In this document: positions 1 through 64,000 of the stretch, piece after piece
How the letters are laid out: each line of letters begins with the position of its first letter
Numbering within the stretch: position 1 is the first letter of the stretch
Origin: Candidatus Falkowbacteria bacterium
GTDB lineage: Bacteria > Patescibacteriota > Patescibacteriia > Patescibacteriales > UBA12465
DNA length: 64,000 nucleotides
Assembly: GCA_037137655.1 (NCBI GenBank)
Contig: JBAXJX010000001.1
Span: forward strand, 225,188-289,187
Direction: 5' to 3'
Program-made: the position numbers and the translations under genes
Notes under the pieces: generated by a model
Told to the model about the DNA's origin: nothing
Databases searched by the model: none
Seen by the model: the letters and a program-made list of their open reading frames with translations, nothing else

Positions 1-1
1 T

Positions 2-736
2 ACTATTTATGGCTACGTTGATTATTTATTCTTTGGCGGACAAAGAGAACGTTTGGCGATTGAAGAATTAACAAAAACACCCTCGGTTAGTGAGGAGCAA
101 AGATTGCAAGCTCAAGCTAAGCCGATAGAAACTTCTGTTCCACAGGCATTTGCTAATGCTGGTAACTACGATTTTTTGGCAAAAATAAATAATCCGAATG
201 ATAAATTTTTTGTTAGTTTCGATTATTGTTTTACGGACAGTGGTAAAGATCTAGCTTGCGCTAAAACTTTTTTACTGCCATCAGAAAACACTTATGTGGC
301 AGTATTTAATAGTACTAGCACAGTGCAGTCCCAACTTGGCTTTAGAATGTTTAATACGAAATGGGAAAGACTTAATTTGCATATTTATCCGGACTGGAAA
401 TCTTTTGCCAGTGATCATATAAATTTTTCTACCTCGGATATTAATTTTAAATCTTCTCAGGATAGCGGTTTGAGTGAAAAAATAAGTTTGAATTCATTGG
501 ATTTTAAAGTAAGTAATAATTCTGCCTATAATTTTTGGGAAGCGCCGTTTACTATTTTAATGTTTAATGGTCCGGCAGTTGTCGCAATTAATCACTACAC
601 TTTAAGTAGTTTTATGTCTGGTGAAATTCGTCCGATAAAAATTTCTTGGGCTGGATCAGTAGCGGCTGTAAATAAATTAGAGGTTTACCCGGAAATTAAT
701 ATTTTGAATGATTCGGTTTTTATGAAGTATAAATAG
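2..736 (+). CDS. hypothetical protein, 5'-truncated by window edge
   Basis: The frame of ORF 53..736 stays open back to nt 2, so the TTG at 53 is probably internal. No motif recognised. Lies directly upstream of the SEDS gene. Confidence 0.5.
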   Translation, partial: TIYGYVDYLFFGGQRERLAIEELTKTPSVSEEQRLQAQAKPIETSVPQAFANAGNYDFLAKINNPNDKFFVSFDYCFTDSGKDLACAKTFLLPSENTYVAVFNSTSTVQSQLGFRMFNTKWERLNLHIYPDWKSFASDHINFSTSDINFKSSQDSGLSEKISLNSLDFKVSNNSAYNFWEAPFTILMFNGPAVVAINHYTLSSFMSGEIRPIKISWAGSVAAVNKLEVYPEINILNDSVFMKYK

Positions 737-740
737 TTTT

Positions 741-1841
741 ATGTTGGATGGAATTAAAGCGCATTTAAAAAAACTTGATTGGTTAATAATATTTTCTGCC
801 GTACTATTGGCTTGTTTTGGTTTGGTTGAAATTTATAGTATTGCCTTGGGTCAGGGTGGAGAAGATTTTTTAAATTTTAAAAAGCAGTTATTGTTTGTGG
901 GACTAGGAATAGTCTTACTTTTTTTATTTTCGTTTATTGATTTTAGATTAATTAAAAGTATTCATCGCTATATCTATCTTGGTGCTATCGGAATATTATT
1001 GTTGGTTTTGGTGGCCGGACGTAGTATTAACGGTACTAAGGGTTGGTTTTCAATCGGCGGCTTTGGTATTCAACCGGTGGAATTTGTGAAGTTGGCTTTG
1101 ATTATTTTTTTGGCCTGGTTTTTTAATAACGCTTCCTTTAAAACGCGCCCCCTTAAATATTTTATTCTATCGGGACTGAGTACTTTTGTTTTGGCCTTTT
1201 TGGTTTTGGCGCAACCCGATTTTGGTTCAGCTCTACTATTGGTTTTTGTTTGGATATTTTTATTGATTGTGGCTGGATTTGATAAAAAGTATTTCATTAT
1301 AATTTTTTTGTCAGCCGCCTTAATTTTGTCAGCCGCCTGGTTTTTACTTTTTAAAGATTATCAAAAAGAAAGAGTTCTTAATTTTTTACAACCAGCTAAC
1401 AATTCTTTGGGTAGCGGTTATAATATTTCTCAAGCGATGATCGCTATCGGTTCTGGTGGTTTTGCGGGCCGAGGTTTGGGTTTTGGCTCACAATCCCAAT
1501 TGAAATTTTTGCCAGAAGCTCATACAGATTTCATTTTTTCCGTTGTTTCTGAGGAATTGGGCTTTATTGGTGTTGGTTTAATGTTGTTGTTTTACGGAGT
1601 TTTGTTTTTTCGCTGTCTATTTTTAATTCCCAGAATTAATGATGATTTTGCCATTTTCTTTATTTTGGGGTCAGTGGGCTTGATTTTTGTTGAAATGTTT
1701 ATTAATATTGGTATGAATACAGGTATTGCTCCAGTGGTGGGTATTGCCTTGCCTTTTCTCAGTTATGGCGGTAGTTCAATTTTAGCAAATTTTGTTATAA
1801 TCGGTATAATTGAGAATATTATTATTAAGTCAAAAACATAA
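741..1841 (+). CDS. rodA: SEDS-family peptidoglycan polymerase (RodA/FtsW)
   Basis: 366 aa polytopic protein with typical FtsW/RodA/SpoVE blocks (GIQPVEFVKLALIIFLAWFF, SQAMIAIGSGGFAGRGLG, PEAHTDFIFS, LPFLSYGGSS). RodA versus FtsW cannot be decided from sequence alone. Confidence 0.85.
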   Translation: MLDGIKAHLKKLDWLIIFSAVLLACFGLVEIYSIALGQGGEDFLNFKKQLLFVGLGIVLLFLFSFIDFRLIKSIHRYIYLGAIGILLLVLVAGRSINGTKGWFSIGGFGIQPVEFVKLALIIFLAWFFNNASFKTRPLKYFILSGLSTFVLAFLVLAQPDFGSALLLVFVWIFLLIVAGFDKKYFIIIFLSAALILSAAWFLLFKDYQKERVLNFLQPANNSLGSGYNISQAMIAIGSGGFAGRGLGFGSQSQLKFLPEAHTDFIFSVVSEELGFIGVGLMLLFYGVLFFRCLFLIPRINDDFAIFFILGSVGLIFVEMFINIGMNTGIAPVVGIALPFLSYGGSSILANFVIIGIIENIIIKSKT

Positions 1842-1845
1842 TCTT

Positions 1846-2475
1846 ATGGACATTAAATTACAAGCAGAACTTCGTAAAAGTGGTGAAAAAGTTGAAGGTG
1901 GTTACATTGCCGCGGTTGTTTACGGCTCAGGTTCAGAAAACAAGTCTTTAAAAGTTAAGCAAATGGAACTAGAAAAAGCTTTTGCGGCTGCTGGTGAATC
2001 AAATTTGATTGATTTGGATATTGCCGGTACTACTGTTAAAGTTTTAATCAAGGACACTCAACGTGATCCAATTAAAAACAATATTAGTCATGCTGACTTT
2101 TATTTAGTTGATATGACTAAGAAAATTCATACTTCTATCCCATTGGTGTTTGTTGGTGAATCTAAAGCAGTTAAAGAATTGGGTGGTGTTATAATTAAGA
2201 ACATGCACGAAGTTGAAGTTAAATGTTTACCAAACGATTTAGTTGATCACATTGATGTTGACATTGCCGCTTTAGTTGAAATTCATGATGCTATTTTTGT
2301 AAAAGACTTAAAAGTAGCTCCAAGTATGGAAATCTTAGCCGATGCTGGATCTTCTATTATTACTGTTATTGAGCCAAGAGTTGAAGTTGCTTCAGCTGCG
2401 GCCGCTGCTCCAGTTGCTGATAAGAAAGCTGCTGCCGATAAAAAGGCTGCTCCTGCTGCTCCAGCAAAAAAATAA
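1846..2475 (+). CDS. rplY: ribosomal protein bL25 (Ctc form) with Ala/Lys-rich tail
   Basis: MDIKLQAELRKSGEK..YGSG.., HADFYLVD and a C-terminal beta-domain are typical of L25/Ctc. ATG at 1846 preferred over the track start at 1810, which overlaps rodA. Confidence 0.85.
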   Translation: MDIKLQAELRKSGEKVEGGYIAAVVYGSGSENKSLKVKQMELEKAFAAAGESNLIDLDIAGTTVKVLIKDTQRDPIKNNISHADFYLVDMTKKIHTSIPLVFVGESKAVKELGGVIIKNMHEVEVKCLPNDLVDHIDVDIAALVEIHDAIFVKDLKVAPSMEILADAGSSIITVIEPRVEVASAAAAAPVADKKAAADKKAAPAAPAKK

Positions 2476-2490
2476 GAGCCTCAGCTCTTA
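2463..2490 (-). terminator. intrinsic terminator for prfA-prmC, hairpin built from two convergent stop codons
   Basis: TAAGAGC-ctca-GCTCTTA (2473-2490) contains the rplY TAA and the prmC TAA. The A-run at 2466-2472 gives a U-run on the minus-strand transcript. Confidence 0.5.
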
Positions 2491-3363
2491 TCTCGAATTC
2501 ATTTCAATTATCACTAAACGATCTAGCCCAGCTAGGTCGTTTTTGATTTGGTAGGTGGCCTCAGGTATTTTTTCTTCTAATAATTTAGCTATAGTTTCTT
2601 TTTGACGAGGATCAATTTCGCATAGAATGGTAATTTTAGGATTACTCAAAGTTTTAATTTGATCAAAGAGAATGCGGTAATATTTTAAACCGTCAGCGCC
2701 CGCCACGAGTGCTAGTTTTGGTTCGTGTTTAATACTGGGTGATGCTTTAATCCAATCGGGGGCTAGATATGGTAAATTGGCAGCAATAACAAGATGTTTA
2801 TTGTTATTATATTTTAAAATGGGTAAAACTTTTTGTAGTAAATTGCTTTTGATGAATTTAACATTGGGCACCTCTAAATTTTTTGCATTTTTTTTAGCCA
2901 CACTTAAGGCGGCACTGGAAACATCAATGCCAGTGCAGGGAATATTGGGTGCTAAATTTTTTGCCAGGGAAATAATAATACAACCGGAACCGGTGCCCAG
3001 GTCAATTATTTCTGGCTCTAATTCACTCTTGTTAACAATATCCAAGATTTCATCCACCATCATTTCACTCTCTGGGCGGGGAACTAAAACATTTTTATTA
3101 ACAAAAAAATCCAGACCATAAAAATATTTATGTCCGGTTAAATAGGCAATCGGCCAGAGTTTTAATCTTAAAGCTAAGAGTTTTTTGTATTTAAGTAGTT
3201 GGAATTTATTTAGCTTGTCTTCGTTGTGTGTGAGTAAGTGTTCACGACTGGTTTTTAAAATGGAAGCTAAAAGTATTTCAGCTTCTAAAGCTGAATTATC
3301 AATGATTGTTTTATTTTTATCGAGAGTTTGCCAGCCGTACTGGAGAGCCTCCTTAATAATCAT
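2488..3363 (-). CDS. prmC: release-factor glutamine N5-methyltransferase PrmC/HemK
   Basis: SAM motif IDLGTGSGCI and a catalytic NLPY variant of NPPY. Lies immediately downstream of prfA. Start moved to the ATG at 3363 (MIIKEAL) so it does not overlap prfA. Confidence 0.85.
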   Translation of the reverse strand: MIIKEALQYGWQTLDKNKTIIDNSALEAEILLASILKTSREHLLTHNEDKLNKFQLLKYKKLLALRLKLWPIAYLTGHKYFYGLDFFVNKNVLVPRPESEMMVDEILDIVNKSELEPEIIDLGTGSGCIIISLAKNLAPNIPCTGIDVSSAALSVAKKNAKNLEVPNVKFIKSNLLQKVLPILKYNNNKHLVIAANLPYLAPDWIKASPSIKHEPKLALVAGADGLKYYRILFDQIKTLSNPKITILCEIDPRQKETIAKLLEEKIPEATYQIKNDLAGLDRLVIIEMNSR

Positions 3364-3367
3364 ATGA

Positions 3368-4423
3368 TTATTCGGCGCCACCGACTTGGATTGTTTGACC
3401 TCGTTTAATGGCGCTGAGCATATCGTCGATGTCACCATCTAAAATAGTATTAATGTTGTGCCAAGAAGTATTGATGCGATGATCAGTGATTCTGTCTTGA
3501 GGGAAGTTATAAGTTCTAATTTTGTCGCTGCGATCGCCACCACCAACTTGGCTTTTGCGTGCTTCGGAGTCAGCGGCTAATTTCTCATCTTCGATTTTAG
3601 CTAAAATGCGAGAACGTAAAACTTGCATCGCTTTTTCTTTATTTTGATGTTGGGATTTTTGGTCTTGGCAGGAAACAACAGTTCCAGTTGGGATGTGAGT
3701 TAAACGAATTGCAGAATAGGTGGTATTCACACATTGACCTCCTGGGCCACTGGAACAAAAAGTATCGACGCGAATATCGCTTGGTTTGATTTCTATATCA
3801 ACTTCTTCAGCTTCCGGTAAAACTACCACGGTTGAGGTGGAAGTGTGAATGCGGCCCTGTTTTTCGGTCTCAGGGACACGTTGGACACGATGAGTGCCAG
3901 CTTCATATTTTAATTTGCCGTAGGCACCAAGTCCTTTAATTTCAAAAATGATTTCTTTGTAGCCACCAATACCAATTGGGCTGGAATCAATTAAATCAAT
4001 CTTCCAACCTTGGCGCTCCGCGTAACGGGAATACATGCGGAAAAGATCGCCGGTAAACAGGGCAGCTTCATCACCGCCGGTGCCACCTCGAATTTCGATA
4101 ATCGTGTTTTTCTTGTCATTAGGATTGGCTGGTCGCAATTCTTCTTGAATATTGTCTTTTAGTTCAATGCGACGAGCTTTTAAATTTTCCAATTCATCGA
4201 GTGCCATCGCTTTGAATTCTGGATCGCTTTCAGTGGCGATAATTTCTTCGTTATTTTTAATATCATGAATAACTTTCTCCAATTCTAAAATCATCTCATA
4301 GGCAAGCTTGAGATTGGCGTGTTCTTTGGAAATTCTAGTGTATTCTTTCATATCGGCCGTCACATTCGGGTCGGATAACTTTTTTTCCAAGTCTTGAAAT
4401 TTGATTTTTATTTCTTCGTACAT
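3368..4423 (-). CDS. prfA: peptide chain release factor 1
   Basis: GGQ motif ([11 protein letters not shown]), an RF1-type P-x-T tripeptide (PET), full length and no frameshift. Confidence 0.95.
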
Positions 4424-4462
4424 ATGTGTCGATGATTTTTATATAAAATTAACCCCCTAATA

Positions 4463-4491
4463 ATTATAGATTAACATGAAGTAATCCACAA
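4463..4491 (-). promoter_or_regulatory. candidate sigma70-type promoter for prfA
   Basis: Minus strand reads TTGTGG-N17-TATAAT (-35 at 4491..4486, -10 at 4468..4463), about 40 nt upstream of the prfA ATG. Confidence 0.4.
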
Positions 4492-4516
4492 TGATTAGAG
4501 GGTTAAGTAGGAGTCG

Positions 4517-4795
4517 TTATTTTTTAGCAACTTTCTTTTCAGCTTTAGCCGCTAATTTAGCCTTTTTAGTTACAAGGCTACCAGATGTTTCTTTGGCTTT
4601 TTCTACTTTGGCGTTGAATTTTTCAGCACGACGAGCAGTATCTACCAATTTTTGTTTGCCAGTATAAAAAGGATGACAAGCGGAACAAAGATCGAGTTTT
4701 AATTCGTTCTCAGTTGAACCAGTTTCAAAAGCGTTGCCACAAGCACAAGAGACTTTAGTCATTGCGTTGTACTTTGGGTGTATTTCTTTTTTCAT
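4517..4795 (-). CDS. rpmE: ribosomal protein bL31
   Basis: MKKEIHPKY.., a CxC..CxxCHPFYTG zinc motif, and a Lys/Ala-rich tail. Confidence 0.95.
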
Positions 4796-4937
4796 AAAAA
4801 AAATAAGGTTTTAAATCCATTAAGAGGACTTCAATCCATTTATAAATTATTAATCTTTAATTTGTAGTAAAAGGCTATCATATATTTAAAAATTGCGCAA
4901 GTCCAGGGCGGGAAATAGCTAAAAATGCCAGATGCCG

Positions 4938-4973
4938 TAAAAAGAAAAGAGGACCCGATGTTTTGGGTCCTCT
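4938..4973 (-). terminator. intrinsic terminator of orphan ORF 4980..5558
   Basis: AGAGGACCC-8 nt-GGGTCCTCT hairpin (4948-4973), followed on the minus strand by CTTTTCTTTT. Confidence 0.7.
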
Positions 4974-4979
4974 AATAAT

Positions 4980-5558
4980 TTATTCCTTTATTTTTGATTT
5001 TAAATAGACTTCGAAGAAATCTTCGGCTTTAGAAAAGTCTAAACCGATATGTTCTTCAAAGAAAATTAAAAAATCTTTATCAAAGCCATCTTCCATTCTT
5101 TTCTTATGAACATCATCGTGATGGTCGGCAGAGTATGGTTTAATTACACCATCTTTAAAATGAAAATTAGTGCTTTCGTTAAAGAAAAACAGTTCTCCGT
5201 TTTCAATTTTGTATTTGAGCTTGGCCATGTGCATATAGATAGCTAGACTATATAATTGTTGTATATCAAGGCCAAATACCTTGATAAAAATGTCATACGG
5301 AGTGTAGCTATTGTAATCAAGGCAAAGTAAGCTGCTGCGCATAAGATTTGTGTAATAATCTCCACTATTTTCAAGATTGATATAACGCTCACCATTTTTC
5401 CATTCAGTGATTAATTTTGGTCCAAGTTGATCCCAGAGTTTTATAATTGGCTCTAAGAAATTGAGACTACCTTTGTCTAAATAAAACTTAGTTTTAATTT
5501 CTATTCTATAATAAATATGGGCCAAAAAAATTATCCAAATTTTTTGTTCAGTTTTCAT
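4980..5558 (-). CDS. hypothetical protein (orphan)
   Basis: 192-aa ORF bracketed by a near-consensus promoter (5610-5638) and a terminator (4938-4973). No recognisable domain. Confidence 0.6.
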   Translation of the reverse strand: MKTEQKIWIIFLAHIYYRIEIKTKFYLDKGSLNFLEPIIKLWDQLGPKLITEWKNGERYINLENSGDYYTNLMRSSLLCLDYNSYTPYDIFIKVFGLDIQQLYSLAIYMHMAKLKYKIENGELFFFNESTNFHFKDGVIKPYSADHHDDVHKKRMEDGFDKDFLIFFEEHIGLDFSKAEDFFEVYLKSKIKE

Positions 5559-5609
5559 GATTTATAAGTATTAAATTGTTAGGGAACTATATTTATTTTG
5601 ATAATGACA

Positions 5610-5638
5610 ATTGTATCACGTTTTTAGCAAAAAGTCAA
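5610..5638 (-). promoter_or_regulatory. promoter P1 (TTGACT-N17-TGaTACAAT family)
   Basis: Minus strand reads ttgactttttgctaaaaacgtgatacaat, with an extended -10 TG. By hand count it is 25/29 identical to P2 (12360-12388) and 23/29 to P3 (22530-22558). Confidence 0.6.
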
Positions 5639-5685
5639 TATATAGCGAGATAAGCCAGTGAAATCAGGGGTTTTTTACGCGCAAC

Positions 5686-5881
5686 CATCCCCGAGCCACC
5701 ACACCTGAAGCGGGCGAAGCTTTCTTGGAAAGGTTGAGCAAGCGCGAAATCTTTTCAAAAAGATTTGCACGCTTCACCCCACACAGTTAGCGGCATTCTA
5801 CCGAAGATTATTAAAAGGACTATTTTTTAATCTTTTTTAAAAGTTTCGACCAGCTTCGGATACGGTGGGCTCGGTGAGGGC
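5686..5881 (-). repeat. inverted-repeat element: ~85-nt block U1 (5768..5686, minus orientation) plus inverted half-copy H1 (5838-5881)
   Basis: Arms 5686-5725 and 5838-5881 are imperfect reverse complements around a ~112-nt spacer. U1 is ~80% identical by eye to block U2 at 12197-12283. Confidence 0.5.
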
Positions 5882-5890
5882 TTTTTCAGT

Positions 5891-5920
5891 AATAAAAAAG
5901 CTCATCACGAATGATGAGCT
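5891..5920 (-). terminator. intrinsic terminator of ORF 5942..6277
   Basis: AGCTCATCA-cgaa-TGATGAGCT hairpin (5899-5920) followed on the minus strand by TTTTTT (5898..5893). Confidence 0.75.
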
Positions 5921-5941
5921 TGGTAATAGATGAATATTTTT

Positions 5942-6277
5942 TTATTCAATTTCGCAGTTGATTGCACCACGTCTTAACTTGGTTGAATAATAAGCTTTTA
6001 CTTTTATTGCCAATATTCCTTTCTTATTAGCCTTGCTTCTAATATCAGGGGTTAGATTTAGATTGAGAAAAATTTTAGTATCAACAAGGAAGTTAATATT
6101 CCAACATTGACCACTTCCATCTTCTGGTGAGATACCTTGCATTATTGCTGGTAATGTCATTTGTCTGCCATTATCTTCAATAATAAAATTAACTACTCTT
6201 TTTTCGGTAAAAAGGCGTAAACCATCAAATAATTCTTCTCTTGAAGGACCATTTGCAATTAGAATTGTGTTTGACAT
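5942..6277 (-). CDS. hypothetical protein (orphan)
   Basis: 111-aa ORF with its own promoter (6376-6404), a ~90-nt leader and a terminator. No recognisable domain. Confidence 0.6.
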   Translation of the reverse strand: MSNTILIANGPSREELFDGLRLFTEKRVVNFIIEDNGRQMTLPAIMQGISPEDGSGQCWNINFLVDTKIFLNLNLTPDIRSKANKKGILAIKVKAYYSTKLRRGAINCEIE

Positions 6278-6375
6278 CGTACAATGTTTTAAAGAACTCT
6301 CTAATTATTATATCAGGGATTAGGGAATACCCTGGAGCCGAAAGGCAATCTTTCCGTACGAAAAGAACTAAGGCG

Positions 6376-6404
6376 ATAATATCATATCTATCGTATTTTG
6401 TCAA
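6376..6404 (-). promoter_or_regulatory. sigma70-type promoter for ORF 5942..6277
   Basis: Minus strand reads TTGACA (6404..6399)-N17-TATTAT (6381..6376). Confidence 0.55.
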
Positions 6405-6409
6405 CATCG

Positions 6410-6438
6410 TAGACAAGAAGCTTTTCGGGTGATAAAAT
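6410..6438 (+). promoter_or_regulatory. candidate promoter for the rfbB operon
   Basis: TAGACA (6410-6415)-N17-TGaTAAAAT (-10 at 6433-6438). Back-to-back with the divergent promoter at 6376-6404. Confidence 0.4.
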
Positions 6439-6474
6439 ATAATCATCATTAAATATTAGCAATTATAAAGATTT

Positions 6475-7443
6475 ATGAAGATTTTAGTTACAGGTGGGGC
6501 TGGCTTTATTGGCTCCAATTTTATTCATTACTGGCAAGAGCAACACCCGCAAGATTATGTTGTTAATTTTGACAAATTAACTTACGCGGGTAATTTGGAA
6601 AATTTGGCTGGCATTAGTCAAAATAATTACGAATTTATCGCCGGTGATATTTGTGACGCTGCGGCGGTCAATGCGGCGGTGGCTGGTTGTGATTTAATTG
6701 TTAATTTCGCGGCCGAAACTCATGTAGATCGTTCTATTGCAGACAGCACCAACTTTATTAAAACTAATGTTTTGGGCACTCAAGTTCTACTAGAAGCGGC
6801 TAAGAATAACGGTAATATTCGTTTTCATCATATTTCCACTGACGAAGTTTTTGGCGCCCTATCGCCGACTGACCCGAAGTTTACCGAGAAAACACCTTAC
6901 GATCCTCGTTCACCTTATAGCGCCAGCAAGGCTGCCTCTGACCACCTAGTTCGGGCTTACTACCATACTCACGGTTTACCAATTACTATTTCCAATTGTT
7001 CTAATAATTATGGCCCACGTCAATTTCCGGAAAAGCTAATCCCATTGTTTGTCACTAATTTATTGGAAGGCAAGAAAGTGCCGATTTATGGTAAGGGCGA
7101 AAATATTCGCGACTGGATTCATGTGGATGATCATAACCGTGGTGTCGAGATGATTATTGCTCATGGTCGTATTGGTGAGACTTATTGTCTTGGTGGCGGT
7201 AATGAATTAAGCAACATGGACATCGCCCGTCAAATTTTGGCTTTAATGGAACAAAGCGAGGAAATGATTGAATATGTTAAAGATCGTCCGGGGCATGATT
7301 TTCGTTATGCGATTGATTTTTCCAAAGCGGAAAACGAATTGGGTTGGCAGCCGCAAATTGATTTTACTAACGGCTTAGCAGAAACCATAAATTGGTATAA
7401 AAATAATAAATCTTGGTGGGAAAAACTTAAGAACCGCGTATAG
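6475..7443 (+). CDS. rfbB: dTDP-glucose 4,6-dehydratase
   Basis: N-terminal GGAGFIGSNF Rossmann motif, YSASKAASDHL (YxxxK), and RmlB-like sequence over the full length. Confidence 0.95.
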   Translation: MKILVTGGAGFIGSNFIHYWQEQHPQDYVVNFDKLTYAGNLENLAGISQNNYEFIAGDICDAAAVNAAVAGCDLIVNFAAETHVDRSIADSTNFIKTNVLGTQVLLEAAKNNGNIRFHHISTDEVFGALSPTDPKFTEKTPYDPRSPYSASKAASDHLVRAYYHTHGLPITISNCSNNYGPRQFPEKLIPLFVTNLLEGKKVPIYGKGENIRDWIHVDDHNRGVEMIIAHGRIGETYCLGGGNELSNMDIARQILALMEQSEEMIEYVKDRPGHDFRYAIDFSKAENELGWQPQIDFTNGLAETINWYKNNKSWWEKLKNRV

Positions 7444-7475
7444 GCAAATAATTTTGCCATGCGGTAATAAAAAAT

Positions 7476-8345
7476 ATGAAATTATTAATATTGGGGTATA
7501 AAGGTAATTTAGGCGGACAACTATTGCAAGTGTTTGCCAAAAATTCGACTTACGAAATTTTTAAATTAGATCGTGAAGATTTGGATATTACCAATAGCCA
7601 AGCAATACTCGAAAAAATAAATACTATTAAACCTGACATCATAATTAATGCAACGGCATACAACGCAGTAGATAAATGCGAAGAAGAACCACGCGAATAT
7701 TCTTTGGCTAAAAAAATTAACGGCGAAGCGGTGGCTACTTTAGCGCACGCCGCCTTGGTTAATGGCGCAACTTTAGTACATTATTCTACGGATTATGTTT
7801 TTGCTGGTGACGCGACAGCTGGTTATCAAGAAAGCGATGCGCCGGCACCAATCAATAATTATGGTCAAACCAAATTATTGGGTGAGCAGGCGATTTTAAA
7901 TTTAGCGAAAGATGGTTTGAAATATTATTTAATTAGAACTTCAAAATTATTCGGACCACGTGGCGCAGCCGAAGTTTCTAAACCAAGTTTTTTTGATATC
8001 ATGTTGAATTTAGCGAAAACTAAAAGTGAGATTGATGTGGTGGATGAAGAAATTAGTGCTTTTACTTATACGCCAGACTTAGCGAATCGCACCAAAGAAA
8101 TTTTAGAAGGGGACAAGTCTTATGGAATTTATCATGTAACTAACACTGGTTATGATACTTGGTATCGGGCCGCCAAAGAATTATTTAAACTTGTTGGCGC
8201 TGATGTTAAAGTTAATCCGATTCCGGGTGATAAAATGCCGCGGCCAGCTTTGCGCCCAAAGTATTCCGAACTTATGAATACTAAATTACCAGCCTTACGT
8301 GATTATCGTGATGCTTTGCGGGAATATTTAGATATTAAAAAATAA
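7476..8345 (+). CDS. rfbD: dTDP-4-dehydrorhamnose reductase
   Basis: RmlD-like protein (YSTDYVF, NNYGQTKLLGE) in the operon position after rfbB. Confidence 0.9.
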   Translation: MKLLILGYKGNLGGQLLQVFAKNSTYEIFKLDREDLDITNSQAILEKINTIKPDIIINATAYNAVDKCEEEPREYSLAKKINGEAVATLAHAALVNGATLVHYSTDYVFAGDATAGYQESDAPAPINNYGQTKLLGEQAILNLAKDGLKYYLIRTSKLFGPRGAAEVSKPSFFDIMLNLAKTKSEIDVVDEEISAFTYTPDLANRTKEILEGDKSYGIYHVTNTGYDTWYRAAKELFKLVGADVKVNPIPGDKMPRPALRPKYSELMNTKLPALRDYRDALREYLDIKK

Positions 8346-8354
8346 TAAAAAAAT

Positions 8355-9080
8355 ATGCGTGGAATTATTTTATCAGGTGGAAATGGAACTCGTTTGCTCC
8401 CGTGCACCAAGGTAACCTCAAAACAACTTTTGCCGATTTATAATCGACCAATGATTTATTATCCGCTTAACACCTTGATTAAGGCAGGGATTAAAGAAAT
8501 TTTAATTATTGTTTCACCGCGGAACTCGGGTGATTATTTGAATTTGCTCGGTAGTGGTCGAGAATTTGGTGTGAAGTTTACTTATGAAATTCAAGATAAG
8601 GCCGATGGCTTGGCTCAAGCTTTCATTATTGGTGAAAATTTTATCGACAATGAGGACGTTTGTATGATTTTAGGTGACAATATTTATGAAGATGATTTTT
8701 CCGAGGAAATAAAAAGTTTTAAAGGTGGCGCAAAAATTTTCGCGACACCCGTGAAAGATCCAGAGCGTTTCGGTGTGGTGGAATTTGATGAACAAATGAA
8801 TGCGATTTCCATTGAAGAAAAACCGGAGAAACCAAAATCAAATTATTGTGTTACTGGTTTATATATTTATGATCACCGTGTCGTGGAGATTGCTAAAAAT
8901 TTACAAGCATCGGAGCGCGGTGAATTGGAAATTACTGATGTGAATCGTTGGTACTTAGAGCGCGGTGAATTGGAAGTAGCGAAGTTTAAGGGGGAATGGA
9001 TTGATGCTGGAACTTTTGAAAGTTTTGCGGCGGCGCAGGAATTGGCGCGCACCAAGTTACAAGATAAAATGGTAATTTAA
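8355..9080 (+). CDS. sugar-1-phosphate nucleotidyltransferase, short RmlA-like form (paralog 1)
   Basis: GGNGTRLLPCT..SKQLLPIYNRPMIYYPL signature of the glucose-1-P thymidylyl/uridylyltransferase family. At 241 aa it is shorter than classical RmlA. Confidence 0.8.
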   Translation: MRGIILSGGNGTRLLPCTKVTSKQLLPIYNRPMIYYPLNTLIKAGIKEILIIVSPRNSGDYLNLLGSGREFGVKFTYEIQDKADGLAQAFIIGENFIDNEDVCMILGDNIYEDDFSEEIKSFKGGAKIFATPVKDPERFGVVEFDEQMNAISIEEKPEKPKSNYCVTGLYIYDHRVVEIAKNLQASERGELEITDVNRWYLERGELEVAKFKGEWIDAGTFESFAAAQELARTKLQDKMVI

Positions 9081-9095
9081 TTATAATAAAAAACT

Positions 9096-9821
9096 ATGCG
9101 TGGAATTATTTTGTCAGCTGGAAATGGAACTCGTCTTCGTCCTTGCACGAAAGTGACTTCCAAAAATCTTTTACCGGTTTATAATCGACCTTTGATTTAT
9201 TATCCACTTAACACTTTGATTAAGGCGGGAATTACGGAAATTTTAATTATTGTTTCGGCGCGTCATGCGGGTGATTATTTAAATTTACTTGGTAGCGGTA
9301 AAGAATTTGGCGTGAAGTTTACTTATGAGATTCAAGACAAGGCTGATGGTATCGCCCAATCTTTTATCATTGGGGAAAATTTTATTGACCAAGAAGATGT
9401 TTGTTTAATTTTGGGTGATAATATTTTTGAAGATGACTTTGCTAAACAAATAAAAAGTTTTAAGAGCGGGGCGAAAATTTTTGCAACACCTGTGAAGGAC
9501 CCAGAACGTTTTGGTATTGTTGAGGTGGATGATAAAAATAATGCTGTTTCAATTGAGGAGAAGCCAGCTAAGCCAAAATCAAATTTGTGTGTGACCGGAC
9601 TTTATGTTTATGACCATCGAGTGGTGGATATTGCTAAAAATTTAAAACCATCAAAACGAGGCGAACTAGAAATTACGGATATAAATAAATGGTATTTAAA
9701 AAAGAAAGAATTGGAAGTAGCAAAATTTAAAGGCGCCTGGATTGATGCCGGAACTTTTGATAGTTTGGTGGAGGCCCAAGTGTTAGCTAAAAAGAAATTA
9801 CACAAAACAATGACAATATAA
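9096..9821 (+). CDS. sugar-1-phosphate nucleotidyltransferase, short RmlA-like form (paralog 2)
   Basis: Same length as, and roughly 80% aa identical (hand count) to, the gene at 8355..9080. Intact ORF. Confidence 0.8.
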   Translation: MRGIILSAGNGTRLRPCTKVTSKNLLPVYNRPLIYYPLNTLIKAGITEILIIVSARHAGDYLNLLGSGKEFGVKFTYEIQDKADGIAQSFIIGENFIDQEDVCLILGDNIFEDDFAKQIKSFKSGAKIFATPVKDPERFGIVEVDDKNNAVSIEEKPAKPKSNLCVTGLYVYDHRVVDIAKNLKPSKRGELEITDINKWYLKKKELEVAKFKGAWIDAGTFDSLVEAQVLAKKKLHKTMTI

Positions 9822-9825
9822 ATTT

Positions 9826-11118
9826 ATGGCGAAAAATATTATTTCAAATCAAGCACCGAAGGGAATGGCTGATTGGTTGCCAGCTGAGTTTGCGGTGCGC
9901 AATTACATTTTTACAACTTGGGAGAAAGTTTGTCGGGCTTATAATTTTGAAAGATATCTAACCTCCACTTTAGAAAATGCTGACGTCTATCGCGCTAAAT
10001 CTGGGGAGGATATTGGTGGTAAAGAGTTGATGGTTTTTGTTGATCAAGCCGGACGGGAATTAGCCTTGCGCCCAGAGATGACTCCAAGCGTGACCCGTTT
10101 AGTGTCACGGGTTTATGATGCTTTGCCAAAGCCGGTGAAGTTTTTTTCCATTGCCAATTTTTTTCGCAATGAAAGACCACAACGCGGACGTAACCGTGAA
10201 TTCTGGCAATTAAATTGTGATATTTTTGGCAGTGATAATATTGCCAGTGATATTGAAATTTTAACCTTAGCGCTCGATTTAGTTTTAGCTTTTAATCCAC
10301 CACGCGATTCTTTTGTGATGAATTTAAATAGTCGTCATTTAATCGATGGCTTATTGGATTCGTTAAAATTAAAGTCGGAGCAAAAAATTCCGGTCGTGCG
10401 CTTACTTGATAAATATACAAAATTAAGTGCTGATAATTTTCTTGGCGCCTTACAAGAATTAAGTTTAAATAATAATCAGATTGATGAGATTGTTAAATTT
10501 TTGAGCAGCCGCAATTTAAATGAATTGGTGGAACGCTTGCCAGAATTTTCTAAGAATAATGGTTATTTAGAATTAAAGAATATTTTTGATGAATTGGAGG
10601 CCTTGGGTTATGGCGATTACATCGAATTTAATGCTAGTGTCATTCGTGGTTTTGATTATTACGATGGCATGGTATTCGAAGTGTTTGATAAGCATCCGGA
10701 TAATAATCGCGCCATGTTTGGTGGTGGTCGTTATAACGGCTTGTCTGATATTTTTGGGGTGAAGAATTTTCCGGCTGTCGGTATGGCACCAGGTGATGAA
10801 TCAACTCGTTTATTTTTAGAGAGTTGGGGATTAATCGAAAAATTAGATTTAAATAAAAACGATAAATTATTATTTTTACCGTTACTTGATAAGACTCTAA
10901 GTTTAGCCACCAAAAAACTAGCGCGCACTTTACGTGGCGCCGGTTATCAAGTGGAGATGAGTTTTGAAGTAATTAAAATGGGAAAGGCACTGGAATATGC
11001 CAATAAAAAGGGAATCGGCAGTGTAGTGATTTTTGGTGGCGATGAAGCGACGAAAAAAGTTTACAAGATAAAAGATATGCAGACTGGCACCGAGAAGGAA
11101 GTGAAAATTAAAATTTAG
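9826..11118 (+). CDS. hisS: histidyl-tRNA synthetase
   Basis: Class II motifs (LRPEMTPS, FRNERPQRGRNREFWQ, GGGRY) plus a C-terminal anticodon-binding domain. Confidence 0.9.
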   Translation: MAKNIISNQAPKGMADWLPAEFAVRNYIFTTWEKVCRAYNFERYLTSTLENADVYRAKSGEDIGGKELMVFVDQAGRELALRPEMTPSVTRLVSRVYDALPKPVKFFSIANFFRNERPQRGRNREFWQLNCDIFGSDNIASDIEILTLALDLVLAFNPPRDSFVMNLNSRHLIDGLLDSLKLKSEQKIPVVRLLDKYTKLSADNFLGALQELSLNNNQIDEIVKFLSSRNLNELVERLPEFSKNNGYLELKNIFDELEALGYGDYIEFNASVIRGFDYYDGMVFEVFDKHPDNNRAMFGGGRYNGLSDIFGVKNFPAVGMAPGDESTRLFLESWGLIEKLDLNKNDKLLFLPLLDKTLSLATKKLARTLRGAGYQVEMSFEVIKMGKALEYANKKGIGSVVIFGGDEATKKVYKIKDMQTGTEKEVKIKI

Positions 11119-11750
11119 TTTTTAAAATAATCTTTGACTGGCGCAAAGCTGCGGCGATGAATCGGGCAAGGACCGTGTTTAGCTAATTTCTCCAAATGTA
11201 ATTTAGTGCCATAGCCTTTGTGCTGCGCAAATTCGTATTCGGGATATTTTTCGTGTAGTTGCATCATCAAATAATCCCGACTCACTTTGGCAATGATCGA
11301 GGCGGCGGCAATACAAAAAACACTGGCGTCACCGCCAATGACTGCTTCTTGGTTTTGTACCACTTTAGGAATTTTAAACTTACCATCAGTCAATATAAAA
11401 TCCGGTTTTACGCCGGATTTTTCTATAGCCGTGCGCATGGCCATAAAACTAGCCTGCAAAATATTTATCTTATCAATTACTTTGTGATCACAAACGCCAA
11501 TACTAACTGAAGTGGCGTATTTTTTGATGAGTGGAAAAAGTTTTTCGCGCGCCTTAGCACTTAATTTTTTGGAGTCATTAATTAATTTTAATTCTTCGGC
11601 GTCAGCGGAAAAGTTTTTATCAACCACCACACAGGCCGCGACCACCGGGCCGGCAAGGGGACCACGACCAGCTTCATCCACCCCAGCTACAAATTCGTAG
11701 CCAAGTTCAAATAGCGCTTGTTCTTTGTTTAAATTTAATTCGGTTTTCAT
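11115..11750 (-). CDS. rnhB: ribonuclease HII
   Basis: GVDEAGRGPLAGPVV catalytic motif. ATG at 11750 (MKTELNL) preferred because the track start at 11765 lies inside the REP-like hairpin. The stop overlaps the hisS stop. Confidence 0.9.
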   Translation of the reverse strand: MKTELNLNKEQALFELGYEFVAGVDEAGRGPLAGPVVAACVVVDKNFSADAEELKLINDSKKLSAKAREKLFPLIKKYATSVSIGVCDHKVIDKINILQASFMAMRTAIEKSGVKPDFILTDGKFKIPKVVQNQEAVIGGDASVFCIAAASIIAKVSRDYLMMQLHEKYPEYEFAQHKGYGTKLHLEKLAKHGPCPIHRRSFAPVKDYFKN

Positions 11751-11759
11751 AATTTTGTT

Positions 11760-11788
11760 TGTCATTCCCGTGTAGACGGGAATCCAGG
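11760..11788 (-). repeat. REP-like palindromic element, copy 1
   Basis: Minus strand reads CCTGGATTCCCGtctacaCGGGAATGACA (7-bp stem), ending 9 nt before the rnhB ATG at 11750. Confidence 0.6.
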
Positions 11789-12196
11789 AGTTTATACTTT
11801 AATCATAGCTCATTAATGATTTTTTCTAAAGCCCCCTTGAAAATTTTAAACTTAAAATTTAAAGCCTCTTATGAAATATCGCCCCTGAAGCGAGTCGAGA
11901 CTTTTTACGGGAAATGTAGCCGCTAGGCGAATTTCGCGGAAAAAGGGCTCGATCGATTCGCCCAAGATATTAAAATCACAAAAGAAAGTGGAGTCTCAAG
12001 ACGAAGCGAAATTACAAGTATTAGATTATAAAAATTGACGTGACCGAAGACTAAGAAGACGGTTATTTATTAATATAAAAACAAAATAGCGCTCTTAATA
12101 ATCTCCGGTATCCTCTCTTAGAACTTTTATTACTATACCAATCACTCCACTTAAGTTCCGTTTACTTCATAGCTCTTTTAAGCCTGGGTGAATCTG

Positions 12197-12283
12197 GCAA
12201 AGCTTTTGAAAAAAGATTTCGCTCTTCGCTCAACCTTTTTTAAAAGCTTCGCCAGCTTCGGGATACGTTGGCTCGGTGAGGGC
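12197..12283 (+). repeat. conserved ~85-nt block U2 (homolog of U1 at 5768..5686)
   Basis: gcaaagcttttgaaaaaagatttcgctcttcgctcaaccttttttaaaagcttcgccagcttcgggatacgttggctcggtgaggg aligns with the reverse complement of 5686-5768. Its 3' half is ~88% identical by eye to 5838-5881. Confidence 0.5.
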
Positions 12284-12359
12284 CGCGTGTGAAAATGCCG
12301 GTTTTATTAGCTTATTTGGCTAATTACAGCCGCGTGTCCGCTTAGCGGGCTATACGCGG

Positions 12360-12388
12360 TTGACTTTTTGCAGTAAATGTGATACAAT
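12360..12388 (+). promoter_or_regulatory. promoter P2 (TTGACT-N17-TGaTACAAT family)
   Basis: ttgactttttgcagtaaatgtgatacaat, 48 nt upstream of the ATG at 12436. Confidence 0.6.
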
Positions 12389-12435
12389 GTTTAAATATAA
12401 AAATAGTAATTTAATAATTCAAAAGGCATATAGTC

Positions 12436-12657
12436 ATGGCAAAGAAAAGTAAAATTCTTGGAGTTTCGGAAATTTTATATGATGAAAACGGTCAACAAAT
12501 AGCATCTATTTGCAGATCAACCAAACCATCATCCGCAAAACAAATTATCAGAGAAATGACTAAAGCTGGATATTGTCCAGTCGGTGTATCTGATTTTTGT
12601 AAAATATCTGAAACATTAAAAAATGGCGGTCAGGTATTAATCGCTTCTAAAAAATAA
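12436..12657 (+). CDS. hypothetical small protein (orphan)
   Basis: 73-aa ORF between promoter P2 and a terminator (12663-12701). No recognisable domain. Confidence 0.5.
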   Translation: MAKKSKILGVSEILYDENGQQIASICRSTKPSSAKQIIREMTKAGYCPVGVSDFCKISETLKNGGQVLIASKK

Positions 12658-12662
12658 ATCTC

Positions 12663-12701
12663 AGACCTTGGTTTGCTAACGCATTCCATGGTCTTTTTTT
12701 A
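12663..12701 (+). terminator. intrinsic terminator
   Basis: AGACCTTGG-14 nt-CCATGGTCT stem with one mismatch, followed by TTTTTTT. Confidence 0.6.
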
Positions 12702-12730
12702 TTGATTTTTTCTAATGAAACTGCTAAAAT
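12702..12730 (+). promoter_or_regulatory. promoter placed for a leaderless Smr mRNA
   Basis: TTGATT (12702-12707)-N17-TGcTAAAAT (-10 at 12725-12730). The ATG at 12737 lies 6 nt after the -10 element. Confidence 0.5.
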
Positions 12731-12736
12731 TTTGAT

Positions 12737-13027
12737 ATGCTCAAAAAAGCCAAGAAAAACAAATACGGTCGGCCAATTGATTGTGAAATTGATTTGCACG
12801 GCCTGACTAAAGACGAGGCGATGGATGAATTGATGGATTTTTTTCAATTTTGCAAAGAGAAGAATTATCGCTATGTGCGCGTAGTGACCGGCAAGGGCAT
12901 TCATTCGCCCAATGGTGTTGGAGTGCTAAATGAAATGGTGCGGGATTATTTGCGCGGTAAATTATATAAATTTTCGAGTGCTAAAATTAATGAGGGTGGC
13001 GATGGCGTCTTCATGATTGAATTATGA
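12737..13027 (+). CDS. Smr-domain protein
   Basis: IDLHGLTKDEA...VRVVTGKGIHS matches the Smr/MutS2 C-terminal nuclease domain pattern. Confidence 0.8.
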   Translation: MLKKAKKNKYGRPIDCEIDLHGLTKDEAMDELMDFFQFCKEKNYRYVRVVTGKGIHSPNGVGVLNEMVRDYLRGKLYKFSSAKINEGGDGVFMIEL

Positions 13028-13731
13028 AAAAGTTAAGTTATAAAAATTTAGAAGCCGACATGATGGCCTTGGCTAATCCGACAAAAGCTAAATTATTGTC
13101 CGGATTTTTTAAAACTGGACCAGGGCAATATGGCGAGGGCGATATTTTTTTAGGAATAACCGTGCCCCAAACGAGAGAAATGTCTAAAAAATACACCGAA
13201 TTAGATTTGTCTAATTTACAGAAATTGTTAAATTCCAAAATTCACGAAATTAGATTGTGCGCTTTGTTGGTCTTGGTGAAAAAATATAAAATCGGAAATG
13301 AAGCTGAGAAAAAAGCAATTGCCGAATTTTATTTGGCCAATGCGAAGAATATTAACAATTGGGATTTGGTAGATTTAACGGCTCCAAAAATATTCGGTGA
13401 ATATTTAATCGGCAAGCCACACAAAGTTCTTTATGATTTGGTGAAATCAGATAATTTATGGGAGCGCCGCATCGCGGTTTTAAGCACCTTTACTTTTATC
13501 CGGGAGAAAGATTTTGCTGATATCATGAAATTGGCCGAAAAATTATTGAATGACAAGCATGATTTAATGCACAAGGCGGTTGGTTGGATGTTGCGGGAAA
13601 TGGGCAAGCGTGATAAAAATAGTTTAGTTCAATTTTTAAATTTACATTATAAAAACATGCCGCGCACCATGTTGCGCTATGCGATTGAAAAGTTTGATAA
13701 CGAAGAGAGACTTAAATATTTAAAGAAATAA
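13024..13731 (+). CDS. DNA alkylation repair protein (AlkD/AlkC-like HEAT-repeat)
   Basis: Family-typical blocks FFKTGPGQYGEGDIFLGI, NNWDLVD, WERRIAVLSTF and HKAVGWMLRE. Confidence 0.75.
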   Translation: MKKLSYKNLEADMMALANPTKAKLLSGFFKTGPGQYGEGDIFLGITVPQTREMSKKYTELDLSNLQKLLNSKIHEIRLCALLVLVKKYKIGNEAEKKAIAEFYLANAKNINNWDLVDLTAPKIFGEYLIGKPHKVLYDLVKSDNLWERRIAVLSTFTFIREKDFADIMKLAEKLLNDKHDLMHKAVGWMLREMGKRDKNSLVQFLNLHYKNMPRTMLRYAIEKFDNEERLKYLKK

Positions 13732-13735
13732 TTGT

Positions 13736-14746
13736 ATGGAAAATTTCCCAGATTTAAACAATAATGAAGTGCCAAAATTACCAGGACTAAAAGTCGTTGG
13801 TAAGATTAATTTGCCGGAAAACACTCGTCGTTTTTCTAAAAAAATTGAAGGCCGTGATTCCTTGCGTGAAAAATTGGATTTATGTTTGAATAAAATGGCT
13901 ACTAAAACTAATGTGAAATTTCCAGAATTTTTACGGGATGATGCGCGTATTAATATGTTAAGCGATGACTATTATTATCATGATAAAACTAAAGATTTAG
14001 CCACCATTCAATATCTTGAAACAACTTTTGCTGCCGGTCAGGATTTTTATGATTGGAATAAAAAAAGAGAGGAAAGTAATGGTATTTTAGTGGAGAAGGC
14101 AATTACGGTTTTATTAGATAAGGTTTTGGGTGCTGATTTTATTGTAACTCGCACTAGCTTGTATGATGATTACCGTCACGGAGTTGATAATTTATTAATT
14201 GATAAGGCGACTGGGGCGGCGATTTGCGGTTTTGATGAAGTGCAAGTAGCTAACATTGAAGAGTCGGATAAAAATGAGGAAATAAAGAAGCATAAGATTT
14301 TGGAAAATAATGACAAATACAATGGCACTTTTGTGAAATATGGCGCCACTATTCGCGACGGTGAGTTTAAACGCTGTTCACTGCACAATGTCCCGACTTT
14401 TTTCTTGTCATTGTCAGAAAATGATTTAGCGGAAATTGCGGCTGACTTAGAGCATGAAGCAGTTTCTGATAAGGAACGCAGCGTTTTGTTGCGGATGATT
14501 GCTTCCATGGAAAAACAAATGATTGAAATTTATGGTGAACATAGCACGCTCGATAATGATTGGCGCGCCGAAAGATTGGAGCTTAAAAAGCGCTTAGAAT
14601 TACTCTCGGTTCGATATGGAGTGACTGGTTGGAGTCGAACACCGGAAGGTTTAACTTTGAAGAAGGAGTTGGGTATTAATAAGTTGCGTCTTAATTTGAA
14701 TAATTTTAAAGAATCACTTAAGACTATTAAGAAAAAAGTGCAATAA
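13736..14746 (+). CDS. hypothetical protein
   Basis: 336-aa ORF in an operon-like position. No recognisable domain. Confidence 0.6.
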   Translation: MENFPDLNNNEVPKLPGLKVVGKINLPENTRRFSKKIEGRDSLREKLDLCLNKMATKTNVKFPEFLRDDARINMLSDDYYYHDKTKDLATIQYLETTFAAGQDFYDWNKKREESNGILVEKAITVLLDKVLGADFIVTRTSLYDDYRHGVDNLLIDKATGAAICGFDEVQVANIEESDKNEEIKKHKILENNDKYNGTFVKYGATIRDGEFKRCSLHNVPTFFLSLSENDLAEIAADLEHEAVSDKERSVLLRMIASMEKQMIEIYGEHSTLDNDWRAERLELKKRLELLSVRYGVTGWSRTPEGLTLKKELGINKLRLNLNNFKESLKTIKKKVQ

Positions 14747-14752
14747 AATTTT

Positions 14753-16123
14753 ATGAATAAAATTTTTTTATATAACACGCTTAGTCGTGTCAAGGAAGAA
14801 TTCGTTCCGATTAAAGACGGTGAAGTCGGGTTATATACTTGTGGTCCAACGGTTTATAATTTTGCCCACATTGGAAATTTACGCACTTATCTTTTTGAGG
14901 ATTTATTGAAACGTACCTTGGAATACAATGGTTTAAACGTAAAACATGTCATGAATATTACCGATGTTGGTCACTTAACCGGTGACCAAGATATGGGTGA
15001 GGATAAAATGGAGAAGGGTGCGGCCACTGAAGGGCGCAGCGCTTGGGATATTGCTTCTTATTATACAGCGGCTTTTAAAGAAGATTTAGCAGCTTTAAAT
15101 ATTATGGCGCCAAACACTTGGTGCCGTGCAACTGATAATATCCCTGAACAAATTTCCATGATTGAAACTTTAGAGAAAAAAGGTTTCACTTACAAAACGA
15201 GTGATGGAATTTATTTTGATACTTCTAAAGTTAAAAATTATAATAAGCTTAGTCATTTGAATTTGGATGAATTAAAAGAGGGCGCCCGAGTGGAAAAAAA
15301 TGAGGAGAAAAAAAATCCGACTGATTTTTCTTTGTGGAAATTTTCACCAAAAAATGAACAACGGCAAATGGAGTGGACTTCGCCGTGGGGTGTTGGCTTC
15401 CCGGGTTGGCATATTGAATGTTCGGCGATGAGTTTGAAATTTTTAGGCAAACAATTAGATATTCATTGTGGCGGCATTGATCATGTTAATATTCACCACA
15501 CCAATGAAATTGCCCAAAGTGAAGCGGCGACCGGTGAAAAGTTTTTTAATTATTGGGTGCACGGCGCTTTTTTAAATATTGCTGGTGGTAAAAAAATGGC
15601 CAAGTCGGAAGGAAATTTTTTAACCTTGCAAAACGCTTTTGTCGCTAAAAATATTGATCCACTAGCTTATCGCTTGGCGGTTTTGAGCGTCCATTATCGC
15701 AAGCCAATGGAATATAATGATGAAATTATTTTAAATACCGAAAAATCTTTAGAGCATATGCGTCATCAAGTAGCTGATCTTGGGGCACTTAAAGGTGAAA
15801 TTAATATGGAATTTAAAGAGCATTTTGTTGATGCGCTTAATGATGATTTAAATTCAGCCCAAGCTTTGGCGGTGGCGCAAGAATTATTGAAATCGGATTT
15901 AAGTAAAGAAGATAAATTAGCGACCATTTTAGATTTTGATCGTGTTTTAGGTTTGTCTTTAAAACAAGATATTCCGGCCCACGTCATTGAATTAGCGGAA
16001 CAAAGAATGGTGGCCCGGCGCGCTAAAGATTTTGCCGAGTCCGATAAATTGCGCGATGAAATTGCGGAGATGGGTTTTGTGGTTAAAGACAATGGTGACT
16101 CTTACGTTTTAATGAACAAATAA
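14753..16123 (+). CDS. cysS: cysteinyl-tRNA synthetase
   Basis: Class I HIGN and KMAKS motifs, plus the WHIECS zinc site. Confidence 0.95.
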   Translation: MNKIFLYNTLSRVKEEFVPIKDGEVGLYTCGPTVYNFAHIGNLRTYLFEDLLKRTLEYNGLNVKHVMNITDVGHLTGDQDMGEDKMEKGAATEGRSAWDIASYYTAAFKEDLAALNIMAPNTWCRATDNIPEQISMIETLEKKGFTYKTSDGIYFDTSKVKNYNKLSHLNLDELKEGARVEKNEEKKNPTDFSLWKFSPKNEQRQMEWTSPWGVGFPGWHIECSAMSLKFLGKQLDIHCGGIDHVNIHHTNEIAQSEAATGEKFFNYWVHGAFLNIAGGKKMAKSEGNFLTLQNAFVAKNIDPLAYRLAVLSVHYRKPMEYNDEIILNTEKSLEHMRHQVADLGALKGEINMEFKEHFVDALNDDLNSAQALAVAQELLKSDLSKEDKLATILDFDRVLGLSLKQDIPAHVIELAEQRMVARRAKDFAESDKLRDEIAEMGFVVKDNGDSYVLMNK

Positions 16124-16125
16124 AA

Positions 16126-17040
16126 ATGGCAAAAAACTTTTGGTTAAAATTAAAACAACCGATTATCGCTTTGGCGCCGATGGCAGGCGTAGGCGACAGC
16201 GCTTTTCGCCAAATGTGTGCCGAGCATGGCGCGCAAGTTTTGTATAGCGAAATGGCGAGTGCGGCTGCCTTATTTTATAAACCAGAGGAAACTTTAGAGT
16301 TGTTAAAATTTGATTTTAAAAAAGAACGACCTTATGTCGTGCAACTTTTTGGTTCCACACCAGAACACTTTGCGGTGGCCGCGCAAATTATTACTAAAAA
16401 AGTAAAACCAGATGGAATTGATATTAACTTTGGTTGCCCGGTAAAAAAAGTTATAAAGACTGGGGCGGGCGCGGCTTTGATGCAAGATTTAAAGAAGTCA
16501 CGCGCCGTGATTGAAGCGGTGATAAATAATACTAATTTGCCGGTATCAATAAAAATTCGGGCCGCTTCCGGAAAAATTTCGGCCGAAAAATTTTTGCTAA
16601 ATATTTCTGATTTAAAAATTACCACCCTAATGATTCACGGTCGAACTTTAGCTCAAGGTTTTTCCGGTGACATTGATTGTAACTTAGTGAAGATGGCGCG
16701 CCAATATTTTTCCGGAATTATTTTAATTAATGGTGGGATTAATAATTATACCGACATTGAAAATATTTTAGCCAAATCGGGTGCGGATGGTGTTGGAATT
16801 GCGCGCGGAGCTTATGGTAACCCTTGGATATTTAGCGGTGAAAAACCGGCTATGCCCGTAATTTTTAAAACCGCTATTAAGCACGCCGCTTTGATGTTTA
16901 AATTAAAAGGGAAGGCTGGAATTATAGAAATGCGTAAACATCTTTGTTGGTATATTAGTGGTTTTGCTGGTGCTGCTGCTATTCGAGCTGAACTCGTTAA
17001 AGTGGAAACACTCGCTCAAATTAAAAAAATTTTAAAATAA
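16126..17040 (+). CDS. dus: tRNA-dihydrouridine synthase
   Basis: [20 protein letters not shown] and IHGRT motifs of the Dus family. Confidence 0.9.
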
Positions 17041-17044
17041 AATT

Positions 17045-18091
17045 ATGAAAAAAGCGTTGATTACCGGGATCACCGGCCAAGATGGATCTTACTTAACAGA
17101 ATTACTGTTAGAAAAAGGTTATGAGGTTCATGGTTTGATTCGCCGTGCTAGCACTTTTAACACTTCACGTATCGATCATTTATATTCTGATTCACACTTA
17201 AATGGCGTGCGTTTATTTTTGCATTACGGTGACTTGGCGGATGCTAGTAATTTGTCACGCTTGATTGAAAAAATTCAACCGGATGAAATTTATAATTTGG
17301 GAGCGCAAAGTCATGTCCGTGTTAGTTTTGATATTCCAGAATATACCGCTGATGTGACAGGCTTAGGTGCCTTGCGTTTGCTTGACGCCGTGCGCGAGTC
17401 TGGTGTAAAAACTAAAATTTATCAAGCTTCATCTTCGGAAATGTTTGGGTTGGTGCAAGAAGTGCCACAACGTGAAAATACACCATTTTACCCACGCTCA
17501 CCTTACGGTTGCGCCAAAGTGTATGCTTATTGGATTACTCGTAATTATCGCGAGAGTTACGGTCTTTTTGCTTGTAATGGAATTTTATTTAATCATGAGT
17601 CACCTCGTCGCGGTGAAACTTTTGTGACTAGAAAAATTACGCGCGCCCTGGCTCGGATTAAATTGGGTGTAGAGGAAAAGTTATATTTGGGTAATTTGGA
17701 TGCTAAACGTGATTGGGGCTATGCCAAGGATTATGTCTATGGTATGTGGTTAATGTTACAACAAGACAAGCCAGATGATTATGTGCTCGCAACCGGTGAG
17801 ACACATACGGTGCGCGAATTTTTAGAGGAATCCGCTAAAGTTTTAGGTTTTAATATTAAATGGGAAGGGAATGGTATAAATGAAAAAGGAATTGATGTGA
17901 ATTCCGGTAAGGTTATAGTGGAAATTGATCCAAAATATTTTCGTCCGGCGGAAGTTGATTTATTAATTGGTGATTATACTAAAGCTAAAAATGAATTGAA
18001 ATGGGAGCCGGCCACCAAGTTTAATGATTTAGTTAAATTGATGGTTGAATCTGATTTAGAAATTGAGAAAAATAAGATTAATTTAAAATAA
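17045..18091 (+). CDS. gmd: GDP-mannose 4,6-dehydratase
   Basis: [24 protein letters not shown] and [16 protein letters not shown] are Gmd hallmarks. Confidence 0.95.
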
Positions 18092-18093
18092 TT

Positions 18094-18123
18094 CCTGGAT
18101 TCCGGATCGAGTCCGGAATGACA
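18094..18123 (+). repeat. REP-like palindromic element, copy 2
   Basis: CCTGGATTCCGGAtcgagTCCGGAATGACA (8-bp stem) in the gmd-fcl intercistronic gap, ending 10 nt before the fcl ATG. Confidence 0.6.
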
Positions 18124-18133
18124 GGTTGAAGAT

Positions 18134-19075
18134 ATGGAAAAAGATACAAAAATATTTGTGGCCGGACATCGTGGTTTGGTTGGTTCAGCAATTGTGCGCC
18201 AACTACAGGCGCAAGGATTTAATAATTTAGTTTTAAAAACTAGAGCTGAATTAGATTTGTTAAATCAAGCGGCAGTGGATACTTTTTTTAAAGATGAAAA
18301 TATTGCTTATGTCTTTTTGGCAGCAGCCAAAGTTGGTGGCATTATGGCTAATCGGGAACAGCCAGCCGATTTTATTTATGAAAATCTACAAATTCAAAAT
18401 AATATAATTGCAGCGGCTTATAAATATAAAATTAAAAAATTATTATTTTTAGGATCTTCTTGTATTTATCCACGCGATTGCGCTCAACCGATTAAGGAAG
18501 AATATTTAATGACCGGGGAATTAGAATCAACTAATGACGCTTATGCTTTGGCTAAGATTGCGGGTATTAAAATGTGCCAAAGTTTTAATAAACAATATGG
18601 CACCAATTTTATTTCGGTCATGCCGACAAATTTGTATGGCCCGCAGGATAATTTTGATTTAGTTAGTAGTCATGTTTTACCGGCTTTAATCCGTCGTTTT
18701 TATGAAGCCAAGAAAAATAATTTAAGTGCTTTAACTTTGTGGGGTAGCGGCGTGGCGAAGCGTGAATTTTTACATGTGGATGATTTGGCTGAGGCGGTGA
18801 TTTATTTGATGAATAATTATGATGATGGCGCGATTGTAAATATTGGCACGGGTGAAGATCTAAGTATTAAAGATTTGGCTTTAAAAATTAAAAAGCTAAT
18901 CGGCTATGACGGTGAAATTATTTGGGATACAACCAAGCCTGATGGAACACCGCGTAAGTTGTTGGATGTGGCTAAAATAAATAGTTTAGGTTGGAAATAT
19001 AAAATTGCTTTGGATGATGGTTTAAAAACAACGATTAGTTGGTTTGAGAAAAATTATGATAATATTATCAAGTAG
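18134..19075 (+). CDS. fcl: GDP-L-fucose synthase (GDP-4-keto-6-deoxymannose epimerase/reductase)
   Basis: VAGHRGLVGSA, SSCIYP and YALAKIAG motifs. Follows gmd. Confidence 0.9.
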   Translation: MEKDTKIFVAGHRGLVGSAIVRQLQAQGFNNLVLKTRAELDLLNQAAVDTFFKDENIAYVFLAAAKVGGIMANREQPADFIYENLQIQNNIIAAAYKYKIKKLLFLGSSCIYPRDCAQPIKEEYLMTGELESTNDAYALAKIAGIKMCQSFNKQYGTNFISVMPTNLYGPQDNFDLVSSHVLPALIRRFYEAKKNNLSALTLWGSGVAKREFLHVDDLAEAVIYLMNNYDDGAIVNIGTGEDLSIKDLALKIKKLIGYDGEIIWDTTKPDGTPRKLLDVAKINSLGWKYKIALDDGLKTTISWFEKNYDNIIK

Positions 19076-19098
19076 AATAAAACGCTAATTATAATCTT

Positions 19099-19473
19099 AT
19101 GACTTTATATATTGATACAGCTGGCGGGGAAGAAATATTTTTATCATTGTCTCGTGGCGATATAGAGATTGACGCGATTCGATTTGCGGCACGCCATGAA
19201 CAAGCGGAAAAATTATTGCCGGCGATTGAAAAAATACTGAAGAAAAATAAAAGTAAATTGTCTAGTTTAAAAGCTATTGCCGTTAATAATACTGGCGATA
19301 GTTTTACGGCGCTACGTATCGGAGTGGTCACGGCTAATGCTTTGGCATTTGCTTTGAATATTTCCGTGAGCATTAAAATTCCAGAGGGCGAAGTTGCACC
19401 CGATTCTGTTAAAAAATTTAAGAACTTCTCGGTGGTAAAACCATTTTACAATCGTGAACCAAACATCGGCTAA
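19099..19473 (+). CDS. tsaB: TsaB/YeaZ-like protein, N-terminal half only
   Basis: IDTAGGE..., LLPAIEKIL and IAVNNTGDSFTALRIGV correspond to the TsaB N-domain (degenerate GPGSFTGLRIG). 124 aa versus about 230 in model TsaB. Confidence 0.6.
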   Translation: MTLYIDTAGGEEIFLSLSRGDIEIDAIRFAARHEQAEKLLPAIEKILKKNKSKLSSLKAIAVNNTGDSFTALRIGVVTANALAFALNISVSIKIPEGEVAPDSVKKFKNFSVVKPFYNREPNIG

Positions 19474-19474
19474 T

Positions 19475-20971
19475 ATGAAAAAAATAATTATTCCCATTTC
19501 CATATTTTTCTTAGCACTTAGTTTTTATTTCGCGCCAAGTGCTCAAGCAGCTGATTTGCGTGGTCGGATTTTGTTACAAGTCCAAAGCCACGGTGAGGCT
19601 TGGTATATTAATCCAGGTGACGCTAAACGTTATTATCTCGGCACAGCTACTCAGGCTTATAGTGTGATGCGCCAATTGGGCCTGGGAATTTCTAATAAAG
19701 ATTTTTATGCGGCGGCGGTAAAAATGCCGAGTCGTTTGGCGGGTAAAATATTAATTAAAGTGGAAGATTCTGGTCGAGCTTATTATGTTGATCCGCTAAA
19801 TCTAAAAATGTATTACCTGGGTAAACCAGCTGATGCTTATGAAGTGATGCGCTCACGAGGCTTAGGTATTACTAATGCTAATTTAAATTTAATTGCTATT
19901 GCGCCGTCATCCGCTCGTCCGATTGCCACTATTACTGTTCCGGTTAATACTAACAATACAAATCCACCAGTGGTCCTTAATGCTGATCAAAAGCTGACGC
20001 ACTTCACTTGGAAATATAATTCTAAAGATTATTATTTAGATGAAATTTTTAGTAATGCAACTTACAATAGTTATGTGAACACACCTAAATCTCTGTCGTA
20101 TAGCAGTAATAATCCGCCAGCCAATATGCGCGACGCTTTTTATGCGATGCTCATTGCACAAAAATCCGGGGACAATACTTTGCCTAATGTCATTAACGAT
20201 TTGAAGTCCTTGGCTGCTAAAGATTCAATCTCGGGCGATAAATTAGTTGATTTTATCATGGCCTTTGTTCAATACATTCCTTACGACACAAGTAAGACTA
20301 ATACGAGTCAGCCAAATTTTATTTATGAAACTTTGTATAAAAATTCCGGTATCTGTTCCGATAAAACTTTTTTAAGCGTGGCGATTTTGCGCGACCTGGG
20401 TTATGGTGCGGCCATTTTTGATTATCCTGATCAAAAACATTCCGCGGCCGCAGTGGAATGTCCAAATGATAAATCAACTTATGGTTCTGGTTATTGTTAT
20501 ATTGAAACCACTAACTATTTTCCGATTGGCACTTTACCGCAAGTGGTGAGTTCTAATTCTTCCGCTAGTCACCCAACTCAAATTGAAGACGTTTTTAAAA
20601 CTGGCGGTTTTACGACTTTAGAAAAATATCAAATGACCGGCGGTGCGACGTATAACGGAATTACTGACACGATGAACCGGGCGGCGGCGATTACTAGTAT
20701 GCGCAATAATATTTTAAGCTCTCAGATAGCGTTAACAACAATTAAGGCTGATATTGATACAGCTTCAGCTGATTTAGCGACCATGCAAGCGCAAATGCAA
20801 GCTTATCGTGATGCTGGTAATTCGACAGCTTATAATGCTCTAGTACCGCAATACAATGCTAAGGTGGCAATCTACAATGCCAAGGTGGCTGACCAAAAGT
20901 TAAAAATAGATCTTTATAACGGTTTTGTTAATGATTACAACAAAGCTTTGAGTGGTTTTTTTCAAAAATAA
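19475..20971 (+). CDS. secreted protein: 2x ~50-aa CPR-type module, transglutaminase-like Cys-protease core, C-terminal coiled coil
   Basis: Signal peptide MKKIIIPISIFFLALSFYFAPSAQA. Repeats GRILLQVQSHGEAWYINP.. and GKILIKVEDSGRAYYVDP... NSGICSDKTFLSVAILRDLGYGA...HSAAAVEC resembles a transglutaminase-like core. Confidence 0.65.
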   Translation: MKKIIIPISIFFLALSFYFAPSAQAADLRGRILLQVQSHGEAWYINPGDAKRYYLGTATQAYSVMRQLGLGISNKDFYAAAVKMPSRLAGKILIKVEDSGRAYYVDPLNLKMYYLGKPADAYEVMRSRGLGITNANLNLIAIAPSSARPIATITVPVNTNNTNPPVVLNADQKLTHFTWKYNSKDYYLDEIFSNATYNSYVNTPKSLSYSSNNPPANMRDAFYAMLIAQKSGDNTLPNVINDLKSLAAKDSISGDKLVDFIMAFVQYIPYDTSKTNTSQPNFIYETLYKNSGICSDKTFLSVAILRDLGYGAAIFDYPDQKHSAAAVECPNDKSTYGSGYCYIETTNYFPIGTLPQVVSSNSSASHPTQIEDVFKTGGFTTLEKYQMTGGATYNGITDTMNRAAAITSMRNNILSSQIALTTIKADIDTASADLATMQAQMQAYRDAGNSTAYNALVPQYNAKVAIYNAKVADQKLKIDLYNGFVNDYNKALSGFFQK

Positions 20972-20990
20972 TTATTAAAATAAAAAATAT

Positions 20991-21590
20991 ATGGCGATTG
21001 AATACGAGGCAACTTTTCCTGATATTGATAAAGATGAAATAAAAAAACGATTGAAAAAAGCTGGGGCTGTTTTGGTTCATGCTGAAGTTTTGCAAAAAAG
21101 AAGTAATTTTTATCCGCCACAAAATAATGATAAAGATTCTTGGGTGAGAGTTAGGGATGAAGGCGATGGAATTATTACTATGAGTTTTAAAACTGTTCCG
21201 GACAAAACGGAAAATATTAGCGATCAAAAAGAAATTTGTTTGAAAGTCGATAATTTTGCGGAAGCTAAAATTTTTTTGCTATCTCTCGGATGTTCGGAAA
21301 AAAGTTATCAAGAAACAAAAAGGGAAGCGTGGAAATTGGATGGCGCCGAAATTACTCTTGATGAGTGGCCGTTCCTTTTGCCATTTGTGGAAATAGAATC
21401 TAATTCCGAAGAGAACGTTAAAAATGTTTCCGAAAAATTAAACTTTAATTATCAAGATGCTTTGTTTTGTAATGTTTTTTATCTTTACAGTCAACAATAT
21501 AAAATTTCAGTGGAGGAATTAAAAAAAATGGTCTCAACGGAATTGAGTCGATTGACGTTTGATAGCGACAATCCGTTTATAATAAAATAA
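20991..21590 (+). CDS. CYTH-domain protein (CyaB/thiamine-triphosphatase-like)
   Basis: N-terminal IEYEATF (ExExK-like), VRVRDEG..ITMSFKT and EITLDEWPFLLPFVEIE fit the CYTH fold pattern. Confidence 0.55.
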   Translation: MAIEYEATFPDIDKDEIKKRLKKAGAVLVHAEVLQKRSNFYPPQNNDKDSWVRVRDEGDGIITMSFKTVPDKTENISDQKEICLKVDNFAEAKIFLLSLGCSEKSYQETKREAWKLDGAEITLDEWPFLLPFVEIESNSEENVKNVSEKLNFNYQDALFCNVFYLYSQQYKISVEELKKMVSTELSRLTFDSDNPFIIK

Positions 21591-21598
21591 GCGCCTTT

Positions 21599-22441
21599 TT
21601 ATTTCCCCAATTTCTTCTGACTCTGCGGTTCATCTAAATAATTATCACGACTAATTACTTTTTTACCAATACGTTTTTCTAGCTCCTTTCGGGCATGGCC
21701 AGCAATATTACCACCTTTCTTGGCAACCTGGCGATTCTCTGTAAAAGTTTCCGGTTGTTCCACTTCGGATATTTTGGTGGTTGAGACCTCAGCTAACATA
21801 TTTAAAACTAACTCTAAATTAGTCATGTTGTCGCGCAGACTTTCTTTCTTTAAGTTTTTTAAATCTTTATAATCTTTGATTTTTAATCCCGCCCAAGCAA
21901 AAGTAATATCATCGGTTAAAATAGCAAATTCATTGACAGTTTTTATTCCCCGATTAACCCACTCATTAGTTAAATCTTTTCTAATCTCAATACCCTTTAA
22001 CCTTAAATTAACCCATTCCGGGGAATAGCCTTTTTTAAGATAAGTATTTAACGATCTTTGAATAGCTAATTCCGGATCATGTACTTCTTCCACTCGTTCA
22101 TAGCCAACTCGCGCCAACCACAGCTTAAATGGCTCAGCGTTGGGTGAGGGAATTGATTGAATTAAACGAAAGATGGTTTCGGTGTCGGCCATGTCGGTTA
22201 AATAAAATTTTCCGTCAGATGCTTGCATTTTCAGTTGGTCACATTTTGTGACGACCTCACTCCCCTCGGTTTTTAGACGATTTTTTAAAGTCGTCCAGTA
22301 ACTTTGTGACTTTTTATGATCCGCTTGATGAATTAGTGCACCAACCACATCCACCACCGAAAAATACCATTTTTCTTGTTTTTCATCCCAAAGTCGACGG
22401 ATTTTGTGATCGGAGAAAAAAGCTAATTTTTTAGAGTCCAT
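21599..22441 (-). CDS. Bro-N / DinD-like (DNA-damage-inducible protein D family) protein
   Basis: FFSDHKIRRLWDEKQEKWYFSVVDVVGAL.. is a Bro-N-type N-domain, and the rest resembles DinD. Start moved to 22441 (MDSKK; alternative 22453) because the track extension runs over promoter P3. Confidence 0.65.
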   Translation of the reverse strand: MDSKKLAFFSDHKIRRLWDEKQEKWYFSVVDVVGALIHQADHKKSQSYWTTLKNRLKTEGSEVVTKCDQLKMQASDGKFYLTDMADTETIFRLIQSIPSPNAEPFKLWLARVGYERVEEVHDPELAIQRSLNTYLKKGYSPEWVNLRLKGIEIRKDLTNEWVNRGIKTVNEFAILTDDITFAWAGLKIKDYKDLKNLKKESLRDNMTNLELVLNMLAEVSTTKISEVEQPETFTENRQVAKKGGNIAGHARKELEKRIGKKVISRDNYLDEPQSQKKLGK

Positions 22442-22529
22442 AATTATATTCATTAATTGTAAATGATTATAATTATGCCAAAAGCGAGATAAATTTTTTA
22501 TAAACAAAAAATGACAAAAATCGCTAGTA

Positions 22530-22558
22530 TTGACTTTTTGGCTAAAGTGTGCTACAAT
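22530..22558 (+). promoter_or_regulatory. promoter P3 (TTGACT-N17-TGcTACAAT family) of the DGR target gene
   Basis: ttgactttttggctaaagtgtgctacaat, with the upstream tcgcta..tattgac also shared with P1. Confidence 0.6.
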
Positions 22559-22641
22559 TGGTTTATTAATCAAAGAGTGATTAATCCTCAATCTTCCGGG
22601 AAGTGAAGAAACGTTTTTTTACAACAAAAATACTTATTGTC

Positions 22642-23301
22642 ATGGCACAAAAATTTAATGTCACCGGCGACCAACATTTCGGACTTACAGGACAAATGCT
22701 CGAAATTCAACGTCAAATTCGTCTAAACGGCGGTAGTCCAATCAATCCAGAATTAGTTAAAATTGCTTTACAAAATATTATTGAAGGCAAATTTAATACT
22801 TCTGAATCTCCGATTAAAAATTATATTCTCCGTCCATTAATTTTGGATGAAACTATGCTTATCGAAGATATTGTTAATAGCGAAGTAAGTATTGCCAAAG
22901 CTAAAGCTACCTTCAAATCGCATATCGACGACAATTTTAAAAATTGGGGACTCGATAAGTCAAGTGTTGATACTGCAGAAATTAACGTCAAACCATTTGA
23001 GCTAATCGCTAATGCTAAGTTCGCTGAAATATTTACTTCATTTTCTAACGATTTAGACGAGTTGTGTTTTACTCAAGCGCAAATTATTCGCTTCTGTGAA
23101 AAATACCCACGTCAACTTCGTCAAGATGGCAATGCTAACTTTTTCTTAATGAAAGAGAATGATGAATATTTCGTGGTTAGCGTGGGCGTGGGTTCCGGCG
23201 GCCTCGGCGTGCATGTCCGTCGTTTCGACAGTGGCAATGTCTGGGATGCTGCGTACTTGCATGGCGTTTTCGTTCCGGCAACTTGTACCTTGAAAGCTTA
23301 G
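22642..23301 (+). CDS. DGR variable (target) protein
   Basis: The C-terminal ~38 codons are the VR. ATG at 22642 (MAQKFNV) preferred over GTG at 22603. No signal peptide or TM segment seen, and the N-terminal domain is unrecognised. Confidence 0.85.
   Translation: MAQKFNVTGDQHFGLTGQMLEIQRQIRLNGGSPINPELVKIALQNIIEGKFNTSESPIKNYILRPLILDETMLIEDIVNSEVSIAKAKATFKSHIDDNFKNWGLDKSSVDTAEINVKPFELIANAKFAEIFTSFSNDLDELCFTQAQIIRFCEKYPRQLRQDGNANFFLMKENDEYFVVSVGVGSGGLGVHVRRFDSGNVWDAAYLHGVFVPATCTLKA
23169..23284 (+). repeat. DGR variable repeat (VR)
   Basis: Gap-free alignment to 23608-23723 at offset 439, with 15 mismatches at TR adenines and one C/G mismatch (VR 23263 G versus TR 23702 C). Confidence 0.85.
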
Positions 23302-23325
23302 TCTTTTGAAACTTTATTCCTTGGT

Positions 23326-23373
23326 CCCTTGGATTTTTAGAACTTAATGTTCTTGAAATTCGAGGGATTTTTT
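23326..23373 (+). terminator. long hairpin plus T-run downstream of VR (target-gene terminator)
   Basis: CCCTTGGATTTTTAGAAC-ttaat-GTTCTTGAAATTCGAGGG, 18 stem positions with 1 mismatch and 3 G-U pairs, followed by ATTTTTT. Confidence 0.6.
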
Positions 23374-23607
23374 ATTATAATAAAACTGTAGTTTTGGATA
23401 ATTCGTCGGTCATGGCTGGCGGGTCAAAACTATTTAAAAATATTTTCGAGATTTTCATCGGTTACGGCTAATGAAAGAGGGAAAGTATTTTTAACAAAAA
23501 AACATAAGTTGGTATGGAGTGCTGGCGGACTTTTAAGTCTCGAATAATATTCAGCCATTTCTTTTTTTGGTCAGAGTGGCGGTGATTCTTGATGGCATTT
23601 CATATAG

Positions 23608-23723
23608 TTTCGTGGTTAACGTGAACGTGAATTCCGACGGCCTCAACGTGAATGTCAATCGTTTCGACAATGACAATATCTGGAATGCTGCGTACTTGCA
23701 TCGCGTTTTCGTTCCGGCAACTT
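23608..23723 (+). repeat. DGR template repeat (TR)
   Basis: Non-coding copy of the VR, rich in AAC/AAT codons in the VR frame (9 AAY). 26 adenines by hand count. Homology may extend weakly to 23730. Confidence 0.85.
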
Positions 23724-24108
23724 ACAAATTTCTCCCTCGCTCACGCGGGGGAGTTTTGTTTTCCAAACCTTTTTTCCATCCGCCCAACATGCGCCCGATT
23801 TCATCCAGTTTTTCCGATAGCTCGGAATATTTTACATTGGCCACACATTTATTTTCCCAAGCTAGTTGCAGAAAAAATTTGAGACTGTCGAGTTTTAAAA
23901 TCGCGAGTGATAATTGGTTTGACTTTTTGTCACCAGCGAGATAAATTGTAATGAAAATATTTTCCAGAAGTGCTAGAAAATTTGTTTCAATTTTCCCGCC
24001 CAAATTATAGCGATAGACTTTGGGAAAATCAGCCAGCAACCCAAACCAAAAACTATAAGCTTCTTTGGCCTTTAATAGCACGACCGGTGAAGAGATACTT
24101 GTGCTCAT
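23722..24108 (-). CDS. avd: Avd-like accessory variability determinant (four-helix bundle)
   Basis: LAGDKKSNQLSLAILKLDSLKFFLQLAWE...LSEKLDEIGRMLGGWKK parallels Bordetella phage Avd as I recall it (VAGKSNQVSKLYAADAGLAMLRFWLRFLA...AEVGRILGSWI). Encoded opposite to TR and RT. Confidence 0.8.
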   Translation of the reverse strand: MSTSISSPVVLLKAKEAYSFWFGLLADFPKVYRYNLGGKIETNFLALLENIFITIYLAGDKKSNQLSLAILKLDSLKFFLQLAWENKCVANVKYSELSEKLDEIGRMLGGWKKGLENKTPPRERGRNL

Positions 24109-24116
24109 AAAGATAA

Positions 24117-25112
24117 ATGAAAAAATTTACTAAAACTTATCAAGAAATTATGACTGTGCCGAATTTACTTCGAGCTTGGGAAGAATTTTTGTCCGGTAAG
24201 AAAAAACGGCGCGATGTGCTTATTTTTCAAGGTCAGTTAATGAATAATATTCTGGCGCTTTTTTATAGTTTGAAATCCAAAACTTATTGCCACGCCGGTT
24301 ATCAAGCTTTTAAAATTTCCGACCCAAAACCGCGCGATATTCATAAGGCGACGGTGCGTGATCGTTTGCTCCATCATCTGCTCTATCAAGAAATGTACGA
24401 TTATTTTGATCGGCAATTTATTAATGATTCTTATTCTTGTCGTTTTAATAAAGGCACGCATCGAGCGATTTATCGTTTGGCGGAATTTGCCGGCCGCGTT
24501 TCTGTAAATAATAGAAAAACAGTCTGGATTTTGAAATGTGATATTCGAAAATTTTTTGCCAGTATTGATCATAAAGTTTTAAAAAATATTTTAGCCAGAT
24601 ATATTCTTGATCAAGATTTGTTGTGGTTATTCGGACAAGTAATTGATAGTTTTAATACGACCGATAAAATTGGCGTCGGCTTGCCACTCGGAAATTTAAC
24701 TTCACAACTTTTAGTTAATGTTTATATGAACGAATTTGATCAATTTGTGAAACGGGATTTAAAAGTTAAATATTATATTCGTTATGCCGATGATTTTGTT
24801 TTTTTAAGTCCGGATAAAAATTACTTAATTAATTTGCGCTCGCAACTGGATAAGTTCTTGAACGATGAACTAAAATTAACGATGCATCCCAAAAAAGTTT
24901 TTCTGACTACTTTGAATAGCGGAGTTGATTTCTTGGGTTGGGTAAATTTTACTGATCATCGGGTTTTGCGCACTAAAACTAAACGCCGAATGTTGGTCAG
25001 GATTACTAAAAGCAATAAATTGGCGACGCGAGCAGCTTATGCAGCGATGTTGAAACATGGTAATGCTTATAAATTAAGTCAAAGAGCGAAATTGATTAAC
25101 AAAGAACAATAG
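24117..25112 (+). CDS. DGR reverse transcriptase
   Basis: RT domain blocks (PRDIHKATVRDRLLHH, SYSCRFNKGTH, DIRKFFASIDH, LPLGNLTSQLLVNVYMNEFD, YIRYADDFVF). The GxxxSQ motif is DGR-type rather than retron or group II intron. Confidence 0.9.
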   Translation: MKKFTKTYQEIMTVPNLLRAWEEFLSGKKKRRDVLIFQGQLMNNILALFYSLKSKTYCHAGYQAFKISDPKPRDIHKATVRDRLLHHLLYQEMYDYFDRQFINDSYSCRFNKGTHRAIYRLAEFAGRVSVNNRKTVWILKCDIRKFFASIDHKVLKNILARYILDQDLLWLFGQVIDSFNTTDKIGVGLPLGNLTSQLLVNVYMNEFDQFVKRDLKVKYYIRYADDFVFLSPDKNYLINLRSQLDKFLNDELKLTMHPKKVFLTTLNSGVDFLGWVNFTDHRVLRTKTKRRMLVRITKSNKLATRAAYAAMLKHGNAYKLSQRAKLINKEQ

Positions 25113-25155
25113 CATTTTTTTAATATTTTGGCAAGCGCTATTATTAGTAAAATCA

Positions 25156-25184
25156 TTGACACTGCTCACAATTTGTTATATTAT
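25156..25184 (+). promoter_or_regulatory. sigma70-type promoter for rpsB-tsf
   Basis: TTGACA (25156-25161)-N17-TATTAT (25179-25184), followed by a ~120-nt leader containing small hairpins. Confidence 0.55.
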
Positions 25185-25309
25185 TACATCTAGAGACCTT
25201 TAGATCTCTATTTTATTTATTAAAAAATCACACTTTCTATTTTTCTTGGCTAATTTTAGCCTGATTGAGAGTGGTAGCTCGCCTTTGAGCGGGGTAAAAA
25301 GAAAAAACT

Positions 25310-26002
25310 ATGAAAACAAAGTTAAACATCGAGGATTTGTTTAAAGCTGGGGCTCATTTTGGTCACCGTACTAATCGTTGGCACCCAAAAATGAAAGAAT
25401 ATATCCATTCTTCTAAGAAAGGTATTTATTTAATTGATTTGAACAAAACTCAAGATCAATTAGACGTTGCTTGTGATTACATCCAAAAATTAATCAAAGA
25501 AGATAAAAATGTTTTATTCGTAGGTACAAAAAATCAAGTTAAAAAACCAATGCGCGCTATGGCGGAAGAAACTGGTATGCCATATGTAGTCGGTAAATGG
25601 TTAGGTGGTTATATCACTAACTTCGCGGTAGTAAAAAAATCTATTAAAAAATACACTGATTTATTAGCTCAAAGAGAGAGCGGTCAATTAGAAAAATATA
25701 ATAAAAAAGAAAGATTAAATATCGATCGTGAGATCAAAAAATTAGAAGCTCGTGTTGGTGGTTTAGCCAACTTAAATAAATTGCCAGACGCTTTATTTGT
25801 TTGGGATTTAAAACAAGAAGAAATTGCTATCGAAGAGGCTCGTGCTAAGAACATCCCACTTATTGGTATTTGTGATACTAATGTTAATCCAGAATTATTG
25901 GATTACCCAATTCCAGCCAATGATGATTCTAGCAAGACTGTAAAATTGATCTTGGATCATGTGAAAGAGGCTATTTTAGAAGCCAAAAAAGAAAAGAAAT
26001 AA
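25310..26002 (+). CDS. rpsB: ribosomal protein uS2
   Basis: LFKAGAHFGHRTNRWHPKM signature. Confidence 0.95.
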   Translation: MKTKLNIEDLFKAGAHFGHRTNRWHPKMKEYIHSSKKGIYLIDLNKTQDQLDVACDYIQKLIKEDKNVLFVGTKNQVKKPMRAMAEETGMPYVVGKWLGGYITNFAVVKKSIKKYTDLLAQRESGQLEKYNKKERLNIDREIKKLEARVGGLANLNKLPDALFVWDLKQEEIAIEEARAKNIPLIGICDTNVNPELLDYPIPANDDSSKTVKLILDHVKEAILEAKKEKK

Positions 26003-26036
26003 TTATTAAAAAGTAAATAATTAATAATATAAAAAT

Positions 26037-26834
26037 ATGGAATTAATTAAAACTCTACGTGATCGCACCGGCGCTGGCATGGTGGAATGTAAAAAAGCTT
26101 TAGATGAATCTGGTAATGATATTGAAAAGGCGATTGAGATCTTGCGTAAGAAAGGTATTGCGAAAGCTGCTAAACGTGGTGATCGTGAAACTAGCGAAGG
26201 TATCGTTTTAGTAGCCGCCAATGATGATAATACTGAAGGTTATATCATGGAGTTGGATAGCGAAACTGATTTCGTGTCTCGTAATGATAAATTTCAATCA
26301 TTTGCCGCTGAAGCTATGTCTTTAATTAAAGCTAACAAACCAGCTTCTTTAGAAGCTTTATATGCCTTGAAAATGGCTGATGGTTTAGCTTTGAAAGAAT
26401 CTTTGGAAATTTTAAGTGGTACAATCGGTGAAAAATTAGAATTAAAACGTTTTGAAATAGTGAGTGGTGCGACTGTAGCAGCTTATTCTCATGCTGGTGG
26501 TCGAATTGGTGTTTTAGTTGTTTTAGATGCTGCCGGCAAAAAAGATTTAGCCGGTGATATCGCTATGCAAGTAGCAGCTGCTAATCCACGATATATAAAT
26601 TCAGACGAAGTTCCAGCTACTGAAATTGAAGCGGAAAAAGCAATTTACCGTGAACAATTAATTAAAGAAGGCAAACCAGAAGCAATGATTGAAAAAATTG
26701 CCGAAGGTAAGATTAACAAATTTTTCTCAGAAATTTGTTTGGCTAAACAAGAATTTATTAAAGACGATAAGCAAAGTGTGGAAGCTATTTTGGCTGGTAC
26801 AAAGATTGAAAAATTCGTGCGCTATTCTCTTTAA
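26037..26834 (+). CDS. tsf: elongation factor Ts
   Basis: IKTLRDRTGAGMVECKKAL UBA-like N-terminus. Follows rpsB. Confidence 0.95.
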   Translation: MELIKTLRDRTGAGMVECKKALDESGNDIEKAIEILRKKGIAKAAKRGDRETSEGIVLVAANDDNTEGYIMELDSETDFVSRNDKFQSFAAEAMSLIKANKPASLEALYALKMADGLALKESLEILSGTIGEKLELKRFEIVSGATVAAYSHAGGRIGVLVVLDAAGKKDLAGDIAMQVAAANPRYINSDEVPATEIEAEKAIYREQLIKEGKPEAMIEKIAEGKINKFFSEICLAKQEFIKDDKQSVEAILAGTKIEKFVRYSL

Positions 26835-26850
26835 TTACTCACTTTAAATT

Positions 26851-27663
26851 ATGAAAATTGTTCAAGTGCAGTTTGCGCCCTGGGACAAGAAATATAACTT
26901 TTCTCCGGCTGGTTTAGATTTGTCCGTGGGTGATGATGTTATTGTTGACACTGAATTTGGTTTGGAATTTGGCAAGGTGGCTGGTTTTAGTGAGGTTAGC
27001 TCAGAAGAAGCCGAAACTATTAAGCCGGTTGTGCGCAAAGCGGCTGTCGCTGATTACGAAAAAATAAGCAACGCTAATCGCAAAGAAGAGGTCATGGATT
27101 ATTGTCATCAGTTAATTCTTAACTATGAGCTGCCAATGAAATTGGTGGATGTTCATTTTTCTTTATCTGGTAACAAAATTAATTTTGCTTTCGCTTCTGA
27201 TGGTCGTGTTGATTTTCGGCAATTAGTTAAAGACTTAACTGTCCATTTTAATTCTGGTATTCGTTTGACTCAAATCGGTAGTCGAGATGAGGCGCGTATT
27301 TCCGGTGATTGTGGTCATTGTGGTCGTGAACTTTGTTGTAAGAAATTTATTAAAGATTTTTCTTCTATTAGTTCGGAGATGGCTGAAGCACAACAAGTTG
27401 TGCATCGCGGTAGTGATCGGATCTCTGGTCAATGTGGCCGTTTGATGTGCTGCTTGCAATATGAGTACGAAGGTTATCAAGATTTGGCGAAAAAGTTACC
27501 ACCACTTGGGGCTCGTGTTAACGTTGATGGTCGGCGCGGTGAAGTGCTTAGTCATCACGTTTTGAAGCAGTCGGTGAGTGTTAAATTCCCAGGTGATCGC
27601 GGTGAAGGTTACACGATTGTTGAGGTTGACCTTAATCGTCATAATAAGCCTAAAAAAGAATAG
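26851..27663 (+). CDS. PSP1-domain protein (YaaT/RicT-like)
   Basis: PSP1 C-terminal domain pattern with the Cys cluster (CGHCGRELCCKKF ... GQCGRLMCCLQYE). Confidence 0.8.
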   Translation: MKIVQVQFAPWDKKYNFSPAGLDLSVGDDVIVDTEFGLEFGKVAGFSEVSSEEAETIKPVVRKAAVADYEKISNANRKEEVMDYCHQLILNYELPMKLVDVHFSLSGNKINFAFASDGRVDFRQLVKDLTVHFNSGIRLTQIGSRDEARISGDCGHCGRELCCKKFIKDFSSISSEMAEAQQVVHRGSDRISGQCGRLMCCLQYEYEGYQDLAKKLPPLGARVNVDGRRGEVLSHHVLKQSVSVKFPGDRGEGYTIVEVDLNRHNKPKKE

Positions 27664-27677
27664 TTGATATATTGGTA

Positions 27678-27705
27678 AAAGAGCGTCTAAAAACGCTCTT
27701 TTATT
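27678..27705 (+). terminator. intrinsic terminator
   Basis: AAAGAGCG-8 nt-CGCTCTTT followed by TATT. Confidence 0.6.
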
Positions 27706-27710
27706 GTAAT

Positions 27711-27739
27711 TTGACTAGCAGCGCCACTTAGGGTAATAT
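27711..27739 (+). promoter_or_regulatory. sigma70-type promoter for mreB
   Basis: TTGACT (27711-27716)-N17-TAATAT (27734-27739). Confidence 0.55.
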
Positions 27740-27772
27740 TATAGTATTATTTGATATAATTTCATAAAAACT

Positions 27773-28786
27773 ATGTTCGCAAAACGCATTGGAATTGATC
27801 TCGGAACAACTTATACTTTGGTTTATCTACCGAAACGCGGCGTGGTTATTAATGAACCTAGTGTTGTGGCGGTTTCCAAGGATGATCGTAAAATTTTAGC
27901 TGTCGGTAATGAAGCGAAAGATATGTTAGGTCGCACGCCGGATACGATTGTAGCTTTAAAACCATTGAAAGATGGTGTGATTGCTGATTACAAAACAACT
28001 GAAGCGATGTTGCGTTATTTTATTAATAAAACTTTAGGCGGTATGCGTATTTTTCGTCCGGAAGTTATGGTGGCGGTGCCAGCTGGTATTTCCTCAACGG
28101 AACGACGTGCGGTAATTGAAGCGACTATTGCGGCTGGAGCTAAAGCAGCTTACATTATTAAAGAACCGGTAGCAGCGGCGATTGGGGCTGATATTCCGAT
28201 TTCTTCAGCAACTGGTCATATGATTATTGATATTGGCGGCGGCACAGCGGAAATGGCCGTGATCTCTTTGGGTGGTGTCGTGGCCTCAACTTCAGTTCGG
28301 GTTGGTGGCGAAAAATTTGATTTAGCGATTTTGGAATATATAAAAAAGAAGCACGGTTTAATGATTGGTGAACGCACTGCAGAAGAAATTAAAATTAAAG
28401 TTGGCTCCGCTTTATTTTTACCAGATGAAGAACGATTAAGCATGGAAATAAACGGTCGCGATATGGTTTCTGGTTTGCCAAAAACTTTAACTATTACTAG
28501 TGATGATGTGACTGAGGCGATTCAAAATGAACTTGAAGAAATAATCAGTGCGACAAAAAGAATTTTACAAAAAACTCCACCGGAATTGGTGGCGGATATT
28601 ATTGAAAAGGGAATTGTGATTTCTGGCGGCAGTGCACTTTTACGGCATATTGACCAACTTTTCTCCCGGGCTATTGGTGTTGCGGCTTATATCGCCGACG
28701 ATCCAATGTTGTGCGTAGCTAAGGGAACTGGAATTGCTTTAGATAATTTAGATTCATATAAACGCAGTATTTTAGCGACAAAATAA
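27773..28786 (+). CDS. mreB: rod-shape protein MreB
   Basis: Actin-fold motifs GIDLGTTYT and IDIGGGTAE, MreB-like over the full length. Confidence 0.95.
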   Translation: MFAKRIGIDLGTTYTLVYLPKRGVVINEPSVVAVSKDDRKILAVGNEAKDMLGRTPDTIVALKPLKDGVIADYKTTEAMLRYFINKTLGGMRIFRPEVMVAVPAGISSTERRAVIEATIAAGAKAAYIIKEPVAAAIGADIPISSATGHMIIDIGGGTAEMAVISLGGVVASTSVRVGGEKFDLAILEYIKKKHGLMIGERTAEEIKIKVGSALFLPDEERLSMEINGRDMVSGLPKTLTITSDDVTEAIQNELEEIISATKRILQKTPPELVADIIEKGIVISGGSALLRHIDQLFSRAIGVAAYIADDPMLCVAKGTGIALDNLDSYKRSILATK

Positions 28787-28790
28787 ATAT

Positions 28791-30014
28791 ATGAAAATTG
28801 GCATTGATGCCTCGCGCGCCAATAAATGCTACAAGACTGGAACTGAATGGTATTCTTATTATTTGATTAGGGAATTAGCGGAAATTGATAAAAAGAATAC
28901 TTACTGGCTTTATTCCGATACTCCACTTGTGGGCGGTTTGGATGACCTGGTAAAAAAGAATAAGAATTTTAAGGCTAAGATTTTGCACTGGCCTTTTTCT
29001 GGTTTTTGGAGCTTAGGTCGTTTGTCACTGGAGATGCTAAAATTTTGGTCCCGACCAAATGTTTTATTTGTGCCTGCCCATTCTTTACCATTTTTTTGTC
29101 CGCGCAAAACAATTACTACAGTTCATGACATTGCTTATATCAGCGACAGTAGTTCTTATGAAAAGCCAAAGTTTTTCCAAAAAAATAAGTTTTTAGGTCG
29201 ATTATTTTCGGCATATCTTAAAATTCATTTCTTTTTAAAGCGCCGTCAAATCCACCGCGCCCCAACTGATTATATCGATTGGGCCACTGAATCATCTTTG
29301 CGTCGCGCCAAAAGAGTAATTACGGTTTCACAGCAAAGTAAGAAAGAAATCATGGACGTTTATAAAACAGCCGCAGATAAAATCTCGGTAATTTATAATG
29401 GTTATAATGACAGCCTTTACCGGAAGATAAATGATCGTGTGGCGATTGATAAGGTGCTTGAAAAATATGGCCTTGGTTCCGATTTTATACTATATGTCGG
29501 ACGTCTGGAAAAGAAAAAGAATATTGCTGCCATGATTGAAGCCTTTGCTTTGTTACGCGAAAAGCGGTTGGATATTAAAACTAAATTGGTTTTAGTGGGT
29601 GCGGCTGGTTTTGGTTACGATCAAATTAAATATACCGTGGAGGAATACAACTTGAATGCTGAGGTTGTTGCTTTGGGTTGGGTAGAAGAGGTTGATATGC
29701 CTTATTTGTATAATGGCGCCAAAGCTTTTATTTTTCCGTCACGCCATGAAGGTTTTGGTATTCCAATTATTCAAGCCATGGCTTGCGGTGTGCCAAGTGC
29801 GGTGTCTGATATTCCGGTTTTTCATGAAGTGGCTGATGACAGTGTCTTATATTTTGATAAGGATGATAAAAACGACATGGCCGTTAAAATGTTTACGATC
29901 TTAAACGATGAGGAATTACGGGTAGAATTAATTGCTAAAGCTGATAAATTGGTTAAGAATTTTTCCTGGAAGAAGTGCGCACGCGAGACGCTAGAGCTGA
30001 TTGAGAAAATGTAA
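28791..30014 (+). CDS. glycosyltransferase family 4
   Basis: C-terminal EGFGIPIIQAMACGVP (E-x7-E GT4 motif). Confidence 0.85.
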   Translation: MKIGIDASRANKCYKTGTEWYSYYLIRELAEIDKKNTYWLYSDTPLVGGLDDLVKKNKNFKAKILHWPFSGFWSLGRLSLEMLKFWSRPNVLFVPAHSLPFFCPRKTITTVHDIAYISDSSSYEKPKFFQKNKFLGRLFSAYLKIHFFLKRRQIHRAPTDYIDWATESSLRRAKRVITVSQQSKKEIMDVYKTAADKISVIYNGYNDSLYRKINDRVAIDKVLEKYGLGSDFILYVGRLEKKKNIAAMIEAFALLREKRLDIKTKLVLVGAAGFGYDQIKYTVEEYNLNAEVVALGWVEEVDMPYLYNGAKAFIFPSRHEGFGIPIIQAMACGVPSAVSDIPVFHEVADDSVLYFDKDDKNDMAVKMFTILNDEELRVELIAKADKLVKNFSWKKCARETLELIEKM

Positions 30015-30015
30015 T

Positions 30016-30045
30016 TTGATTTTTTAAATATAGACGTGCTAAAAT
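30016..30045 (+). promoter_or_regulatory. weak candidate promoter for the S8 protease gene
   Basis: TTGATT-N18-TGcTAAAAT. Confidence 0.3.
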
Positions 30046-30054
30046 ATAGATATT

Positions 30055-32133
30055 ATGAAGAAAATAATATCTTTTTTTGTATTCGGACTAACATTAGCAA
30101 TTCCTTTCACCTCGGCCCTCGCCGCGGTTTTTCCGAGTGATTCTTACTACTCTAATCAATGGTATTTGGAAAAAATTGGGGCTAACATCGCTTGGGATAA
30201 AATCACTGCTACACCCGACATAACTATAGCCGTGATCGATTCTGGCGTAGCTATTAAACACCCGGATTTGAAAAAAAATATTTGGAAAAATACTAAGGAA
30301 ATTCCAGGTAATGGCATCGATGATGATCATAACGGTTTTATTGATGATGTTTCCGGCTGGGATTTTGTTACTAATACAGCCGATCCAAACCCTAAAACAT
30401 CAATTGATGCGACGCCGACCGCTTTGTCTCATGGAACTATTGTGTCTGGTATTATTGGGGCGGTGGGTGATAATTCTTACGGCATCACCGGTGTGACTTG
30501 GAATGTGAAAATAATGCCACTGCGCGCTTTGAATGAAAAAGGTGAGGGGCGTGTGAGTGATGTTATTAAAGCAATTGATTATGCGATTAAAAATAAGGCC
30601 GATATTATTAATTTAAGTTTCACTGGTTTTTCCTATAGCGAGTCTTTACGGGAAGCTTTGATGAGAGCTTATAACGCCGGTGTTTTAGTAACAGCCGCGG
30701 CTGGTAATGATGAAACCGTGACTAGTGATGGTTATAGTACTGATAAAACTCCAATTTATCCGGCTTGCTATCAAGGTAATAATGGTGAAAAATTAGTGAT
30801 TGGGGTGGCAGCGACTGATCAAATTGATGAGAAGGCGCCTTTTTCTAGTCATGGTCATCAATGTATCGATTTGACGGCGCCTGGTGTGGGTTTTTTTGGT
30901 ACCATGGCTCGGGGCTTTGGTTTTGATAATGAAAAGTATCGCGGTTATTTTGATGGTTATTGGTCCGGCACTTCTATGGCCACGCCACTGGTTTCTGGAG
31001 CCTTAGCTTTAATTAAAGAGGCTAATCCGAACTTAAGTCACGATGATATTATTAAAATTCTTTTACGGAGCACGGATAATATTGATAAAGCCAATCCAAA
31101 TTATATTGGTCAACTCGGGGTTGGTCGCTTAAATGTTGGCACAGCGGTTAATTGGGCATTTGATAAGCTTAATGATTTTACTGGGCAGATAATTATTTCA
31201 CCGTACTATAGTGGTAACAACGTTAATCGTTTTGAATCTCATCTTAATAAAATTAAACTGACACAAGCTAATGGTACTACGTCTATGGCTGATTTTAATG
31301 TGTCCAGTATAAAAACTAATTCGGATATTAGTGTGGCTGGAGTTGATCTTGCGGGTGATGGTAATGACGCAATTGCCGTTGGCAGTCCCAAGGGTGAAGC
31401 GCCGAGTGTTTCTATTTTTTCCCGCTATGGAAAACTAAAGAAGAAATTTTCTGTGTTTACTAAAAAATATTTGGGCGGTGTTAGTGTGTCTAATATTGAT
31501 ATTAATGGTGATGGTAAAAGTGAAATTATGGTTGCGCCTTTAGGTGGTTACCAACCTTTAATCCAGATTTATGATGCTAGCGGAAAATTAAAAAAAGAAT
31601 TCTTGGCTTACGACAAAACTTTTACCAAGGGAATTAGTGTGGCCGCTGGTGATGTTGATGGTGACGGCAAAGTAGAGATTGTGGCTGCTCCGGGGATTGG
31701 CGGTGGACCACACATTAAAGTGTTTGATACTAACGGTAAATTGGAAAGTCAGTTTATGGCTTATGATAAAAATTTTCGTGGTGGTGTAAAAATCGCCGTC
31801 GGTAACGTTGATGGTCGCGTTAATGGTAGTCGCGCGGAAATAATTACGGCGCCACAAAGCGCGCTTAAACCGCAAGTGAATGTGTTCGACAGTTTTGGTA
31901 ATCTGAAAAAAACATTTTTGGCTTACGATAATAAATTTACCAATGGTCTAAGTTTGGCGGTCGGTGATTTGAATAATGACGGTTCGGTGGAAATTATTAC
32001 CGGAGTGAGTGCTGGTGGCGCTCCGCATGTCCGTGTCTTTAAAGGTGATGGGGAAATGCTGCAATCTTTTTACGCTTATCCGGAAACATTTTCTAGCGGC
32101 GTGAATGTCGGCTATGTCAGTTTTGTAAACTAA
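30055..32133 (+). CDS. secreted subtilisin-like S8 protease with C-terminal FG-GAP/VCBS beta-propeller repeats
   Basis: Signal peptide, a D/H/S triad (AVIDSGV, HGTIVSG, GTSMATP), then about 6 tandem ~55-65-aa repeats with D-x-[ND]-G-D-G-x-x-E-I motifs. Confidence 0.9.
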   Translation: MKKIISFFVFGLTLAIPFTSALAAVFPSDSYYSNQWYLEKIGANIAWDKITATPDITIAVIDSGVAIKHPDLKKNIWKNTKEIPGNGIDDDHNGFIDDVSGWDFVTNTADPNPKTSIDATPTALSHGTIVSGIIGAVGDNSYGITGVTWNVKIMPLRALNEKGEGRVSDVIKAIDYAIKNKADIINLSFTGFSYSESLREALMRAYNAGVLVTAAAGNDETVTSDGYSTDKTPIYPACYQGNNGEKLVIGVAATDQIDEKAPFSSHGHQCIDLTAPGVGFFGTMARGFGFDNEKYRGYFDGYWSGTSMATPLVSGALALIKEANPNLSHDDIIKILLRSTDNIDKANPNYIGQLGVGRLNVGTAVNWAFDKLNDFTGQIIISPYYSGNNVNRFESHLNKIKLTQANGTTSMADFNVSSIKTNSDISVAGVDLAGDGNDAIAVGSPKGEAPSVSIFSRYGKLKKKFSVFTKKYLGGVSVSNIDINGDGKSEIMVAPLGGYQPLIQIYDASGKLKKEFLAYDKTFTKGISVAAGDVDGDGKVEIVAAPGIGGGPHIKVFDTNGKLESQFMAYDKNFRGGVKIAVGNVDGRVNGSRAEIITAPQSALKPQVNVFDSFGNLKKTFLAYDNKFTNGLSLAVGDLNNDGSVEIITGVSAGGAPHVRVFKGDGEMLQSFYAYPETFSSGVNVGYVSFVN

Positions 32134-32138
32134 TAAAA

Positions 32139-32167
32139 TTGCCACTTTTTCCACTTTTTGCTATAAT
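32139..32167 (+). promoter_or_regulatory. sigma70-type promoter for the UXS-like gene
   Basis: TTGCCA (32139-32144)-N17-TATAAT (32162-32167). Confidence 0.5.
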
Positions 32168-32197
32168 TAAGCTATTGATATATTAATTTTTAAGTTT

Positions 32198-33214
32198 ATG
32201 CCTAAAGTTATATTTGATAAAAAGAATGTCCTCGTGACCGGCGGTGCTGGTTTTATTGGTTCACATTTATGCGAAGAATTGATGGAAACTTCTAAGGTGA
32301 TTTGTGTGGACAATTTTTGTACGAGCGTTGAGAGTAATATTGACCATTTATTGCACAACCCTGATTTTGTTTTTATTAATCATGATATGAGCGAGCCACT
32401 TGATTTGGAGGCTTTACCAGAATTAAAAAAGTTTAAAATCGCTTTTCAAGGTATTCAAGAAGTTTATAATTTTGCTTGTCCGATGTCGACCAAGAACTTT
32501 GAGGCTAACCGTTTTGCGACTTTGTTAGCTAATTCCTATGCTGTTAAAAATGCTTTAGATATTGCTGTTAAATATGGCGCTAAATTTCTACACGCTTCAT
32601 CTTCGGTAATCTACGGTTTGCGTAGTGATGGTATTGACGGAAAAATTAAAGAGGATTTTAAAGGTGTTGTTGATGTTTTATCTAGTCGGGCTTGTTATGA
32701 CGAAGGGAAGCGCTTTGCCGAAACTCTAGTTAATGATTATCGTCGCCTATTTACATTAGACACTAAGGTTATCAGAATTTTCCGCACTTTCGGACCACGC
32801 ATGCCGCTTAATGATGATCAAATGATCCCAGACTTTATTAATAACGCCTTAGACAACCAAGATTTAACTATTTTGGGTGATGAGAATTTTTCTTCCTCAT
32901 TTTGTTATGTGAGCGACGTCGTTGATGCCACACTAAAAATGATGGATAGTGCCATGTCTGGCCCAGTTAATATTGGTGCCGAAGAAGATGTGAAAATTGT
33001 TGATATCGCTAAATTTATTATTGAAGAAACTAAAGCGACCTCCAAGATTGTCTTCGCGGAGAAAGTTTTGTTTATGGCTGATTTGCCTTTGCCAGATATT
33101 TTTGTGGCCCGCAACGAACTTGGTTGGATGCCGGTGATGACACTAAAAAATGGTCTAAAGAAAACCATTTTTGATCTTCAAGCGAAGAAGCAGGTAAGAG
33201 GATTTGGTGCTTAA
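32198..33214 (+). CDS. UDP-glucuronate decarboxylase-like SDR (UXS family)
   Basis: VTGGAGFIGSHLCEEL and CYDEGKRFAETL are typical of UXS/ArnA-decarboxylase-type enzymes. Confidence 0.75.
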   Translation: MPKVIFDKKNVLVTGGAGFIGSHLCEELMETSKVICVDNFCTSVESNIDHLLHNPDFVFINHDMSEPLDLEALPELKKFKIAFQGIQEVYNFACPMSTKNFEANRFATLLANSYAVKNALDIAVKYGAKFLHASSSVIYGLRSDGIDGKIKEDFKGVVDVLSSRACYDEGKRFAETLVNDYRRLFTLDTKVIRIFRTFGPRMPLNDDQMIPDFINNALDNQDLTILGDENFSSSFCYVSDVVDATLKMMDSAMSGPVNIGAEEDVKIVDIAKFIIEETKATSKIVFAEKVLFMADLPLPDIFVARNELGWMPVMTLKNGLKKTIFDLQAKKQVRGFGA

Positions 33215-33229
33215 TTACTTATTAATTGT

Positions 33230-34360
33230 TTATAAATTTTTGAGGAGTGAAACGAGGTAGCTTTGCGGCGCCTCGTTTTTTGTTTGGGTAATTTTAAAAT
33301 CATTATGATGATTGGCAAAATATTCAATTTCGCCTTTTAAATCTTCTTTGTCACCAGCTCGGAAAAGTAGTCCGCCATATTTTCGGGAGAGTTCGGGAAT
33401 GCCGCCAATATTGGAGCCGATAAAGGAGGTTTTAACGCTTAAGGCTTCATAGATAACTGTCGGGGAGTTTTCATAGCACAATGATGGCACAATCACAGCA
33501 TTAGCACTCGCCATAGCCGCTAAAACCTCATCCTTGGCACGTTTACCGAGATAAGTGATTCGTTTGTCATTCTTAATTATTTCTTTCAATTCGGCGCGCA
33601 AGGAGCCATCACCAATAATAGTTAAGGTAATAAAAGGATTAACGATTGCTTTGAAGGTTTCGGCTAAAAAAAGTGCGCCTTTATGTTTTTCAATTTGACC
33701 TACGTATAAAAAATTGGTAATTTCGCCATCAACTTTGTCGGTGGTGATAGCAGTAGCATCTTTTGTTTTTACCGGATTTTCCAAGACCACTTTCTTACTG
33801 TTAAGAAAGAAGGCTTTTTGGGTGTATAAATCTAACAACCAATGAGATGGGGCGACGACCAGTTCAGGTGTGGCAAATAATTGGCGGGTAAAATATTGAT
33901 AAAGTTTGGCGCCCAGGGAATCAATAATTTTTTCTTCCCCAAAATACATTAAGCCACTAGGATGTAAAAGTTGGATGTCATGGAGAATTTGAATGTTTCT
34001 GATTTTTAATTTTTGACACAAGTAAGGCAAGAAAAAACCGAGCCCCATAATATTGTTGGAGATAACTAGGTCAATTTTATTTTTCTGCAAGATGTTTTTA
34101 ATTTGGTAATACTTGCGTAAATTAAAGAGATTATTAATTTGCCATAAAGCTCGAAACAGGAGTGATTTTTGGCCAAGATTATAATAAGATGACTTTAAAT
34201 AATAAGTGTTGTCTAAAAAATAACTTTTATCCGGCGCCGTGCTAATAACAAAAACTTGATGACCAAGAGCGCTGGCTTGTTTTACAATTTCCTCGGCGAC
34301 AGCTTCAGCGCCACCGCGATTATAAGGTTTGTATAAGTTGTTGATAACGGCAATGCGCAT
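33230..34360 (-). CDS. glycosyltransferase family 4
   Basis: GT-B pattern with YENSPTVIYEALSVKTSFIGSNIGGIPEL. Confidence 0.8.
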   Translation of the reverse strand: MRIAVINNLYKPYNRGGAEAVAEEIVKQASALGHQVFVISTAPDKSYFLDNTYYLKSSYYNLGQKSLLFRALWQINNLFNLRKYYQIKNILQKNKIDLVISNNIMGLGFFLPYLCQKLKIRNIQILHDIQLLHPSGLMYFGEEKIIDSLGAKLYQYFTRQLFATPELVVAPSHWLLDLYTQKAFFLNSKKVVLENPVKTKDATAITTDKVDGEITNFLYVGQIEKHKGALFLAETFKAIVNPFITLTIIGDGSLRAELKEIIKNDKRITYLGKRAKDEVLAAMASANAVIVPSLCYENSPTVIYEALSVKTSFIGSNIGGIPELSRKYGGLLFRAGDKEDLKGEIEYFANHHNDFKITQTKNEAPQSYLVSLLKNL

Positions 34361-34410
34361 AAAATGTGTTGATATTGTCTATTTAAGTGATTTTCTGCTA
34401 TATTTATAGT

Positions 34411-36303
34411 ATGAAAAGCAAATTATTTACGTCGAATTTTTTTATTTTAGCCCTAATTTTTTTGGGACTTTTGTCGTTTACAGGCGGTGTGGTTTATTTG
34501 GTATTTAAATTGAATTATTTTGGCGTGATTTTTAGTTTCATTTTGTCGTTGTTTTTGCTCCTTCTAATTATACGATATTTAAGTCCTAATAAGCAAGTCG
34601 AAATAAAAAAAAATATTGGCAGTGAAACTTATTCGCGTTGGTTTTTGTTGGCCCCAGTTTTGTATTTAATCTTTTTTGGTTTGGCGCTTGGTTTGTTGTT
34701 TAAAGTGCAGACAACAATAGCTATTGTTTCGCCGTGGGATGTGGTTAGTAGCAAGTTTTTTTATTGCTATGGCGCGGCAACTTTATTTTTACTTCTACTT
34801 ATTAAATTTAAAAATAAATTGTCCGGCTTATTTATTAGTGCTCATTATTTTTTAACATTCTCCGTAGCACTTATTGTTTATAAAATTGGTTTTGGTTATG
34901 ATCCTTTTATTCATTTAGCTTCTTTGCGCGTTATTGATAATTTAGGTTTTATTGCACCCAAAACATTTTACTACGTCGGACAATATGCACTAGAGATAAG
35001 TTTGCATAAATTATTTTTTATCCCTCTAGATTTTTTGAATTTAATTCTCGTGCCAGTTTTGGCCGCGCTCACTTTGCCGACCGCTATTTATTTAGCTTGT
35101 TGTGACCGCTTTGCCGATAAAACTATGGCGCGAGTTTTACCAATTTTACTTTTAGTTTTGCCGACTTCCATTTTTATTATGACCGTGCCGCAAAACTTGG
35201 CTTATTTGTTTTTGTTGCTCACGGTAATTTTAAGTTTTGGCGTGGTGGATAGATTGAAAATCACCGCTATGATGATTTTATCTTTGGCGGCGCTCCTGAT
35301 TCAACCAATCGCTGGTTTACCGGCCTTTTTCTTCGCCTCCTATATCTTGGTGCAACATTTAAATATCCCCGAAATACTTAAAACTTTAAAACGACCATCG
35401 ATTATAATTGCTAACATTGTTGCCATACCATTGCTTTTGGTCTTTTTTGCTGGCGCTCATTTTTCTTTTAGCCGGTCTAATTTTAATTTGTTAAATTTTT
35501 CTTTGGCGGGGAATGAAAATTTTATCTTGAACTTCATTTATTTTTTCGCCTTTAATAAGGCACTTATTTTTGGATCAGCCTTTTTGTTTGCGACCTTTGT
35601 GGCTTTTAAAAATAAAGCCTTGCGCTTCTATTGGTATTTTTTGGCATCATCATTTTTGGCTTATTTAATATCTTTAAATTTATCCTTTTCTGCTTTGGCG
35701 GCCAGCGAGCAAGGGGATTATCCAGCACGTATTTTAATTGTAGCTCTAATTTTTTCTGTGCCGTTACTCTTGGAATTTTGCAAAGAAATTATTATTCGAT
35801 TTACAGTCCAAACTAAAATGACCAAAGTTATTTTAGGCTTGTTTTTAATTATCTTAATTTGCACGTCTTTATACTTGTCTTATCCGCGCCAAGATCGTTA
35901 TTCTAATAGTCATGGTTACAGCGTTTCAATGGCTGATCTCGATGCGGCGAAATTAATTGCTACCGAGTCACCTCAAAGTGATTATGTGGTTTTGGCTAAT
36001 CAACAGGTGGGCGTGGCGGCGATTAATTTGTATGGTTTAAAAAAGTATTACCACGACGATATTTTTTATTATAGCACTCAAACCGGTAGCCCACTGTATC
36101 AATATTATTTGCAGATGGTGACGGCGCCAAGTCGCGCGACGATGCTTTCGGCAATGGATTATGTCGGGGTAAATGAAATGTATTTTGTATTAGATAAATA
36201 TTGGTGGGCCGCGCCGAAAATTTTAGCCGAAGCTAAGCTGTCAGCTAATCAATTTTGGGAAATTGATGGTGGGGAAGTGTATGTGTTTAAATACTTGAAA
36301 TAA
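34411..36303 (+). CDS. large polytopic membrane protein (GT-C-like candidate)
   Basis: About 630 aa with more than 10 hydrophobic segments and a ~140-aa soluble C-terminus. Lies directly upstream of the GtrB-like GT2. ATG at 34411 preferred. Confidence 0.55.
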   Translation: MKSKLFTSNFFILALIFLGLLSFTGGVVYLVFKLNYFGVIFSFILSLFLLLLIIRYLSPNKQVEIKKNIGSETYSRWFLLAPVLYLIFFGLALGLLFKVQTTIAIVSPWDVVSSKFFYCYGAATLFLLLLIKFKNKLSGLFISAHYFLTFSVALIVYKIGFGYDPFIHLASLRVIDNLGFIAPKTFYYVGQYALEISLHKLFFIPLDFLNLILVPVLAALTLPTAIYLACCDRFADKTMARVLPILLLVLPTSIFIMTVPQNLAYLFLLLTVILSFGVVDRLKITAMMILSLAALLIQPIAGLPAFFFASYILVQHLNIPEILKTLKRPSIIIANIVAIPLLLVFFAGAHFSFSRSNFNLLNFSLAGNENFILNFIYFFAFNKALIFGSAFLFATFVAFKNKALRFYWYFLASSFLAYLISLNLSFSALAASEQGDYPARILIVALIFSVPLLLEFCKEIIIRFTVQTKMTKVILGLFLIILICTSLYLSYPRQDRYSNSHGYSVSMADLDAAKLIATESPQSDYVVLANQQVGVAAINLYGLKKYYHDDIFYYSTQTGSPLYQYYLQMVTAPSRATMLSAMDYVGVNEMYFVLDKYWWAAPKILAEAKLSANQFWEIDGGEVYVFKYLK

Positions 36304-36345
36304 TATTGATATTGTGCTAAGATTAAGGTAAATTTACAACAATAT

Positions 36346-37281
36346 ATGTCAAAATTGATTTCACTAATCATCCCGGTATATAATGAGTCCAAAAGCTTAG
36401 CGGCGCTCCATAAAGCGCTGTCTTTAGTTCTGCCAACACTTGCCTATGATTTTGAAATAATTTTTGTTAATGATGGTAGTCGCGATGACTCCGTGGCGGA
36501 AATTGTTAAACTGCAAAACTTTGACAATCGAATAAAGCTATTAGATTTTTCCCGCAACTTCGGTAAAGAAATCGCGCTAACGGCCGGTTTGAATAATTGT
36601 GTTGGTGACGCTGCTATAATGTTGGATGCGGATTTACAACATCCAGTCGAATTGATCCCGGAATTTATTGCCAAATGGGAGGCTGGCGCTCAGGTCGTGG
36701 TTGGTGTGCGTGCTAAAAACTCTAAAGAGGGAATTATTAAACGCTTCGGCTCTAAAATATTTTACGGCATTATTTCTAAAATCTCTGATACTAAGATTAC
36801 GCCCAATGCCACCGATTTTCGCCTAGTTGATCGCGTGGTGATTGATGAATTCAACCGCTTTACAGAACACAGCCGCATGACCCGAGCCCTGATTGATTGG
36901 TTGGGCTTTGAGCGTGACACGGTTGTGTTTCAAGCTGCCCCGCGCTTTGCCGGTGAAGCCTCGTATAGTGTCTGTAAATTAATTAAATTAGCTTTGAGTA
37001 GTTTTATATCCCTAAGTCTCTTGCCTTTAAAATTGGCCGGATACTTGGGGCTTTTTATTATTTTCACGGTCGGCCCTTTTGGCTTATATGTTTTGTTAGG
37101 TAAATATTTTTTTCATTGGCCCTTTGCCTCTAGTTTTTCCGGTCCAGCTCAATTAGCTTTCTTGTTGCTGTTTATGGTTGGTATTATTTTAAGCGCCTTG
37201 GGTTTGATTTCATTGTATGTAGCCAGTATCCACGGGGAAGTTATTGGAAGACCTCTTTATGTGGTGAAGAAGAATAAATAA
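36346..37281 (+). CDS. polyprenyl-phosphate glycosyltransferase (GT2, GtrB/CsbB/DPM1-like)
   Basis: IIPVYNES, DGSRDDS and DADLQHP GT2 motifs, plus two C-terminal TM helices typical of GtrB-type enzymes. Confidence 0.85.
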   Translation: MSKLISLIIPVYNESKSLAALHKALSLVLPTLAYDFEIIFVNDGSRDDSVAEIVKLQNFDNRIKLLDFSRNFGKEIALTAGLNNCVGDAAIMLDADLQHPVELIPEFIAKWEAGAQVVVGVRAKNSKEGIIKRFGSKIFYGIISKISDTKITPNATDFRLVDRVVIDEFNRFTEHSRMTRALIDWLGFERDTVVFQAAPRFAGEASYSVCKLIKLALSSFISLSLLPLKLAGYLGLFIIFTVGPFGLYVLLGKYFFHWPFASSFSGPAQLAFLLLFMVGIILSALGLISLYVASIHGEVIGRPLYVVKKNK

Positions 37282-37291
37282 TTATAAGAAT

Positions 37292-38125
37292 ATGGAGACA
37301 GAAATAAATAATCCAAAAGTTTCCGTCTTAATGCCGGCGTATAATGCGGAAAAGTATATTGGTGAAGCAATAGAAAGTATTTTAAATCAAGCCTTCAATG
37401 ATTTTGAATTTATTATTATTGATGATTGTTCAACCGATAAGACTTGGGAAATTATTCAGGAATATGCCCAGAAAGATTCGAGAATTAAAGCTTTTCATAA
37501 TGAAAAAAACCTAGGCATTGCCGGTAATAGAAATAAATTGAAAAAAATTGCCCAAGGAGAGTATGTTATCTGGCAAGATGCCGATGATGTTTCTGTGAAT
37601 ACTAGAATAAAAAGACAAGTTGCCTATATGGATAATAATTCTGAAGTAGGTATGTGCGGTGGTTTTTTACAATTTTTTAATAGTAAAGGTAATTTGCATA
37701 TTAGGAGATATAAAGAAAATGACGAAGATCTTAGGAAAAATATTTTTCGATTTTCGCCCGTGGCTCAACCAGGAGCAATCATTAGAAAAAGTGTTTTAGA
37801 TGAGATAGGTGATTATGATTTAAACTATCCGCCAGCTGAAGATTTGGATATGTCTTTTCGAATCGGTCGAAAATATAAATTTGCCAATTTACAGGAAGTG
37901 GTTATTAAATATCGGGAGAATAACAATAGCGCAACTTTTACAAAATTAAAAACCATTGAATTAAAGACAATTAGCATTAGATTGAGATATGCTGACGATA
38001 AGTTTTATATTATGACATTTGGTGATCATATTTATTCTATTGCTCAATATATTTCTATTTTTATAATTCCAGCCAAATTTAAGATTTTTTTGTTTGGTTG
38101 CTTGAGAAATAATAAGAAAATATAA
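37292..38125 (+). CDS. glycosyltransferase family 2
   Basis: VLMPAYNAEKYIGEAIESILNQ..FEFIIIDDCSTD. Confidence 0.85.
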   Translation: METEINNPKVSVLMPAYNAEKYIGEAIESILNQAFNDFEFIIIDDCSTDKTWEIIQEYAQKDSRIKAFHNEKNLGIAGNRNKLKKIAQGEYVIWQDADDVSVNTRIKRQVAYMDNNSEVGMCGGFLQFFNSKGNLHIRRYKENDEDLRKNIFRFSPVAQPGAIIRKSVLDEIGDYDLNYPPAEDLDMSFRIGRKYKFANLQEVVIKYRENNNSATFTKLKTIELKTISIRLRYADDKFYIMTFGDHIYSIAQYISIFIIPAKFKIFLFGCLRNNKKI

Positions 38126-39177
38126 TGAAAATTGCTTATCATCTACCACACCCCAATTCTTTAAATGCTTATAGGACTATATATAATGGATTTAAAAATG
38201 CCTTTGTTGATATGGGGCATGAATTTTATACTTTTACTGCTGATGATAATTTGGAAGATTTTTTAATTAAAAATAAGCCAGATATTTTTTTAACTTCTAC
38301 CCATTTTTACTATAAAAAATTTTTAAATTTTGTTATTTTAAAAAAATATCGAGACACTGGAATGAAAGTTTTTGTGAAGGTTGATTTTTGGAATTCCCCA
38401 ATTAATAGTAGTCGGGTTAATGAGGCTAAAAGTTTGAAAGATGATAAAGATACTGTTGAGCTGATAAAAAATGGTATTTATGGCGATGTGTTTTATCATG
38501 TGGTTGAACAAGGTGATAAAAGAATGGATGGGTTTAAAGAGGAAACTGGATATGAATATCATACGGTTCCATTAGCAGCCGACAGGATTGTATTGAAAGA
38601 TGTTTTTGCGGAAAAATTTAAATCGGATATTGCTTATATCGGAACCTATTTGGCGCAAAAAAAGGATGCTTTTAAAAATTATTTGTTTCCATTAAAGAAA
38701 AAATACGATGTAAAAATATATGGGCAGGACTGGTCTTCTGCGGATAGGTTTTTTGGTTTTATTCAAAAAATTGGTCAATATTTTAATATTCCTATTATAA
38801 AGTCTCTGCGTCAACCAAAATTACAATTAGAAGATGAGGGTAAAATATACAGATCTTCAATAATATCGGTAAATATCCACGAGGATTATCAAAAAGAATT
38901 TGGAGGTGATTGTAACGAGAGAACTTTTAAAATTCCTTTTTGTGGTGGTTTTGAAATAACTGATGAGGTGGCTTGCATTCACAGATATTTTAAGGAAGGT
39001 GAGGAGATTATTATTGCTAAAGACAAAAAAGACTGGTTTGATAAAATTGATTATTATATTAAAAATCCAGAAAAAAGATTGGCTATTATTGAGGCGGGGA
39101 AGAAACGTGTTTTAACTGATCATACTTACCACAATAGATCGGCGCAAATTATAAATATATACAACTCAGTTAAATAA
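38125..39177 (+). CDS. CgeB-like glycosyltransferase (Glyco_trans_1_2-type)
   Basis: C-terminal NERTFKIPFCGGFEITD resembles the CgeB/DUF3880 family motif. Confidence 0.5.
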   Translation: MKIAYHLPHPNSLNAYRTIYNGFKNAFVDMGHEFYTFTADDNLEDFLIKNKPDIFLTSTHFYYKKFLNFVILKKYRDTGMKVFVKVDFWNSPINSSRVNEAKSLKDDKDTVELIKNGIYGDVFYHVVEQGDKRMDGFKEETGYEYHTVPLAADRIVLKDVFAEKFKSDIAYIGTYLAQKKDAFKNYLFPLKKKYDVKIYGQDWSSADRFFGFIQKIGQYFNIPIIKSLRQPKLQLEDEGKIYRSSIISVNIHEDYQKEFGGDCNERTFKIPFCGGFEITDEVACIHRYFKEGEEIIIAKDKKDWFDKIDYYIKNPEKRLAIIEAGKKRVLTDHTYHNRSAQIINIYNSVK

Positions 39178-39180
39178 AGA

Positions 39181-40380
39181 ATGAAAAAAATATACGTATC
39201 AGCAATTTACACTAGCCCACCAAATTCAATGGGCGGAAATACTAAAATCACGATTGAGTTAATAAATAATCTTTGTGATTATTATGATTTTGTGATATTT
39301 ACCACAGAGCCAGAAACTTTCAAAAAAAATTTAAACTGTTTAGATAAAATTAAAATAGTTGAAATTACATACAATTTTAAAAAGTTTAATTATTTCTCGC
39401 ACCTAAAAGAAATTAAATATATTTCCGGTATTTATAAACAATATTTTACTGTTAATAAGATGACTGCTGATGATTATTTCTATTCTGCTTCTGATTTTGC
39501 CCCCGATGTTTTGCCGATTTTTGAATTAAAAAAGATTTATAAGTTTAATTGGATTGCTTCGTTGTATCTATTTATTCCTAATCCAATTGAAAATCTTATT
39601 AATAATTATGGCTTTCCGTTTTTAAAATATGTAATATATTATTTCTATCAAAAATATCTTTTTGCTAAGATTTTAAATAAGTTTGATCTTTGTTTAATAA
39701 CTAATAATGATGACAAAAAATATTTCCCCAAAAATCAAGTTAAAGATGTTTTGGCAATTTACGGCGGTGTTAATGTTGAACAAATTGACCTGGCCGTTAA
39801 CGAAGTTAGTGCAAATCCAGAAAAGAAGTATGACGTTATTTTTTGTAGTCGTTTGCACCCCCAAAAGGGAATTAGCCAAGTTATAGATATTTGGCTGGAA
39901 GTGATACACGAAAAACCTAATTTAAAATTGGGGATTATTGGTAATGGTGAAAAAAATTTTGAAACTTATTTAAAACAAAAAGTTAGTGATTTTGGTTTAA
40001 ATGATAATATCGAGTGGCTAGGCTATGTTAATAATGTTGATAAGTATAAGTTGTATTTAAAAAGTAGAATTATGATTCATATGCCAGTTTATGATAATAA
40101 CGGCATGGTGGCAGCCGAGGCTCTATGTTCCGGTTTACCAGTTGTTATGAATGATTTATCTAAGTTAAAATTTTATACCGATGGCTGTGTTAAGGTTGAT
40201 GCAAAAAACAAAAAAGAGTGTGCGACGACAATTATTAAATTAATAAGTGATATTGATTATTATAATTCGGTCAAGCTAAACGGAGAGGCTATTATTGCAA
40301 TGAGAAATTTTTGGCAGTGGTCGAATCGAGCTTTAATTTTTAAAGATTTTTTACAAAAATATGAAAAAAATGTTAATTAA
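39181..40380 (+). CDS. glycosyltransferase (GT1/GT4, GT-B fold)
   Basis: RLHPQKGI... and NNGMVAAEALCSGLPVV. Confidence 0.7.
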   Translation: MKKIYVSAIYTSPPNSMGGNTKITIELINNLCDYYDFVIFTTEPETFKKNLNCLDKIKIVEITYNFKKFNYFSHLKEIKYISGIYKQYFTVNKMTADDYFYSASDFAPDVLPIFELKKIYKFNWIASLYLFIPNPIENLINNYGFPFLKYVIYYFYQKYLFAKILNKFDLCLITNNDDKKYFPKNQVKDVLAIYGGVNVEQIDLAVNEVSANPEKKYDVIFCSRLHPQKGISQVIDIWLEVIHEKPNLKLGIIGNGEKNFETYLKQKVSDFGLNDNIEWLGYVNNVDKYKLYLKSRIMIHMPVYDNNGMVAAEALCSGLPVVMNDLSKLKFYTDGCVKVDAKNKKECATTIIKLISDIDYYNSVKLNGEAIIAMRNFWQWSNRALIFKDFLQKYEKNVN

Positions 40381-40921
40381 ATTATATTCTTGGTTGCAAA
40401 AGTTTTTCGGTTTTAAGAGGATTGGATGCGGCAGTGTTATAAAGGGCCCATGGAAAATTTGGCGCAGAGATTGTCTCGAAATTGGTAATAATACTTTTGT
40501 GGCGGAAAATTCATTTTTTGCTATAACAAAATTAAATAAGGAACCGCTAATTAAAATTGGTGATAATTGTTGTTTGGGGGCAAATTTTTTTGCCGCTTGT
40601 GTTGATGAGATAATAATAGAAAGCAACGTTTTGGTGTCTGATCGTGTTTTTATTTCAGATCATATGCATGGTTATCAAAATGTTGAACTGCCAATAATAA
40701 GGCAAACATTAGAACCGCGTGGCCAAATATTAATAAAAGACGGGGCTTTTATTGGTGTAAATGCGGTGATAATGCCAGGCGTCACTATTGGCAAAAATTC
40801 GGTTGTCGGTGCTTCGTCGGTGGTGGTTGATAGTGTGCCAGATTTTTCAGTTGTGGCCGGCAACCCCGCTCGAATTATTAAACAATATGATTTTAATAAA
40901 AAAGAGTGGTTAGGATTATAA
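40361..40921 (+). CDS. hexapeptide-repeat O-acetyltransferase
   Basis: Left-handed beta-helix repeats (IGVNAVIMPGVTIGKNSVVGASSVV). Confidence 0.8.
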   Translation: MKKMLIKLYSWLQKFFGFKRIGCGSVIKGPWKIWRRDCLEIGNNTFVAENSFFAITKLNKEPLIKIGDNCCLGANFFAACVDEIIIESNVLVSDRVFISDHMHGYQNVELPIIRQTLEPRGQILIKDGAFIGVNAVIMPGVTIGKNSVVGASSVVVDSVPDFSVVAGNPARIIKQYDFNKKEWLGL

Positions 40922-40931
40922 TATAAATAAT

Positions 40932-41864
40932 ATGAAGTGCCTACTTTGTGGTTCCCACAATTTAATAAAAATAGCTTCTATAAAGTTAAATGATTTAAAA
41001 ACTCTATATGTTATGGCACTTGGATTAGATGTTAATAATGAATTCTGTTTGGATGCTGAGTTTATTGATTTATATAAATGCAATCGCTGTAATTTGGAGT
41101 TTTTTAATCCAACTATAGTTGGCGGACAAATACTTTATGAATCTTTACAGAGGTTGCCTTGGTATTATGTTGACAGTAAGATTGAATATGACATCGCCAC
41201 AAGATTTATAGATAAAAATGACAATGTTTTAGAGATTGGTTGTGGTTCTGGAAATTTTTTTAACAATATAGAATGTAAGAAATATTTAGGCTTGGAATTT
41301 AGTGAAAAAGCTGTTGAAAAGGCAAAATTGTCCGGCATTAATGTGGTAAAACAAGATCTTAATAATTTTGTATGTATCAATGATGAGTCGTACGATGTGG
41401 TATGTTTTTTTCAGACCTTAGAGCATATTGATAATCCCAACTTGTTTATTAAAGATTCACTTAGTGTTCTGCGCGATGGCGGATATTTAATATTTTCCGT
41501 ACCAAGTAATGATGGTTTTTTAAGATTTTTAAAAAATAATATTTTTAACTTACCACCACACCACCAAACTAGATGGTCCGATAAAACTCTTAATAAATTG
41601 GTTGATATTTTTAACTTGGAATTGATTAGTATTAACCATGAAAGATTATCCGTTGAACATTTTAGTTTGTATATCAAATCTGTTGCTGAAGCTATATTTT
41701 TTAAAAACAATAAATATGTAGATAACAGTCTTTTGTATAAAATATTATCTATTTTAATAAGGGGGCTTAGCATTCTGTTTCTGCCGGTTATTATGTTAAT
41801 AAAAAAAATAAATTGGAATGATATAAATGGTCACACCGTGACGGTGGTTTATAAAAAAATATAA
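40932..41864 (+). CDS. class I SAM-dependent methyltransferase with N-terminal CxxC...CxxC ribbon
   Basis: CLLCGS...CNRCN, then VLEIGCGSGNF (motif I) and VVCFFQTLEHIDNP. Confidence 0.75.
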   Translation: MKCLLCGSHNLIKIASIKLNDLKTLYVMALGLDVNNEFCLDAEFIDLYKCNRCNLEFFNPTIVGGQILYESLQRLPWYYVDSKIEYDIATRFIDKNDNVLEIGCGSGNFFNNIECKKYLGLEFSEKAVEKAKLSGINVVKQDLNNFVCINDESYDVVCFFQTLEHIDNPNLFIKDSLSVLRDGGYLIFSVPSNDGFLRFLKNNIFNLPPHHQTRWSDKTLNKLVDIFNLELISINHERLSVEHFSLYIKSVAEAIFFKNNKYVDNSLLYKILSILIRGLSILFLPVIMLIKKINWNDINGHTVTVVYKKI

Positions 41865-41873
41865 TTTAACTTT

Positions 41874-43115
41874 ATGAGAATAGAAATATTAAGCACTTTA
41901 GATATTATTGGTGGCGCCTCTAAGCCGGCATATAATTTACATAAAGGTTTATTAAGGTCTGGTGATGATTCTATTATGGTTGTTCAGAGAAAATTTAGTA
42001 ATGATTCAACGGTAACTGGTCCGCGTCAAGATTTTATTAGTTTTATAAAAAATAAGTTTATTTATCCTGGTTTTGATGAGCTGGTAAGATTGTTATTTTT
42101 TCGGAATGAAGAAAATTTGCATTCCGCCGCTTTATTTTCCTCTATTAATTTGGAAAAAGATATTCTATCTAAGAGACCTGATATTATAAATGCTCATTGG
42201 GTGTGGGGTGGTTTTGTTAAAATGAAAGATTTGTCTAGAGCTGGTGTTCCAATTGTCTGGACGCTTCATGATATGTGGCTATTTTCAGGGGCTGAACATT
42301 ACCCTAAGGATGAGCAATATGTTAATGGTTATAGAAAATTGTTTGATTTTAATAGGATTATTTGGCAGAAGAAAAAAAGAGATTTGGCTCAAATAAAAAA
42401 TTTAAGCTTTGTGGTTCCTAGTCGTTGGCTCTACGAGCGGGCTAAAAATAGCATCATGTTAAAAAAATATGATATTAAAATAATTCCTTATGGTCTTGAT
42501 GATAATATCTTTAAGCCAATTAATCGGATTGATTGTCGTAATATACTGTCAATTGATGGTAGTAAAAAAGTTATTCTTTTTGGTGCGACTAATGGAATAA
42601 AAGATCCGAGAAAGGGTTTTGATTATTTAAAAAAAGCTGTTGATAGCTTGGTTGCTACTGATCCGAAGTTAAATGATGAGTGGATGGTCGTGTTCTTTGG
42701 TTGTCAGGAGCCGGAAGGTTTTAAATTTAGTATTCCATATAAATTTTTAGGCGCCATTAATGACCATAATTTTTTGCCAACAGTTTATTCTAGCGCTGAT
42801 GTCTTTGTGGCACCGTCACTACAAGATAATTTACCAAACACAATCTTAGAGGCCCTTGGTTGCGGTGTTCCTGTTGTGAGTTTTAATGTTGGCGGTATAC
42901 CAGATATGATAGACCATAAACAAAACGGATACTTAGCTAAATATTTAGATAATGATGACTTAGCTAATGGTCTTAAATTTGTTTTAAATAATGAACATAT
43001 TGATGATTTAAGAAGTAGTGCCTTGTTGAAGTTTAAAAATAATTTTACAATTGATCTTATGGTACGACGATATCAAGATTTATTTAGAAAAATAAGGGAA
43101 ATAGATGAAAATTAA
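41874..43115 (+). CDS. glycosyltransferase family 4
   Basis: DNLPNTILEALGCGVPVVSFNVGGIPDMI. Confidence 0.8.
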   Translation: MRIEILSTLDIIGGASKPAYNLHKGLLRSGDDSIMVVQRKFSNDSTVTGPRQDFISFIKNKFIYPGFDELVRLLFFRNEENLHSAALFSSINLEKDILSKRPDIINAHWVWGGFVKMKDLSRAGVPIVWTLHDMWLFSGAEHYPKDEQYVNGYRKLFDFNRIIWQKKKRDLAQIKNLSFVVPSRWLYERAKNSIMLKKYDIKIIPYGLDDNIFKPINRIDCRNILSIDGSKKVILFGATNGIKDPRKGFDYLKKAVDSLVATDPKLNDEWMVVFFGCQEPEGFKFSIPYKFLGAINDHNFLPTVYSSADVFVAPSLQDNLPNTILEALGCGVPVVSFNVGGIPDMIDHKQNGYLAKYLDNDDLANGLKFVLNNEHIDDLRSSALLKFKNNFTIDLMVRRYQDLFRKIREIDEN

Positions 43116-45564
43116 TTATAAAATATTAAAAAATACAATTGCTTTTGCGTTATTTATTATTCCTATTATTGTTTTTAAAAATGGTGTTTTTGCTGGTGGA
43201 GAATCTTATATGACCATTAATCCTTTAATGTTCTTGCGGGCCGGTTTTTATACTTGGAATGGCGGTGTTCTTGGTTTGCCAAATTTATATTTTATCCCAC
43301 AACTATATCATTATTTTTGCTATTTATTAAATATTATTTTTACTTTGGGGATTACGCAAAAGATATTGTTTGGCGCGTCTTTAAGCTTGAGTTTCTTGTC
43401 AATGACGTCTTTGTTGTCTTATATTTTTAAAAATAATAATGTTTCAATTTTAATATCAGCCTTGTTTTATGTGTTTAATCCATTTTTTATAATGATGTTT
43501 CCGTGGTTCCCAGCATTTGCATGGTTGTTTTTTATAACGCCGTATTCGATAAAAATAATTATTGAATATTTAGACAGTGATAATAATCAACCTTTTATTC
43601 TTCTAAAAATGTTGATGTTGTTTTTGCTTTCATCGGTGCTAGCTATAAATGTTAGTATGTTAGGACTTTTTGTTTTGTTGGTTGGATTATTTGTTGTTTT
43701 TTATTTATTTTCTACAAACCGGAGTGGAGTCTTCATGTTAAAAAAAATATTAGTTATCTTTTTGTTTTTTCTAGCGGCTAATATTTTTTGGATTTTACCA
43801 CTCTCAACTACCTATAAGGATATTTTTGGCGGAGCTACTGTGTATAAAGATGGAACGTCAAAAATTAGTTTATTCCGTTATCCAATATTAAATTCTTTAA
43901 CACTCAATGAATATTACTGGTTTGACAAGATAGACGCAAATGGTAGTTATTTTTACAAGTACTCTACTTATTATAAAGATTTTAGCAAGATTTCTATGTT
44001 GGTTATTCTTTTGTTGATATTGTTGAGCTATGTAATTAATAATAAAAAAATAAAAAAACTAGACATTGGTATAAGTAAATTCTTATTAATATTTATCGTT
44101 ATATTCATACTTGGGGTTTTTTTGTCGAAGGGTAATGGCAACCCTTTTGGCGGTTTTTATGTGTTTTTACTGGAAAATATTAAGTTTTTTAGCGTGTATA
44201 GGTCTAGTGATATAAAATTTCCATTTTTACTATCGTTTTCTATTCCGTTTTTAATTTGTTTTGGATTGCTATTATTTGATAATAATAAAAAACAAGCCTA
44301 TTATTTATTTATATTTTTAAATTTGTTTTGTGTAGTTGTTTTAGGCGCTCCGATTATCTTTGGTCAAGCGTTAGATAAAAGTAATTTTTCTAACATTCCT
44401 AATTATTGGCATGATGAGCAAATTTCCATTGACAGTAAAAAAATAGATGGTCGAATATTGTTATTGCCTAGAAATTTTTCAGCCTTTGATACTTATAAAT
44501 GGGGTTATTCTGGCGCACCGCTAAGCACTCAGATGTTTAATAGAACAAGTTTTTCCTATTCTTTTCCTTATGGACCATCGTTACAAGAAAAAAATTTTAC
44601 AAATTTAAATTCACTTTATAATTATTTAGAGCTAAATGATATTGGTTCATTTTTAAAAAAATCCAGCGGGTTTGGGCTTAAGTATATTTTATTTAGAAAT
44701 GATTTTGATTTGGCAAGTAATTATAAATCAGCCCCAACACCAGAATTTGATGTGAATAATTATTCAGAAAACGTTAAAAGTATTCTGGATAAAAATTTTA
44801 AAAAGCTATCTACTAATGGTGAATTAGATTTATATGAAATTGGTGATAGTTTTTATCAGCACATCTATTCTTTAGCGCCTTCAAGTTCTCTTGTTGTAGA
44901 ATTTAAAAAAATAAATCAGACCAAATACCGTGTTATTATTCATGGTGCTGTTGATAATTTTTCTTTAGTTTTTTCTGAATCATTTCATGGCGGTTGGAAA
45001 ACTTATTTAGAAAATTATAAAAAAAGTTCAGTTAGTCTAAATGAAGCTGATTATAAAATTTTAGATGGTAATGATAATGATCAGGCTAGTACCGACGAAT
45101 TAAAAAGTTATATTAATAGCGGGTATATTTCTTCATTTGGTGATTTGCGAGAAAAGAATATTAAACATACCAAATGGGAAAATAATAAAGAAGTTTTTGA
45201 CTATAATGAACCATATAAAATTGATTTTGTTTCTAAAAACTTTAACGGCACAATTCAAAATGATAATTTGTCACCCGGTAGTTTTTATGAAACTTGGTTG
45301 CAAAAACCAATTAATGATAATAACCATTTAATGGTTAATGGCTATGCTAATTCTTGGAATATTAATCCAGGTGAGCTTTGTATTAATAATTCCAAATGTG
45401 TGAAGAACGCTGATGGTAGTTATGATATGGAGTTGGTAATAGAATTTTGGCCCCAACGATTATTTTATATCGGTTTGTTTGTCTCCGGCACCACACTATT
45501 ATCCTGCCTCGGTTATTTAATTTTTATCAGAATTAAGAAGCAAAAAAATAAACATGAAAAATAA
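43105..45564 (+). CDS. very large polytopic membrane protein (GT-C/YfhO-like candidate)
   Basis: 819 aa: an N-terminal multi-TM domain, a ~400-aa extracytoplasmic domain, and a C-terminal TM anchor. Confidence 0.5.
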   Translation: MKINYKILKNTIAFALFIIPIIVFKNGVFAGGESYMTINPLMFLRAGFYTWNGGVLGLPNLYFIPQLYHYFCYLLNIIFTLGITQKILFGASLSLSFLSMTSLLSYIFKNNNVSILISALFYVFNPFFIMMFPWFPAFAWLFFITPYSIKIIIEYLDSDNNQPFILLKMLMLFLLSSVLAINVSMLGLFVLLVGLFVVFYLFSTNRSGVFMLKKILVIFLFFLAANIFWILPLSTTYKDIFGGATVYKDGTSKISLFRYPILNSLTLNEYYWFDKIDANGSYFYKYSTYYKDFSKISMLVILLLILLSYVINNKKIKKLDIGISKFLLIFIVIFILGVFLSKGNGNPFGGFYVFLLENIKFFSVYRSSDIKFPFLLSFSIPFLICFGLLLFDNNKKQAYYLFIFLNLFCVVVLGAPIIFGQALDKSNFSNIPNYWHDEQISIDSKKIDGRILLLPRNFSAFDTYKWGYSGAPLSTQMFNRTSFSYSFPYGPSLQEKNFTNLNSLYNYLELNDIGSFLKKSSGFGLKYILFRNDFDLASNYKSAPTPEFDVNNYSENVKSILDKNFKKLSTNGELDLYEIGDSFYQHIYSLAPSSSLVVEFKKINQTKYRVIIHGAVDNFSLVFSESFHGGWKTYLENYKKSSVSLNEADYKILDGNDNDQASTDELKSYINSGYISSFGDLREKNIKHTKWENNKEVFDYNEPYKIDFVSKNFNGTIQNDNLSPGSFYETWLQKPINDNNHLMVNGYANSWNINPGELCINNSKCVKNADGSYDMELVIEFWPQRLFYIGLFVSGTTLLSCLGYLIFIRIKKQKNKHEK

Positions 45565-47257
45565 TATTACCAAAATTATAGACGCGTTAAAAAACTGGAC
45601 CAAAAAATTCTGGCCTTATCTTTTAGTTGTGGTCTTAATTGTTTTTCCGTGGTTCGGCCATTCCGGTTACTTGTTTTTTACCGATTATTCCATTGGCCCA
45701 AAAATTAATTTGGATTGGACGAGCTCTTGGTTTCTAATAAATACTTTGTTTAAGTTTTTGTCTTTTATTTTCCCACTTTATTTTTTAGAAAAAATATTTA
45801 TTGCCGCTACTTTGTTTTTTGTTCTACTTGGTGGTCGGAAAATTGTTTTGCTTGTTTCTCCTACTTTAACAAACGGGGAAGAGTTTAAAATTTCGCCGGC
45901 ACTTGTTTTTATTTTGAGCTTGTTTGCGCTCTTTAACCCTGTCGTTTATGATCGCTTGCTTTATGGTCAAATTGGGATTGTAGTGGCTTACGGCGCTTTG
46001 TTGTTTGTGATTGCTTATTTATATCGCGCCGCTTTTACTCTGGAATGGAAGAATTTGTATGGCGCCGCTATATTTAGTGCTTTGGCCTTGATGTTTTCCG
46101 TTCACTTTATTTTTTTCTTGGCACTGTTTTATGTTTTATTTTTTGTTTTATTGATTGGTAAATGTTCAGAAATAAAAGTGACAACCAAACTCTGGCCGTT
46201 ACTGCGAGTTTTAATTGTAAGCTTGCTAATTATTATAATTTTAAACGCCAATTGGTTGATCGCGCTAACAACTGGTGCTTCGGCGACGCTTGGTTTTGTG
46301 GCACAGGGAATTGGTACTCAAGATTTGACGGCTTTTGCTACGGCGGGCGCCACGCCGCTACAAACCTTAACTAACATATTACTCATGGGTGGATTTTGGG
46401 GTGCGGCCCAACACCGTTACATTGATTTTAGTGCTGGTGATTTGTGGGGCTTGGGTTTTATCTTTTTGTTGCCTTTAATTATTTATGGAATTTATATTAG
46501 TTTTAAAAAAGCCGACTATACTCATAAAATTTTAAATAGCGGACTCTTAATTATTTTTATCACGGCGGTTGTTTTGGCACTAGGAATTAAAACTTCATTC
46601 TCTAATTCTATTTCTTTATTTCTTTATAATCATCTACCGTTTTATAAAGGTTTGCGCGAACCGCAAAAATGGGTGGCGGCCATGGTCCCAGTTTATTTAT
46701 ATTTTTTATCTTGGGGCGTGGCTAAATTATCCAGTAAAAAATGGTTGGTAGAAAATGCCGTGGTCGTGGGAATAATTTTGGCAGCTGTTATTATTATCCA
46801 AGCACCACTCTTACTTTTTGGTTTTAATCATCAAGTTCGACCGACTAATTACCCAACGAGTTGGTCTGAAGTCGATCGCTTTCTTTTAAATAGATCGGCC
46901 GATTCTTATGGCTGTTTTGATCAAGTTTTATTTTTGCCATGGCATATGTATATGCATTTTTCCTGGATTGGTAATACTGTGGCCAATCCGGCCTCTGTCT
47001 TTTTTTCTTGTCCGATACTTGTCGGTACAAACATGGAATGGGGTGGGATTTATGATAATAGTTTGGATGCACGCGGGTTGGCGGTGGAAAAATGGTTAAG
47101 CATCCATGGTCAAAATAATTCTTTGCCTAGCACGGTGCGCTATATAATTTTAGCTAAAGAGGTTGATTGGCAAACTTATTCCTGGTTAGATGGTTTGACT
47201 TATGTTAAGCTAATAAAAGATTCTGATAATTTACGTCTTTATGAAATTGATCGCTAA
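45554..47257 (+). CDS. large polytopic membrane protein (GT-C-like candidate)
   Basis: 567 aa, more than 10 TM segments plus a soluble C-terminal domain. Overlaps the neighbouring genes, which suggests translational coupling. Confidence 0.5.
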   Translation: MKNNITKIIDALKNWTKKFWPYLLVVVLIVFPWFGHSGYLFFTDYSIGPKINLDWTSSWFLINTLFKFLSFIFPLYFLEKIFIAATLFFVLLGGRKIVLLVSPTLTNGEEFKISPALVFILSLFALFNPVVYDRLLYGQIGIVVAYGALLFVIAYLYRAAFTLEWKNLYGAAIFSALALMFSVHFIFFLALFYVLFFVLLIGKCSEIKVTTKLWPLLRVLIVSLLIIIILNANWLIALTTGASATLGFVAQGIGTQDLTAFATAGATPLQTLTNILLMGGFWGAAQHRYIDFSAGDLWGLGFIFLLPLIIYGIYISFKKADYTHKILNSGLLIIFITAVVLALGIKTSFSNSISLFLYNHLPFYKGLREPQKWVAAMVPVYLYFLSWGVAKLSSKKWLVENAVVVGIILAAVIIIQAPLLLFGFNHQVRPTNYPTSWSEVDRFLLNRSADSYGCFDQVLFLPWHMYMHFSWIGNTVANPASVFFSCPILVGTNMEWGGIYDNSLDARGLAVEKWLSIHGQNNSLPSTVRYIILAKEVDWQTYSWLDGLTYVKLIKDSDNLRLYEIDR

Positions 47258-48521
47258 AGTTAAAACTCTGTGGGCCGATAATTTTCTGCGCGGGACAATG
47301 TTTTTGTCAGTCGTAAATTTTTTTGGCGCTTTCTTAAATTATTTGGTGCATCCAATTTTGGCGCGTCATTTGTCTGTAGCCCAGTACGGTGATTACCAAG
47401 CGTTATTATCTTTTATAACCCTTTTAGGCTTAATGGCTGGGGTGGTTAGTTGTGTGATTACGCGTGAGGTTTCTAGTATGGTTGATCGCCAGGATCAAAT
47501 TGATGTGTTGCGCCGGAAGATAAATTATTATTTAAGTGGCTTGGGTATTATTATTTTTTTATTGGTACTAGCGGCTGTGCCATTTTTAAATACCGTTTTT
47601 AAAGTTAGTCATGGGGCCGCGCTCGCTTTTGCGTCTTTATTTTTATTATTCTTTTTTCCGCTCACCGTTAACCGTGCCGTGCTTTCCGGTTTGCAAAAAT
47701 TTACCGCCCTTTCTGGTAACACGATTTTAGATCAAATTTCACGTTTGGTTTTAATTGTGCTTTTAGTAATAGTTTGGCCCCTGCAAATTGTGGGTGCCGG
47801 TTTAGCCTTGGGGCTCTCTAGTGTGCCGGCTCTAGCGGTTGGTTTTTGGCAAATTAAAAAATTACAATTACCGAAAGGGCACTACAAATCACCTTATGAT
47901 TTGCGTTCTTTGTGGCGTTATGGTTTATTGGCTATCTTGTTTTCTGTACTACTTCAGTTTTTTTATAATTTTGACATGTTATTTGTGAAGGCCTGGTTTA
48001 GTCCAGAAGAAGCTGGTTTATATGGTGCTCTACTTACTATTGGCCGCATCGCTTATTTTATCGGTGGAGCCGTACCAATGGTTATGTTTCCTGTTGTGGC
48101 TAGTTTTGGTCCATCCGAGGCGATGCGTAAATATAAAACTTTAGGGAAGTCATTGTTACTAATGGCACTTATGATGTTACCGGTCGCCGGAGTAATGATT
48201 TTTTGGCCTAGCTTTGTAATTAACTTTGTGGTTGGCGCAAAATATTTATCGATGGCGCCGTACTTGCCACTATTTACAGCGGTAATTTTTCTCTTAACTT
48301 TTATGACGGTTGTCGGACAATATTATTTAGCCCTCGCTCGACGTAGTGCTTTGTATTTTTTGCTTTCCGGGGCGATATTGGAGATTATTTGTTTGGGAAT
48401 TTTTCATGATAGTTTATATCATTTTATTTGGGCTTTGTTTATCGCCTTTACCATTAACACTTTAGGGTTAATGGTGTTGTTGGGATATGATTATTGGCAT
48501 GACAAAAAATATGAAAAATAA
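47241..48521 (+). CDS. polysaccharide/oligosaccharide flippase (MOP/Wzx family)
   Basis: 426 aa with about 12 TM segments, and an N-terminus typical of polysaccharide biosynthesis proteins. Confidence 0.7.
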   Translation: MKLIAKVKTLWADNFLRGTMFLSVVNFFGAFLNYLVHPILARHLSVAQYGDYQALLSFITLLGLMAGVVSCVITREVSSMVDRQDQIDVLRRKINYYLSGLGIIIFLLVLAAVPFLNTVFKVSHGAALAFASLFLLFFFPLTVNRAVLSGLQKFTALSGNTILDQISRLVLIVLLVIVWPLQIVGAGLALGLSSVPALAVGFWQIKKLQLPKGHYKSPYDLRSLWRYGLLAILFSVLLQFFYNFDMLFVKAWFSPEEAGLYGALLTIGRIAYFIGGAVPMVMFPVVASFGPSEAMRKYKTLGKSLLLMALMMLPVAGVMIFWPSFVINFVVGAKYLSMAPYLPLFTAVIFLLTFMTVVGQYYLALARRSALYFLLSGAILEIICLGIFHDSLYHFIWALFIAFTINTLGLMVLLGYDYWHDKKYEK

Positions 48522-49146
48522 AAAAGCTAAATTAATCTGGTCACATTTTGCGGCGGACGTAAAAAACTTCTTTCCGTTTTTTGCCGGCTTTTATTTATTG
48601 TCATTATTGATTGCTAAATTTTCCATTACCTACAAAGATTTTTTTTATTGGCCAGCTTTTAATGGGGCGGCACTACTATTGTTACTTGTTTATATTGCCA
48701 CGTTTAATCCGTGGTTAAAAATAAAATTTAAAAAGCCAAACTTAAAAATTAATTTTAGCAATCTTAAATTAGCTTTAGAAAATATTTTTTTATTTATTAA
48801 TAAAATATTTTCAAATTTAAAAAGGTTTATTTTGCTTCATTGGCCGACTCACCCACGCTGGTTTTTTACTCGAGTTATTATGATTGCCGGGATACTTATT
48901 TTTTCTTTAATGCATAATATTAGCTTCGTGGATTTTTTAATTTTAGGCTATGCCTTGGTCGCATTTTTATTTGTTGTGGATAATCGTTATGCTGCCGGTG
49001 GAGCATTGGTTTGTTTGGCGATTTGCCCTGTTTTATTATTGATTAAAAATGATGTTTTAGCTGAGTATTTTGCGGTTTATGCTTACTATTTTTTGGTGAT
49101 TACAGTACTGGGCGCGATTATCGAGATGAGGCTCGAAAAGCGCTAA
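48487..49146 (+). CDS. hypothetical membrane protein
   Basis: Multi-TM ORF. The start is uncertain (48487, 48499 or 48508). Confidence 0.5.
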   Translation: MIIGMTKNMKNKKAKLIWSHFAADVKNFFPFFAGFYLLSLLIAKFSITYKDFFYWPAFNGAALLLLLVYIATFNPWLKIKFKKPNLKINFSNLKLALENIFLFINKIFSNLKRFILLHWPTHPRWFFTRVIMIAGILIFSLMHNISFVDFLILGYALVAFLFVVDNRYAAGGALVCLAICPVLLLIKNDVLAEYFAVYAYYFLVITVLGAIIEMRLEKR

Positions 49147-49152
49147 TATTTG

Positions 49153-49181
49153 TTGTTATTTTATCGGCTGAGGTGTATAAT
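49153..49181 (+). promoter_or_regulatory. candidate promoter of the Gly/Tyr-rich secreted protein gene
   Basis: TTGTTA (49153-49158)-N17-TATAAT (49176-49181). Confidence 0.4.
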
Positions 49182-49277
49182 TATTAGATAAAGGTCGAAA
49201 CGTTGATCGATTAAAAGAAACACGTGATTTTTTAATTTGATTAACATTTTAAAAATAAATACAATTGAAAAAAAATT

Positions 49278-50618
49278 ATGACAAAAAAATTGAAAAGTTT
49301 GATGTCAGGTGAAAAAAACGTTTCCAAATTTATTTTTGGCGTTTTAATGCTTGTCGTTTTTTCTCTAGTTTTTGGTCCTAAACTGTACGCTCAATTTGCT
49401 CGTCAAACTGGTGCTGAAGGTTGGGGATATGGTTACGGTTATGGTTACGGTTATGGCGGTGGTTTTGATGGCGGTACAATCGCTGGTCGAAGAACTGCGG
49501 GTAATCCTGATCCAACTGTTTATGAATATAACTATGGTTACGGTAATATCGCTTCTGGCGTTACTTACGATAGTACCAATGGTTATACTGTAAGCCCAGC
49601 TCAAATGAGTTCTTTGGTACAATCTGGTGTTATGATTCCTAACGGAAATAATATTGCTAGTACAACTAAAGTATCTTTTGATCAAAAAGTAAGTTTGGAT
49701 GTAAACAGTAATATTTCTGTTACTATTCCAGCTGGTACTAGTTTAACTGCAGCTTCAGCTGGTGATTTTAGCGCTTTAGCGGCTTCAGATAGTATTTCTA
49801 CTAGTGATCTAACTAACGTTGGTGTTGTTGGCTCTATGTCTTTTGGTTTGCCTAATCTAGGTTTAACTGTTAGCCCAGCCATTACTATCGCTATTAATCT
49901 TGGAACAAGTTACAACGGTAGAACTTTTACTGTTTATCGTAAAGATGCTGGTGGATCTTGGGCTGATTCTGGAACTACTTGTTTAGTGGCTTCTGGTATT
50001 TGTTCATTTACTACTACTCACTTATCATCTTTCGCTGCTGGTACTGCTAGTAGCGGTGGTGGAGGAGGAAATAATGGTGGCGGCAATGGCGGAAACGCAA
50101 TTCCAACTACTGTTACTCCAACTTCAAGTGAAGAAGTGGTAACTACTGGTGTTGAACCAGTGTTGATTTCAGAAAATGTTGGTGATAATTCAGCTTTCAT
50201 TACTATGGAGAAATCTTTAGTGAAGAAAATTAGTGCTGCTTTGTCAGCTCGTTTATCTGGTCGCATCTTATTGCAAGTTGAATCTAAGGGTGAGGCTTGG
50301 TATGTTAATCCATTGAACAAGATGAAATATTTCTTGGGTCGTCCGGCTGATGCTTTTACAATCATGCGTAAGCTTGGTTTAGGTATCTCCAACAAGGACT
50401 TTGCTGGTTTAGCTAAAAATAAAACTTTGCTTAACAAATTGAAGGGTCGTATTATTTTGACTGTTCAATCTCGTGGTGAAGCTTATTATATCAACCCAGT
50501 GACTCTAAAGATCACTTCTTTAGGTCGTCCAGCCGATGCCTTCGCAATTATGCGTGGTGTTGGTTTGGGTGTTACTAATGCTAATTTGAGACAAATTGGT
50601 GTGAGTGAAGCTAAATAG
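49278..50618 (+). CDS. secreted surface protein: GYGYGYGYGGG tract, Gly-rich linker, 2x ~50-aa CPR-type module at the C-terminus
   Basis: N-terminal TM/signal segment, GWGYGYGYGYGGGF, SSGGGGGNNGGGNGGN, then GRILLQVESKGEAWYVNP.. and GRIILTVQSRGEAYYINP.. modules homologous to those in 19475..20971. Confidence 0.7.
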   Translation: MTKKLKSLMSGEKNVSKFIFGVLMLVVFSLVFGPKLYAQFARQTGAEGWGYGYGYGYGYGGGFDGGTIAGRRTAGNPDPTVYEYNYGYGNIASGVTYDSTNGYTVSPAQMSSLVQSGVMIPNGNNIASTTKVSFDQKVSLDVNSNISVTIPAGTSLTAASAGDFSALAASDSISTSDLTNVGVVGSMSFGLPNLGLTVSPAITIAINLGTSYNGRTFTVYRKDAGGSWADSGTTCLVASGICSFTTTHLSSFAAGTASSGGGGGNNGGGNGGNAIPTTVTPTSSEEVVTTGVEPVLISENVGDNSAFITMEKSLVKKISAALSARLSGRILLQVESKGEAWYVNPLNKMKYFLGRPADAFTIMRKLGLGISNKDFAGLAKNKTLLNKLKGRIILTVQSRGEAYYINPVTLKITSLGRPADAFAIMRGVGLGVTNANLRQIGVSEAK

Positions 50619-50633
50619 TTTTTAGCTTTATAT

Positions 50634-50672
50634 AAAATAAAAGACTCCATCTTAGGTGGAGTCTTTTATTTT
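50634..50672. terminator. bidirectional intrinsic terminator
   Basis: AAGACTCCA-7 nt-TGGAGTCTT flanked by an A-run and a T-run. Lies between convergent genes 49278..50618 and mscL. Confidence 0.7.
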
Positions 50673-50684
50673 TAGGAACTTTAT

Positions 50685-51119
50685 TTATTTTATTTCCGAA
50701 GTACAATGCGGACAACGGGTTGCTTTCAAATTAATTTCCATTTGGCAAAAAGGGCAGAGCTTGGTAGTAGCTTCAATTATTTCCGGTCGCTTTAATTTAT
50801 TGATAACCTTAATCATAATAAAGACCGATCCAGCTACCAGTAAAAAGGAAATTACCGCATTTAAAAATAAGCCATAATTTAAGGTGATAGCTCCAGCTTC
50901 TTTGGCGGTTTTTAAAGTGCTGTATGAACCGTCGGATAGGGTAATGAATAAATTAGTGTAGTCAATTTTTCCGAAAATGCGACCAAGTGATGGCATGATA
51001 ACATCGTCAACCATTGATTTGACAATTGCGCCGAAAGCGGCACCGATGATGATACCGACGGCCATGTCGATGGCATTGCCACGGACGGCAAACTCTTTAA
51101 ACTCTTTAAAAAATCTCAT
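50685..51119 (-). CDS. mscL: large-conductance mechanosensitive channel with C-terminal zinc-ribbon tail
   Basis: FKEFAVRGNAIDMAVGIIIGAAFG MscL signature. The last 23 aa are CPFC-x10-CPHC. Confidence 0.9.
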   Translation of the reverse strand: MRFFKEFKEFAVRGNAIDMAVGIIIGAAFGAIVKSMVDDVIMPSLGRIFGKIDYTNLFITLSDGSYSTLKTAKEAGAITLNYGLFLNAVISFLLVAGSVFIMIKVINKLKRPEIIEATTKLCPFCQMEINLKATRCPHCTSEIK

Positions 51120-51134
51120 ATATTGTTTTGTTAA

Positions 51135-52067
51135 TTATAAATAAGTGTTTAATTTTTCCTCAACAGCTCTAATGCTTTTTTTGGTGATAGCTTGTCTGTC
51201 TTCGGACATGGTTTTTATTTCTTTGTCGTTTTTAGCGTAAGCGATGGAGTCTTTGGCGTATTGTAATATTTCTTCATAAAGTGGCTTGGCTTCTTTTTTG
51301 TTTTTTAAATTATCGAGCATGTCAAAAATTGCCTCTTGCCATAAACCTGTATAATCATCCGGTGTGTAGGCGCGATGATAAGTACTGGCATTAATTTCTT
51401 TGCCGATAGGGGAGAATACTCCATTATTAACCGCATTAACATAATCAACTAAATAGCCAGCGCTCATTATTTCGGCTATTTTGGCTAGGTCATCAATGTA
51501 TTTATCTAGTCCCAATCTTTTGTATTCATCGACGATTTTTTTTAGTCCACGGACCAACTCCATAAAGCGATCATCTTCACCGTTTAATGCATATTCGTAT
51601 TTAATTTGGTGGGCAAATTTTTTGGCAATATCACAGATAAATGAAGCTTCGTCGACTGTTAAATCTTCCTTGTTAAAATTTTCTAAAAAGCTAATAAAAT
51701 CATTTTTGTTTTTAAGGTTGATAAGTATTTCACCTTTAGCACCGCCAATATCTGGTGTCACAATTTCACGCTCTTTTGGTGCCGCGGCCGCAATGCCCAT
51801 AGCAGCAAAAGATTTTTTGTGCACAGTATTTATATCCTTAGCTTTTATTTTACGATCAACTGCTTGTTTTAATAATACTAATTCGTATTTTTTTTCGGTA
51901 CTATTTTCTATAGCTTCGATTCTTTCGACGTCCATTTTTATGTAATTCCAATTTTCTTCGGAGTGTTGAGTATCGTAACTTGCGAAATCGCGTTTTATTG
52001 TTAACATCTCACTCACTTTGGGAAATTCTTTGTTTTTTTCAGGGCTATTAGGTAGAGCTTCATGCAT
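51135..52067 (-). CDS. hypothetical protein
   Basis: 310-aa ORF predicted helical and soluble. No recognisable domain. Confidence 0.6.
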   Translation of the reverse strand: MHEALPNSPEKNKEFPKVSEMLTIKRDFASYDTQHSEENWNYIKMDVERIEAIENSTEKKYELVLLKQAVDRKIKAKDINTVHKKSFAAMGIAAAAPKEREIVTPDIGGAKGEILINLKNKNDFISFLENFNKEDLTVDEASFICDIAKKFAHQIKYEYALNGEDDRFMELVRGLKKIVDEYKRLGLDKYIDDLAKIAEIMSAGYLVDYVNAVNNGVFSPIGKEINASTYHRAYTPDDYTGLWQEAIFDMLDNLKNKKEAKPLYEEILQYAKDSIAYAKNDKEIKTMSEDRQAITKKSIRAVEEKLNTYL

Positions 52068-52148
52068 AGTTGTAATTGTTATGTTTGATTAGTGTGTTAA
52101 TTTTATCATAAATTTTGGTAAAAAACAAGTAGTTCGAAGCCTTTACAA

Positions 52149-52177
52149 TTGACATAAGTAGTTTCTTGTGGTATAAT
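52149..52177 (+). promoter_or_regulatory. consensus sigma70 promoter
   Basis: TTGACA (52149-52154)-N17-TGgTATAAT (-10 at 52172-52177). Confidence 0.65.
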
Positions 52178-52215
52178 ATGTACAGTTAATTAAAAAATAA
52201 ATAAATCTTCAGAAA

Positions 52216-52599
52216 ATGGAAAAGATAACTTTTATCGCCGAGTTTGTAAAAACGAACTCTTTTAGCTTCATAGTATTAATGAGCTTGTCTGTAGTTATAA
52301 TGCTAGTGTCTAACTTAATTTTTTTTCGAAAAAAAGCCAAACTACTTGCATTATTCGTAGCTATAATTTCTGTCTTGGTTGCTTCTATTGCCCTAGTTGC
52401 TTTCTATAAATCAATAGATGTTGCAATCCTTGGTGCCACATTTCCGTCTGTCGTGTTAGGTTTTGTAGCTATAGCTATTGTCTTTAGTATGCTTACATTC
52501 TTTGCTATTATCAAACGACTTGAGGAGCGCGAATATTTTTGTGGCAACATACTCTATTACGGGGTAGCGCTACTATCATCTTTTGCTTTACTGTATTAA
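52216..52599 (+). CDS. small 4-TM membrane protein (paralog A)
   Basis: 127 aa. NLIFFRKKAKLL.. is similar to the membrane domain of ORF 52752..53447. Confidence 0.6.
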   Translation: MEKITFIAEFVKTNSFSFIVLMSLSVVIMLVSNLIFFRKKAKLLALFVAIISVLVASIALVAFYKSIDVAILGATFPSVVLGFVAIAIVFSMLTFFAIIKRLEEREYFCGNILYYGVALLSSFALLY

Positions 52600-52630
52600 T
52601 AATTAATGTAAAAAATACATTAATCGCCCT

Positions 52631-52666
52631 AAGCCATGTTATTTAAGATAACATGGCTTTTTTATT
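52631..52666 (+). terminator. intrinsic terminator
   Basis: AAGCCATGTTAT-ttaa-GATAACATGGCTT followed by TTTTAT. Confidence 0.7.
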
Positions 52667-52673
52667 TGTTATA

Positions 52674-52702
52674 TTGACACAATTAGTATTATATTGTAGA
52701 GT
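52674..52702 (+). promoter_or_regulatory. candidate promoter
   Basis: TTGACA (52674-52679)-N17-TAGAGT. Confidence 0.4.
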
Positions 52703-52751
52703 ATTAACAATTAAAAATTTGAACATTCACAATTTAAAAAACTTAGAAATA

Positions 52752-53447
52752 ATGAAAAAAATAAAAATTATTTTGTTGGTGTTAGGCGTGTCATTTGGTG
52801 CTATGTCTCAAACTCGGTTACAGCAAGATGCTGCCGGCAATGTTCGTATTAAGTTGCCAAAACAAACTGATTGGCATGATCTAAATGTTCTTATTGATCC
52901 AGGCGCTGAAAAATACCTCCCCTTTGTTAAAGAGGCAATTAAAAATCCGGGTGATACTATTTTAGTTGATCGCAATCATGAATTTGTATTTATTAAAATG
53001 ATTGGTTTAACTCAACAAAAATCACAAAGAGAAGAGTTGGGCATTGTTTTTGTTGAAAGTGATAATAAAATTATTTGTGTTAGCGGTAAAACTGAAAAAG
53101 TAAGCTTCCCGTGGAGTTTTGTTCTAATGGTGGCATCTTTAGTTTTAATGTTGCTGGCTAATTTTATTTTTTTTCGAAAAAATGCCAAGATTTTATCGTC
53201 AGTTATTGCTCTTGTATCTGCTATAACTATTTTGGCTGCTTTTACGACACTTAATGATGTTAAAATGTTTGGACCTGCTGTGGCTTTCTCATTTGTTCTT
53301 TCTATAATAACTTTATTTGCGTTCTGTTTGGCAACATTTTATGCTGGATGTGGTGCTCTTAATAAAAAACACGTTATTAAATGTGACATTTGCTATATGT
53401 CGGCTGCAATATTTTCTTTTTTATCATTATTTTTTCCAAATTGTTAA
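52752..53447 (+). CDS. membrane protein: signal peptide, ~110-aa ectodomain, 4-TM domain (paralog B)
   Basis: Start at MKKIKIILLVLG (52752), because the track start at 52653 lies inside the upstream terminator. NFIFFRKNAKIL.. is paralogous to 52216..52599. Confidence 0.6.
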   Translation: MKKIKIILLVLGVSFGAMSQTRLQQDAAGNVRIKLPKQTDWHDLNVLIDPGAEKYLPFVKEAIKNPGDTILVDRNHEFVFIKMIGLTQQKSQREELGIVFVESDNKIICVSGKTEKVSFPWSFVLMVASLVLMLLANFIFFRKNAKILSSVIALVSAITILAAFTTLNDVKMFGPAVAFSFVLSIITLFAFCLATFYAGCGALNKKHVIKCDICYMSAAIFSFLSLFFPNC

Positions 53448-53456
53448 TTTCTTTAA

Positions 53457-53490
53457 AGCCACCTTACTTAATGTAACGTGGCTTTTTTAT
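53457..53490 (+). terminator. intrinsic terminator
   Basis: AGCCAC-15 nt-GTGGCT followed by TTTTTAT. Confidence 0.65.
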
Positions 53491-53498
53491 TTGGTCAC

Positions 53499-53527
53499 TT
53501 GACATAAATCCGCCCATCTATTATAAT
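53499..53527 (+). promoter_or_regulatory. consensus sigma70 promoter for rplJL
   Basis: TTGACA (53499-53504)-N17-TATAAT (53522-53527). Confidence 0.65.
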
Positions 53528-53688
53528 AGTCTCATAAATTAAAAAATCGGTTTTGCCATAGACAGCGCGCCTTTTGGGATGCTCCAAAAATAAGTCTCGC
53601 CGAGGTAGAAACAAAAATAAGCAATTATTCTTGTTTTTTCTTCTTTAGTCTGTGGTTACGCCACAGTTTTTTTATATAATTAAAAAAT
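53528..53688 (+). promoter_or_regulatory. L10-leader-like 5' UTR with terminator-type attenuator
   Basis: About 160-nt leader ending in CTGTGG-ttacg-CCACAG plus TTTTTTT (53650-53673), 16 nt before the rplJ ATG. This placement matches L10(L12)4 autoregulatory leaders. Confidence 0.5.
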
Positions 53689-54216
53689 ATGCCGAAAAGC
53701 AAATTACAGAAGCAGGAAATTACCAGAGACATGATCGCTAAGATCGGTCGGGCTAAATCCATCGTTTTTGCTAGCTTTAACGCTTTAACAGTTAAAGACA
53801 ACGAAGAGTTGCGCTTGAAACTTAGAGCGGAGAACAGCGAGTATTACGTAGCGAAAAAAACCCTTCTAAACTTAGCCATGAAAGATGGTAATTTTACTGA
53901 CTTTAACATTAAGAGCTTGGGCGGTAAAGTTGCAGCAGTTTTCTCATACGAAGATGAAGTTGCTCCAGCTAAAATTGTCCATGCCTTCCGTAAGAGCCGC
54001 GAAGACAAAATCGTTTTTGTCGGTGGTATCTTGGAAAATCGCTTTATCAGCAAGGCTGAAGTTGAAAGTCTCGCATTATTGCCAAGCAAGACACAATTAT
54101 ACGGTCAGTTAGTTGGTTCATTAAATGCTCCAATTTCTGGTTTCGTTAACGTGTTATCTGGTAACTTACGTGGACTAGCAACAGTCTTGAAAGCAATCGC
54201 CGATCAAAAGGCTTAA
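53689..54216 (+). CDS. rplJ: ribosomal protein uL10
   Basis: L10-like sequence located upstream of rplL. Confidence 0.95.
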   Translation: MPKSKLQKQEITRDMIAKIGRAKSIVFASFNALTVKDNEELRLKLRAENSEYYVAKKTLLNLAMKDGNFTDFNIKSLGGKVAAVFSYEDEVAPAKIVHAFRKSREDKIVFVGGILENRFISKAEVESLALLPSKTQLYGQLVGSLNAPISGFVNVLSGNLRGLATVLKAIADQKA

Positions 54217-54268
54217 TAAATTTATTAATAATTGAATATCAAATTGATATTCTCTAATTTTCAAAAAT

Positions 54269-54661
54269 ATGGAAGACAAAAAAATCGAAATTCCAGCTAA
54301 ATTCAAATCTTTAGTTGAAGAAATTGAAAAAATGAGTGTTTTAGACTTAGCTGAATTGGTAAAAGTTTTAGAAGAAAAATTTGGCGTTTCTGCGTCTGCT
54401 CCAGCTATGATGATGGCTGCTCCATCTGCAGCTGCTGAAGTTGAAGAGAAAACTTCTTTTGACGTTGAAATTACTGAAGCTGGTGCTAGCAAAATCAATG
54501 TTATTAAAGCTGTTCGTGAATTAACTGAATTAGGTTTGAAAGAAGCTAAAGATTTAGTTGACGCTGCTCCAAAATTGATTAAAGAAGGTATCAAAAAAGA
54601 AGAAGCTGAAGCTATCAAAAAGAAATTAGAAGAAGCTGGTGCTAAAGTAACTTTGAAATAA
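54269..54661 (+). CDS. rplL: ribosomal protein bL12 (L7/L12)
   Basis: Ala-rich hinge and C-terminal [24 protein letters not shown]. Confidence 0.95.
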
Positions 54662-54680
54662 TAATTTCAAGTCTCGAAAT

Positions 54681-54712
54681 AAAAAAACTCTTCCACTTTG
54701 GAAGAGTTTTTT
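54681..54712. terminator. bidirectional intrinsic terminator
   Basis: CTCTTCC-acttt-GGAAGAG with an A7 run upstream and a T6 run downstream. Lies between convergent rplL and ORF 54739..56913. Confidence 0.75.
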
Positions 54713-54738
54713 GTTTGTAAAAAAGAGGGAAGCACTAA

Positions 54739-56913
54739 TTATTTTAGGCTGGTTTCTAGCACTGAGTTGCCGTTTAAGAAATAGATGATGTTGGTTGTTT
54801 CATCAACGCTAAAGTCCTTAAGGTTGTTTAACTCATCGGATTGAAATTGTTTAACTAGTTTACCGTTCTTATCAAAGACAATCACGCGCTTGTTCTGTGG
54901 CTCCATGACGTAGATGTTCTTTAGAACTTTGACTTCGGTCGCGGCAGCAATAGCTGGGGTGACAGCGGCTAAATTAAGATTTTGTTGCTTGCTGTTATAA
55001 AATTTCTGGACGGTATTATTTTTAAGAAGGTAAACGCTACCAAGATCACTTCGGCTTTTATCTAATTCAATGGCAAAGCTATTAATATCCATGTTTTCAA
55101 TGCCAAGACTAAGGCGAGTTTCTGGTTTATCGTAAACGCCGTTTAAAAGAGAGAACTTAAGTACTTGGCGAGCAGTTTTTTCAAACATGTATAATTTGTC
55201 ATTATAAAGGCTGATGCCAGTTGGGTTTTTGTCTGCGCTTAAATTTAATGCGTTAAAACTTAGTTGATCATTTTTGGTGTTTAGAGTGGTGATTTGATTT
55301 TGATCGATATAATAAATTAAGTTATTCTTAACGACAATTGGATAATTGTTACCACTTTTTATTTTATCGGAAGTAATAACACCATTAACGCTATCGTTTA
55401 TATTTCGTTTAAAAATAGTCTTTTTATTGTTGGCACTGGCATAAAGTTTCTTAACTCCGCCATCGTTGACAATGGTGATATTATCAATAACTGCATCAGC
55501 ACTAAGCTCGGAAAAATTAATGGTATTTTTTAAGCTTAAGGGAATAATTTTTACCACGTGGTTGATTTGGTCTGATAAGGCTTGATATTTATTTATAAGT
55601 ACAGTGTAGTTATCAATATTTTTAATATCATCCGCATTTAAGCCGTCAATTATTGTTTTTAATTCACTTAAAACGCCGCCAGCTTCTTTCTCATTTTTAT
55701 ATAGTAAATAAGAATCAATTTGATTTTCTTTTTGTTCAATTGTTTCTTTTTGGGATTTAACTCTAATTTCGGTTGCGATTTGTTTGTTGCTGTGATTTTT
55801 AAATAATAAGCTACCAGCAAAAACAACAACTGCTAGAGTTAAAATAATTCCGGCAATTTTTAGAACTTGACGACGAGGAGAATGATCATTTAAAAATTCT
55901 TTGTCGATGCTTGTTGGGGTGATATTTTCAACCTTAGGTCGGTTAGCATTTTCGATTATTTTTTGACTAGTGGCGGAAATGGCATTTATAACTTTATTAT
56001 CTTTAATAATGTTTATAACGTTCTCCTTTATTTTTTCAGTATTAATGATTCCGCCGGAAGATAGTATGGCGGCTGTTTCTTTTTCGATGTTCTTTGGTTT
56101 TTTGTCCACTTCACTGATATAGGGAATTGCCGGAGCAACTTTAGCCTCACTTACAGTATTTAGCGTGTTAGTATTTTGACGTTCATCGGGATCTAGATCA
56201 CCGGCATTATTTTTTATAATAATTCCAAGAAAAGGTGCTTGTAGATTTAGGCTAAGCAAGGTGTTTTTAGCTTGTTCGGCGGCACCGGCCGGAGCTAGCT
56301 TGCTGATAACTTCAATAATCTCTTTGTTGAAGAGATATTCTGATAAGCTTTCGTTGGCAAAAATGAAATAAGATTTCGCTGGAATTTCGCCGGAGATAAT
56401 AGAGGAGAAAATTTTCTTTAAATTATAGTCATTGCCACCACCGTGCTCATCGCATTTTATGTTGATCATTTTATATTTACCGTCATTTTCGCGGTGCAGG
56501 AGCATGGGCTTGTTCTTACCGGTGTTAGAGAAGTGAATTTGATCTTCGTATATTATGCCGATGGTAATATTAACATCTTGAGGACGAATGGAGATTTTTT
56601 TGTTAATTAAAAAGTCAACTAAGTCGCTATTAGTTTTAACTAAAACTGTTTCAAAAATATTTTCAATTTTTAAATCTTCAATTCGGTCGCGGAGAGAGAG
56701 TTTTTCGTTTTCGTAGTAATTAATATTGGCGCGTTCCACAATAAAATTAGCCACGCTTTTGGCGTCGTTTTTTCTGGCTTCAATTTCAATGATAGCAAAT
56801 AATTTTCCAGCTAAACGTTCTTGTTCCAAGCTCGGTTCGGCTACGAAAATTAAGGCTTCGCCATTTATTTTTTTTTCAGCGTTAGCAACGATTGTTGCGA
56901 GTTTCATGGGCAT
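54739..56913 (-). CDS. hypothetical single-pass membrane protein (724 aa)
   Basis: Cytoplasmic N-domain of about 340 aa, one TM segment (ILTLAVVVFAGSLLF), and a beta-rich C-terminal ectodomain. No confident family call. Confidence 0.6.
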   Translation of the reverse strand: MPMKLATIVANAEKKINGEALIFVAEPSLEQERLAGKLFAIIEIEARKNDAKSVANFIVERANINYYENEKLSLRDRIEDLKIENIFETVLVKTNSDLVDFLINKKISIRPQDVNITIGIIYEDQIHFSNTGKNKPMLLHRENDGKYKMINIKCDEHGGGNDYNLKKIFSSIISGEIPAKSYFIFANESLSEYLFNKEIIEVISKLAPAGAAEQAKNTLLSLNLQAPFLGIIIKNNAGDLDPDERQNTNTLNTVSEAKVAPAIPYISEVDKKPKNIEKETAAILSSGGIINTEKIKENVINIIKDNKVINAISATSQKIIENANRPKVENITPTSIDKEFLNDHSPRRQVLKIAGIILTLAVVVFAGSLLFKNHSNKQIATEIRVKSQKETIEQKENQIDSYLLYKNEKEAGGVLSELKTIIDGLNADDIKNIDNYTVLINKYQALSDQINHVVKIIPLSLKNTINFSELSADAVIDNITIVNDGGVKKLYASANNKKTIFKRNINDSVNGVITSDKIKSGNNYPIVVKNNLIYYIDQNQITTLNTKNDQLSFNALNLSADKNPTGISLYNDKLYMFEKTARQVLKFSLLNGVYDKPETRLSLGIENMDINSFAIELDKSRSDLGSVYLLKNNTVQKFYNSKQQNLNLAAVTPAIAAATEVKVLKNIYVMEPQNKRVIVFDKNGKLVKQFQSDELNNLKDFSVDETTNIIYFLNGNSVLETSLK

Positions 56914-56943
56914 AGTAAAATACCTTGTTTTTTTGTATACAAT

Positions 56944-56973
56944 ATTATATCATAGTAGTATACACTTGTATAA
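56944..56973 (-). promoter_or_regulatory. candidate promoter for ORF 54739..56913
   Basis: Minus strand reads TTATAC-N18-TGaTATAAT. It overlaps plus-strand TTGTAT-N17-TAGTAT and TTGTAT-N17-TAATTT candidates. Confidence 0.4.
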
Positions 56974-57024
56974 AAAAAGTATAGCACATAATTTTTAAAC
57001 AGTAAATTATTTTTGCTGAAATAT

Positions 57025-57678
57025 ATGTTAGATGTTTTCTTTGGTTCTAAAGCTCGCGTTAAATTATTAAAATTATTTTTCCTTAATCCGGACGAGAGTT
57101 ATTACTTGCGTCAAATCGCGCGCGATCTTGATTTGCAAGTTAACTCGGTGCGGCGTGAGCTTAAAAGTTTAGAGTCTTTTGGCGTGCTAGTTTCCGATGC
57201 TGTTGCGCCAACTTCTAAATCTGGAACTTTAAGTTCTGATGACGCTAAAACGACTACGTCCAAGACTAGTCGTGAGAAGCATTATTACCGCGCGAATAAG
57301 AATTTTATTTTATTTCCAGAAATCAGATCATTTATTTTAAAATCACAAATTTTAGCGGGAGAGAATTTTGTTAAAGAATTGCGTGAAGTTTGCGAGCCGG
57401 AGTTATTGTTCCTAACTGGAGTTTTTGTTGGCGATCCTAGCATTGCGACTGATGTTATGTTAGTAGCTGATGTTAAAAAAACGCAAATAGTTAAATTGAT
57501 TAAAAATTTAGAACAGGAGATCGGCCGAGAGATTAATTACACAGTTATGGATCCTAAGGAGTTTACTTATCGCCGAGAGATTGCTGATGTTTTTGTTCAT
57601 AGAATTTTGGTAGCTGAAAAGATTGTTCTGCTAAACCCAAATAATTTCATTTTTCCTCAAATAAAAGATAAAGCCTAA
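57025..57678 (+). CDS. winged-helix (ArsR-like) transcriptional regulator with C-terminal domain
   Basis: KARVKLLKLFFLNPDESYYLRQIARDLDLQVNSVRRELKSLESFGVL is a typical wHTH. ATG at 57025 preferred. Confidence 0.6.
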   Translation: MLDVFFGSKARVKLLKLFFLNPDESYYLRQIARDLDLQVNSVRRELKSLESFGVLVSDAVAPTSKSGTLSSDDAKTTTSKTSREKHYYRANKNFILFPEIRSFILKSQILAGENFVKELREVCEPELLFLTGVFVGDPSIATDVMLVADVKKTQIVKLIKNLEQEIGREINYTVMDPKEFTYRREIADVFVHRILVAEKIVLLNPNNFIFPQIKDKA

Positions 57679-57682
57679 ATTT

Positions 57683-59560
57683 ATGCTTAAATTTTTAAAA
57701 TACTCCTTGCTCATCCTGATATCTGTGGTGTTAATTTTTGTTTTGTCCAACCTCTTTTATTTTAACAGTTTCCGCTTGATTTACTCCAATGGCATAAAGG
57801 CTAAAAACCTTTTAAATTCAGCCGTGACCTCAGCGACGGATAATAATTTTGCGGCCGCTGTTTTAAATGCCAATGAAGCTGATGCCGATCTAAAGATTGC
57901 ATTAACAGGGCTTGATAAAATTTCTCAGAGTTTTTTATATAAACATGTTGCTATTTTAAATGACCAATTGTCAGAAGTTAAATATTTACTGTCGACAGCT
58001 GATATTCTTAGTCGGTCATTATCTCAGGGTGGCGCTGTTGCGCAAAAATTAAATGACGCTGTTTCCGGTAAGGGTGGTGTTGGTTTTTTTGATATGAGTT
58101 CGGAGCAAAAAAAAGTAGTTCTGCAATTAATCTACGAATCATTACCGGAATTGAACGGGGTTAAGGCTAATCTTGATTTGGCGCTTTTGAATTTAAATAA
58201 GGTGTCGGGCAATGGTGTTTTAACACCGTTTAAGGGACAAATTGTAGTCGCCCGGGATCAATTGCAAACTGGCGTAGCAGTAGCTAGTAAGGCAATTATA
58301 GCCGCTCAAATTTTACCAGGACTTATTGGTTATCCATCTCCATCTAATTATCTAGTCCTTTTGCAAAATAATAGTGAGTTACGTCCAACTGGCGGATTTT
58401 TAGGAACAGTTGGTAATTTTGAAATTTCTTTGGGTGATATTGCTAAATTTAAAACTGACGATTCTTATCATTTAGATATGCCGGCTAGTTTGGATAAAAA
58501 TTTTAAAGTTACACCACCATGGCAATTACAAAAATATTTAAATGTTGACAGGTGGTATATGCGTGATGCTAATTGGTCACCTGATTGGCCAGAGAGTGCC
58601 CAAAAAATTGAATGGTTCTACCGAGCGGAAGCTAAATATAATAATGATCAAGAAATAAAAAATGTTCCAGCTAAGTTTACTGGCATCGTAGCCATTACTC
58701 CAAGTTTGGTGACAGATTTATTGGCCTTAGTTGGTCCGGTTTCGGCTGGCGGCAAGGAATATAATAAAGATAATTTTGTTGATCTCTTGCAAGCTGAGGT
58801 GGAAATAAATTATGTGGCCAAAGGTGTTTCACAATGGGATCGGAAAAAAGTGATTGCCGATATTTTATCGGAGTTAAAAAAACGTTTGTTTAATTTACCG
58901 AAAGATCGTTACTCTGACCTTTTTAATATTGTTACTGACAATGTGAAACGAAAAAATATTTTAGTTTATTTTAACGATGCTCAGCTAAATACGCTAAGTA
59001 GTGGTCTTGGTTGGGGTGGTGAAATTAAAAACACGCCAGCTGATTATTTGATGGTGGTGGATGCTAATTTGGCAGCCTACAAAACTGATCGCGTCATGGA
59101 TAAGACAATTAATTATACGGTTACGGAAAAAGCGGATGGTTTATATGCTTCACTTAAATTGGATTATGATCATAACGGCAGTTTTGATTGGAAAACTACA
59201 ACCTATCGCAATTATGTGCGCGTTTATGTTCCGAGCGGCGCAAAATTAATAAGTAGTAGTGGTTTTGCGGCTAATGCTATTGAAAGTCAAGATGAAACAT
59301 TTACTTTTGCCAATGCTAAAAAAACTTATTTTGGCGGATTTTTATCGGTAGAACCGGGTCATAGCGCTAGTCTAAGTTTGGAATATAAATTGCCTGATTA
59401 CATTAAGGATTATATGGCAAAGGGAACTTACGATTTGTATGTGCAAAAACAACCAGGCAATAAAACTAAAGTTCTAAATGTTAACATGGAATTAAATAAA
59501 AAATCGGCCAGTTATACGAATACGCTAACAAGTGATGCTAAATTTAATTTACAGTTTTAG
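57683..59560 (+). CDS. DUF4012-domain membrane-anchored protein
   Basis: N-terminal TM segment and the LLQNNSELRPTGGFLGTVG block characteristic of DUF4012. Confidence 0.7.
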   Translation: MLKFLKYSLLILISVVLIFVLSNLFYFNSFRLIYSNGIKAKNLLNSAVTSATDNNFAAAVLNANEADADLKIALTGLDKISQSFLYKHVAILNDQLSEVKYLLSTADILSRSLSQGGAVAQKLNDAVSGKGGVGFFDMSSEQKKVVLQLIYESLPELNGVKANLDLALLNLNKVSGNGVLTPFKGQIVVARDQLQTGVAVASKAIIAAQILPGLIGYPSPSNYLVLLQNNSELRPTGGFLGTVGNFEISLGDIAKFKTDDSYHLDMPASLDKNFKVTPPWQLQKYLNVDRWYMRDANWSPDWPESAQKIEWFYRAEAKYNNDQEIKNVPAKFTGIVAITPSLVTDLLALVGPVSAGGKEYNKDNFVDLLQAEVEINYVAKGVSQWDRKKVIADILSELKKRLFNLPKDRYSDLFNIVTDNVKRKNILVYFNDAQLNTLSSGLGWGGEIKNTPADYLMVVDANLAAYKTDRVMDKTINYTVTEKADGLYASLKLDYDHNGSFDWKTTTYRNYVRVYVPSGAKLISSSGFAANAIESQDETFTFANAKKTYFGGFLSVEPGHSASLSLEYKLPDYIKDYMAKGTYDLYVQKQPGNKTKVLNVNMELNKKSASYTNTLTSDAKFNLQF

Positions 59561-59562
59561 TT

Positions 59563-60942
59563 ATGTTTAAATTTAAAAATGACAATCTTTTGTTTTTATC
59601 ATTTGGCGCTTTATTGCTGTTGCTGTCTTTGATTTTGGTCCAAAGTTATTTACCGCAAATAATAATCATCGCTATTGTAATGGCCTTGATTGCTATATTT
59701 TATGTTAAGCCGGAAGTAGGAATGTACTTAACGGCGATATTTCTTCCAGTCTCAGAATGGCTTTTTTCGATTGGTAATTTTTCTGCCGCCTTAATTGAGT
59801 TTTTATTTTTATTGGTTTTAATAGCTTATTCTGTAAAACTTTTAGATCCGCACAAATTAAAGTCCGTAAAATGGCCGGCGATCGGCGCTTTTCTTTTATT
59901 TTTTTCTGCCAGTATTTTGTCGGCGCTTTTTTCCAAAACTATCAGTGCTTCTTTGTGGTTTAGTGTGCGGTGGTTTTTATTTTTATATTTAGCTTATATA
60001 TTTTTACCGTTTAACTTGATTAATAATTCTAAGATTTTGCGCCGGGTCATAATATTTTTGTCATTATCCGGACTCTTAGTGGCTCTAATGGGTTTGTGGT
60101 CGTTGATTCAACAGGATTGGTCAAGTAGTATTTTTTATGCGAAACCGTTAGCAATTTTCGGTGTTTACCCGATCGGTGATAATCATAATTCGATGGCGGA
60201 AATTTTAGTGCTTAGCTCATTTTTAATTTTATCTTTGAAATATTGGTTCACCGGACTTCGGGTTGGTCGGATTATTGATATTTTATTTTTATTTTTCGTG
60301 CTAATTGCTCTCGCAACCTTGTCACGCACGGCCTGGATTGTTATTTTTTTGCAAGTAGCTTTTTATTTTGGTTATGATTTTTTTGTTGTTAAAAAGCGTC
60401 GCCTCGATTTGCGTTACACGTTAATAACTATAATTTTTTTACTGACAATATCATTGCCATTTGTTAATCGTATATCTAACATGGAAATAAATCAGGGCTC
60501 AACCGCCAGCCGTTTGTTGATGACGGAAATTGCCATTAAAGCTTTTTGGGCACATCCAATATTGGGCACTGGCCCAGGTTCATATGTTAGCTTGGTAGCT
60601 AATAATATTCGCTTTACGGCTAATTACGGTGACCCACTCGATTCTCATGGTCTCGGACAAAAAGTACTAGCTGAGCTTGGCGGTCTTGGGGTGATAACCT
60701 TTGCCTTTTTCTGTTTATTTATTTTTGTTAAATTTTTTAGAGCTCTAAGAAAATACCCGCGCCAAGTAAAATTACTTTTGCCGCTTATCACCAGTTCTTT
60801 AGGCATCTTCTTGTTTCAGTTTTTTAGTACATCATATTACAAAGGCCGAGTTTGGTTTCCAATTGCTTTAACGTTAATCACTATAAAATTAATTGAAGAA
60901 AAACATGAACAACACCGCCTCGCGAAAATCGCAAAAAATTAA
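59563..60942 (+). CDS. O-antigen ligase/polymerase-like membrane protein (Wzy_C family)
   Basis: About 12 TM segments, with LATLSRTAWIVIFLQ in a position typical of the Wzy_C/O-antigen ligase loop. Confidence 0.65.
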   Translation: MFKFKNDNLLFLSFGALLLLLSLILVQSYLPQIIIIAIVMALIAIFYVKPEVGMYLTAIFLPVSEWLFSIGNFSAALIEFLFLLVLIAYSVKLLDPHKLKSVKWPAIGAFLLFFSASILSALFSKTISASLWFSVRWFLFLYLAYIFLPFNLINNSKILRRVIIFLSLSGLLVALMGLWSLIQQDWSSSIFYAKPLAIFGVYPIGDNHNSMAEILVLSSFLILSLKYWFTGLRVGRIIDILFLFFVLIALATLSRTAWIVIFLQVAFYFGYDFFVVKKRRLDLRYTLITIIFLLTISLPFVNRISNMEINQGSTASRLLMTEIAIKAFWAHPILGTGPGSYVSLVANNIRFTANYGDPLDSHGLGQKVLAELGGLGVITFAFFCLFIFVKFFRALRKYPRQVKLLLPLITSSLGIFLFQFFSTSYYKGRVWFPIALTLITIKLIEEKHEQHRLAKIAKN

Positions 60943-62020
60943 AATTATTTTTGTTGCGCCATCGCTTGATGCTGGTGGAGCCGAGAAATTTTTAGTTGAT
61001 TTGCTAAGCAATCTAAATACAGAAGAATTCGATTTTAAATTAGTTTTGTTCGGCCATGCTGGGTTTTTTTTGGATGAGCTAAAATCTCGCGGTGTTGAAG
61101 TTGAAGTTCTGCAAAAGAAATTTAAGATAGACGTCGTAAATTTTTGTCGCTTGTATAGCTTCATAAGAAAAAATCGTCCTGATATCGTTCATACACAATT
61201 GGGTGGTGATGTTTATGGTCGCTTAATAGCTAAACTTTTAGGTGTTAAAATAATTGTTTCCACGGAAGTTGGCATTAATGTGAACGAAGGTTTTTTAATG
61301 CACTTGATTAAGATTTGGACAGCGCGCTTTGCTACAAAAATTATAGCTGTCTCCGAGGCGGTACGACGTGATGTAGCGCAAAGATATTTAGTATCCCTTC
61401 GTCGCGTGGAGCTTATTTATAATGGATTAGATGTGGCCCGTTTTTCTGGTTTTAAGAAAGCGCCGCGAGCTAGTGATAGAATTATTTTTGGCGGCTTAGG
61501 ACGCTTGTCTCCGGAAAAAAATTGGCCAACCCTAATCCGAGCCTTAGCTTTGATGAAGAATAAAAATGTTGATTGTATAATTGGTGGCGCTGGTGAGATG
61601 CGAACTGAATTAGAATTTATGGCTGATGATTTGGGTGTGAAAAAGCGGATTAAGTTTTTAGGATTAGTGAAGGATGTACCGGAATTTATGGCTGGTTTAG
61701 ATTTTTTTGTTTTACCATCGACCCGTGAAGCTTTTGGTATTGTTTTGATTGAAGCTGGCATGTTTTCGCTGCCGGTGCTTGCGGCGGCGGTTGGTGGCGT
61801 TACGGAGATTATTGATAATAATAAGACCGGTTTTTTATTTAATCCACGTAGTACGGCTGATTTAGCGGAGAAGTTGGATTATATGGCTGAGAATATTGAT
61901 AATCCGGTTGTGAAAAAGATGGGTGCGGATTTACATGATTTTGTACAGAAAAATTTTGATATAAAAATTATTACAGCTAAATATGAAAAGTTGTACAAAG
62001 ACCTATATAATAAAAAGTAA
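60905..62020 (+). CDS. glycosyltransferase family 4
   Basis: REAFGIVLIEAGMFSLPVLAAAVGGVTEII. ATG at 60905 preferred. Confidence 0.85.
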   Translation: MNNTASRKSQKIKIIFVAPSLDAGGAEKFLVDLLSNLNTEEFDFKLVLFGHAGFFLDELKSRGVEVEVLQKKFKIDVVNFCRLYSFIRKNRPDIVHTQLGGDVYGRLIAKLLGVKIIVSTEVGINVNEGFLMHLIKIWTARFATKIIAVSEAVRRDVAQRYLVSLRRVELIYNGLDVARFSGFKKAPRASDRIIFGGLGRLSPEKNWPTLIRALALMKNKNVDCIIGGAGEMRTELEFMADDLGVKKRIKFLGLVKDVPEFMAGLDFFVLPSTREAFGIVLIEAGMFSLPVLAAAVGGVTEIIDNNKTGFLFNPRSTADLAEKLDYMAENIDNPVVKKMGADLHDFVQKNFDIKIITAKYEKLYKDLYNKK

Positions 62021-62023
62021 ATT

Positions 62024-63250
62024 ATGAAAATACTTCAGGTTAATAAATTTAATTATTTACGGGGCGGGGCAGAGCGCTATTTTTTGGAAATTAGTCGCCG
62101 CTTAGTTGAAACTGGTCACGAGGTAGCGGTTTTCTCCATGCATCATCCGAAAAATTGGACTGGTCATTGGAATAAATATTTTGTTTCACGCATCAGTTTT
62201 AATGAAGCAAAACTCCGTGATCGTTTTTTGGCGCCGGGACGCATAATTTATAGCTTGGAAGCAAAAAGAAAATTTACTAAGTTGGTGCAGGATTTTCGTC
62301 CGGATATCATTCATATTCATAACATCTATCATCAGATTTCACCTTCAATTTTGGATGTGGCTAAGGAATATAAAATTCCGGTGGTAATGCATGTGCATGA
62401 CTATAAGCTGGTTTGTCCAAACTACAAATTGTATACCGAGGGTCAGGTTTGCTACCGTTGTCTAGGAAAAAAATATTGCCAAGCAACAATGCATAAATGT
62501 TTCCGTGGTTCGTTTTTAGCTAGTTTATTGGTGAGTGTTGAAATGTATATTCATCATAAGTTGCTAAAAATTTATGAAAATAATGTTAGTCATTATATTG
62601 CGCCGAGTGAATTTATGGCCGGGACTTTAAATAATTTTTCTTACCCGATAAATAACTTATCAATTTTGTATAATTTTATTGATGCGAAGTTTTTTAATAC
62701 TAAAATTAATTTTTCTCCGGAAGAATATTTATTGTATTATGGTCGCCTCTCAGATGAAAAAGGTATTTTTACTTTGATCGGTGCTATGGACCGGATTGAG
62801 AATAAAAAATTAAAATTACTCATTGTGGGTGATGGCCCGGCACTAGGCAAATTAAAAAAAGAATCCTGGGCTCTTAATTTGGGGAAGCGCGTGGAATTTG
62901 TGGGCGCTAAATATGGCGATGAATTAAATGATTTAATTAGTCGCGCTAAGGCGGTAGTAATTCCATCGGTGTGGCTAGAGAATATGCCGTTTGTGCTGCT
63001 AGAATCATTAGCTTTAGGCAAGGTGGTTATTGCTTCTAATATTGGTGGTATGCCGGAAATTATTACTGATAATAAAAATGGCTTTTTATTTAAGCCGGGT
63101 GATGAACGTGATTTGGCTAAGAAGATTGATAATCTGGATAAAGTCGATTTAAAAAATATTGCCGAGAGTGCCCGACATAGTGTTTCAGCCCTAACATTGG
63201 ACAACCACTTAGCTGAATTGTTACTTGTTTACAATAATTTGATTAAATAA
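62024..63250 (+). CDS. glycosyltransferase family 4
   Basis: ENMPFVLLESLALGKVVIASNIGGMPEII. Confidence 0.85.
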   Translation: MKILQVNKFNYLRGGAERYFLEISRRLVETGHEVAVFSMHHPKNWTGHWNKYFVSRISFNEAKLRDRFLAPGRIIYSLEAKRKFTKLVQDFRPDIIHIHNIYHQISPSILDVAKEYKIPVVMHVHDYKLVCPNYKLYTEGQVCYRCLGKKYCQATMHKCFRGSFLASLLVSVEMYIHHKLLKIYENNVSHYIAPSEFMAGTLNNFSYPINNLSILYNFIDAKFFNTKINFSPEEYLLYYGRLSDEKGIFTLIGAMDRIENKKLKLLIVGDGPALGKLKKESWALNLGKRVEFVGAKYGDELNDLISRAKAVVIPSVWLENMPFVLLESLALGKVVIASNIGGMPEIITDNKNGFLFKPGDERDLAKKIDNLDKVDLKNIAESARHSVSALTLDNHLAELLLVYNNLIK

Positions 63251-63345
63251 GTTCTTGTTTGACGATTTTGACATTAATCTTTGCTGGTGTTAGCATAATA
63301 AAAGTTCATATAAAATTTAATTAAAAGAAAGAAAGGAGATTTGCT

Positions 63346-63894
63346 ATGGGGCATTATGTTGTTATTATTATTCTTTGTGCTTTAGGAGTATTATTTTTTC
63401 TAAGTGGCTTAATTAATTTTAATTTAAAACAGGAACCAATTCTTGATATTGACCTGGAAATTAATTACGGTAAAAGTGTGCGCGATTACGTTGACATTGG
63501 TAATTTTGCTAAAATTAACGAGCACTTGCATCGGTATGCACTGGGTGATATCTGGATTCCATTTTGGCAACCAGAAAACTCAACCAGCCAAGCCATTCGC
63601 TTAAAAGCGGCTTTGTTTCCGCTCGACAGTGAGATTGCAGTTATAAACAATCATTGCTTAGAGCTTGGTTATCGCCTGGCTACAAACAGTGAAACATTGG
63701 TTTTTGTGGTTACCCACAATAATTTATGTAGTGACAAACAAATTTTTTGTCCGACAATTTTTGAAAGCTTTGGTACTAATTATCTCATGGTTTTTGACTT
63801 TAATGTGTTCGGGGAAAGGGAAGCTAGTTTGTATTTAGCTGAAAGACATCCTCGTGCCAAGAACAACTTTGTTTTAATGGTAAAAAATCCTTAA
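63346..63894 (+). CDS. hypothetical protein with N-terminal TM anchor
   Basis: 182-aa ORF preceded by a strong AGGAG Shine-Dalgarno sequence (gaaaggagatttgctATG) and followed by a terminator. Confidence 0.55.
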   Translation: MGHYVVIIILCALGVLFFLSGLINFNLKQEPILDIDLEINYGKSVRDYVDIGNFAKINEHLHRYALGDIWIPFWQPENSTSQAIRLKAALFPLDSEIAVINNHCLELGYRLATNSETLVFVVTHNNLCSDKQIFCPTIFESFGTNYLMVFDFNVFGEREASLYLAERHPRAKNNFVLMVKNP

Positions 63895-63902
63895 GTCTGG
63901 TG

Positions 63903-63934
63903 GTCCTGTTTTTTAAATAAAACAGGGCTTTTTT
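63903..63934 (+). terminator. intrinsic terminator
   Basis: CCTGTTTT-ttaaat-AAAACAGG followed by GCTTTTTT. Confidence 0.7.
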
Positions 63935-63944
63935 ATTTGTCTTA

Positions 63945-63973
63945 TTGACAAATATCTTTAATTATGATATCAT
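63945..63973 (+). promoter_or_regulatory. sigma70-type promoter at the window edge
   Basis: TTGACA (63945-63950)-N17-TGaTATCAT (-10 at 63968-63973). An ATG follows at 63981. Confidence 0.5.
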
Positions 63974-63980
63974 AGTAATC

Positions 63981-64000
63981 ATGTCCTTGTGGCATAAACG
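63981..64000 (+). CDS. possible start of a 3'-truncated gene (MSLWHK..)
   Basis: ATG 7 nt after the -10 element. Only 20 nt are visible. Confidence 0.2.

Follow-up and report, generated by a model that had tools for sequence, protein, structure and literature searches.

The BIMEs and REP doublets (REPINs) of proteobacteria are intergenic, non-coding and species-specific mosaics in which pairs of inverted palindromes surround a linker; they form single-stranded hairpins and lack target duplications. The PATEs of the IS200/IS605 group carry subterminal hairpins that are active on one strand, are also free of target duplications, have an orientation tied to replication and depend on Y1 (HUH) transposition. 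BOX elements are built in the order boxA-boxB(n)-boxC. REPIN populations have been studied (PMC8049555), bacterial MITEs have been reviewed (PMC2229807, PMC10969869), and the BOX, RUP and SPRITE repeats of Streptococcus pneumoniae have been described (PMC3049150). For Patescibacteria, interspersed palindromic repeats are little documented, and no relevant paper was returned by a full-text literature search.

Here, a 64,000-nt stretch of DNA (the window) from a Patescibacteria-like freshwater genome (1.04 Mb, assembly 95.6% complete) was analysed, and the gap at 11766-12435 probably consists of two lineage-specific DNA repeats and a short unique spacer, not of an RNA gene. The first repeat, E, is read as a non-autonomous MITE/BIME-like palindromic mosaic that would have spread as DNA to about 15 intergenic sites, and the second, P, as a copied promoter cassette. 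The E family is itself new but of a well-known type, and with this reading one of the 12 largest gaps of a very compact 1-Mb genome would be explained.

Like REP, BIME and REPIN sequences, E has intergenic palindromes in inverted pairs around a linker and is modular and species-specific. In this comparison, which is one of architecture and not of sequence, the palindromes of E are longer (~75-85 nt versus about 20-40 nt), its linker is a conserved core of ~155 nt, only about 15 loci are present, and no RAYT/Y1 transposase was found in the assembly. E is also short, non-coding, dispersed and bounded by terminal inverted repeats (TIRs), as MITEs are, and it resembles examples such as the Correia repeat enclosed elements (CREE) of Neisseria, which are small and non-autonomous, with TIRs, a conserved core, a position beside genes and a link to promoters. 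In contrast to MITEs, neither a target-site duplication nor a parent insertion sequence with the same ends was found for E, and long subterminal hairpins are present besides the TIRs; in contrast to CREE, the promoter P is a separate neighbouring cassette and is not formed by an E end.

An orientation bias with respect to replication is shared with PATEs (10 of 10 loci along the G-rich strand, the copies being related), whereas E has true TIRs, its hairpins are inverted copies instead of both lying on the top strand, and no Y1 TnpA was found. The BOX, RUP and SPRITE repeats (PMC3049150) are likewise modular and intergenic, differ in module content from copy to copy and are predicted to form stable hairpins, but E belongs to another phylum, has other sequences and another module order, and is an inverted pair around a core. 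Integron attC sites are imperfect palindromes at the 3' ends of promoterless cassettes, arrayed beside intI; E loci, by comparison, are scattered and form no array, and only one tyrosine recombinase gene was found (C1:365.7 kb).

The gap and its repeat copy

The left neighbour of the gap is rnhB, encoding RNase HII (11115-11765, minus strand; Pfam RNase_HII 2.9e-47 and the ORF list). This gene is transcribed away from the gap and has an alternative ATG at 11750. Between rnhB and an orphan ORF of 73 aa that starts at 12436, the ORF listing contained just four short ORFs of 30-55 aa, confirming the statement of the initial annotation that 11766-12435 has no credible ORF. According to a crude genome-wide ORF map, the 992 intergenic gaps of the genome have a median length of 42 nt, and 12 of the 992 reach at least 600 nt.

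Relatives of rnhB showed 60-68% identity and differing neighbourhoods (24 loci retrieved, three inspected), and 12 of the 24 loci also carried a hisS homologue; the loci inspected gave no strict empty site for E. The gap upstream of rnhB measured 30-129 nt in two of the three inspected relatives and up to ~780 nt, with small ORFs only, in the third (L041), so other genomes can have a long gap at this place too.

When the gap was compared with the genome by BLAST, repeat similarity began at gap position ~92-95, corresponding to window positions 11857-11860, and 11766-11856 lay outside the repeat as a unique AT-rich spacer upstream of rnhB. In this spacer, a weak promoter-like site was observed on the minus strand by promoter scan (11830-11802), and a hairpin with a 7-bp stem at 11764-11783, seen in the sequence only, overlaps the annotated rnhB start. 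The repeat copy (igr2) occupies 11857-12283 on the plus strand, running from a left 'a' end to a right 't' end; with 427 nt it is the longest of the 15 loci. The interval delimited initially, 11789-12196, had cut through this unit.

E is a modular repeat. From one end to the other it consists of a TIR, an imperfect hairpin of ~75 nt, a core of ~155 nt and, in some copies, a small extra module, after which the hairpin returns in inverted orientation and a second TIR follows. In the gap copy, the left TIR of variant 'a' (GCCTCTTATGAAATA..CCTGAAGC) is located at 11864-11891 on the plus strand and, in the copy alignments, has the opposite orientation to the right end; the left terminal palindrome, a hairpin of type A, covers 11887-11959 (plus strand); the core module b2 (~155 nt, 11955-12110, plus strand) is purine-rich on the plus strand and contains the conserved blocks AAGACGAAGCGAAATTA and ACCGAAGACT; the variable module 'v' follows at 12111-12185 (plus strand); the right terminal palindrome, a hairpin of type C at 12190-12259, is an inverted homologue of types A and B and folds best on the minus strand; and the right TIR of variant 't' (GCTTCGG.ATACG.TGGCTCGGTGAGGGC) closes the copy at 12255-12283 on the plus strand. 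This last segment is part of a block initially labelled U2 and belongs to repeat family D11. A partial inverted copy of block U had also been reported at 11881-11906; it is real and represents the outer arm plus TIR of the left end, inverted with respect to 12236-12283.

The gap copy showed 92% identity over 330 nt to C1:25744-26072 and 83% identity over about 400 nt to C1:483461-483833. The alignment showed module 'v' to be complete only here and in the copies at C1:25493 and C1:483459, and a segment of ~20 nt was present in its place in the other copies, while a 17-mer of the core was found in 12 copies. At no more than 8 mismatches the 't' end was found at nine genome sites, every one of them within E loci, and this 29-nt end occurs in inverted pairs, for example C1:25659-25687 (minus) with C1:26044-26072 (plus). 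At C1:340047 and C3:23442, the alignments showed the 'a' variant on both ends, inverted to each other.

Terminal hairpins, coding capacity and the question of an RNA gene

A hairpin of ~58 nt had been noted at 11895-11952. The hairpin is real, since 0 of 200 shuffles folded as well, but its length was underestimated, the stem-loop being the type A palindrome of about 73 nt at 11887-11959. Its arms (11901-11915 and 11931-11945) are 87% complementary, and its DNA fold has an energy of -22.4 kcal/mol, whereas shuffles average -12.05 +/- 2.36 (z -4.39); as RNA, it folds at -31.6 kcal/mol on the plus strand and -26.7 on the minus strand. Type A is represented by five copies with 94-100% identity. 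The second, equally long hairpin at 12190-12259 had not been stressed in the initial annotation; it has 24-nt arms with 88% complementarity, and its DNA fold is -22.0 kcal/mol on the minus strand versus -16.1 on the plus strand (z -6.0 and -3.2, respectively).

Across the genome, 26 hairpin places of the three types A, B and C were found, with types A/B at one end of E, the inverted type C at the other and the core between them. When 22 distinct hairpins were used to make a covariance model, it gave 24 matches of 65-102 bits in the host genome. In the hairpin alignment, 9 of the 21 predicted pairs were maintained through changes on both sides, and the pair table contained 54 G.U cells versus 7 A.C cells. 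The orientation from the outer end inward folded better in 22 of 22 distinct hairpins, with a mean margin of 6.8 kcal/mol, a count that overstates the number of independent events because the copies are related. The better-folding strand is not the same at the two ends of one E copy.

E is non-coding. No ORF of at least 80 aa was present in the 16 loci examined. The longest common open frame of the core, on the pyrimidine-rich strand and stop-free over 47-77 codons, was rejected as a coding frame because it lacks an ATG/GTG/TTG start, is interrupted by 1-nt gaps in 5 of the 9 copies and has its substitutions spread 60/35/55 over the three codon positions.

The initial annotation had proposed an unannotated ncRNA here, and this idea was not supported. 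No match reached the Rfam gathering score in the 64-kb window, and in five other E loci nothing was matched on E, the sole match there being an unrelated tRNA; no tRNA or tmRNA genes were detected by ARAGORN. Matches of miRNA/snoRNA type on 11600-12600 (E<=10) were rejected, the best having 22.6 bits against a cut-off of 82 bits; such sub-threshold matches are due to the long hairpin. The promoter scan found no promoter-like site inside 11857-12283, the core is inverted in one subfamily, and the comparison with relatives found no counterpart of the gap repeat in 147 family genomes. Of the refuting combination named initially, absence or lack of conservation in relatives together with lack of transcription, the first half thus counts against the idea.

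An E family of structured ncRNA genes of ~330-430 nt, with a closing helix, two long hairpins and a central domain transcribed from 'a' to 't', would nevertheless account for several observations. Taken as a whole, the gap copy is more stably folded than its shuffles whichever strand is used (z -3.98 for the plus strand, -5.38 for the minus strand), the hairpin pairs survive double changes, G.U pairs far exceed A.C mismatches, 10 of 10 loci are co-directional with replication like many strongly expressed RNA genes, and most copies terminate in GAGGGC followed by T's. These features are set against the missing Rfam family, the lack of a promoter-like site within E and of any conserved sequence upstream of the 'a' end, and the restriction to one genome among the family genomes compared; moreover, the inverted core (5 copies), the swapped or missing modules and the occurrence of the same end type on both sides are hard to fit to one RNA architecture, and the better-folding strand changes from one end of a copy to the other. 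An RNA gene family is accordingly considered improbable. Against the reading of E as a DNA repeat, however, a transcribed structured RNA would likewise show hairpins maintained by compensatory changes, an asymmetry in favour of G.U and an orientation that matches replication. One metatranscriptome run of the same sample gave no contig for E, rnhB or smr; with 68 million letters, in the form of contigs, it is too small for this to be evidence about transcription of E. Neither an ncRNA gene nor a broken large element should be annotated in the gap.

Distribution, copying and possible mobility of the E family

BLAST of the gap against the genome gave 24 merged loci, 15 with E modules and nine with P only (eight of 31-86 nt and the 96-nt C1:132782). 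The E loci are intergenic, 115-430 nt long and dispersed rather than arrayed; full-length copies measure 330-430 nt, and the module alignments used 7 and 8 copies. One further locus with E and P (igr1) lies in the window at 5559-5941. It is a short E without most of the core and contains a type-B hairpin (5706-5776), a 't' end (5853-5881) and a P cassette on the minus strand (-35 to -10 at 5638-5610) that drives an ORF of 192 aa (4980-5558).

The presence of the same U and P blocks in the gap and in the 5.6-5.9-kb region, as described initially, was borne out, and the gap is indeed highly structured and non-coding. The two places, with U and P inverted and P pointing outward (D11, I7), had suggested a composite element of ~5.7 kb bounded by U/P blocks at 5.6-5.9 and 12.2-12.4 kb, of which the gap would be a decayed end. 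This is scarcely credible, since U and P are genome-wide families: these blocks recur at 13 other loci without such spacing, the housekeeping genes hisS and rnhB lie in between, and the rnhB/hisS neighbourhood is partly common to relatives without E. The gap copy is not decayed either, being the longest in the genome and still having its core as well as the palindrome and the TIR of each end.

Among the genomes searched, E is restricted to this one. No spanning BLAST match was found in 40 relatives or in the 147 family genomes, none of which is of the same genus; in the latter, matches of only 19-42 nt were obtained, mostly to an AT-rich stretch (query ~190-245; best E 3e-5), and the hairpin covariance model gave just 23-24-bit matches in 2 of the 147. 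Phage and plasmid records gave no BLAST match to E or P. Exact-pattern scans of E and P gave 0 matches in genome, metagenome (two patterns) and viral contig collections, a search that detects near-identical copies only and could miss distant relatives of E.

Within the host genome, E has been copied recently. C1:301027-301387 and C1:481140-480779 showed 98.6% identity over 362 nt, and C1:480779-481062 and C1:568637-568920 showed 99.3% identity over 284 nt; the flanks of these near-identical copies are unrelated, and similarity broke off abruptly at the ends of E even though 300 nt of flank were included. No target-site duplication was found at the three copies with 98.6-99.3% identity. E is polar, running from the A/B hairpin to the C hairpin plus 't' end, and wherever a locus carries both types of hairpin (10 of 10) this direction agrees in sign with the GC skew around it; like that of the 22 hairpins above, this count overstates independent events among related copies.

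Five E copies carry the core in reverse with respect to their ends. Between the copies at 171389 and 301010, for example, the plus strand matched at 7-96 (96.7%) and 251-360 (92.7%), and the middle matched only in reverse (72%). An inverton, in which a middle segment of ~190 nt flips between inverted terminal palindromes of ~75-85 nt and thereby alters the expression of neighbouring genes, would produce a middle segment in both orientations relative to collinear ends, and long inverted repeats do bound this segment in a genome that encodes serine and tyrosine recombinases. It is nonetheless very unlikely. Core orientation is constant within subfamilies (5/5 and 7/7 assigned copies), and oppositely oriented cores are only 72-79% identical, so that one old inversion explains the data; in addition, there is no promoter-like site in the core of this copy, and no strand-changing joint was present in the contigs, a weak argument given that contigs drop rare variants. 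A contig joint that skips 12068-12193 derives from other E copies without that segment.

Candidate mobility enzymes were searched for in the assembly. No Y1/HUH transposase (PF01797) was found in the 95.6%-complete assembly, while the control search was positive in 6 of 14 named genomes. The following candidates were rejected: a TnpB-type ORF (PF07282), present only on the 1-kb contig C13, and DDE_Tnp_1 transposases (PF01609), present only on C8, C10 and C11, all of these contigs being without similarity to E; and one tyrosine recombinase (PF00589, the gene at C1:365.7 kb), one serine recombinase (PF00239, C1:61 kb) and an rve-type integrase (PF00665, C2:134 kb and weakly C12), the gene flanks of which had no BLAST match to E. 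The transposase-bearing contigs measure 1-1.7 kb and may not belong to this organism. A parent insertion sequence may be missing from the assembly, which is 95.6% complete and in which two contigs end inside E (C1 at 568920 and C3 at 43698); the repeat breaks assemblies. No empty site or excision product was present in the contigs of the DNA runs, which break inside the repeat. Because no target duplications, no partner transposase and no empty sites were found, the copying of E could be due to recombination or gene conversion rather than transposition.

For the reading of E as a mobile palindromic mosaic, a possible route is that the replication fork is where E is recognised or moved, in the form of hairpins of single-stranded DNA, as for HUH/REP-type or attC-type substrates. 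This is proposed tentatively because each terminal hairpin pairs better on one particular strand, no target duplications were seen and polarity follows replication. With 15 loci, the family is small enough to be studied copy by copy, and it joins several testable traits, namely recent copying without target duplications, strand-specific hairpins, replication polarity, an inverted core and coupling to a promoter. E also marks accessory loci of this lineage.

The promoter cassette P and its association with E

The segment to the right of E, 12291-12435 on the plus strand (previously P2), is a copy of the promoter cassette P and comprises a promoter and 5'UTR up to the ATG at 12436. An upstream module (12291-12317) is followed by an insert of 42 nt (12318-12359), which contains a hairpin and is common to the copy at C1:25541, and then by the -35 element TTGACT (12360-12365) and a TG-extended -10 element TACAAT (12383-12388), both on the plus strand. 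In the promoter scan, 10 of 12 consensus positions were matched and the TG was present; P2 is thus predicted to give the 73-aa ORF a near-consensus sigma-70-type promoter.

In the genome, 18 P-like sites were found at no more than 7 mismatches in a 29-mer, 12 of them at no more than 3 mismatches; matches to P were found in 2 of the 147 other family genomes. The copies have a common upstream module and 5'UTR, form a cassette of ~110 nt and stand ahead of unrelated orphan ORFs, none of the 12 scanned reaching the Pfam cut-off. P therein resembles reused or 'mobile' prokaryotic promoters, which are highly similar promoter regions before non-homologous genes of one genome; P differs in being coupled to a palindromic repeat at half its sites and in serving almost only orphan genes.

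E and P are associated. P adjoins E at 9 of the 15 E loci (hypergeometric 9e-14 for 992 gaps, and 2e-6 for the 149 gaps of at least 150 nt), always points away from E when beside it, and is found on either end of E; in 7 of the 10 polar E loci, P is on the same side. Flank alignment showed two types of E-P junction, each common to three loci. E without P was found at 6 of 15 loci, and P-like sites without E at 9 of 18. E and P have probably been propagated separately as well as in joined form. Should their coupling prove functional, it would illustrate how a reduced genome connects new genes to expression.

The constant outward direction of P at the 9 abutting loci would also be expected if E were a cis-acting DNA module of a P regulon, such as an upstream binding platform, a cruciform insulator or a supercoil buffer ahead of the strong P promoters of orphan genes with secreted or lipoprotein-like products, that is kept for function and is not selfish DNA. 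The confinement of both E and P to the host genome among those searched agrees with this, and at the P-less loci C1:301010 and C1:568635, other promoter-like hexamers were seen by eye past the 't' end. The reading is unlikely, however, in view of the 6 E loci that lack P, the 9 P-like sites that lack E and the placement of P on either E end; the common junctions show several E-P pairs to have been copied from each other instead of arising as independent associations, no binding protein or motif was identified, and a cis function is compatible with a mobile origin as well.

A more elaborate version of the mobile-repeat reading would treat E and P together as a replication-oriented cassette system. 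Some non-Y1/HUH enzyme would read the strand-specific hairpins where they form on the template of the lagging strand and would place copies of E, by itself or joined to P, in intergenic DNA, thereby installing strong promoters, and perhaps insulating palindromes, before new or acquired orphan secreted-protein genes of this ultra-small genome. The combination of all these steps is doubtful.

The orphan ORF behind P2 (12436-12657, plus strand, 73 aa) matched no Pfam family and had no match in the 147 family genomes, and against 5.8 billion protein clusters, only the ORF itself was recovered at 40-128 aa. A 197-nt contig from the metatranscriptome of the same sample spans 12417-12613, covering the end of the P2 cassette and most of this ORF, with zero differences.

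An intergenic gap made of two repeats and a spacer

The stretch 11766-12435, bordered on the left by rnhB (11115-11765, minus strand; Pfam RNase_HII, 2.9e-47) and on the right by an ORF of 73 aa (12436-12657, plus strand; without a Pfam family), had been described in the initial annotation as unusually long and free of credible ORFs, and both points were borne out. In the ORF listing it is overlapped by no more than four ORFs, of 30-55 aa, and the gap is exceptional: by a crude ORF map covering the four large contigs, intergenic gaps have a median of 42 nt and only 12 of 992 reach at least 600 nt. The assembly (1.04 Mb in 13 contigs, C1-C13; 36% G+C) is 95.6% complete, and 95% of the region's sampled words occur in two freshwater metagenome runs. 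The closest public RNase HII genes have 60-68% identity and are mostly labelled Patescibacteria group or Candidatus Falkowbacteria, with some other labels. Inspection of three relatives gave a divergent gap upstream of rnhB of 30-129 nt in two (L037, L038) and of up to ~780 nt, with small ORFs only, in one (L041); these serve as context and not as empty sites, because the neighbourhood is only partly syntenic.

The gap consists of a copy of a dispersed palindromic repeat, here called E (11857-12283, 427 nt), a copy of a promoter/5'UTR cassette, P (P2, 12291-12435), and 90 nt of unique spacer. The long imperfect hairpin noticed earlier was recovered, with arms at 11901-11915 and 11931-11945 (87% complementary) inside a full stem-loop at 11887-11959 that folds as DNA at -22.4 kcal/mol (z -4.39; equalled by 0 of 200 shuffles), and it is the left terminal palindrome of E. 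Another long hairpin with 24-nt arms (88% complementary) lies at 12190-12259, and sequence comparison agrees that 11881-11906 is an inverted relative of the block 12236-12283. Rfam 15 gave no match at gathering score in the whole 64 kb, and none on E in five other E copies; 13 sub-threshold hits (E<=10), mostly miRNA and snoRNA models that favour long hairpins, were discarded (best score 22.6 bits; cut-off 82). No tRNA or tmRNA genes were found in the searched window.

By eye, a hairpin with a 7-bp stem (ATTCCCG / CGGGAAT, 11764-11783) overlaps the first rnhB ATG (11765), and a further in-frame ATG at 11750 may be the true start. Elsewhere in the window, adjacent 241-aa ORFs (8355-9080 and 9096-9821) form a tandem duplication (8334-9826; 83% identity over 300 nt, spacing 741 nt), and another small repeat family (D4), a terminator-like hairpin and T-run followed by a TTGACA-type promoter sequence, occurs in three 52-nt copies (52631-52682, 53456-53507 and 63902-63953; 71-100% identity).

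Copies, anatomy and distribution of E

Iterated BLAST of the gap and a similar 383-nt gap (5559-5941) against the whole genome yielded 24 merged loci totalling 6.4 kb. E modules were present at 15 of them: C1 at 25493, 133419, 171389, 230746 (window 5559-5941), 236953 (the gap), 301010, 340047, 480778, 483459 and 568635; C2 at 5114, 180192 and 277750; and C3 at 23442 and 43584. Eight short P-only matches (31-86 nt) and one of 96 nt (C1:132782) were left out of this count. The 16 loci examined are all intergenic and devoid of ORFs of at least 80 aa. Two contigs end within E (C1 at 568920, C3 at 43698), as expected since repeats break assemblies; public DNA contigs break at 11914 and 12238, and summed depth rises from ~45 to ~440 within the repeat. 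With the element dispersed over 15 loci, the proposal that the gap is a decayed copy of the 5.7-kb element is largely unsupported, and there is next to no likelihood that it is part of such a composite element.

A full E comprises a terminal inverted repeat, a ~75-nt imperfect hairpin, a ~155-nt core, an inverted copy of the hairpin and the other terminal repeat; three copies carry an additional 75-nt module between core and inverted hairpin. The terminal repeat has two variants, 'a' (GCCTCTTATGAAATACCGCACCTGAAGC) and 't' (the reverse complement of GCTTCGGATACGGTGGGCTCGGTGAGGGC), and the blocks AAGACGAAGCGAAATTA and ACCGAAGACT are conserved in the core. The copy in the gap is composed of the 'a' end (11864-11891), hairpin A (11887-11959), the core (11955-12110), the extra module (12111-12185), hairpin C (12190-12259) and the 't' end (12255-12283). 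Hairpins of three types occupy 26 places (5 A, about 10 B and about 11 C), and a covariance model built from 22 distinct E hairpins gave 24 matches of 65-102 bits in the genome itself. The types diverge at many positions, a stem of about 25 bp being kept in all; in the hairpin alignment, 9 of 21 predicted pairs are kept through two-sided changes, which represent few events because most of them separate the three types.

A coding core was also considered and rejected. Most copies have 47-77 stop-free codons on the pyrimidine-rich strand; in the gap this frame has no ATG, GTG or TTG until 20 codons before its end, five of nine other copies have 1-nt gaps, and substitutions at codon positions 1/2/3 number 60/35/55. 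The openness of the frame is due to base composition.

The closest copies are C1:301027-301387 and C1:481140-480779 (98.6% identity over 362 nt), and C1:480779-481062 and C1:568637-568920 (99.3% over 284 nt, as far as the contig end). When 300 nt of flank was included in the comparison, identity stopped sharply at CTTACTTAT... and ...GGTGAGGGCTTT; the flanks of these near-identical copies are unrelated and contain no direct repeat, and no target-site duplication was seen. E is a discrete unit and has been copied recently.

The core occurs in two orientations relative to the ends, the first in seven copies (the gap; C1:25493, 171389, 340047 and 483459; C2:180192; C3:23442) and the opposite in five (C1:133419, 301010, 480778 and 568635; C2:277750). 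In the cleanest pair, the copies at C1:171389 and C1:301010, both ends give same-strand alignments (7-96 at 96.7%, 251-360 at 92.7%) and the middle is alignable in reverse only (72%). The terminal palindromes that bound the segment are mutual inverted repeats, so a single recombination between them explains the flip. No change of orientation occurs within either subfamily, so the flip is better read as an old event than as an active switch, and an active inverton is highly improbable.

Outside this genome, BLAST of the 427-nt copy found one 27-nt match in 40 relatives from 17 families, and only 19-42-nt matches in 24 of 147 other family genomes (best E 3e-5), most of them within an AT-rich stretch at query positions ~190-245. 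The hairpin covariance model gave only 23-24-bit matches in 2 of the 147 genomes. Exact E patterns had no match in GTDB (one genome per species), JGI metagenome contigs (two patterns) or IMG/VR, nor did E match phage and plasmid collections. E is probably a bacterial interspersed mosaic or MITE-like repeat, because it is small and non-coding with terminal inverted repeats and palindromic modules, and because it is variable in module content and species-restricted, with near-identical copies in unrelated contexts. It is a new repeat family of an already known kind. Within the literature collection searched, no relevant paper turned up on MITEs in Patescibacteria or on repetitive extragenic palindromes in CPR. 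Comparable systems include REPIN populations (PMC8049555), Correia elements (PMC2649163), pneumococcal BOX/RUP/SPRITE repeats (PMC3049150), small mobile sequences (PMC2229807), MITEs (reviewed in PMC10969869) and promoter reuse (PMC3575422).

Strand preference and replication polarity

For all 22 distinct hairpins, the strand running inward from the outer end folds better than its reverse complement (by 2.5-10.6 kcal/mol, mean 6.8), and the pair table holds 54 G.U versus 7 A.C cells, with wobble positions differing by type. Pairing thus seems, from the sequences, to be maintained on one particular strand, and this points to a single-stranded form (DNA or RNA).

GC skew changes sign on C1 at ~355 kb (+ to -; cumulative maximum, terminus-like) and on C2 at ~115 kb (- to +; cumulative minimum, origin-like). 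The direction of E, from the A/B hairpin to the C hairpin and 't' end, is '+' in all seven positive-skew loci and '-' in all three negative-skew loci; the truncated copy at C2:180192 agrees with this rule, and two copies that carry 'a' ends on both sides lack polarity. The two-sided probability of 10/10 is 0.002 assuming independent loci, and the true support is weaker because the loci are related and seven have P on the same side. The rule holds as well at the four loci that lack P on that side.

Single-strand hairpin recognition is a feature of IS200/IS605, REP/RAYT and integron attC systems, together with absent target duplications, strand-specific hairpins and replication polarity. Since E combines the latter three features, it may, tentatively, have spread by such a mechanism, although no enzyme for it was found (the assembly contains no Y1/HUH transposase) and E has an inverted-end layout, unlike IS200/IS605 ends. 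The candidate genes are a TnpB-type ORF filling the 1-kb contig C13, DDE_Tnp_1 genes on C8, C10 and C11, an rve integrase at C2:134 kb (with a weak further match on C12), one large serine recombinase at C1:61 kb and one tyrosine recombinase at C1:365.7 kb; no sequence shared with E was found on any of these contigs or regions. The tyrosine recombinase gene, the only one found, lies close to the C1 skew switch. The small contigs C5-C13 (1.0-4.4 kb) could represent insertion sequences left unassembled, or contaminants of the bin; C6 carries a 1283-nt tandem duplicate of a 407-aa ORF, and C7 one ORF with a Bacteroidota-style signal peptide (by eye).

Structure, wobble asymmetry and polarity would equally suit a family of RNA genes, but promoter and Rfam signals are absent, the core is inverted, the two ends prefer opposite strands and E lacks conservation. 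The unannotated ncRNA of the initial annotation is therefore largely unsupported, and we regard RNA genes as an improbable identity for E compared with a mosaic or MITE-like repeat.

Coupling of E to the promoter cassette P

Three features are of interest and unproven, namely hairpin strand specificity, polarity with replication and the coupling of E to a promoter cassette that has been propagated in front of orphan genes. P was found next to 9 of the 15 E loci, invariably directed away from E (hypergeometric 9e-14 for 992 gaps and 2e-6 for the 149 gaps of at least 150 nt, both crude as copies are non-independent); at seven loci it is found beside the A/B-hairpin end of E, and in the gap beside the 't' end. 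Six loci have E without P, and nine sites P without E. Two E-P junction sequences are each common to three loci, so several pairs derive from the copying of joined units, not from separate insertions. That E was exapted for a cis-regulatory or insulating role at P promoters would be compatible with a mobile origin and is unlikely.

In P2, TTGACT at 12360 is separated by a 17-nt spacer from a TG-extended TACAAT (12383-12388), a near-consensus promoter that matches 10 of 12 consensus positions. Allowing <=7 mismatches, the 29-nt core of P including the spacer (TTGACTTTTTNCTAAAAACGTGATAYAAT) is found 18 times; with <=3 mismatches this genome has 12 sites, and only 2 of 147 other family genomes have any match (one and three). 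Spacer, upstream module and leader are conserved. Because similarity continues for about 40 nt on the upstream side and across the ~50-nt 5'UTR up to the start codon, the whole of P (about 110 nt) is a lineage-specific repeat, with window copies at 12291-12435 and 5559-5660.

The ORFs driven by P (4980-5558, minus; 12436-12657, plus; others at loci L003, L004, L005, L009, L011, L016, L018, L019 and L032) are orphans, mutually unrelated or only partly related. None of the 12 scanned had a Pfam match above cut-off, and many begin with lipoprotein-like signal peptides, as read from the sequence. The 73-aa ORF had no match among the 147 family genomes and only a self-match among 5.8 billion protein clusters (40-128-aa range). 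A 197-nt metatranscriptome contig from the same sample, the sole RNA contig on the 2.5 kb compared, covers 12417-12613 with zero differences; it fits P2-driven transcription and is no proof of it, DNA being possible in such libraries.

By eye, the P leader has no obvious Shine-Dalgarno motif, and GCCGCGTGT at 12281-12289 and 12329-12337 forms a direct repeat flanking the P2 upstream module. Between that module and the -35 lies an insert of 42 nt (12318-12359) that forms a small hairpin of its own, and the P copy at C1:25541 carries in the same place a variant with a different inner hairpin. The 12 P sites at <=4 mismatches are distributed as eight on the C-rich (presumed lagging) strand, three on the G-rich strand and one at a skew switch.

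Follow-up and report, generated by a model that had tools for sequence, protein, structure and literature searches.

Probable local reuse of an intergenic promoter module ahead of unrelated orphan genes in a Candidatus Falkowbacteria genome

The DNA analysed here (the window, 64,000 nt in full) comes from a MAG of Candidatus Falkowbacteria, a member of the Candidate Phyla Radiation with a small genome of ~965 kb. The window has a G+C content of 28-40% and is densely coded, with just nine gaps of at least 120 nt between long ORFs. Two loci, here called locus 5 and locus 12, are surrounded by housekeeping genes, including prmC, prfA, the gene for L31, dTDP-sugar (rfb) genes, hisS (HisRS) and rnhB (RNase HII), as well as genes for Smr, DNA-alkylation repair, CysRS and Dus. 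Each locus contains an orphan gene, encoding 192 aa at locus 5 and 73 aa at locus 12, which is preceded by copies of a palindromic unit of ~100-115 nt (U) and by a promoter (P1 and P2, respectively). A third promoter of similar sequence (P3) precedes the target gene of a diversity-generating retroelement (DGR). On the 965-kb contig, the NCBI locus tags of the 192-aa, 73-aa and DGR target genes are WCK37_01075, WCK37_01115 and WCK37_01175. Neither a transposase nor a recombinase turned up in the window, by Pfam on the scanned ORFs and precomputed Pfam lists for the remaining genes, and no regulator gene is evident beside the loci. The features are listed below with window coordinates, strand and basis.

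Locus 5:
4948-4973, scored on both strands: terminator hairpin closing the 192-aa unit
4980-5558, minus strand: 192-aa gene WCK37_01075, without family assignment
5559-5609, minus strand: 5'UTR of the 192-aa gene, with homology to the leader at P2 and to 13600-13653 and 14355-14426 of the relative L051 (nhmmer, alignment)
5610-5638, minus strand: P1, sigma-70-type promoter TTGACT-N17-TACAAT with TG extended -10 (pattern/promoter scan)
5639-5664, minus strand: linker between U5a and P1, homologous to the locus 12 linker (alignment)
5665-5779, minus strand: U5a, adjoining P1 (77% global identity to U12; covariance model, 116.8 bits)
5791-5900, plus strand: U5b, inverted relative to U5a, head-to-head (nhmmer 5802-5892, E 1e-16; covariance model, 90.5 bits)
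5898-5921, minus strand: intrinsic terminator of the 111-aa gene, forming the upstream edge of the locus 5 module (10-bp stem, T-run)

Locus 12:
11836-11963, minus strand: U11, probable degenerate copy and inverted partner of U12 (covariance model)
12083-12110, plus strand: 28-nt stretch in common with 5826-5799, the 5' part of U5b (86%; BLAST)
12186-12300, plus strand: U12, with an internal palindrome at 12190-12259 (BLAST, nhmmer, covariance model, fold)
12282-12359, plus strand: linker with a tandem duplication, unit A at 12282-12328 and unit B at 12329-12359, the latter being CCGCGTgtCCGCttaGCGGgctatACGCGG abutting the -35 element (sequence, alignment gap, fold)
12360-12388, plus strand: P2 (pattern/promoter scan)
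12389-12435, plus strand: 5'UTR of the 73-aa gene
12436-12657, plus strand: 73-aa orphan gene WCK37_01115
12664-12701, plus strand: terminator of the 73-aa gene, with loop TTGCTAACGC in common with the terminator after the L051 220-aa gene

DGR locus:
22521-22574, plus strand: P3 (22530-22558) with flanks, 78% identical to P1 over 55 nt (conserved promoter position of the DGR target)
22642-23301, plus strand: DGR target gene, with VR at 23169-23284 (VR/TR repeat; homologues beside bAvd and RT)
23722-24108, minus strand: bAvd (Pfam)
23919-23947, plus strand: fourth exact TTGACTTTTTG, within avd but on the opposite strand, 170 nt ahead of the RT start
24117-25112, plus strand: RT (Pfam)

The two orphan loci share one architecture, consisting of an inverted U, a second U, a linker, a promoter, a leader, an ORF and a terminator. 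A preliminary description of the window, made from the sequence alone, had reported that 12197-12283 matches the reverse complement of 5686-5768 and that the match continues through the linker into the promoter, and these coordinates and identities hold. The two segments are identical at 68 of 88 positions (77%), with an alignment score of 43 against -14.3 +/- 4.8 for 500 shuffles. BLAST extends the match to 12186-12322 against 5779-5643 (75% over 140 nt, E 4e-21) and also aligns 5638-5538 with 12360-12456 (70% over 102 nt), while a MAFFT alignment shows the linker, promoter and 5'UTR to be homologous as well, as far as both ATGs. The upstream DNA shared by the two orphan genes measures about 290-380 nt, and the homology fades ~20 nt inside the ORFs. 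The distance from the end of U to the -35 element is 26 nt at locus 5 and 60 nt at locus 12. Also as described earlier, P2 carries a local duplication, with GCCGCGTGT at 12282 and 12329, the second unit of which is a nested palindrome abutting the -35 element; this second unit (12329-12359) is extra sequence relative to locus 5. The full copies of the module are 6.7 kb apart in opposite orientation, and all copies lie within 18 kb.

Locus 5 holds its U pair as U5b(+)/U5a(-) and locus 12 as U11(-)/U12(+), so that terminal inverted repeats around a short core are present at both. At locus 5, U5b and U5a (5665-5900) make up one long foldback of about 190-236 nt (z = -3.4), and the inverted pair at locus 12 makes up a unit of 465 nt. 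U11 was detected as a degenerate fourth copy by a covariance model built from the other three (U5a, U5b and U12), with 20.3 bits and E 0.0036; nhmmer gives it an E of only 1.9, and its alignment to U5a (60% identity, score 13 against 2.8 +/- 1.6 for shuffles) provides weak support. The likeness among the copies is mosaic, U5b being nearer to the 3' half of U12 (89%) than to the adjoining U5a (59% overall). BLAST matches 5829-5881 with 12232-12283 (89% over 54 nt), U12 and U5b also share 51 nt at 90%, and 111 nt in the same upstream part align at 77%. Judged from these alignments, the pattern would fit exchange among more copies than those visible. The promoter-proximal copies have a G+C content of ~50% (U5a 52%, U12 50%) against 37% for U5b, and they are the GC-richest of the nine intergenic regions, at 0.55-0.59 in 80-nt windows versus 0.29-0.49 elsewhere. 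The U pairs are flanked by short A-runs (gAAAAAg / tAAAAAAc and gAAAAt / tttAAA), which are uninformative in AT-rich DNA. Logan contigs of two samples, assembled independently, stop at identical points, 5626 (inside P1) and 12238 (inside U12), which could reflect further identical copies elsewhere, or strain variants.

Several other identities for these sequences were considered and rejected. Small ORFs can be drawn through U (34 aa at 12188-12292; 31 and 37 aa at 5675-5777), and indels shift the frame between copies, so that just the DNA is kept. U is not the terminator of the upstream gene at locus 5, as a separate terminator at 5921-5898 serves the 111-aa gene. Nor does the region upstream of U12 look like a decayed 111-aa gene by tblastn or blastn, neither of which gave a signal.

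The three promoters are alike to the extent reported earlier, with 25 of 29 positions identical between P1 and P2 and 23 of 29 between P3 and each of these, and the promoters at 52149 and 53499 do lack the shared spacer. The pattern TTGACTTTTTGN8GTGNTACAAT has three exact matches in the window, where 0.02 would be expected even allowing up to three mismatches. In local alignments of 65-nt promoter windows, P1-P2, P1-P3 and P2-P3 score 26, 25 and 19, higher than all others among the 91 promoter pairs of the window (mean 9.8, sd 3.7). The exact 11-mer TTGACTTTTTG occurs four times in the window, against 0.13 expected, and is absent from ~1 Mb of relatives. The earlier view of the 29-mer as distinctive survives only for part of the motif. 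Strong promoters elsewhere in the window and in related genomes conform to a house consensus, TTGACA-N14-(T)GnTAtAAT, to which the extended -10 element (G)TGnTAnAAT belongs, whereas TTGACTTTTTG and its flanks are distinctive. The distinctive parts are TTGACT followed by TTTTG, TACAAT followed by TG, and ~10 nt upstream of the -35 element, where P1 and P3 share TCGCTA..TA. Shared positions outside the house consensus are the flanks TCGCTA..TA and TACAATTG, the T at position 6 of the -35 element, TTTTG, and the C in TACAAT. From their match to sigma-70-type signals, P1, P2 and P3 are presumably strong, active promoters. The fourth TTGACTTTTTG (23919) was considered as a promoter of the same family for the RT gene and set aside, since the avd codons at this site are kept in relatives (GATTTCTTTTC and similar) and its occurrence is probably coincidental.

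The proteins encoded downstream are mutually unrelated, as stated in the preliminary description: the 192-aa, 73-aa and DGR target proteins have no BLASTP similarity to one another. Each orphan gene has its own terminator, at 4973-4948 for the 192-aa gene and at 12664-12701 for the 73-aa gene. The 192-aa protein has homologues in other genomes, whose genes have their own TTGACA promoters and no U upstream. The 73-aa protein had itself as sole match among 5.8 billion proteins and matched nothing in Pfam or PADLOC, and neither orphan has a significant PHROG match.

The closest available relative, L051, has a HisRS 85% identical to that of the window and nucleotide synteny at 75-83%. The segment 4904-6375 of the window corresponds to 6678-7243 of L051, and 11755-12694 corresponds to 12520-15762, with different genes in each. 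The slot between L31 and dTDP-glucose dehydratase holds the 111-aa gene together with the module and the 192-aa gene in the window, but just one gene, of 157 aa and unrelated, in L051. In the slot from RNase HII to the DNA-alkylation-repair gene, where the window contains U11 and U12 followed by P2, the 73-aa gene and Smr, L051 encodes a 220-aa protein and three membrane proteins that are paralogues of one another. Relative to L051, both loci are replacement hot spots. L051 nevertheless carries the promoter and leader twice without U, ahead of unrelated membrane proteins of 218 and 211 aa (nhmmer E 1e-16 and 3.5e-9). Its leader is almost identical, AAAATAAAGTTCCTAAACAATTTAATAC, and its -35 region, TTGACACTCTGC, lacks the T-run. 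Because L051 has the promoter with its leader and also the TTGCTAACGC loop, the promoter, leader and terminator are common to both genomes while the genes between them differ. Because the L051 version reads TTGACA CTCTG, the T-run would be a young shared mutation rather than a conserved operator.

U itself was found at only these two loci in everything searched, an outcome that the preliminary description had named, together with a lack of conserved structure, as counting against its proposal. It was not found elsewhere in 83 kb of the genome (the window plus 19 kb of flank, L138 and L139), nor in L051 by nhmmer or the covariance model, nor in 80 HisRS-syntenic loci of related bacteria (~0.93 Mb), and it is absent upstream of the 192-aa homologues in other genomes. 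A U pattern gave 28 matches in GTDB representatives, all of them lone chance matches with no wider likeness to U and mostly in GC-rich genomes (0.46-0.72), and a stricter pattern gave none in JGI metagenomes. In viral contigs, the U pattern gave one chance match and the promoter pattern 13 unrelated matches, and a phage collection gave no DNA or protein match. With 83 kb of ~965 kb searched, a U family dispersed over the genome is possible.

The link to the DGR is limited to the promoter. The DGR itself is genuine; its template repeat TR (23608-23723) is 86% identical to the variable repeat VR, and neither U nor the module has a match in the DGR region 23100-23800. Homologues of the DGR target in five other genomes (including L131, L133, L135 and L137) have ordinary TTGACA promoters at the same position as P3, and U and TTGACTTTTTG are both absent from the DGR loci of L133, L135 and L137 and from the target homologue of L131. 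The distal leader of the DGR target is conserved with L133 and L131, while the promoter itself is not. Because it lacks both a relation to the TR/VR region and a conserved association with DGR loci, U is not a DGR component. The simplest reading of these alignments, at a divergence too high for proof, is that in this lineage P1-type sequence may have taken over the promoter core of the DGR target, by conversion or replacement. There is no evidence for a DGR-specific regulon. Of the earlier proposal of a mobile or co-regulated cassette linking the orphan genes to the DGR, a moved or copied module fits the evidence, since it is lineage-specific and occupies slots that differ in gene content from those of the close relative, while the DGR link is not supported, as just ~45-55 nt are shared with P3, without U.

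It is very unlikely that U is a small structured RNA, or a cis-acting RNA element (e.g. an RNase III-processed double-stranded hairpin) transcribed from upstream, even though it is locally rich in G+C in an AT-rich genome, has folding z-scores of -2.7 to -3.5, and in its three copies allows a consensus hairpin with four pairs changed on both sides. This hairpin is simply the internal palindrome, with a penalising covariation term (+1.01) and 10 of 27 pairs broken in one copy; the minimum-energy folds of the copies, U12 and U5a among them, differ from one another; and Rfam gives nothing at the gathering threshold over the whole window, the matches at E up to 10 on both loci being miRNA-like hairpin noise. 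Because U is upstream of the -35 element, it is outside the P1 and P2 transcripts; at locus 5 it is bounded by a terminator (5921-5898) on one side and the next promoter on the other, no conserved promoter lies ahead of it, one locus holds it in both orientations, and the covariance model finds no homologue in relatives. The earlier label of a structured block is therefore not upheld, and there is no evidence for a structured RNA at U. Most unlikely of all is that the likeness of P3 is mere convergence on the house consensus, with only the P1/P2 duplication real. Compared over the 29-mer alone, unrelated TTGACA promoters of different genomes (window 63945 versus L048; L048 versus L050) likewise agree at 23 of 29 positions, the extended -10 (T)GTGnTAnAAT is general, and the fourth TTGACTTTTTG falls within avd codons under constraint, so that the 11-mer can arise without common descent. 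Yet over 65-nt windows the P1-P3 pair ranks second of 91, BLAST aligns P1 and P3 at 83% over 42 nt (E 1e-7, in a small pairwise search), and the exact 11-mer is missing from the ~1 Mb of relatives.

U may be a non-autonomous foldback element (MITE, Correia or REPIN-like) with an outward promoter, inserted independently at both orphan genes and served by an enzyme encoded elsewhere in the genome. Consistent with such an element are the inverted U pairs (a unit of 465 nt at locus 12, a long foldback at locus 5), the lack of U in the close relative, the unusually high G+C of the promoter-proximal copies, the mosaic likeness among copies and the fact that the assemblies of two samples break within the module. 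We nevertheless regard it as unlikely: the homology does not stop at the end of U but runs via linker, promoter and leader to the ATG, so that the promoter is not made at the element's end; the relative has the promoter and leader without U; the A-run flanks offer no clear target-site duplication; the window is without a transposase; and copies were found at only two loci in 83 kb, with none in the GTDB representatives, the JGI metagenomes or the ~1 Mb from relatives. Rather unlikely, too, is a regulon signature, in which a common regulator or special sigma factor would read TTGACTTTTTG with its spacer and/or the U palindromes and co-regulate the orphan genes and the DGR target. The three promoters do share positions not dictated by the house consensus, including TACAATTG, the P1 spacer holds the near-palindrome TTTTTGCTAAAAA, and a palindromic U lies at an activator-binding position. 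Against this, the likeness of P1 and P2, lying within 290-380 nt of homology, is explained by descent, P3 has no U, the DGR targets of relatives have ordinary TTGACA promoters, the relative's module lacks the T-run, and no regulator gene is evident beside the loci. Quite improbable is the boldest version, in which U and the promoter would be a still-active promoter-delivering foldback element confined to this Falkowbacteria lineage, one that confers strong transcription on orphan genes, whether recently acquired or of de novo origin, and that has replaced the native promoter of the DGR target. If true, the Candidate Phyla Radiation would gain its first described promoter-carrying MITE-like element, expression of the DGR target would be tied to that of the orphans, and the contig breaks in P1 and U12 and the mosaic U likeness would point to further copies or ongoing exchange.

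The account that we favour, and hold to be somewhat more probable than not, is the local recombinational reuse of a lineage-specific, non-coding intergenic promoter module ahead of self-contained accessory genes. It is favoured because the copies lie within 18 kb, the homology extends past U to the ATG, the relative has the promoter and leader without U, and neither a mobilising enzyme nor a target duplication is seen. The module would consist, 5' to 3', of an inverted U pair, a short linker, a strong sigma-70-type promoter and an A/T-rich leader, and may have been copied from one intergenic region to another close by, through either segmental duplication or gene conversion. Each full copy would drive a self-contained promoter-ORF-terminator unit (192 aa and 73 aa), and a shorter piece, the promoter core of ~45-55 nt, would fill the promoter site that the DGR target shares with its homologues. 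Because U is upstream of the transcription start, it would act, if at all, at the DNA level, by forming a foldback or cruciform, by insulating, or by binding a protein.

In bacteria of the Candidate Phyla Radiation, which are not growable alone, promoters and the wiring of expression are almost unstudied. The locus offers a concrete case of how expression signals are supplied to lineage-specific orphan genes in a very compact genome: a ready set of promoter, leader and terminator turns up repeatedly in slots of variable gene content, and the target gene of a DGR has received part of it. It also yields a small set of candidate strong promoters, together with the house consensus TTGACA-N14-TGnTAtAAT.

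Among known systems, REPIN/RAYT combines inverted doublets of 20-25-nt REP sequences with a RAYT (Y1 transposase) gene, and is not matched here, the U units being ~110 nt long and the window containing no Y1 transposase. Integrons comprise a cassette array with attC sites and an integrase, and their cassettes are usually promoterless; by contrast, the two units described here are parted by housekeeping genes and have their own promoters, and no integrase is present in the window. Phage morons are autonomous promoter-gene-terminator units. By analogy, the orphan units look like morons, as they are self-contained units between conserved genes and the same slots of the relative hold different genes, but they differ in their chromosomal housekeeping setting, with no phage context or match in the phage collection. 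Correia and MITE families have tens to hundreds of dispersed copies, with defined terminal inverted repeats, target duplications, and a promoter inside or at the end of the element. Here two loci are seen, with no clear target duplication and with the promoter 26-60 nt past the end of U, and the U arms of ~110 nt are much longer than REP or Correia terminal repeats. Correia elements of Neisseria, ERIC and REPIN are presented in the literature as short, non-coding inverted-repeat intergenic elements that can fold back and give promoters to adjacent genes (PMC2649163, PMC3575422).

The putative mobile promoters of Matus-Garcia, Nijveen and van Passel (2012) are described there as highly similar upstream DNA ahead of non-homologous genes in one genome, matching, by that account, no known IS or RNA family and proposed to rewire expression (PMC3575422). 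The criterion given in that description is at least 80% identity over at least 50 nt within -150 to -50 of the start codon (PMC3575422). The Falkowbacteria module resembles them in placing similar upstream DNA ahead of non-homologous genes and in belonging to no known RNA family or IS. It differs in having a palindromic repeat pair upstream of the promoter, with 75-77% identity over 110-140 nt, and its best segments, 27 nt at 85% (P1-P2) and 42 nt at 83% (P1-P3), fall short of the published identity cut-off. The promoter reuse seen here is real but fairly ordinary and reveals no new mechanism, and the closest concept for it is that of putative mobile promoters, or promoter reuse, which it matches in conception while lying below their published cut-off.

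In the independent Logan assemblies of SRR12676969 and SRR12676970, contigs stop exactly at window positions 5626 and 12238. These shared ends (L001, L002, L003, L139 and L140) lie within P1, the promoter preceding the 192-aa gene, and within U12, the copy of the palindromic U repeat next to promoter P2, and are compatible with either repeat copies elsewhere or strain-level structural variation at the module.

Within the 670-nt intergenic region between rnhB and the 73-aa orphan gene, the stretch 11850-12000 is relatively GC-rich and hairpin-dense, and partly overlaps the degenerate U copy U11. Immediately next to the RNase HII start, at 11761-11786, lies a short hairpin repeat with the sequence GTCATTCCC(G)-N-(C)GGGAATC. 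Because the same intergenic region in the closest relative (L051 12530-12680) contains three to four copies of this hairpin unit, it is a separate REP-like family.

A second recurrent intergenic module, consisting of a terminator hairpin followed by TTTTTTATTTG and N5-TTGACA, occurs three times in the window:

52631-52682, terminator-TTTTTTATTTG-N5-TTGACA module
53456-53507, terminator-TTTTTTATTTG-N5-TTGACA module
63902-63953, terminator-TTTTTTATTTG-N5-TTGACA module

This threefold occurrence, with stems that differ and a T-run and promoter spacing that are identical, suggests that in this genome the junction between terminator and promoter is stereotyped or reused. The window also contains a tandem duplication of a glucose-1-phosphate thymidylyltransferase-like gene (8355-9080 and 9096-9821, 83% nucleotide identity), present as one copy in L051.

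The 192-aa protein (4980-5558, minus strand) has 11 homologues (42-100% identity) in varied gene contexts, with a tRNA neighbour in one case. It was assigned to no family in Pfam, PHROG or PADLOC, and its confident AlphaFold model (pLDDT 86, pTM 0.87) found no match in a Foldseek search of the PDB.

The avd (minus strand) and RT (plus strand) genes of the diversity-generating retroelement (DGR), at 23722-25112, are divergent, with 8 nt between their start codons, and therefore the avd promoter must lie inside the RT coding sequence and the RT promoter inside that of avd. The divergent arrangement is also present in two loci with DGR-target homologues, L133 and L135. Comparison of the DGR-target leader (22585-22641) with L133 (~4040-4100), where the homologous protein is 57% identical, revealed the conserved motif CCGGGAAGTG.AGAAA.GT.TTTTT..AACAA...ATTGTCATGGC, which could represent a 5'UTR element conserved across the target family. 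Another homologue, shortened to 158 aa, is found in a close relative (L131 246-722, contig Ga0265297_10000811). It sits elsewhere in the genome, upstream of HIT-parA-parB-dnaE, the 10 kb downstream of it contain neither RT nor avd, and it may be an orphaned DGR target.

Divergent to the DGR target is a gene for a 280-aa protein with a Bro-N domain (21599-22441, minus strand). Its likelier start is the ATG at 22441, since the first-listed TTG at 22591 would run into P3, the promoter of the DGR target. The protein matches phrog_15286 (E 6e-115) and, in PADLOC, the phage-defence candidate PDC-S13 (E 2.8e-124).

Follow-up and report, generated by a model that had tools for sequence, protein, structure and literature searches.

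A proposed leader-primed, self-contained template RNA in a patescibacterial DGR with avd inverted between TR and RT

Introduction

In the DGR of Bordetella phage BPP-1 (mtd-avd-TR-Sp-brt), cryo-EM has shown that the spacer RNA forms two successive duplexes, Sp47-56 with TR117-129 and then Sp59-70 with avd369-379 (Handa et al. 2024, bioRxiv 10.1101/2023.10.23.563531). The same authors flag 90 CPR DGRs in their Table S3 as '+TR with Avd 5'', the post-TR sequence overlapping Avd, and predict for CPR DGRs a stop duplex between sequence upstream of TR and antisense avd, based on a folding window that takes in only 40 nt upstream and 100 nt downstream of TR. They also describe a hairpin class, CUCC..GGAG, found 13-36 nt after TR and most commonly with a 9-bp stem, as a putative Avd-binding stem-loop. 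The gene order TR-(avd)-RT is architecture B3, which makes up 90% of the CPR DGR set of Wu et al. (2018, NAR 46:11, PMC5758913); transcripts, a 5' leader and the consequences of the overlap are not described there, and Roux et al. (2021) do not mention avd orientation or transcripts. How, then, does a DGR function when an antisense gene fills the position of the 3' spacer that is essential in Bordetella?

Here, we consider this question for one DGR in a 64,000-nt stretch of a Candidatus Falkowbacteria bacterium contig (JBAXJX010000001.1; "the window"). A first-pass annotation had described avd at this locus as antisense to TR and RT and as filling the whole interval between them. We posit, with a probability of about 0.6, that the best explanation of the locus as a whole is a B3 DGR with a leader-primed, self-contained TR RNA, in which the inverted avd is the norm for the clade.

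The locus and its relatives

The coordinates first assigned to avd, TR and RT are all borne out by the open reading frame list and the comparison of the repeats (Table 1), and the coordinates in the window confirm that avd is antisense and occupies the whole TR-RT interval. The avd stop codon, TAA (complement of 23722-23724), shares the last two bases of the TR homology, and the avd ATG at 24108 and the RT ATG at 24117 stand 8 nt apart. Because there is no intergenic room, the RT transcript must begin in or traverse avd and the avd transcript must begin within RT, as the first-pass annotation had also held. A plus-strand ORF at 23567-23944 (125 aa) was not counted as a gene: it is TR read in frame, followed by antisense avd.

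Table 1. Features of the DGR locus, in window coordinates.
Feature	Coordinates	Strand	Details
DGR target gene	22603..23301	+	232 aa by longest ORF; internal ATG at 22642; VR at C-terminal end
Variable repeat (VR)	23169..23284	+	116-nt repeat of TR
Long hairpin and U6 run	23323..23375	+	hairpin 23323-23369, -24.8 kcal/mol (MFE fold)
Sigma-70-like promoter	23353..23381	+	TTGAAA-17-TATAAT; predicted start near 23388
Leader	23388..23607	+	~220 nt between predicted start and TR
Leader helices P1 (23388-23433) and P2 (23434-23494)	23388..23494	+	each with a GGUYAMGGCU-type loop cap; RNAalifold on alignment A2
Leader strand a	23505..23511	+	UAAGUUG; complementary to TR 3' end; MFE fold
Leader domain P3	23512..23605	+	12-bp long-range helix, 23512-23523 with 23594-23605
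Template repeat (TR)	23608..23723	+	116 nt
Strand a'	23718..23724	+	CAACUUA; last six TR bases and one more; pairs with 23505-23511; overlaps avd stop
Conserved hairpin and U-tract	23732..23762	+	hairpin 23732-23753, 9 bp (7 G-C), UCAC loop; U-tract UUUUGUUUU 23754-23762
avd	23722..24108	-	128 aa
Gap between diverging avd and RT start codons	24109..24116		8 nt, AT-rich, AAAGATAA
DGR reverse transcriptase (RT)	24117..25112	+	331 aa; LGNLTSQ motif

TR and VR differ at 16 positions, 15 of them TR adenines, at codon positions 1 and 2; since these adenines are on the plus strand, the template RNA must be a plus-strand transcript. VR ends 17 nt before the stop of the target ORF (22603-23301), for which Pfam and NCBIfam profile searches returned no match. 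The hairpin at 23323-23369 starts 21 nt past that stop and, together with its U6 run, is probably the target-gene terminator and a putative equivalent of the inverted repeat that follows VR in Bordetella. Covariation between its arms is visible in columns 101-180 of alignment A2, as judged by eye and not by formal count. RT matches RVT_1 (E=2.5e-20), the nearest NCBIfam model being a group II intron RT that scores below its cut-off, and the translation contains PLGNLTSQ, a form of the (I/L)GxxxSQ motif that we take to be the hallmark of DGR RTs. An adenine-biased TR/VR pair, a C-terminal VR, an adjacent RT with the motif and a hairpin downstream of VR identify the locus as a DGR.

The minus-strand ORF encodes a real Avd, as the first-pass annotation had supposed; profile and structure searches agree on this. 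It matches Pfam PF22296 bAvd (E=5e-13; 49.9 bits, gathering cut-off 40), its single NCBIfam match is NF033474 DivGenRetAVD at 62.2 bits, under the 80-bit equivalog cut-off, and its product has 634 homologues in the database. A search of PDB sequences with the Avd profile gave only a weak match (4dwl, E=0.71), so a fold search was needed. The AlphaFold (AF2) model (pLDDT 89.1) has four helices, at residues 9-25, 36-54, 59-85 and 91-118, and Foldseek matched it to the Bordetella Avd structures 4dwl and 8ub7 (query TM 0.74-0.76, target TM 0.85-0.90) and to 2gsc (E=8e-5). Beyond residue 118, where the four-helix bundle ends, the last ten residues (119-128) form a disordered tail that comes from reading through the hairpin after TR. 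Past residue 118 the tail is variable among homologues, and the residues ENKTP are conserved.

The TR-avd-RT arrangement is not chance, because RT lies head to head with avd in all 77 related loci that have both genes, and 66 related loci have an A-biased TR, lying on the RT strand, next to the avd stop; A-biased TR/VR differences are likewise found in 66. The two start codons are 6-13 nt apart in the 25 closest loci. A survey of related CPR DGRs for the inverted avd, which the first-pass annotation had called for, thus returns the same layout in every scorable case. That annotation had regarded the layout as uncharacterized, and here it was mistaken: the layout is already catalogued as B3 (Wu et al. 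2018, PMC5758913), and the overlap is flagged by Handa et al. (2024). The locus is an ordinary CPR/Patescibacteria DGR of architecture B3 (target-VR, TR, inverted avd, RT). TR, inverted avd and RT are ordered and oriented as in the B3 CPR DGRs of Wu et al., the host is likewise patescibacterial and the upstream target likewise has a C-terminal VR; the gene layout of the locus shows no difference from theirs. Taken alone, the inverted avd teaches nothing new; it is the clade norm and the catalogued default of CPR DGRs.

A conserved promoter and a structured leader

The best promoter-like site in 22500-25400 is the sigma-70-like promoter upstream of the leader, with 11 of 12 matches and with -10 positions that are invariant in alignment A2. 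Scored by identical criteria, 38 of 57 relatives carry such a site at a fixed spacing from TR, 220-250 nt upstream. This is the only sigma-70-like promoter whose position is conserved; neither candidate RT promoters within avd nor candidate avd promoters within RT show a peak or positional clustering across 58 loci.

The leader that would follow this promoter is strongly covarying. In helices 1-5 (the pair counts for P1 and P2), 88-98% of cells are paired and 33 of 38 pairs show compensatory changes, and the MFE fold of the window sequence agrees with P1 and P2. In helix 6 (P3), the paired fraction is 94.9% and 10 of the 12 pairs show compensatory changes; the helix encloses a GGAC..GUCU hairpin at 23527-23540 and the conserved CGAAUAAUAUUCAG at 23541-23554, as well as a variable hairpin, and its 3' strand ends 2 nt before TR. 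For the leader as a whole, 93.1% of cells are paired versus 43-51% in slid controls, and the covariation score is 0.654 versus 0.12-0.18 in controls, with compensatory changes in 54 of 61 pairs. With the covariance model R1, exactly one copy was found in each of 77 out of 81 sources, always on the RT strand and immediately 5' of TR, and about 37 of the loci with a match were not used in building the model. A search of 22500-25400 against Rfam, on both strands and with the leader included, returned no family at E<=1.

Pairing of the leader with the flanks of TR

Strand a of the leader, which contains the first three bases of an invariant UUGG (23509-23512), is followed directly by the 5' strand of P3, and the MFE fold of the full 378-nt RNA from the window recovers both duplexes, with 19 consecutive paired leader bases. 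Cognate partners pair better than non-cognate ones in a/a' (-5.34 vs -3.52 kcal/mol) and also in P3 (-17.6 vs -10.4 kcal/mol), where the cognate strand has a median rank of 1 among 47; the shuffle count is 0 of 20000 for each. The segment upstream of TR, in contrast, pairs with antisense avd about equally in both cases (-20.9 for cognate vs -20.6 kcal/mol), with a shuffle count of 4327 of 20000 and a median rank of 22 among 47. Because the sequences come from related MAGs, these shuffle-based figures overstate independence. The candidate GGCGG/CCGCC pairing with antisense avd is intact in only 8 of 44 loci. For this clade, we have thus rejected the type of stop duplex that Handa et al. (2024) predict, in which the 40 nt upstream of TR pair with antisense avd; in contrast to those predictions, the covarying partner of the upstream segment lies in the leader. 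Nor do these results uphold the suggestion of the first-pass annotation that a Bordetella-like post-TR spacer runs fully antisense to avd. Of a Bordetella-type 3' spacer, that is, about 140 nt of structured RNA pairing with both sides of TR, only the first element is present, the stem-loop after TR.

The a/a' duplex is weak, and only 60% of loci form the pair at its inner end, between leader G23511 and the TR position aligned to a VR C; the ungapped position-wise count for a/a' is blurred by variable internal loops. Covariation at positions 5-9 of the duplex is specific to the TR flank, and pairing that extends past the TR/VR homology co-varies with the TR flank rather than with that of VR. 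Complementarity of the leader core AGUUG to the end of VR is 98-100%, but its pairing with TR is less consistent, which could instead indicate a role in target recognition.

The end of avd and the starts of avd and RT

The hairpin and U-tract at 23732-23762 begin eight nt after TR and are antisense to avd codons 116-126. They occur 3' of TR in 47 of 47 parsed relatives (44 distinct sequences; median stem 9 bp), 45 of which have 7-8 U in the 9 bases of the tract. In the terminator scan, this element has the Rho-independent form: a G+C-rich stem-loop, a loop of 4 and a U-run directly after it. The CPR entries in Table S3 of Handa et al. (2024) have the same CUCC..GGAG class of hairpin as this locus.

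Synonymous-site diversity, measured along 81 avd and 75 RT genes, gives observed/expected ratios of 0.24, 0.00, 0.16 and 0.56 at avd codons 116, 118, 119 and 120, compared with 0.9-1.0 at codons 101-115. No other 8-codon window of avd or RT is as low as the region of codons 116-120 (0 of 261). Within avd the freeze is confined to these codons and breaks off at codon 116, the 3' edge of the hairpin/U-tract element; K118 is AAA in every sequence, and E116 and T119 are nearly single-codon, well beyond the expectation from codon usage. The U-tract is also under constraint from conserved Avd residues (E-N/K-K-T). Since synonymous sites are neutral from codon 115 inwards, there is no RNA-level constraint across the avd body, and an antisense constraint or functional RNA spanning the whole gene was rejected. 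The first-pass annotation had envisaged an antisense coupling that involved all of avd, which is not supported: this neutrality beyond the U-tract and the canonical hairpin and U-tract after TR in every relative count against it. Some antisense interplay may still occur where the 3' ends converge, where the 5' ends overlap or via read-through.

As no conserved RT promoter was found, RT may rely on read-through from the TR promoter, and such read-through may yield the long antisense RNA that the first-pass annotation proposed. At the other end of the interval, synonymous sites are frozen in RT codons 2-4, and a TAAAYT-like hexamer antisense to these codons is a candidate -10 element for avd, although only a hint of one. 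Leaderless or Shine-Dalgarno-less initiation as a special property of avd and RT was rejected: the neighboring housekeeping genes rpsB, tsf and mreB likewise lack a Shine-Dalgarno sequence, which makes the feature uninformative.

Alternative explanations

Is it possible that a long plus-strand transcript runs from TR through antisense avd into RT, that its antisense region is a functional spacer, and that the levels of template RNA and RT are tied to Avd dosage through duplexes or transcriptional collision with avd mRNA? Such a transcript would be consistent with the frequent leakiness of intrinsic terminators, with the lack of intergenic space and with the fact that the sole positionally conserved sigma-70-like plus-strand promoter is upstream of the leader, none being conserved for RT inside avd. 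The antisense-avd pairing predicted for CPR DGRs by Handa et al. (2024, bioRxiv 10.1101/2023.10.23.563531) would fit it too, but in this clade that pairing shows no cognate preference, the candidate GGCGG/CCGCC pairing is seldom intact, and the partner strands are found in the leader. Given also the canonical hairpin and U-tract after TR in all relatives and the neutrality of avd from codon 115 inwards, we consider this explanation unlikely. The hairpin itself could be read more narrowly, as an Avd-binding stem-loop like Sp3-33 of Bordetella and no terminator, its U-tract being no more than the opposite strand of Lys/Asn codons required by the Avd C terminus. The description of the same class by Handa et al. 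(2024) as a putative Avd-binding stem-loop, with a 9-bp stem commonest, and the conservation of ENKTP in Avd point this way. Against it, K118 has a fixed AAA and E116 and T119 have near-fixed codons, far more than codon usage predicts, the tail past residue 118 is disordered and variable, and the same genome uses a hairpin and U-run design after the target gene; we regard the narrow reading as quite improbable. Avd-binding and terminator roles for the hairpin are compatible with each other.

A different doubt concerns the leader. Could it be a real structured RNA that has nothing to do with priming or stopping, and that instead stabilizes or processes the TR RNA, controls transcription of TR in the manner of a riboswitch or guides the cDNA or RNA to VR through AGUUG, while priming takes place elsewhere, for example at a 3' end past the hairpin? 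The weakness of a/a' and the better match of AGUUG to VR than to TR would be explained in this way, and the twice-repeated conserved GGUYAMGGCU loops of P1 and P2 resemble ligand- or protein-binding sites. Yet one continuous strand serves both a' and P3, whose 3' strand stops 2 nt short of TR, in the primer/stop order of Bordetella; pairing beyond the TR/VR homology tracks the TR flank and not the VR flank; and the leader matches no Rfam family. On balance, a leader with such other roles seems to us rather unlikely.

Proposed RNA and mechanism

In the leader-primed model that we favor, the conserved sigma-70-type promoter at 23353-23381 would start a plus-strand RNA near 23388, the first ~220 nt of which would be the conserved, strongly covarying leader. 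Covariation and the cognate-partner tests show that one continuous leader strand (23505-23523) pairs on both sides of TR, its 5' half with the TR 3' end (23718-23724) and its 3' half with the 12 nt just ahead of TR (23594-23605). Because this strand pairs at both TR flanks, TR would be looped out between two adjacent duplexes. We infer that the leader strand positions the invariant GG (23511-23512) to prime cDNA at the TR 3' end and halts cDNA synthesis at the TR 5' end. The hairpin and U-tract at 23732-23762 probably bind Avd and terminate the RNA. The result would be a self-contained RNA of ~375 nt, predicted to overlap only the last ~40 nt of avd, that is, the last ~13 codons and the stop, and the disordered C-terminal tail of Avd would then be the translation of the hairpin element. 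As no 3' spacer would be needed, avd can sit antisense in the TR-RT interval. RT and avd diverge from the 8-nt gap, each promoter presumably lying in the coding sequence of the other gene.

Since the pairing strand lies 5' of TR, unlike in Bordetella, we propose that the RNA of B3-type (CPR) DGRs is circularly permuted relative to that of Bordetella, with the duplex strand and other protein-binding elements placed in the ~220-nt 5' leader and with the RNA ending at a terminator-like Avd-binding hairpin just past TR. We put this forward tentatively, at a little less than even odds. In the literature searched, the scope of which did not extend to Paul et al. 2017 (Nat Microbiol), we found no description of a permuted DGR RNA with the primer upstream of the template.

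Comparison with other systems

The locus resembles the BPP-1 DGR in that TR and VR differ specifically at adenines, Avd is a four-helix bundle (TM 0.76/0.90 against 4dwl), a stem-loop directly follows TR on its 3' side and, as predicted here, TR is looped out by one accessory strand that, read 5' to 3', pairs first with the TR 3' end and then with an upstream segment. It differs in that avd is inverted and lies between TR and RT, in that a conserved 140-nt 3' spacer is absent and the accessory strand instead lies ~100 nt 5' of TR within the 220-nt leader, and in the U-tract after the hairpin. The invariant GG, a candidate priming site, contrasts with A56-G57 in Bordetella.

In retron msr-msd RNA, the priming element is 5' of the template and makes a long-range pairing to the template 3' end, with a conserved G beside the duplex. 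The RNA proposed here shares only this topology, as an analogy and not as membership. Unlike in retrons, the RT is of a different clade and the product would serve mutagenic homing, not msDNA; we found no evidence at this locus of a 2'-5' branch as in retrons.

Implications

The comparative evidence gives a testable answer to the question of how such a DGR functions with avd in place of the Bordetella spacer: the pairing strand of the spacer would have moved to the 5' leader, and the RNA would end inside the last avd codons. If this is true, then the minimal CPR DGR RNA would be redefined as ~375 nt (23388-23765 here), a guide for reconstituting the DGRs of unculturable organisms, and structure predictions limited to 40 nt upstream of TR would be corrected. 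The topology would be retron-like, with the primer upstream of the template. The model would also explain the inversion of avd into the TR-RT interval across a whole bacterial radiation, and the enclosure of TR by two duplexes would be the conserved core of DGR reverse transcription, whatever the connectivity of the strands.

A conserved cassette with an inverted avd

The window carries a 116-nt direct repeat, revealed by a repeat comparison, whose first copy sits within a plus-strand ORF. The two copies differ at 16 positions, and the second has A at 15 of these, all of them at codon positions 1 or 2 in the target frame. Because of this A bias, the second copy is the template repeat (TR) and the template RNA is a plus-strand transcript; the first copy is the variable repeat (VR), which in nearly all surveyed related loci is placed 410-500 nt upstream of TR. 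The target protein has no match in Pfam or NCBIfam.

Does the minus-strand ORF between TR and the reverse transcriptase (RT) gene encode Avd, as the first-pass annotation proposed? It does. Pfam PF22296 (bAvd) matches residues 15-114 (E=5e-13; 49.9 bits, cut-off 40 bits), and the sole NCBIfam match is NF033474, "diversity-generating retroelement protein Avd" (62 bits, under the strict 80-bit equivalog cut-off). There are 634 homologues, one of them identical and from a Candidatus Falkowbacteria MAG, and many about 75% identical; their alignment is strongly conserved to residue ~118 and variable beyond. The AlphaFold model built on this alignment (pLDDT 89) has helices at 9-25, 36-54, 59-85, and 91-118 and a low-confidence tail. 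Foldseek relates it to the S23-family bundles 2gsc and 2rld and to Bordetella Avd, by itself (4dwl) and within the RT-Avd-RNA complex (8ub7); for the two Bordetella entries the TM-score is 0.74-0.76 by query and 0.85-0.90 by target. The coordinates of the first reading were likewise all correct by direct reading and the ORF list: the avd stop codon shares the last two TR bases, and 8 nt (AAAGATAA) separate the avd and RT starts.

Features of the diversity-generating retroelement (DGR) cassette, in window coordinates
Feature	Position	Strand	Description
Target gene	22603-23301	+	232 aa
VR	23169-23284	+	within target ORF
Target-gene hairpin + U6	23323-23369 (hairpin)	+	-24.8 kcal/mol (fold), after target stop
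Promoter	23353-23381	+	TTGAAA-17-TATAAT
Leader	23388-23607	+	~220 nt, between TATAAT promoter and TR; strong covariation
P1	23388-23433	+	leader helix
P2	23434-23494	+	leader helix
UUGG	23509-23512	+	invariant
P3	23512-23523 with 23594-23605	+	12-bp long-range helix
TR	23608-23723	+	116 nt
Hairpin + U-tract	23732-23762	+	CUCCCUCGC-UCAC-GCGGGGGAG then UUUUGUUUU; begins 8 nt past TR
avd	23722-24108	-	128 aa; ATG starts 24108; stop TAA = complement of 23722-23724
RT	24117 (start)	+	

The first reading knew of no characterised case of the inverted layout, but the order TR-(avd)-RT, in which parentheses denote the reverse strand, is architecture B3 of Wu et al. 2018 (PMC5758913), and 90 CPR DGRs are flagged with a gene overlap between the post-TR sequence and Avd in Table S3 of Handa et al. 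2024. The locus is one further member of a known, catalogued architecture. We surveyed 80 related loci in species-representative genomes, nearly all Patescibacteria MAGs. RT was located in 77, and in all 77 it lies on the opposite strand and diverges from the avd start. The 25 closest loci leave 6-13 nt between avd and RT; in most of the others the two genes are no more than about 60 nt apart or overlap slightly, with start-codon calls that are rough for distant members. On the RT strand, 66 loci have an A-biased TR next to the avd stop; the two are separated by as much as 43 nt in some and overlap by 40 nt or more in others. The 2-nt TR/avd overlap and the 8-nt avd/RT gap of the window are ordinary values for this conserved cassette.

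Several surveyed loci bear other labels in their public records (uncultured Gammaproteobacteria for L003, L005, L007, L011, and L012, Ignavibacteria for L010, and Nanoarchaeia for L014), and their Avd proteins are 69-77% identical to the Falkowbacteria Avd encoded here; these labels probably reflect mis-binning or automatic mislabelling rather than inter-phylum transfer. Beside the target gene, on the opposite strand (21599-22591, -), lies a gene whose 330-aa product has a Bro-N domain (E=2e-8), of a kind frequently found in proteins of phages and mobile elements, and rpsB and tsf lie directly beyond the other side of the cassette (25310 onward). The DGR is therefore flanked by a possibly mobile gene and by core housekeeping genes.

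Promoters and the probable 3' end of the template RNA

The best sigma-70-like site in 22500-25400 is the TTGAAA-17-TATAAT promoter that directly precedes the leader. A 30-locus alignment shows no change at its -10 positions, and by the same criteria an equivalent site lies 220-250 nt upstream of TR in 38 of 57 relatives. The hairpin with U6 that follows the target gene, its probable terminator, overlaps the -35 element of this promoter, so that target termination and template-RNA initiation would fall within ~60 nt (23323-23381). The inverted repeat that Bordetella has downstream of VR may correspond to this arrangement.

The earlier deduction that the RT promoter must lie inside avd and the avd promoter inside RT is logically sound, and the same sigma-70-like scan of 58 loci gave no positional peak for either. 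Codon entropy, observed versus expected at conserved amino-acid columns of 81 avd and 75 RT genes, dips mildly at RT codons 2-4 (0.45-0.55; 0.45 at codon 2, 0.55 at codon 4), a dip that an embedded avd promoter, or else the start of translation, could explain. RT codons 2-5 (24120-24131) read AAA AAA TTT ACT, and their complement AGTAAATTTTTT holds a weak -10-like TAAATT ~17 nt ahead of the avd start codon; this is a candidate for an avd promoter inside the RT gene. The lack of a Shine-Dalgarno sequence at avd and RT is uninformative, because the genes of this genome generally have none. The upstream regions of rpsB, tsf, ORF 26851, and mreB (25285-27775) are A/T-rich with no recognisable Shine-Dalgarno, and mreB has TATAAT 13 nt ahead of its ATG; such starts suggest that Shine-Dalgarno-independent initiation or very short leaders are the norm here.

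Just past TR, a terminator scan detects a hairpin and U-tract. All parsable relatives share this design: CUCC/CUCU...GGAG/GAGAG, then UUUUNUUUU. Across 47 loci the hairpin takes 44 different sequences (median 9 bp, median energy -12.5 kcal/mol), its inner stem has 32 different sequences, all compensated, and 7-8 of the 9 bases that follow are U in 45 of the 47. A hairpin of this class, 13-36 nt past TR, is listed as the putative Avd-binding stem-loop of CPR DGRs, with Sp3-33 as its Bordetella counterpart (Handa et al. 2024). The hairpin at 23732-23753 would both terminate transcription and bind Avd. Hairpin and U-tract together lie opposite avd codons 116-126; the Avd helix bundle stops at residue 118, and the tail TPPRERGRNL is disordered and variable in the model and the alignment. 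Depending on the locus, the avd stop lies ahead of, within, or beyond the hairpin 5' arm, and the avd frame simply reads through the RNA element to the next stop.

How far into avd does a functional plus-strand RNA extend? Observed/expected codon entropy is 0.70-1.02 (mostly 0.9-1.0) at avd codons 101-115, and then 0.24 at codon 116 (E), 0.00 at 118 (K), 0.16 at 119 (T), and 0.56 at 120 (P). The last eight usable codons average 0.61, a value reached by no other eight-codon window in avd (0/61) or RT (0/200). Since the frozen codons are exactly those that face the U-tract and the hairpin 3' arm, nucleotide-level constraint ends at ~23763 and is absent from the avd body, which argues against the first-pass view of a functional RNA running through antisense avd.

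A structured leader that pairs around TR

The VR-TR interval is highly conserved and measures 290-416 nt in all but one of 57 loci, where it is 487 nt, with the order hairpin with U6, promoter, and leader after the target stop. RNAalifold of the leader gives 61 pairs, 54 with compensatory changes; 93.1% of cells are paired, and sliding the partners by 1-3 columns lowers this to 43-51% and the covariation score from 0.654 to 0.12-0.18; 0 of 500 shuffles match the observed value on any measure. P1 and P2 each carry the repeated loop motif GGUYAMGGCU, and P3 encloses a GGAC/GUCU hairpin, a variable hairpin, and between them the conserved CGAAUAAUAUUCAG. Searched against Rfam, the leader gives no match. 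A covariance model of the P3 domain matches the window exactly once, at 23495-23607 (+), and 76 of the 80 loci once each (~37 of them outside the model-building set), always on the RT strand and just 5' of TR.

The P3 3' strand stops 2 nt short of TR. Directly 5' of its 5' strand are the invariant UUGG, where two long-range leader pairings meet, and an A-rich strand; together they complement the 3' end of TR and the linker that leads to the hairpin. The duplex in the window is UAAGUUG (23505-23511) with CAACUUA (23718-23724). Over 47 loci, cognate duplexes have a mean of -5.34 kcal/mol versus -3.52 for non-cognate combinations (0/20000 shuffles reach the cognate value), with covariation such as AAUUAUAAGUUG/CAACUUAUAAUU and UCAAUAAUUG/CAAUUAUUGA, and the pair closest to the junction is present in just 60% of loci. 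The 40 nt upstream of TR also pair specifically with the leader strand (-17.6 versus -10.4 kcal/mol; 0/20000 shuffles; median rank 1 of 47) and show no cognate specificity with 100 nt of antisense avd (-20.9 versus -20.6; 4327/20000; rank 22 of 47). The minimum free energy fold of the 378-nt window RNA (23388-23765) gives both pairings independently: of 19 consecutive paired leader bases, the first 7 bind the 3' end of TR and the following 12 the segment on its 5' side. A GGCGG/CCGCC pairing of the kind described by Handa et al. was set aside, being intact in just 8 of 44 loci.

In 18 of 45 distinct loci (among them L018, L026, L030, L037, L038, L066, and L078; the window site is the 23718 region), the TR 3' end reads CCG-A-AACU (or CCGAAAAUGA), whereas the cognate VR always reads CCG-C-AACU (CCGCAACUGA). 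This difference is fixed and of the IMH*/IMH type, not random mutagenesis, and it looks like a donor/recipient discriminator. In the AAAAUG class the leader bears a matching UUUUC. Variable A-mismatches come within ~5-7 nt of the CG[C/A]AACU motif, a reach that fits, and does not prove, cDNA initiation at this motif.

A proposed permuted template RNA

In the Bordetella cryo-EM structure, Sp47-56 and TR117-129 form the template:primer duplex (primer A56, then G57); further 3', Sp59-70 binds avd369-379, immediately before TR, in the duplex named "cPRT Stop" (Handa et al. 2024). The accessory strand of the CPR loci makes both duplexes in the same 5'-to-3' order, TR 3' end and then upstream segment, but it lies 5' of TR, whereas the Bordetella spacer strand lies 3'. 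From the same two pairings with the accessory strand moved 5', the CPR RNA resembles a circular permutation of the Bordetella RNA, with a 5' leader, a reading to which we give a probability of roughly 45%. We posit that the TR RNA would begin near 23388 and end near 23763, and that the leader strand would both prime and stop reverse transcription. The leader may act in target recognition, as its AGUUG core is 98-100% complementary to VR; outside the TR/VR homology, its pairing tracks the TR flank and not the VR flank.

What, then, of the proposal that template RNA and avd are coupled by antisense over the whole gene? Such coupling would arise only through read-through of the terminator, and we consider it unlikely, although the lack of a recognisable RT promoter keeps it alive. 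With a permuted RNA, the antisense overlap with avd would be confined to ~40 nt of converging 3' ends, and the inversion of avd would cost nothing, because no 3' spacer is needed. The literature searched, with Paul et al. 2017 outside its reach, yielded no description of a permuted DGR RNA with a 5' leader.
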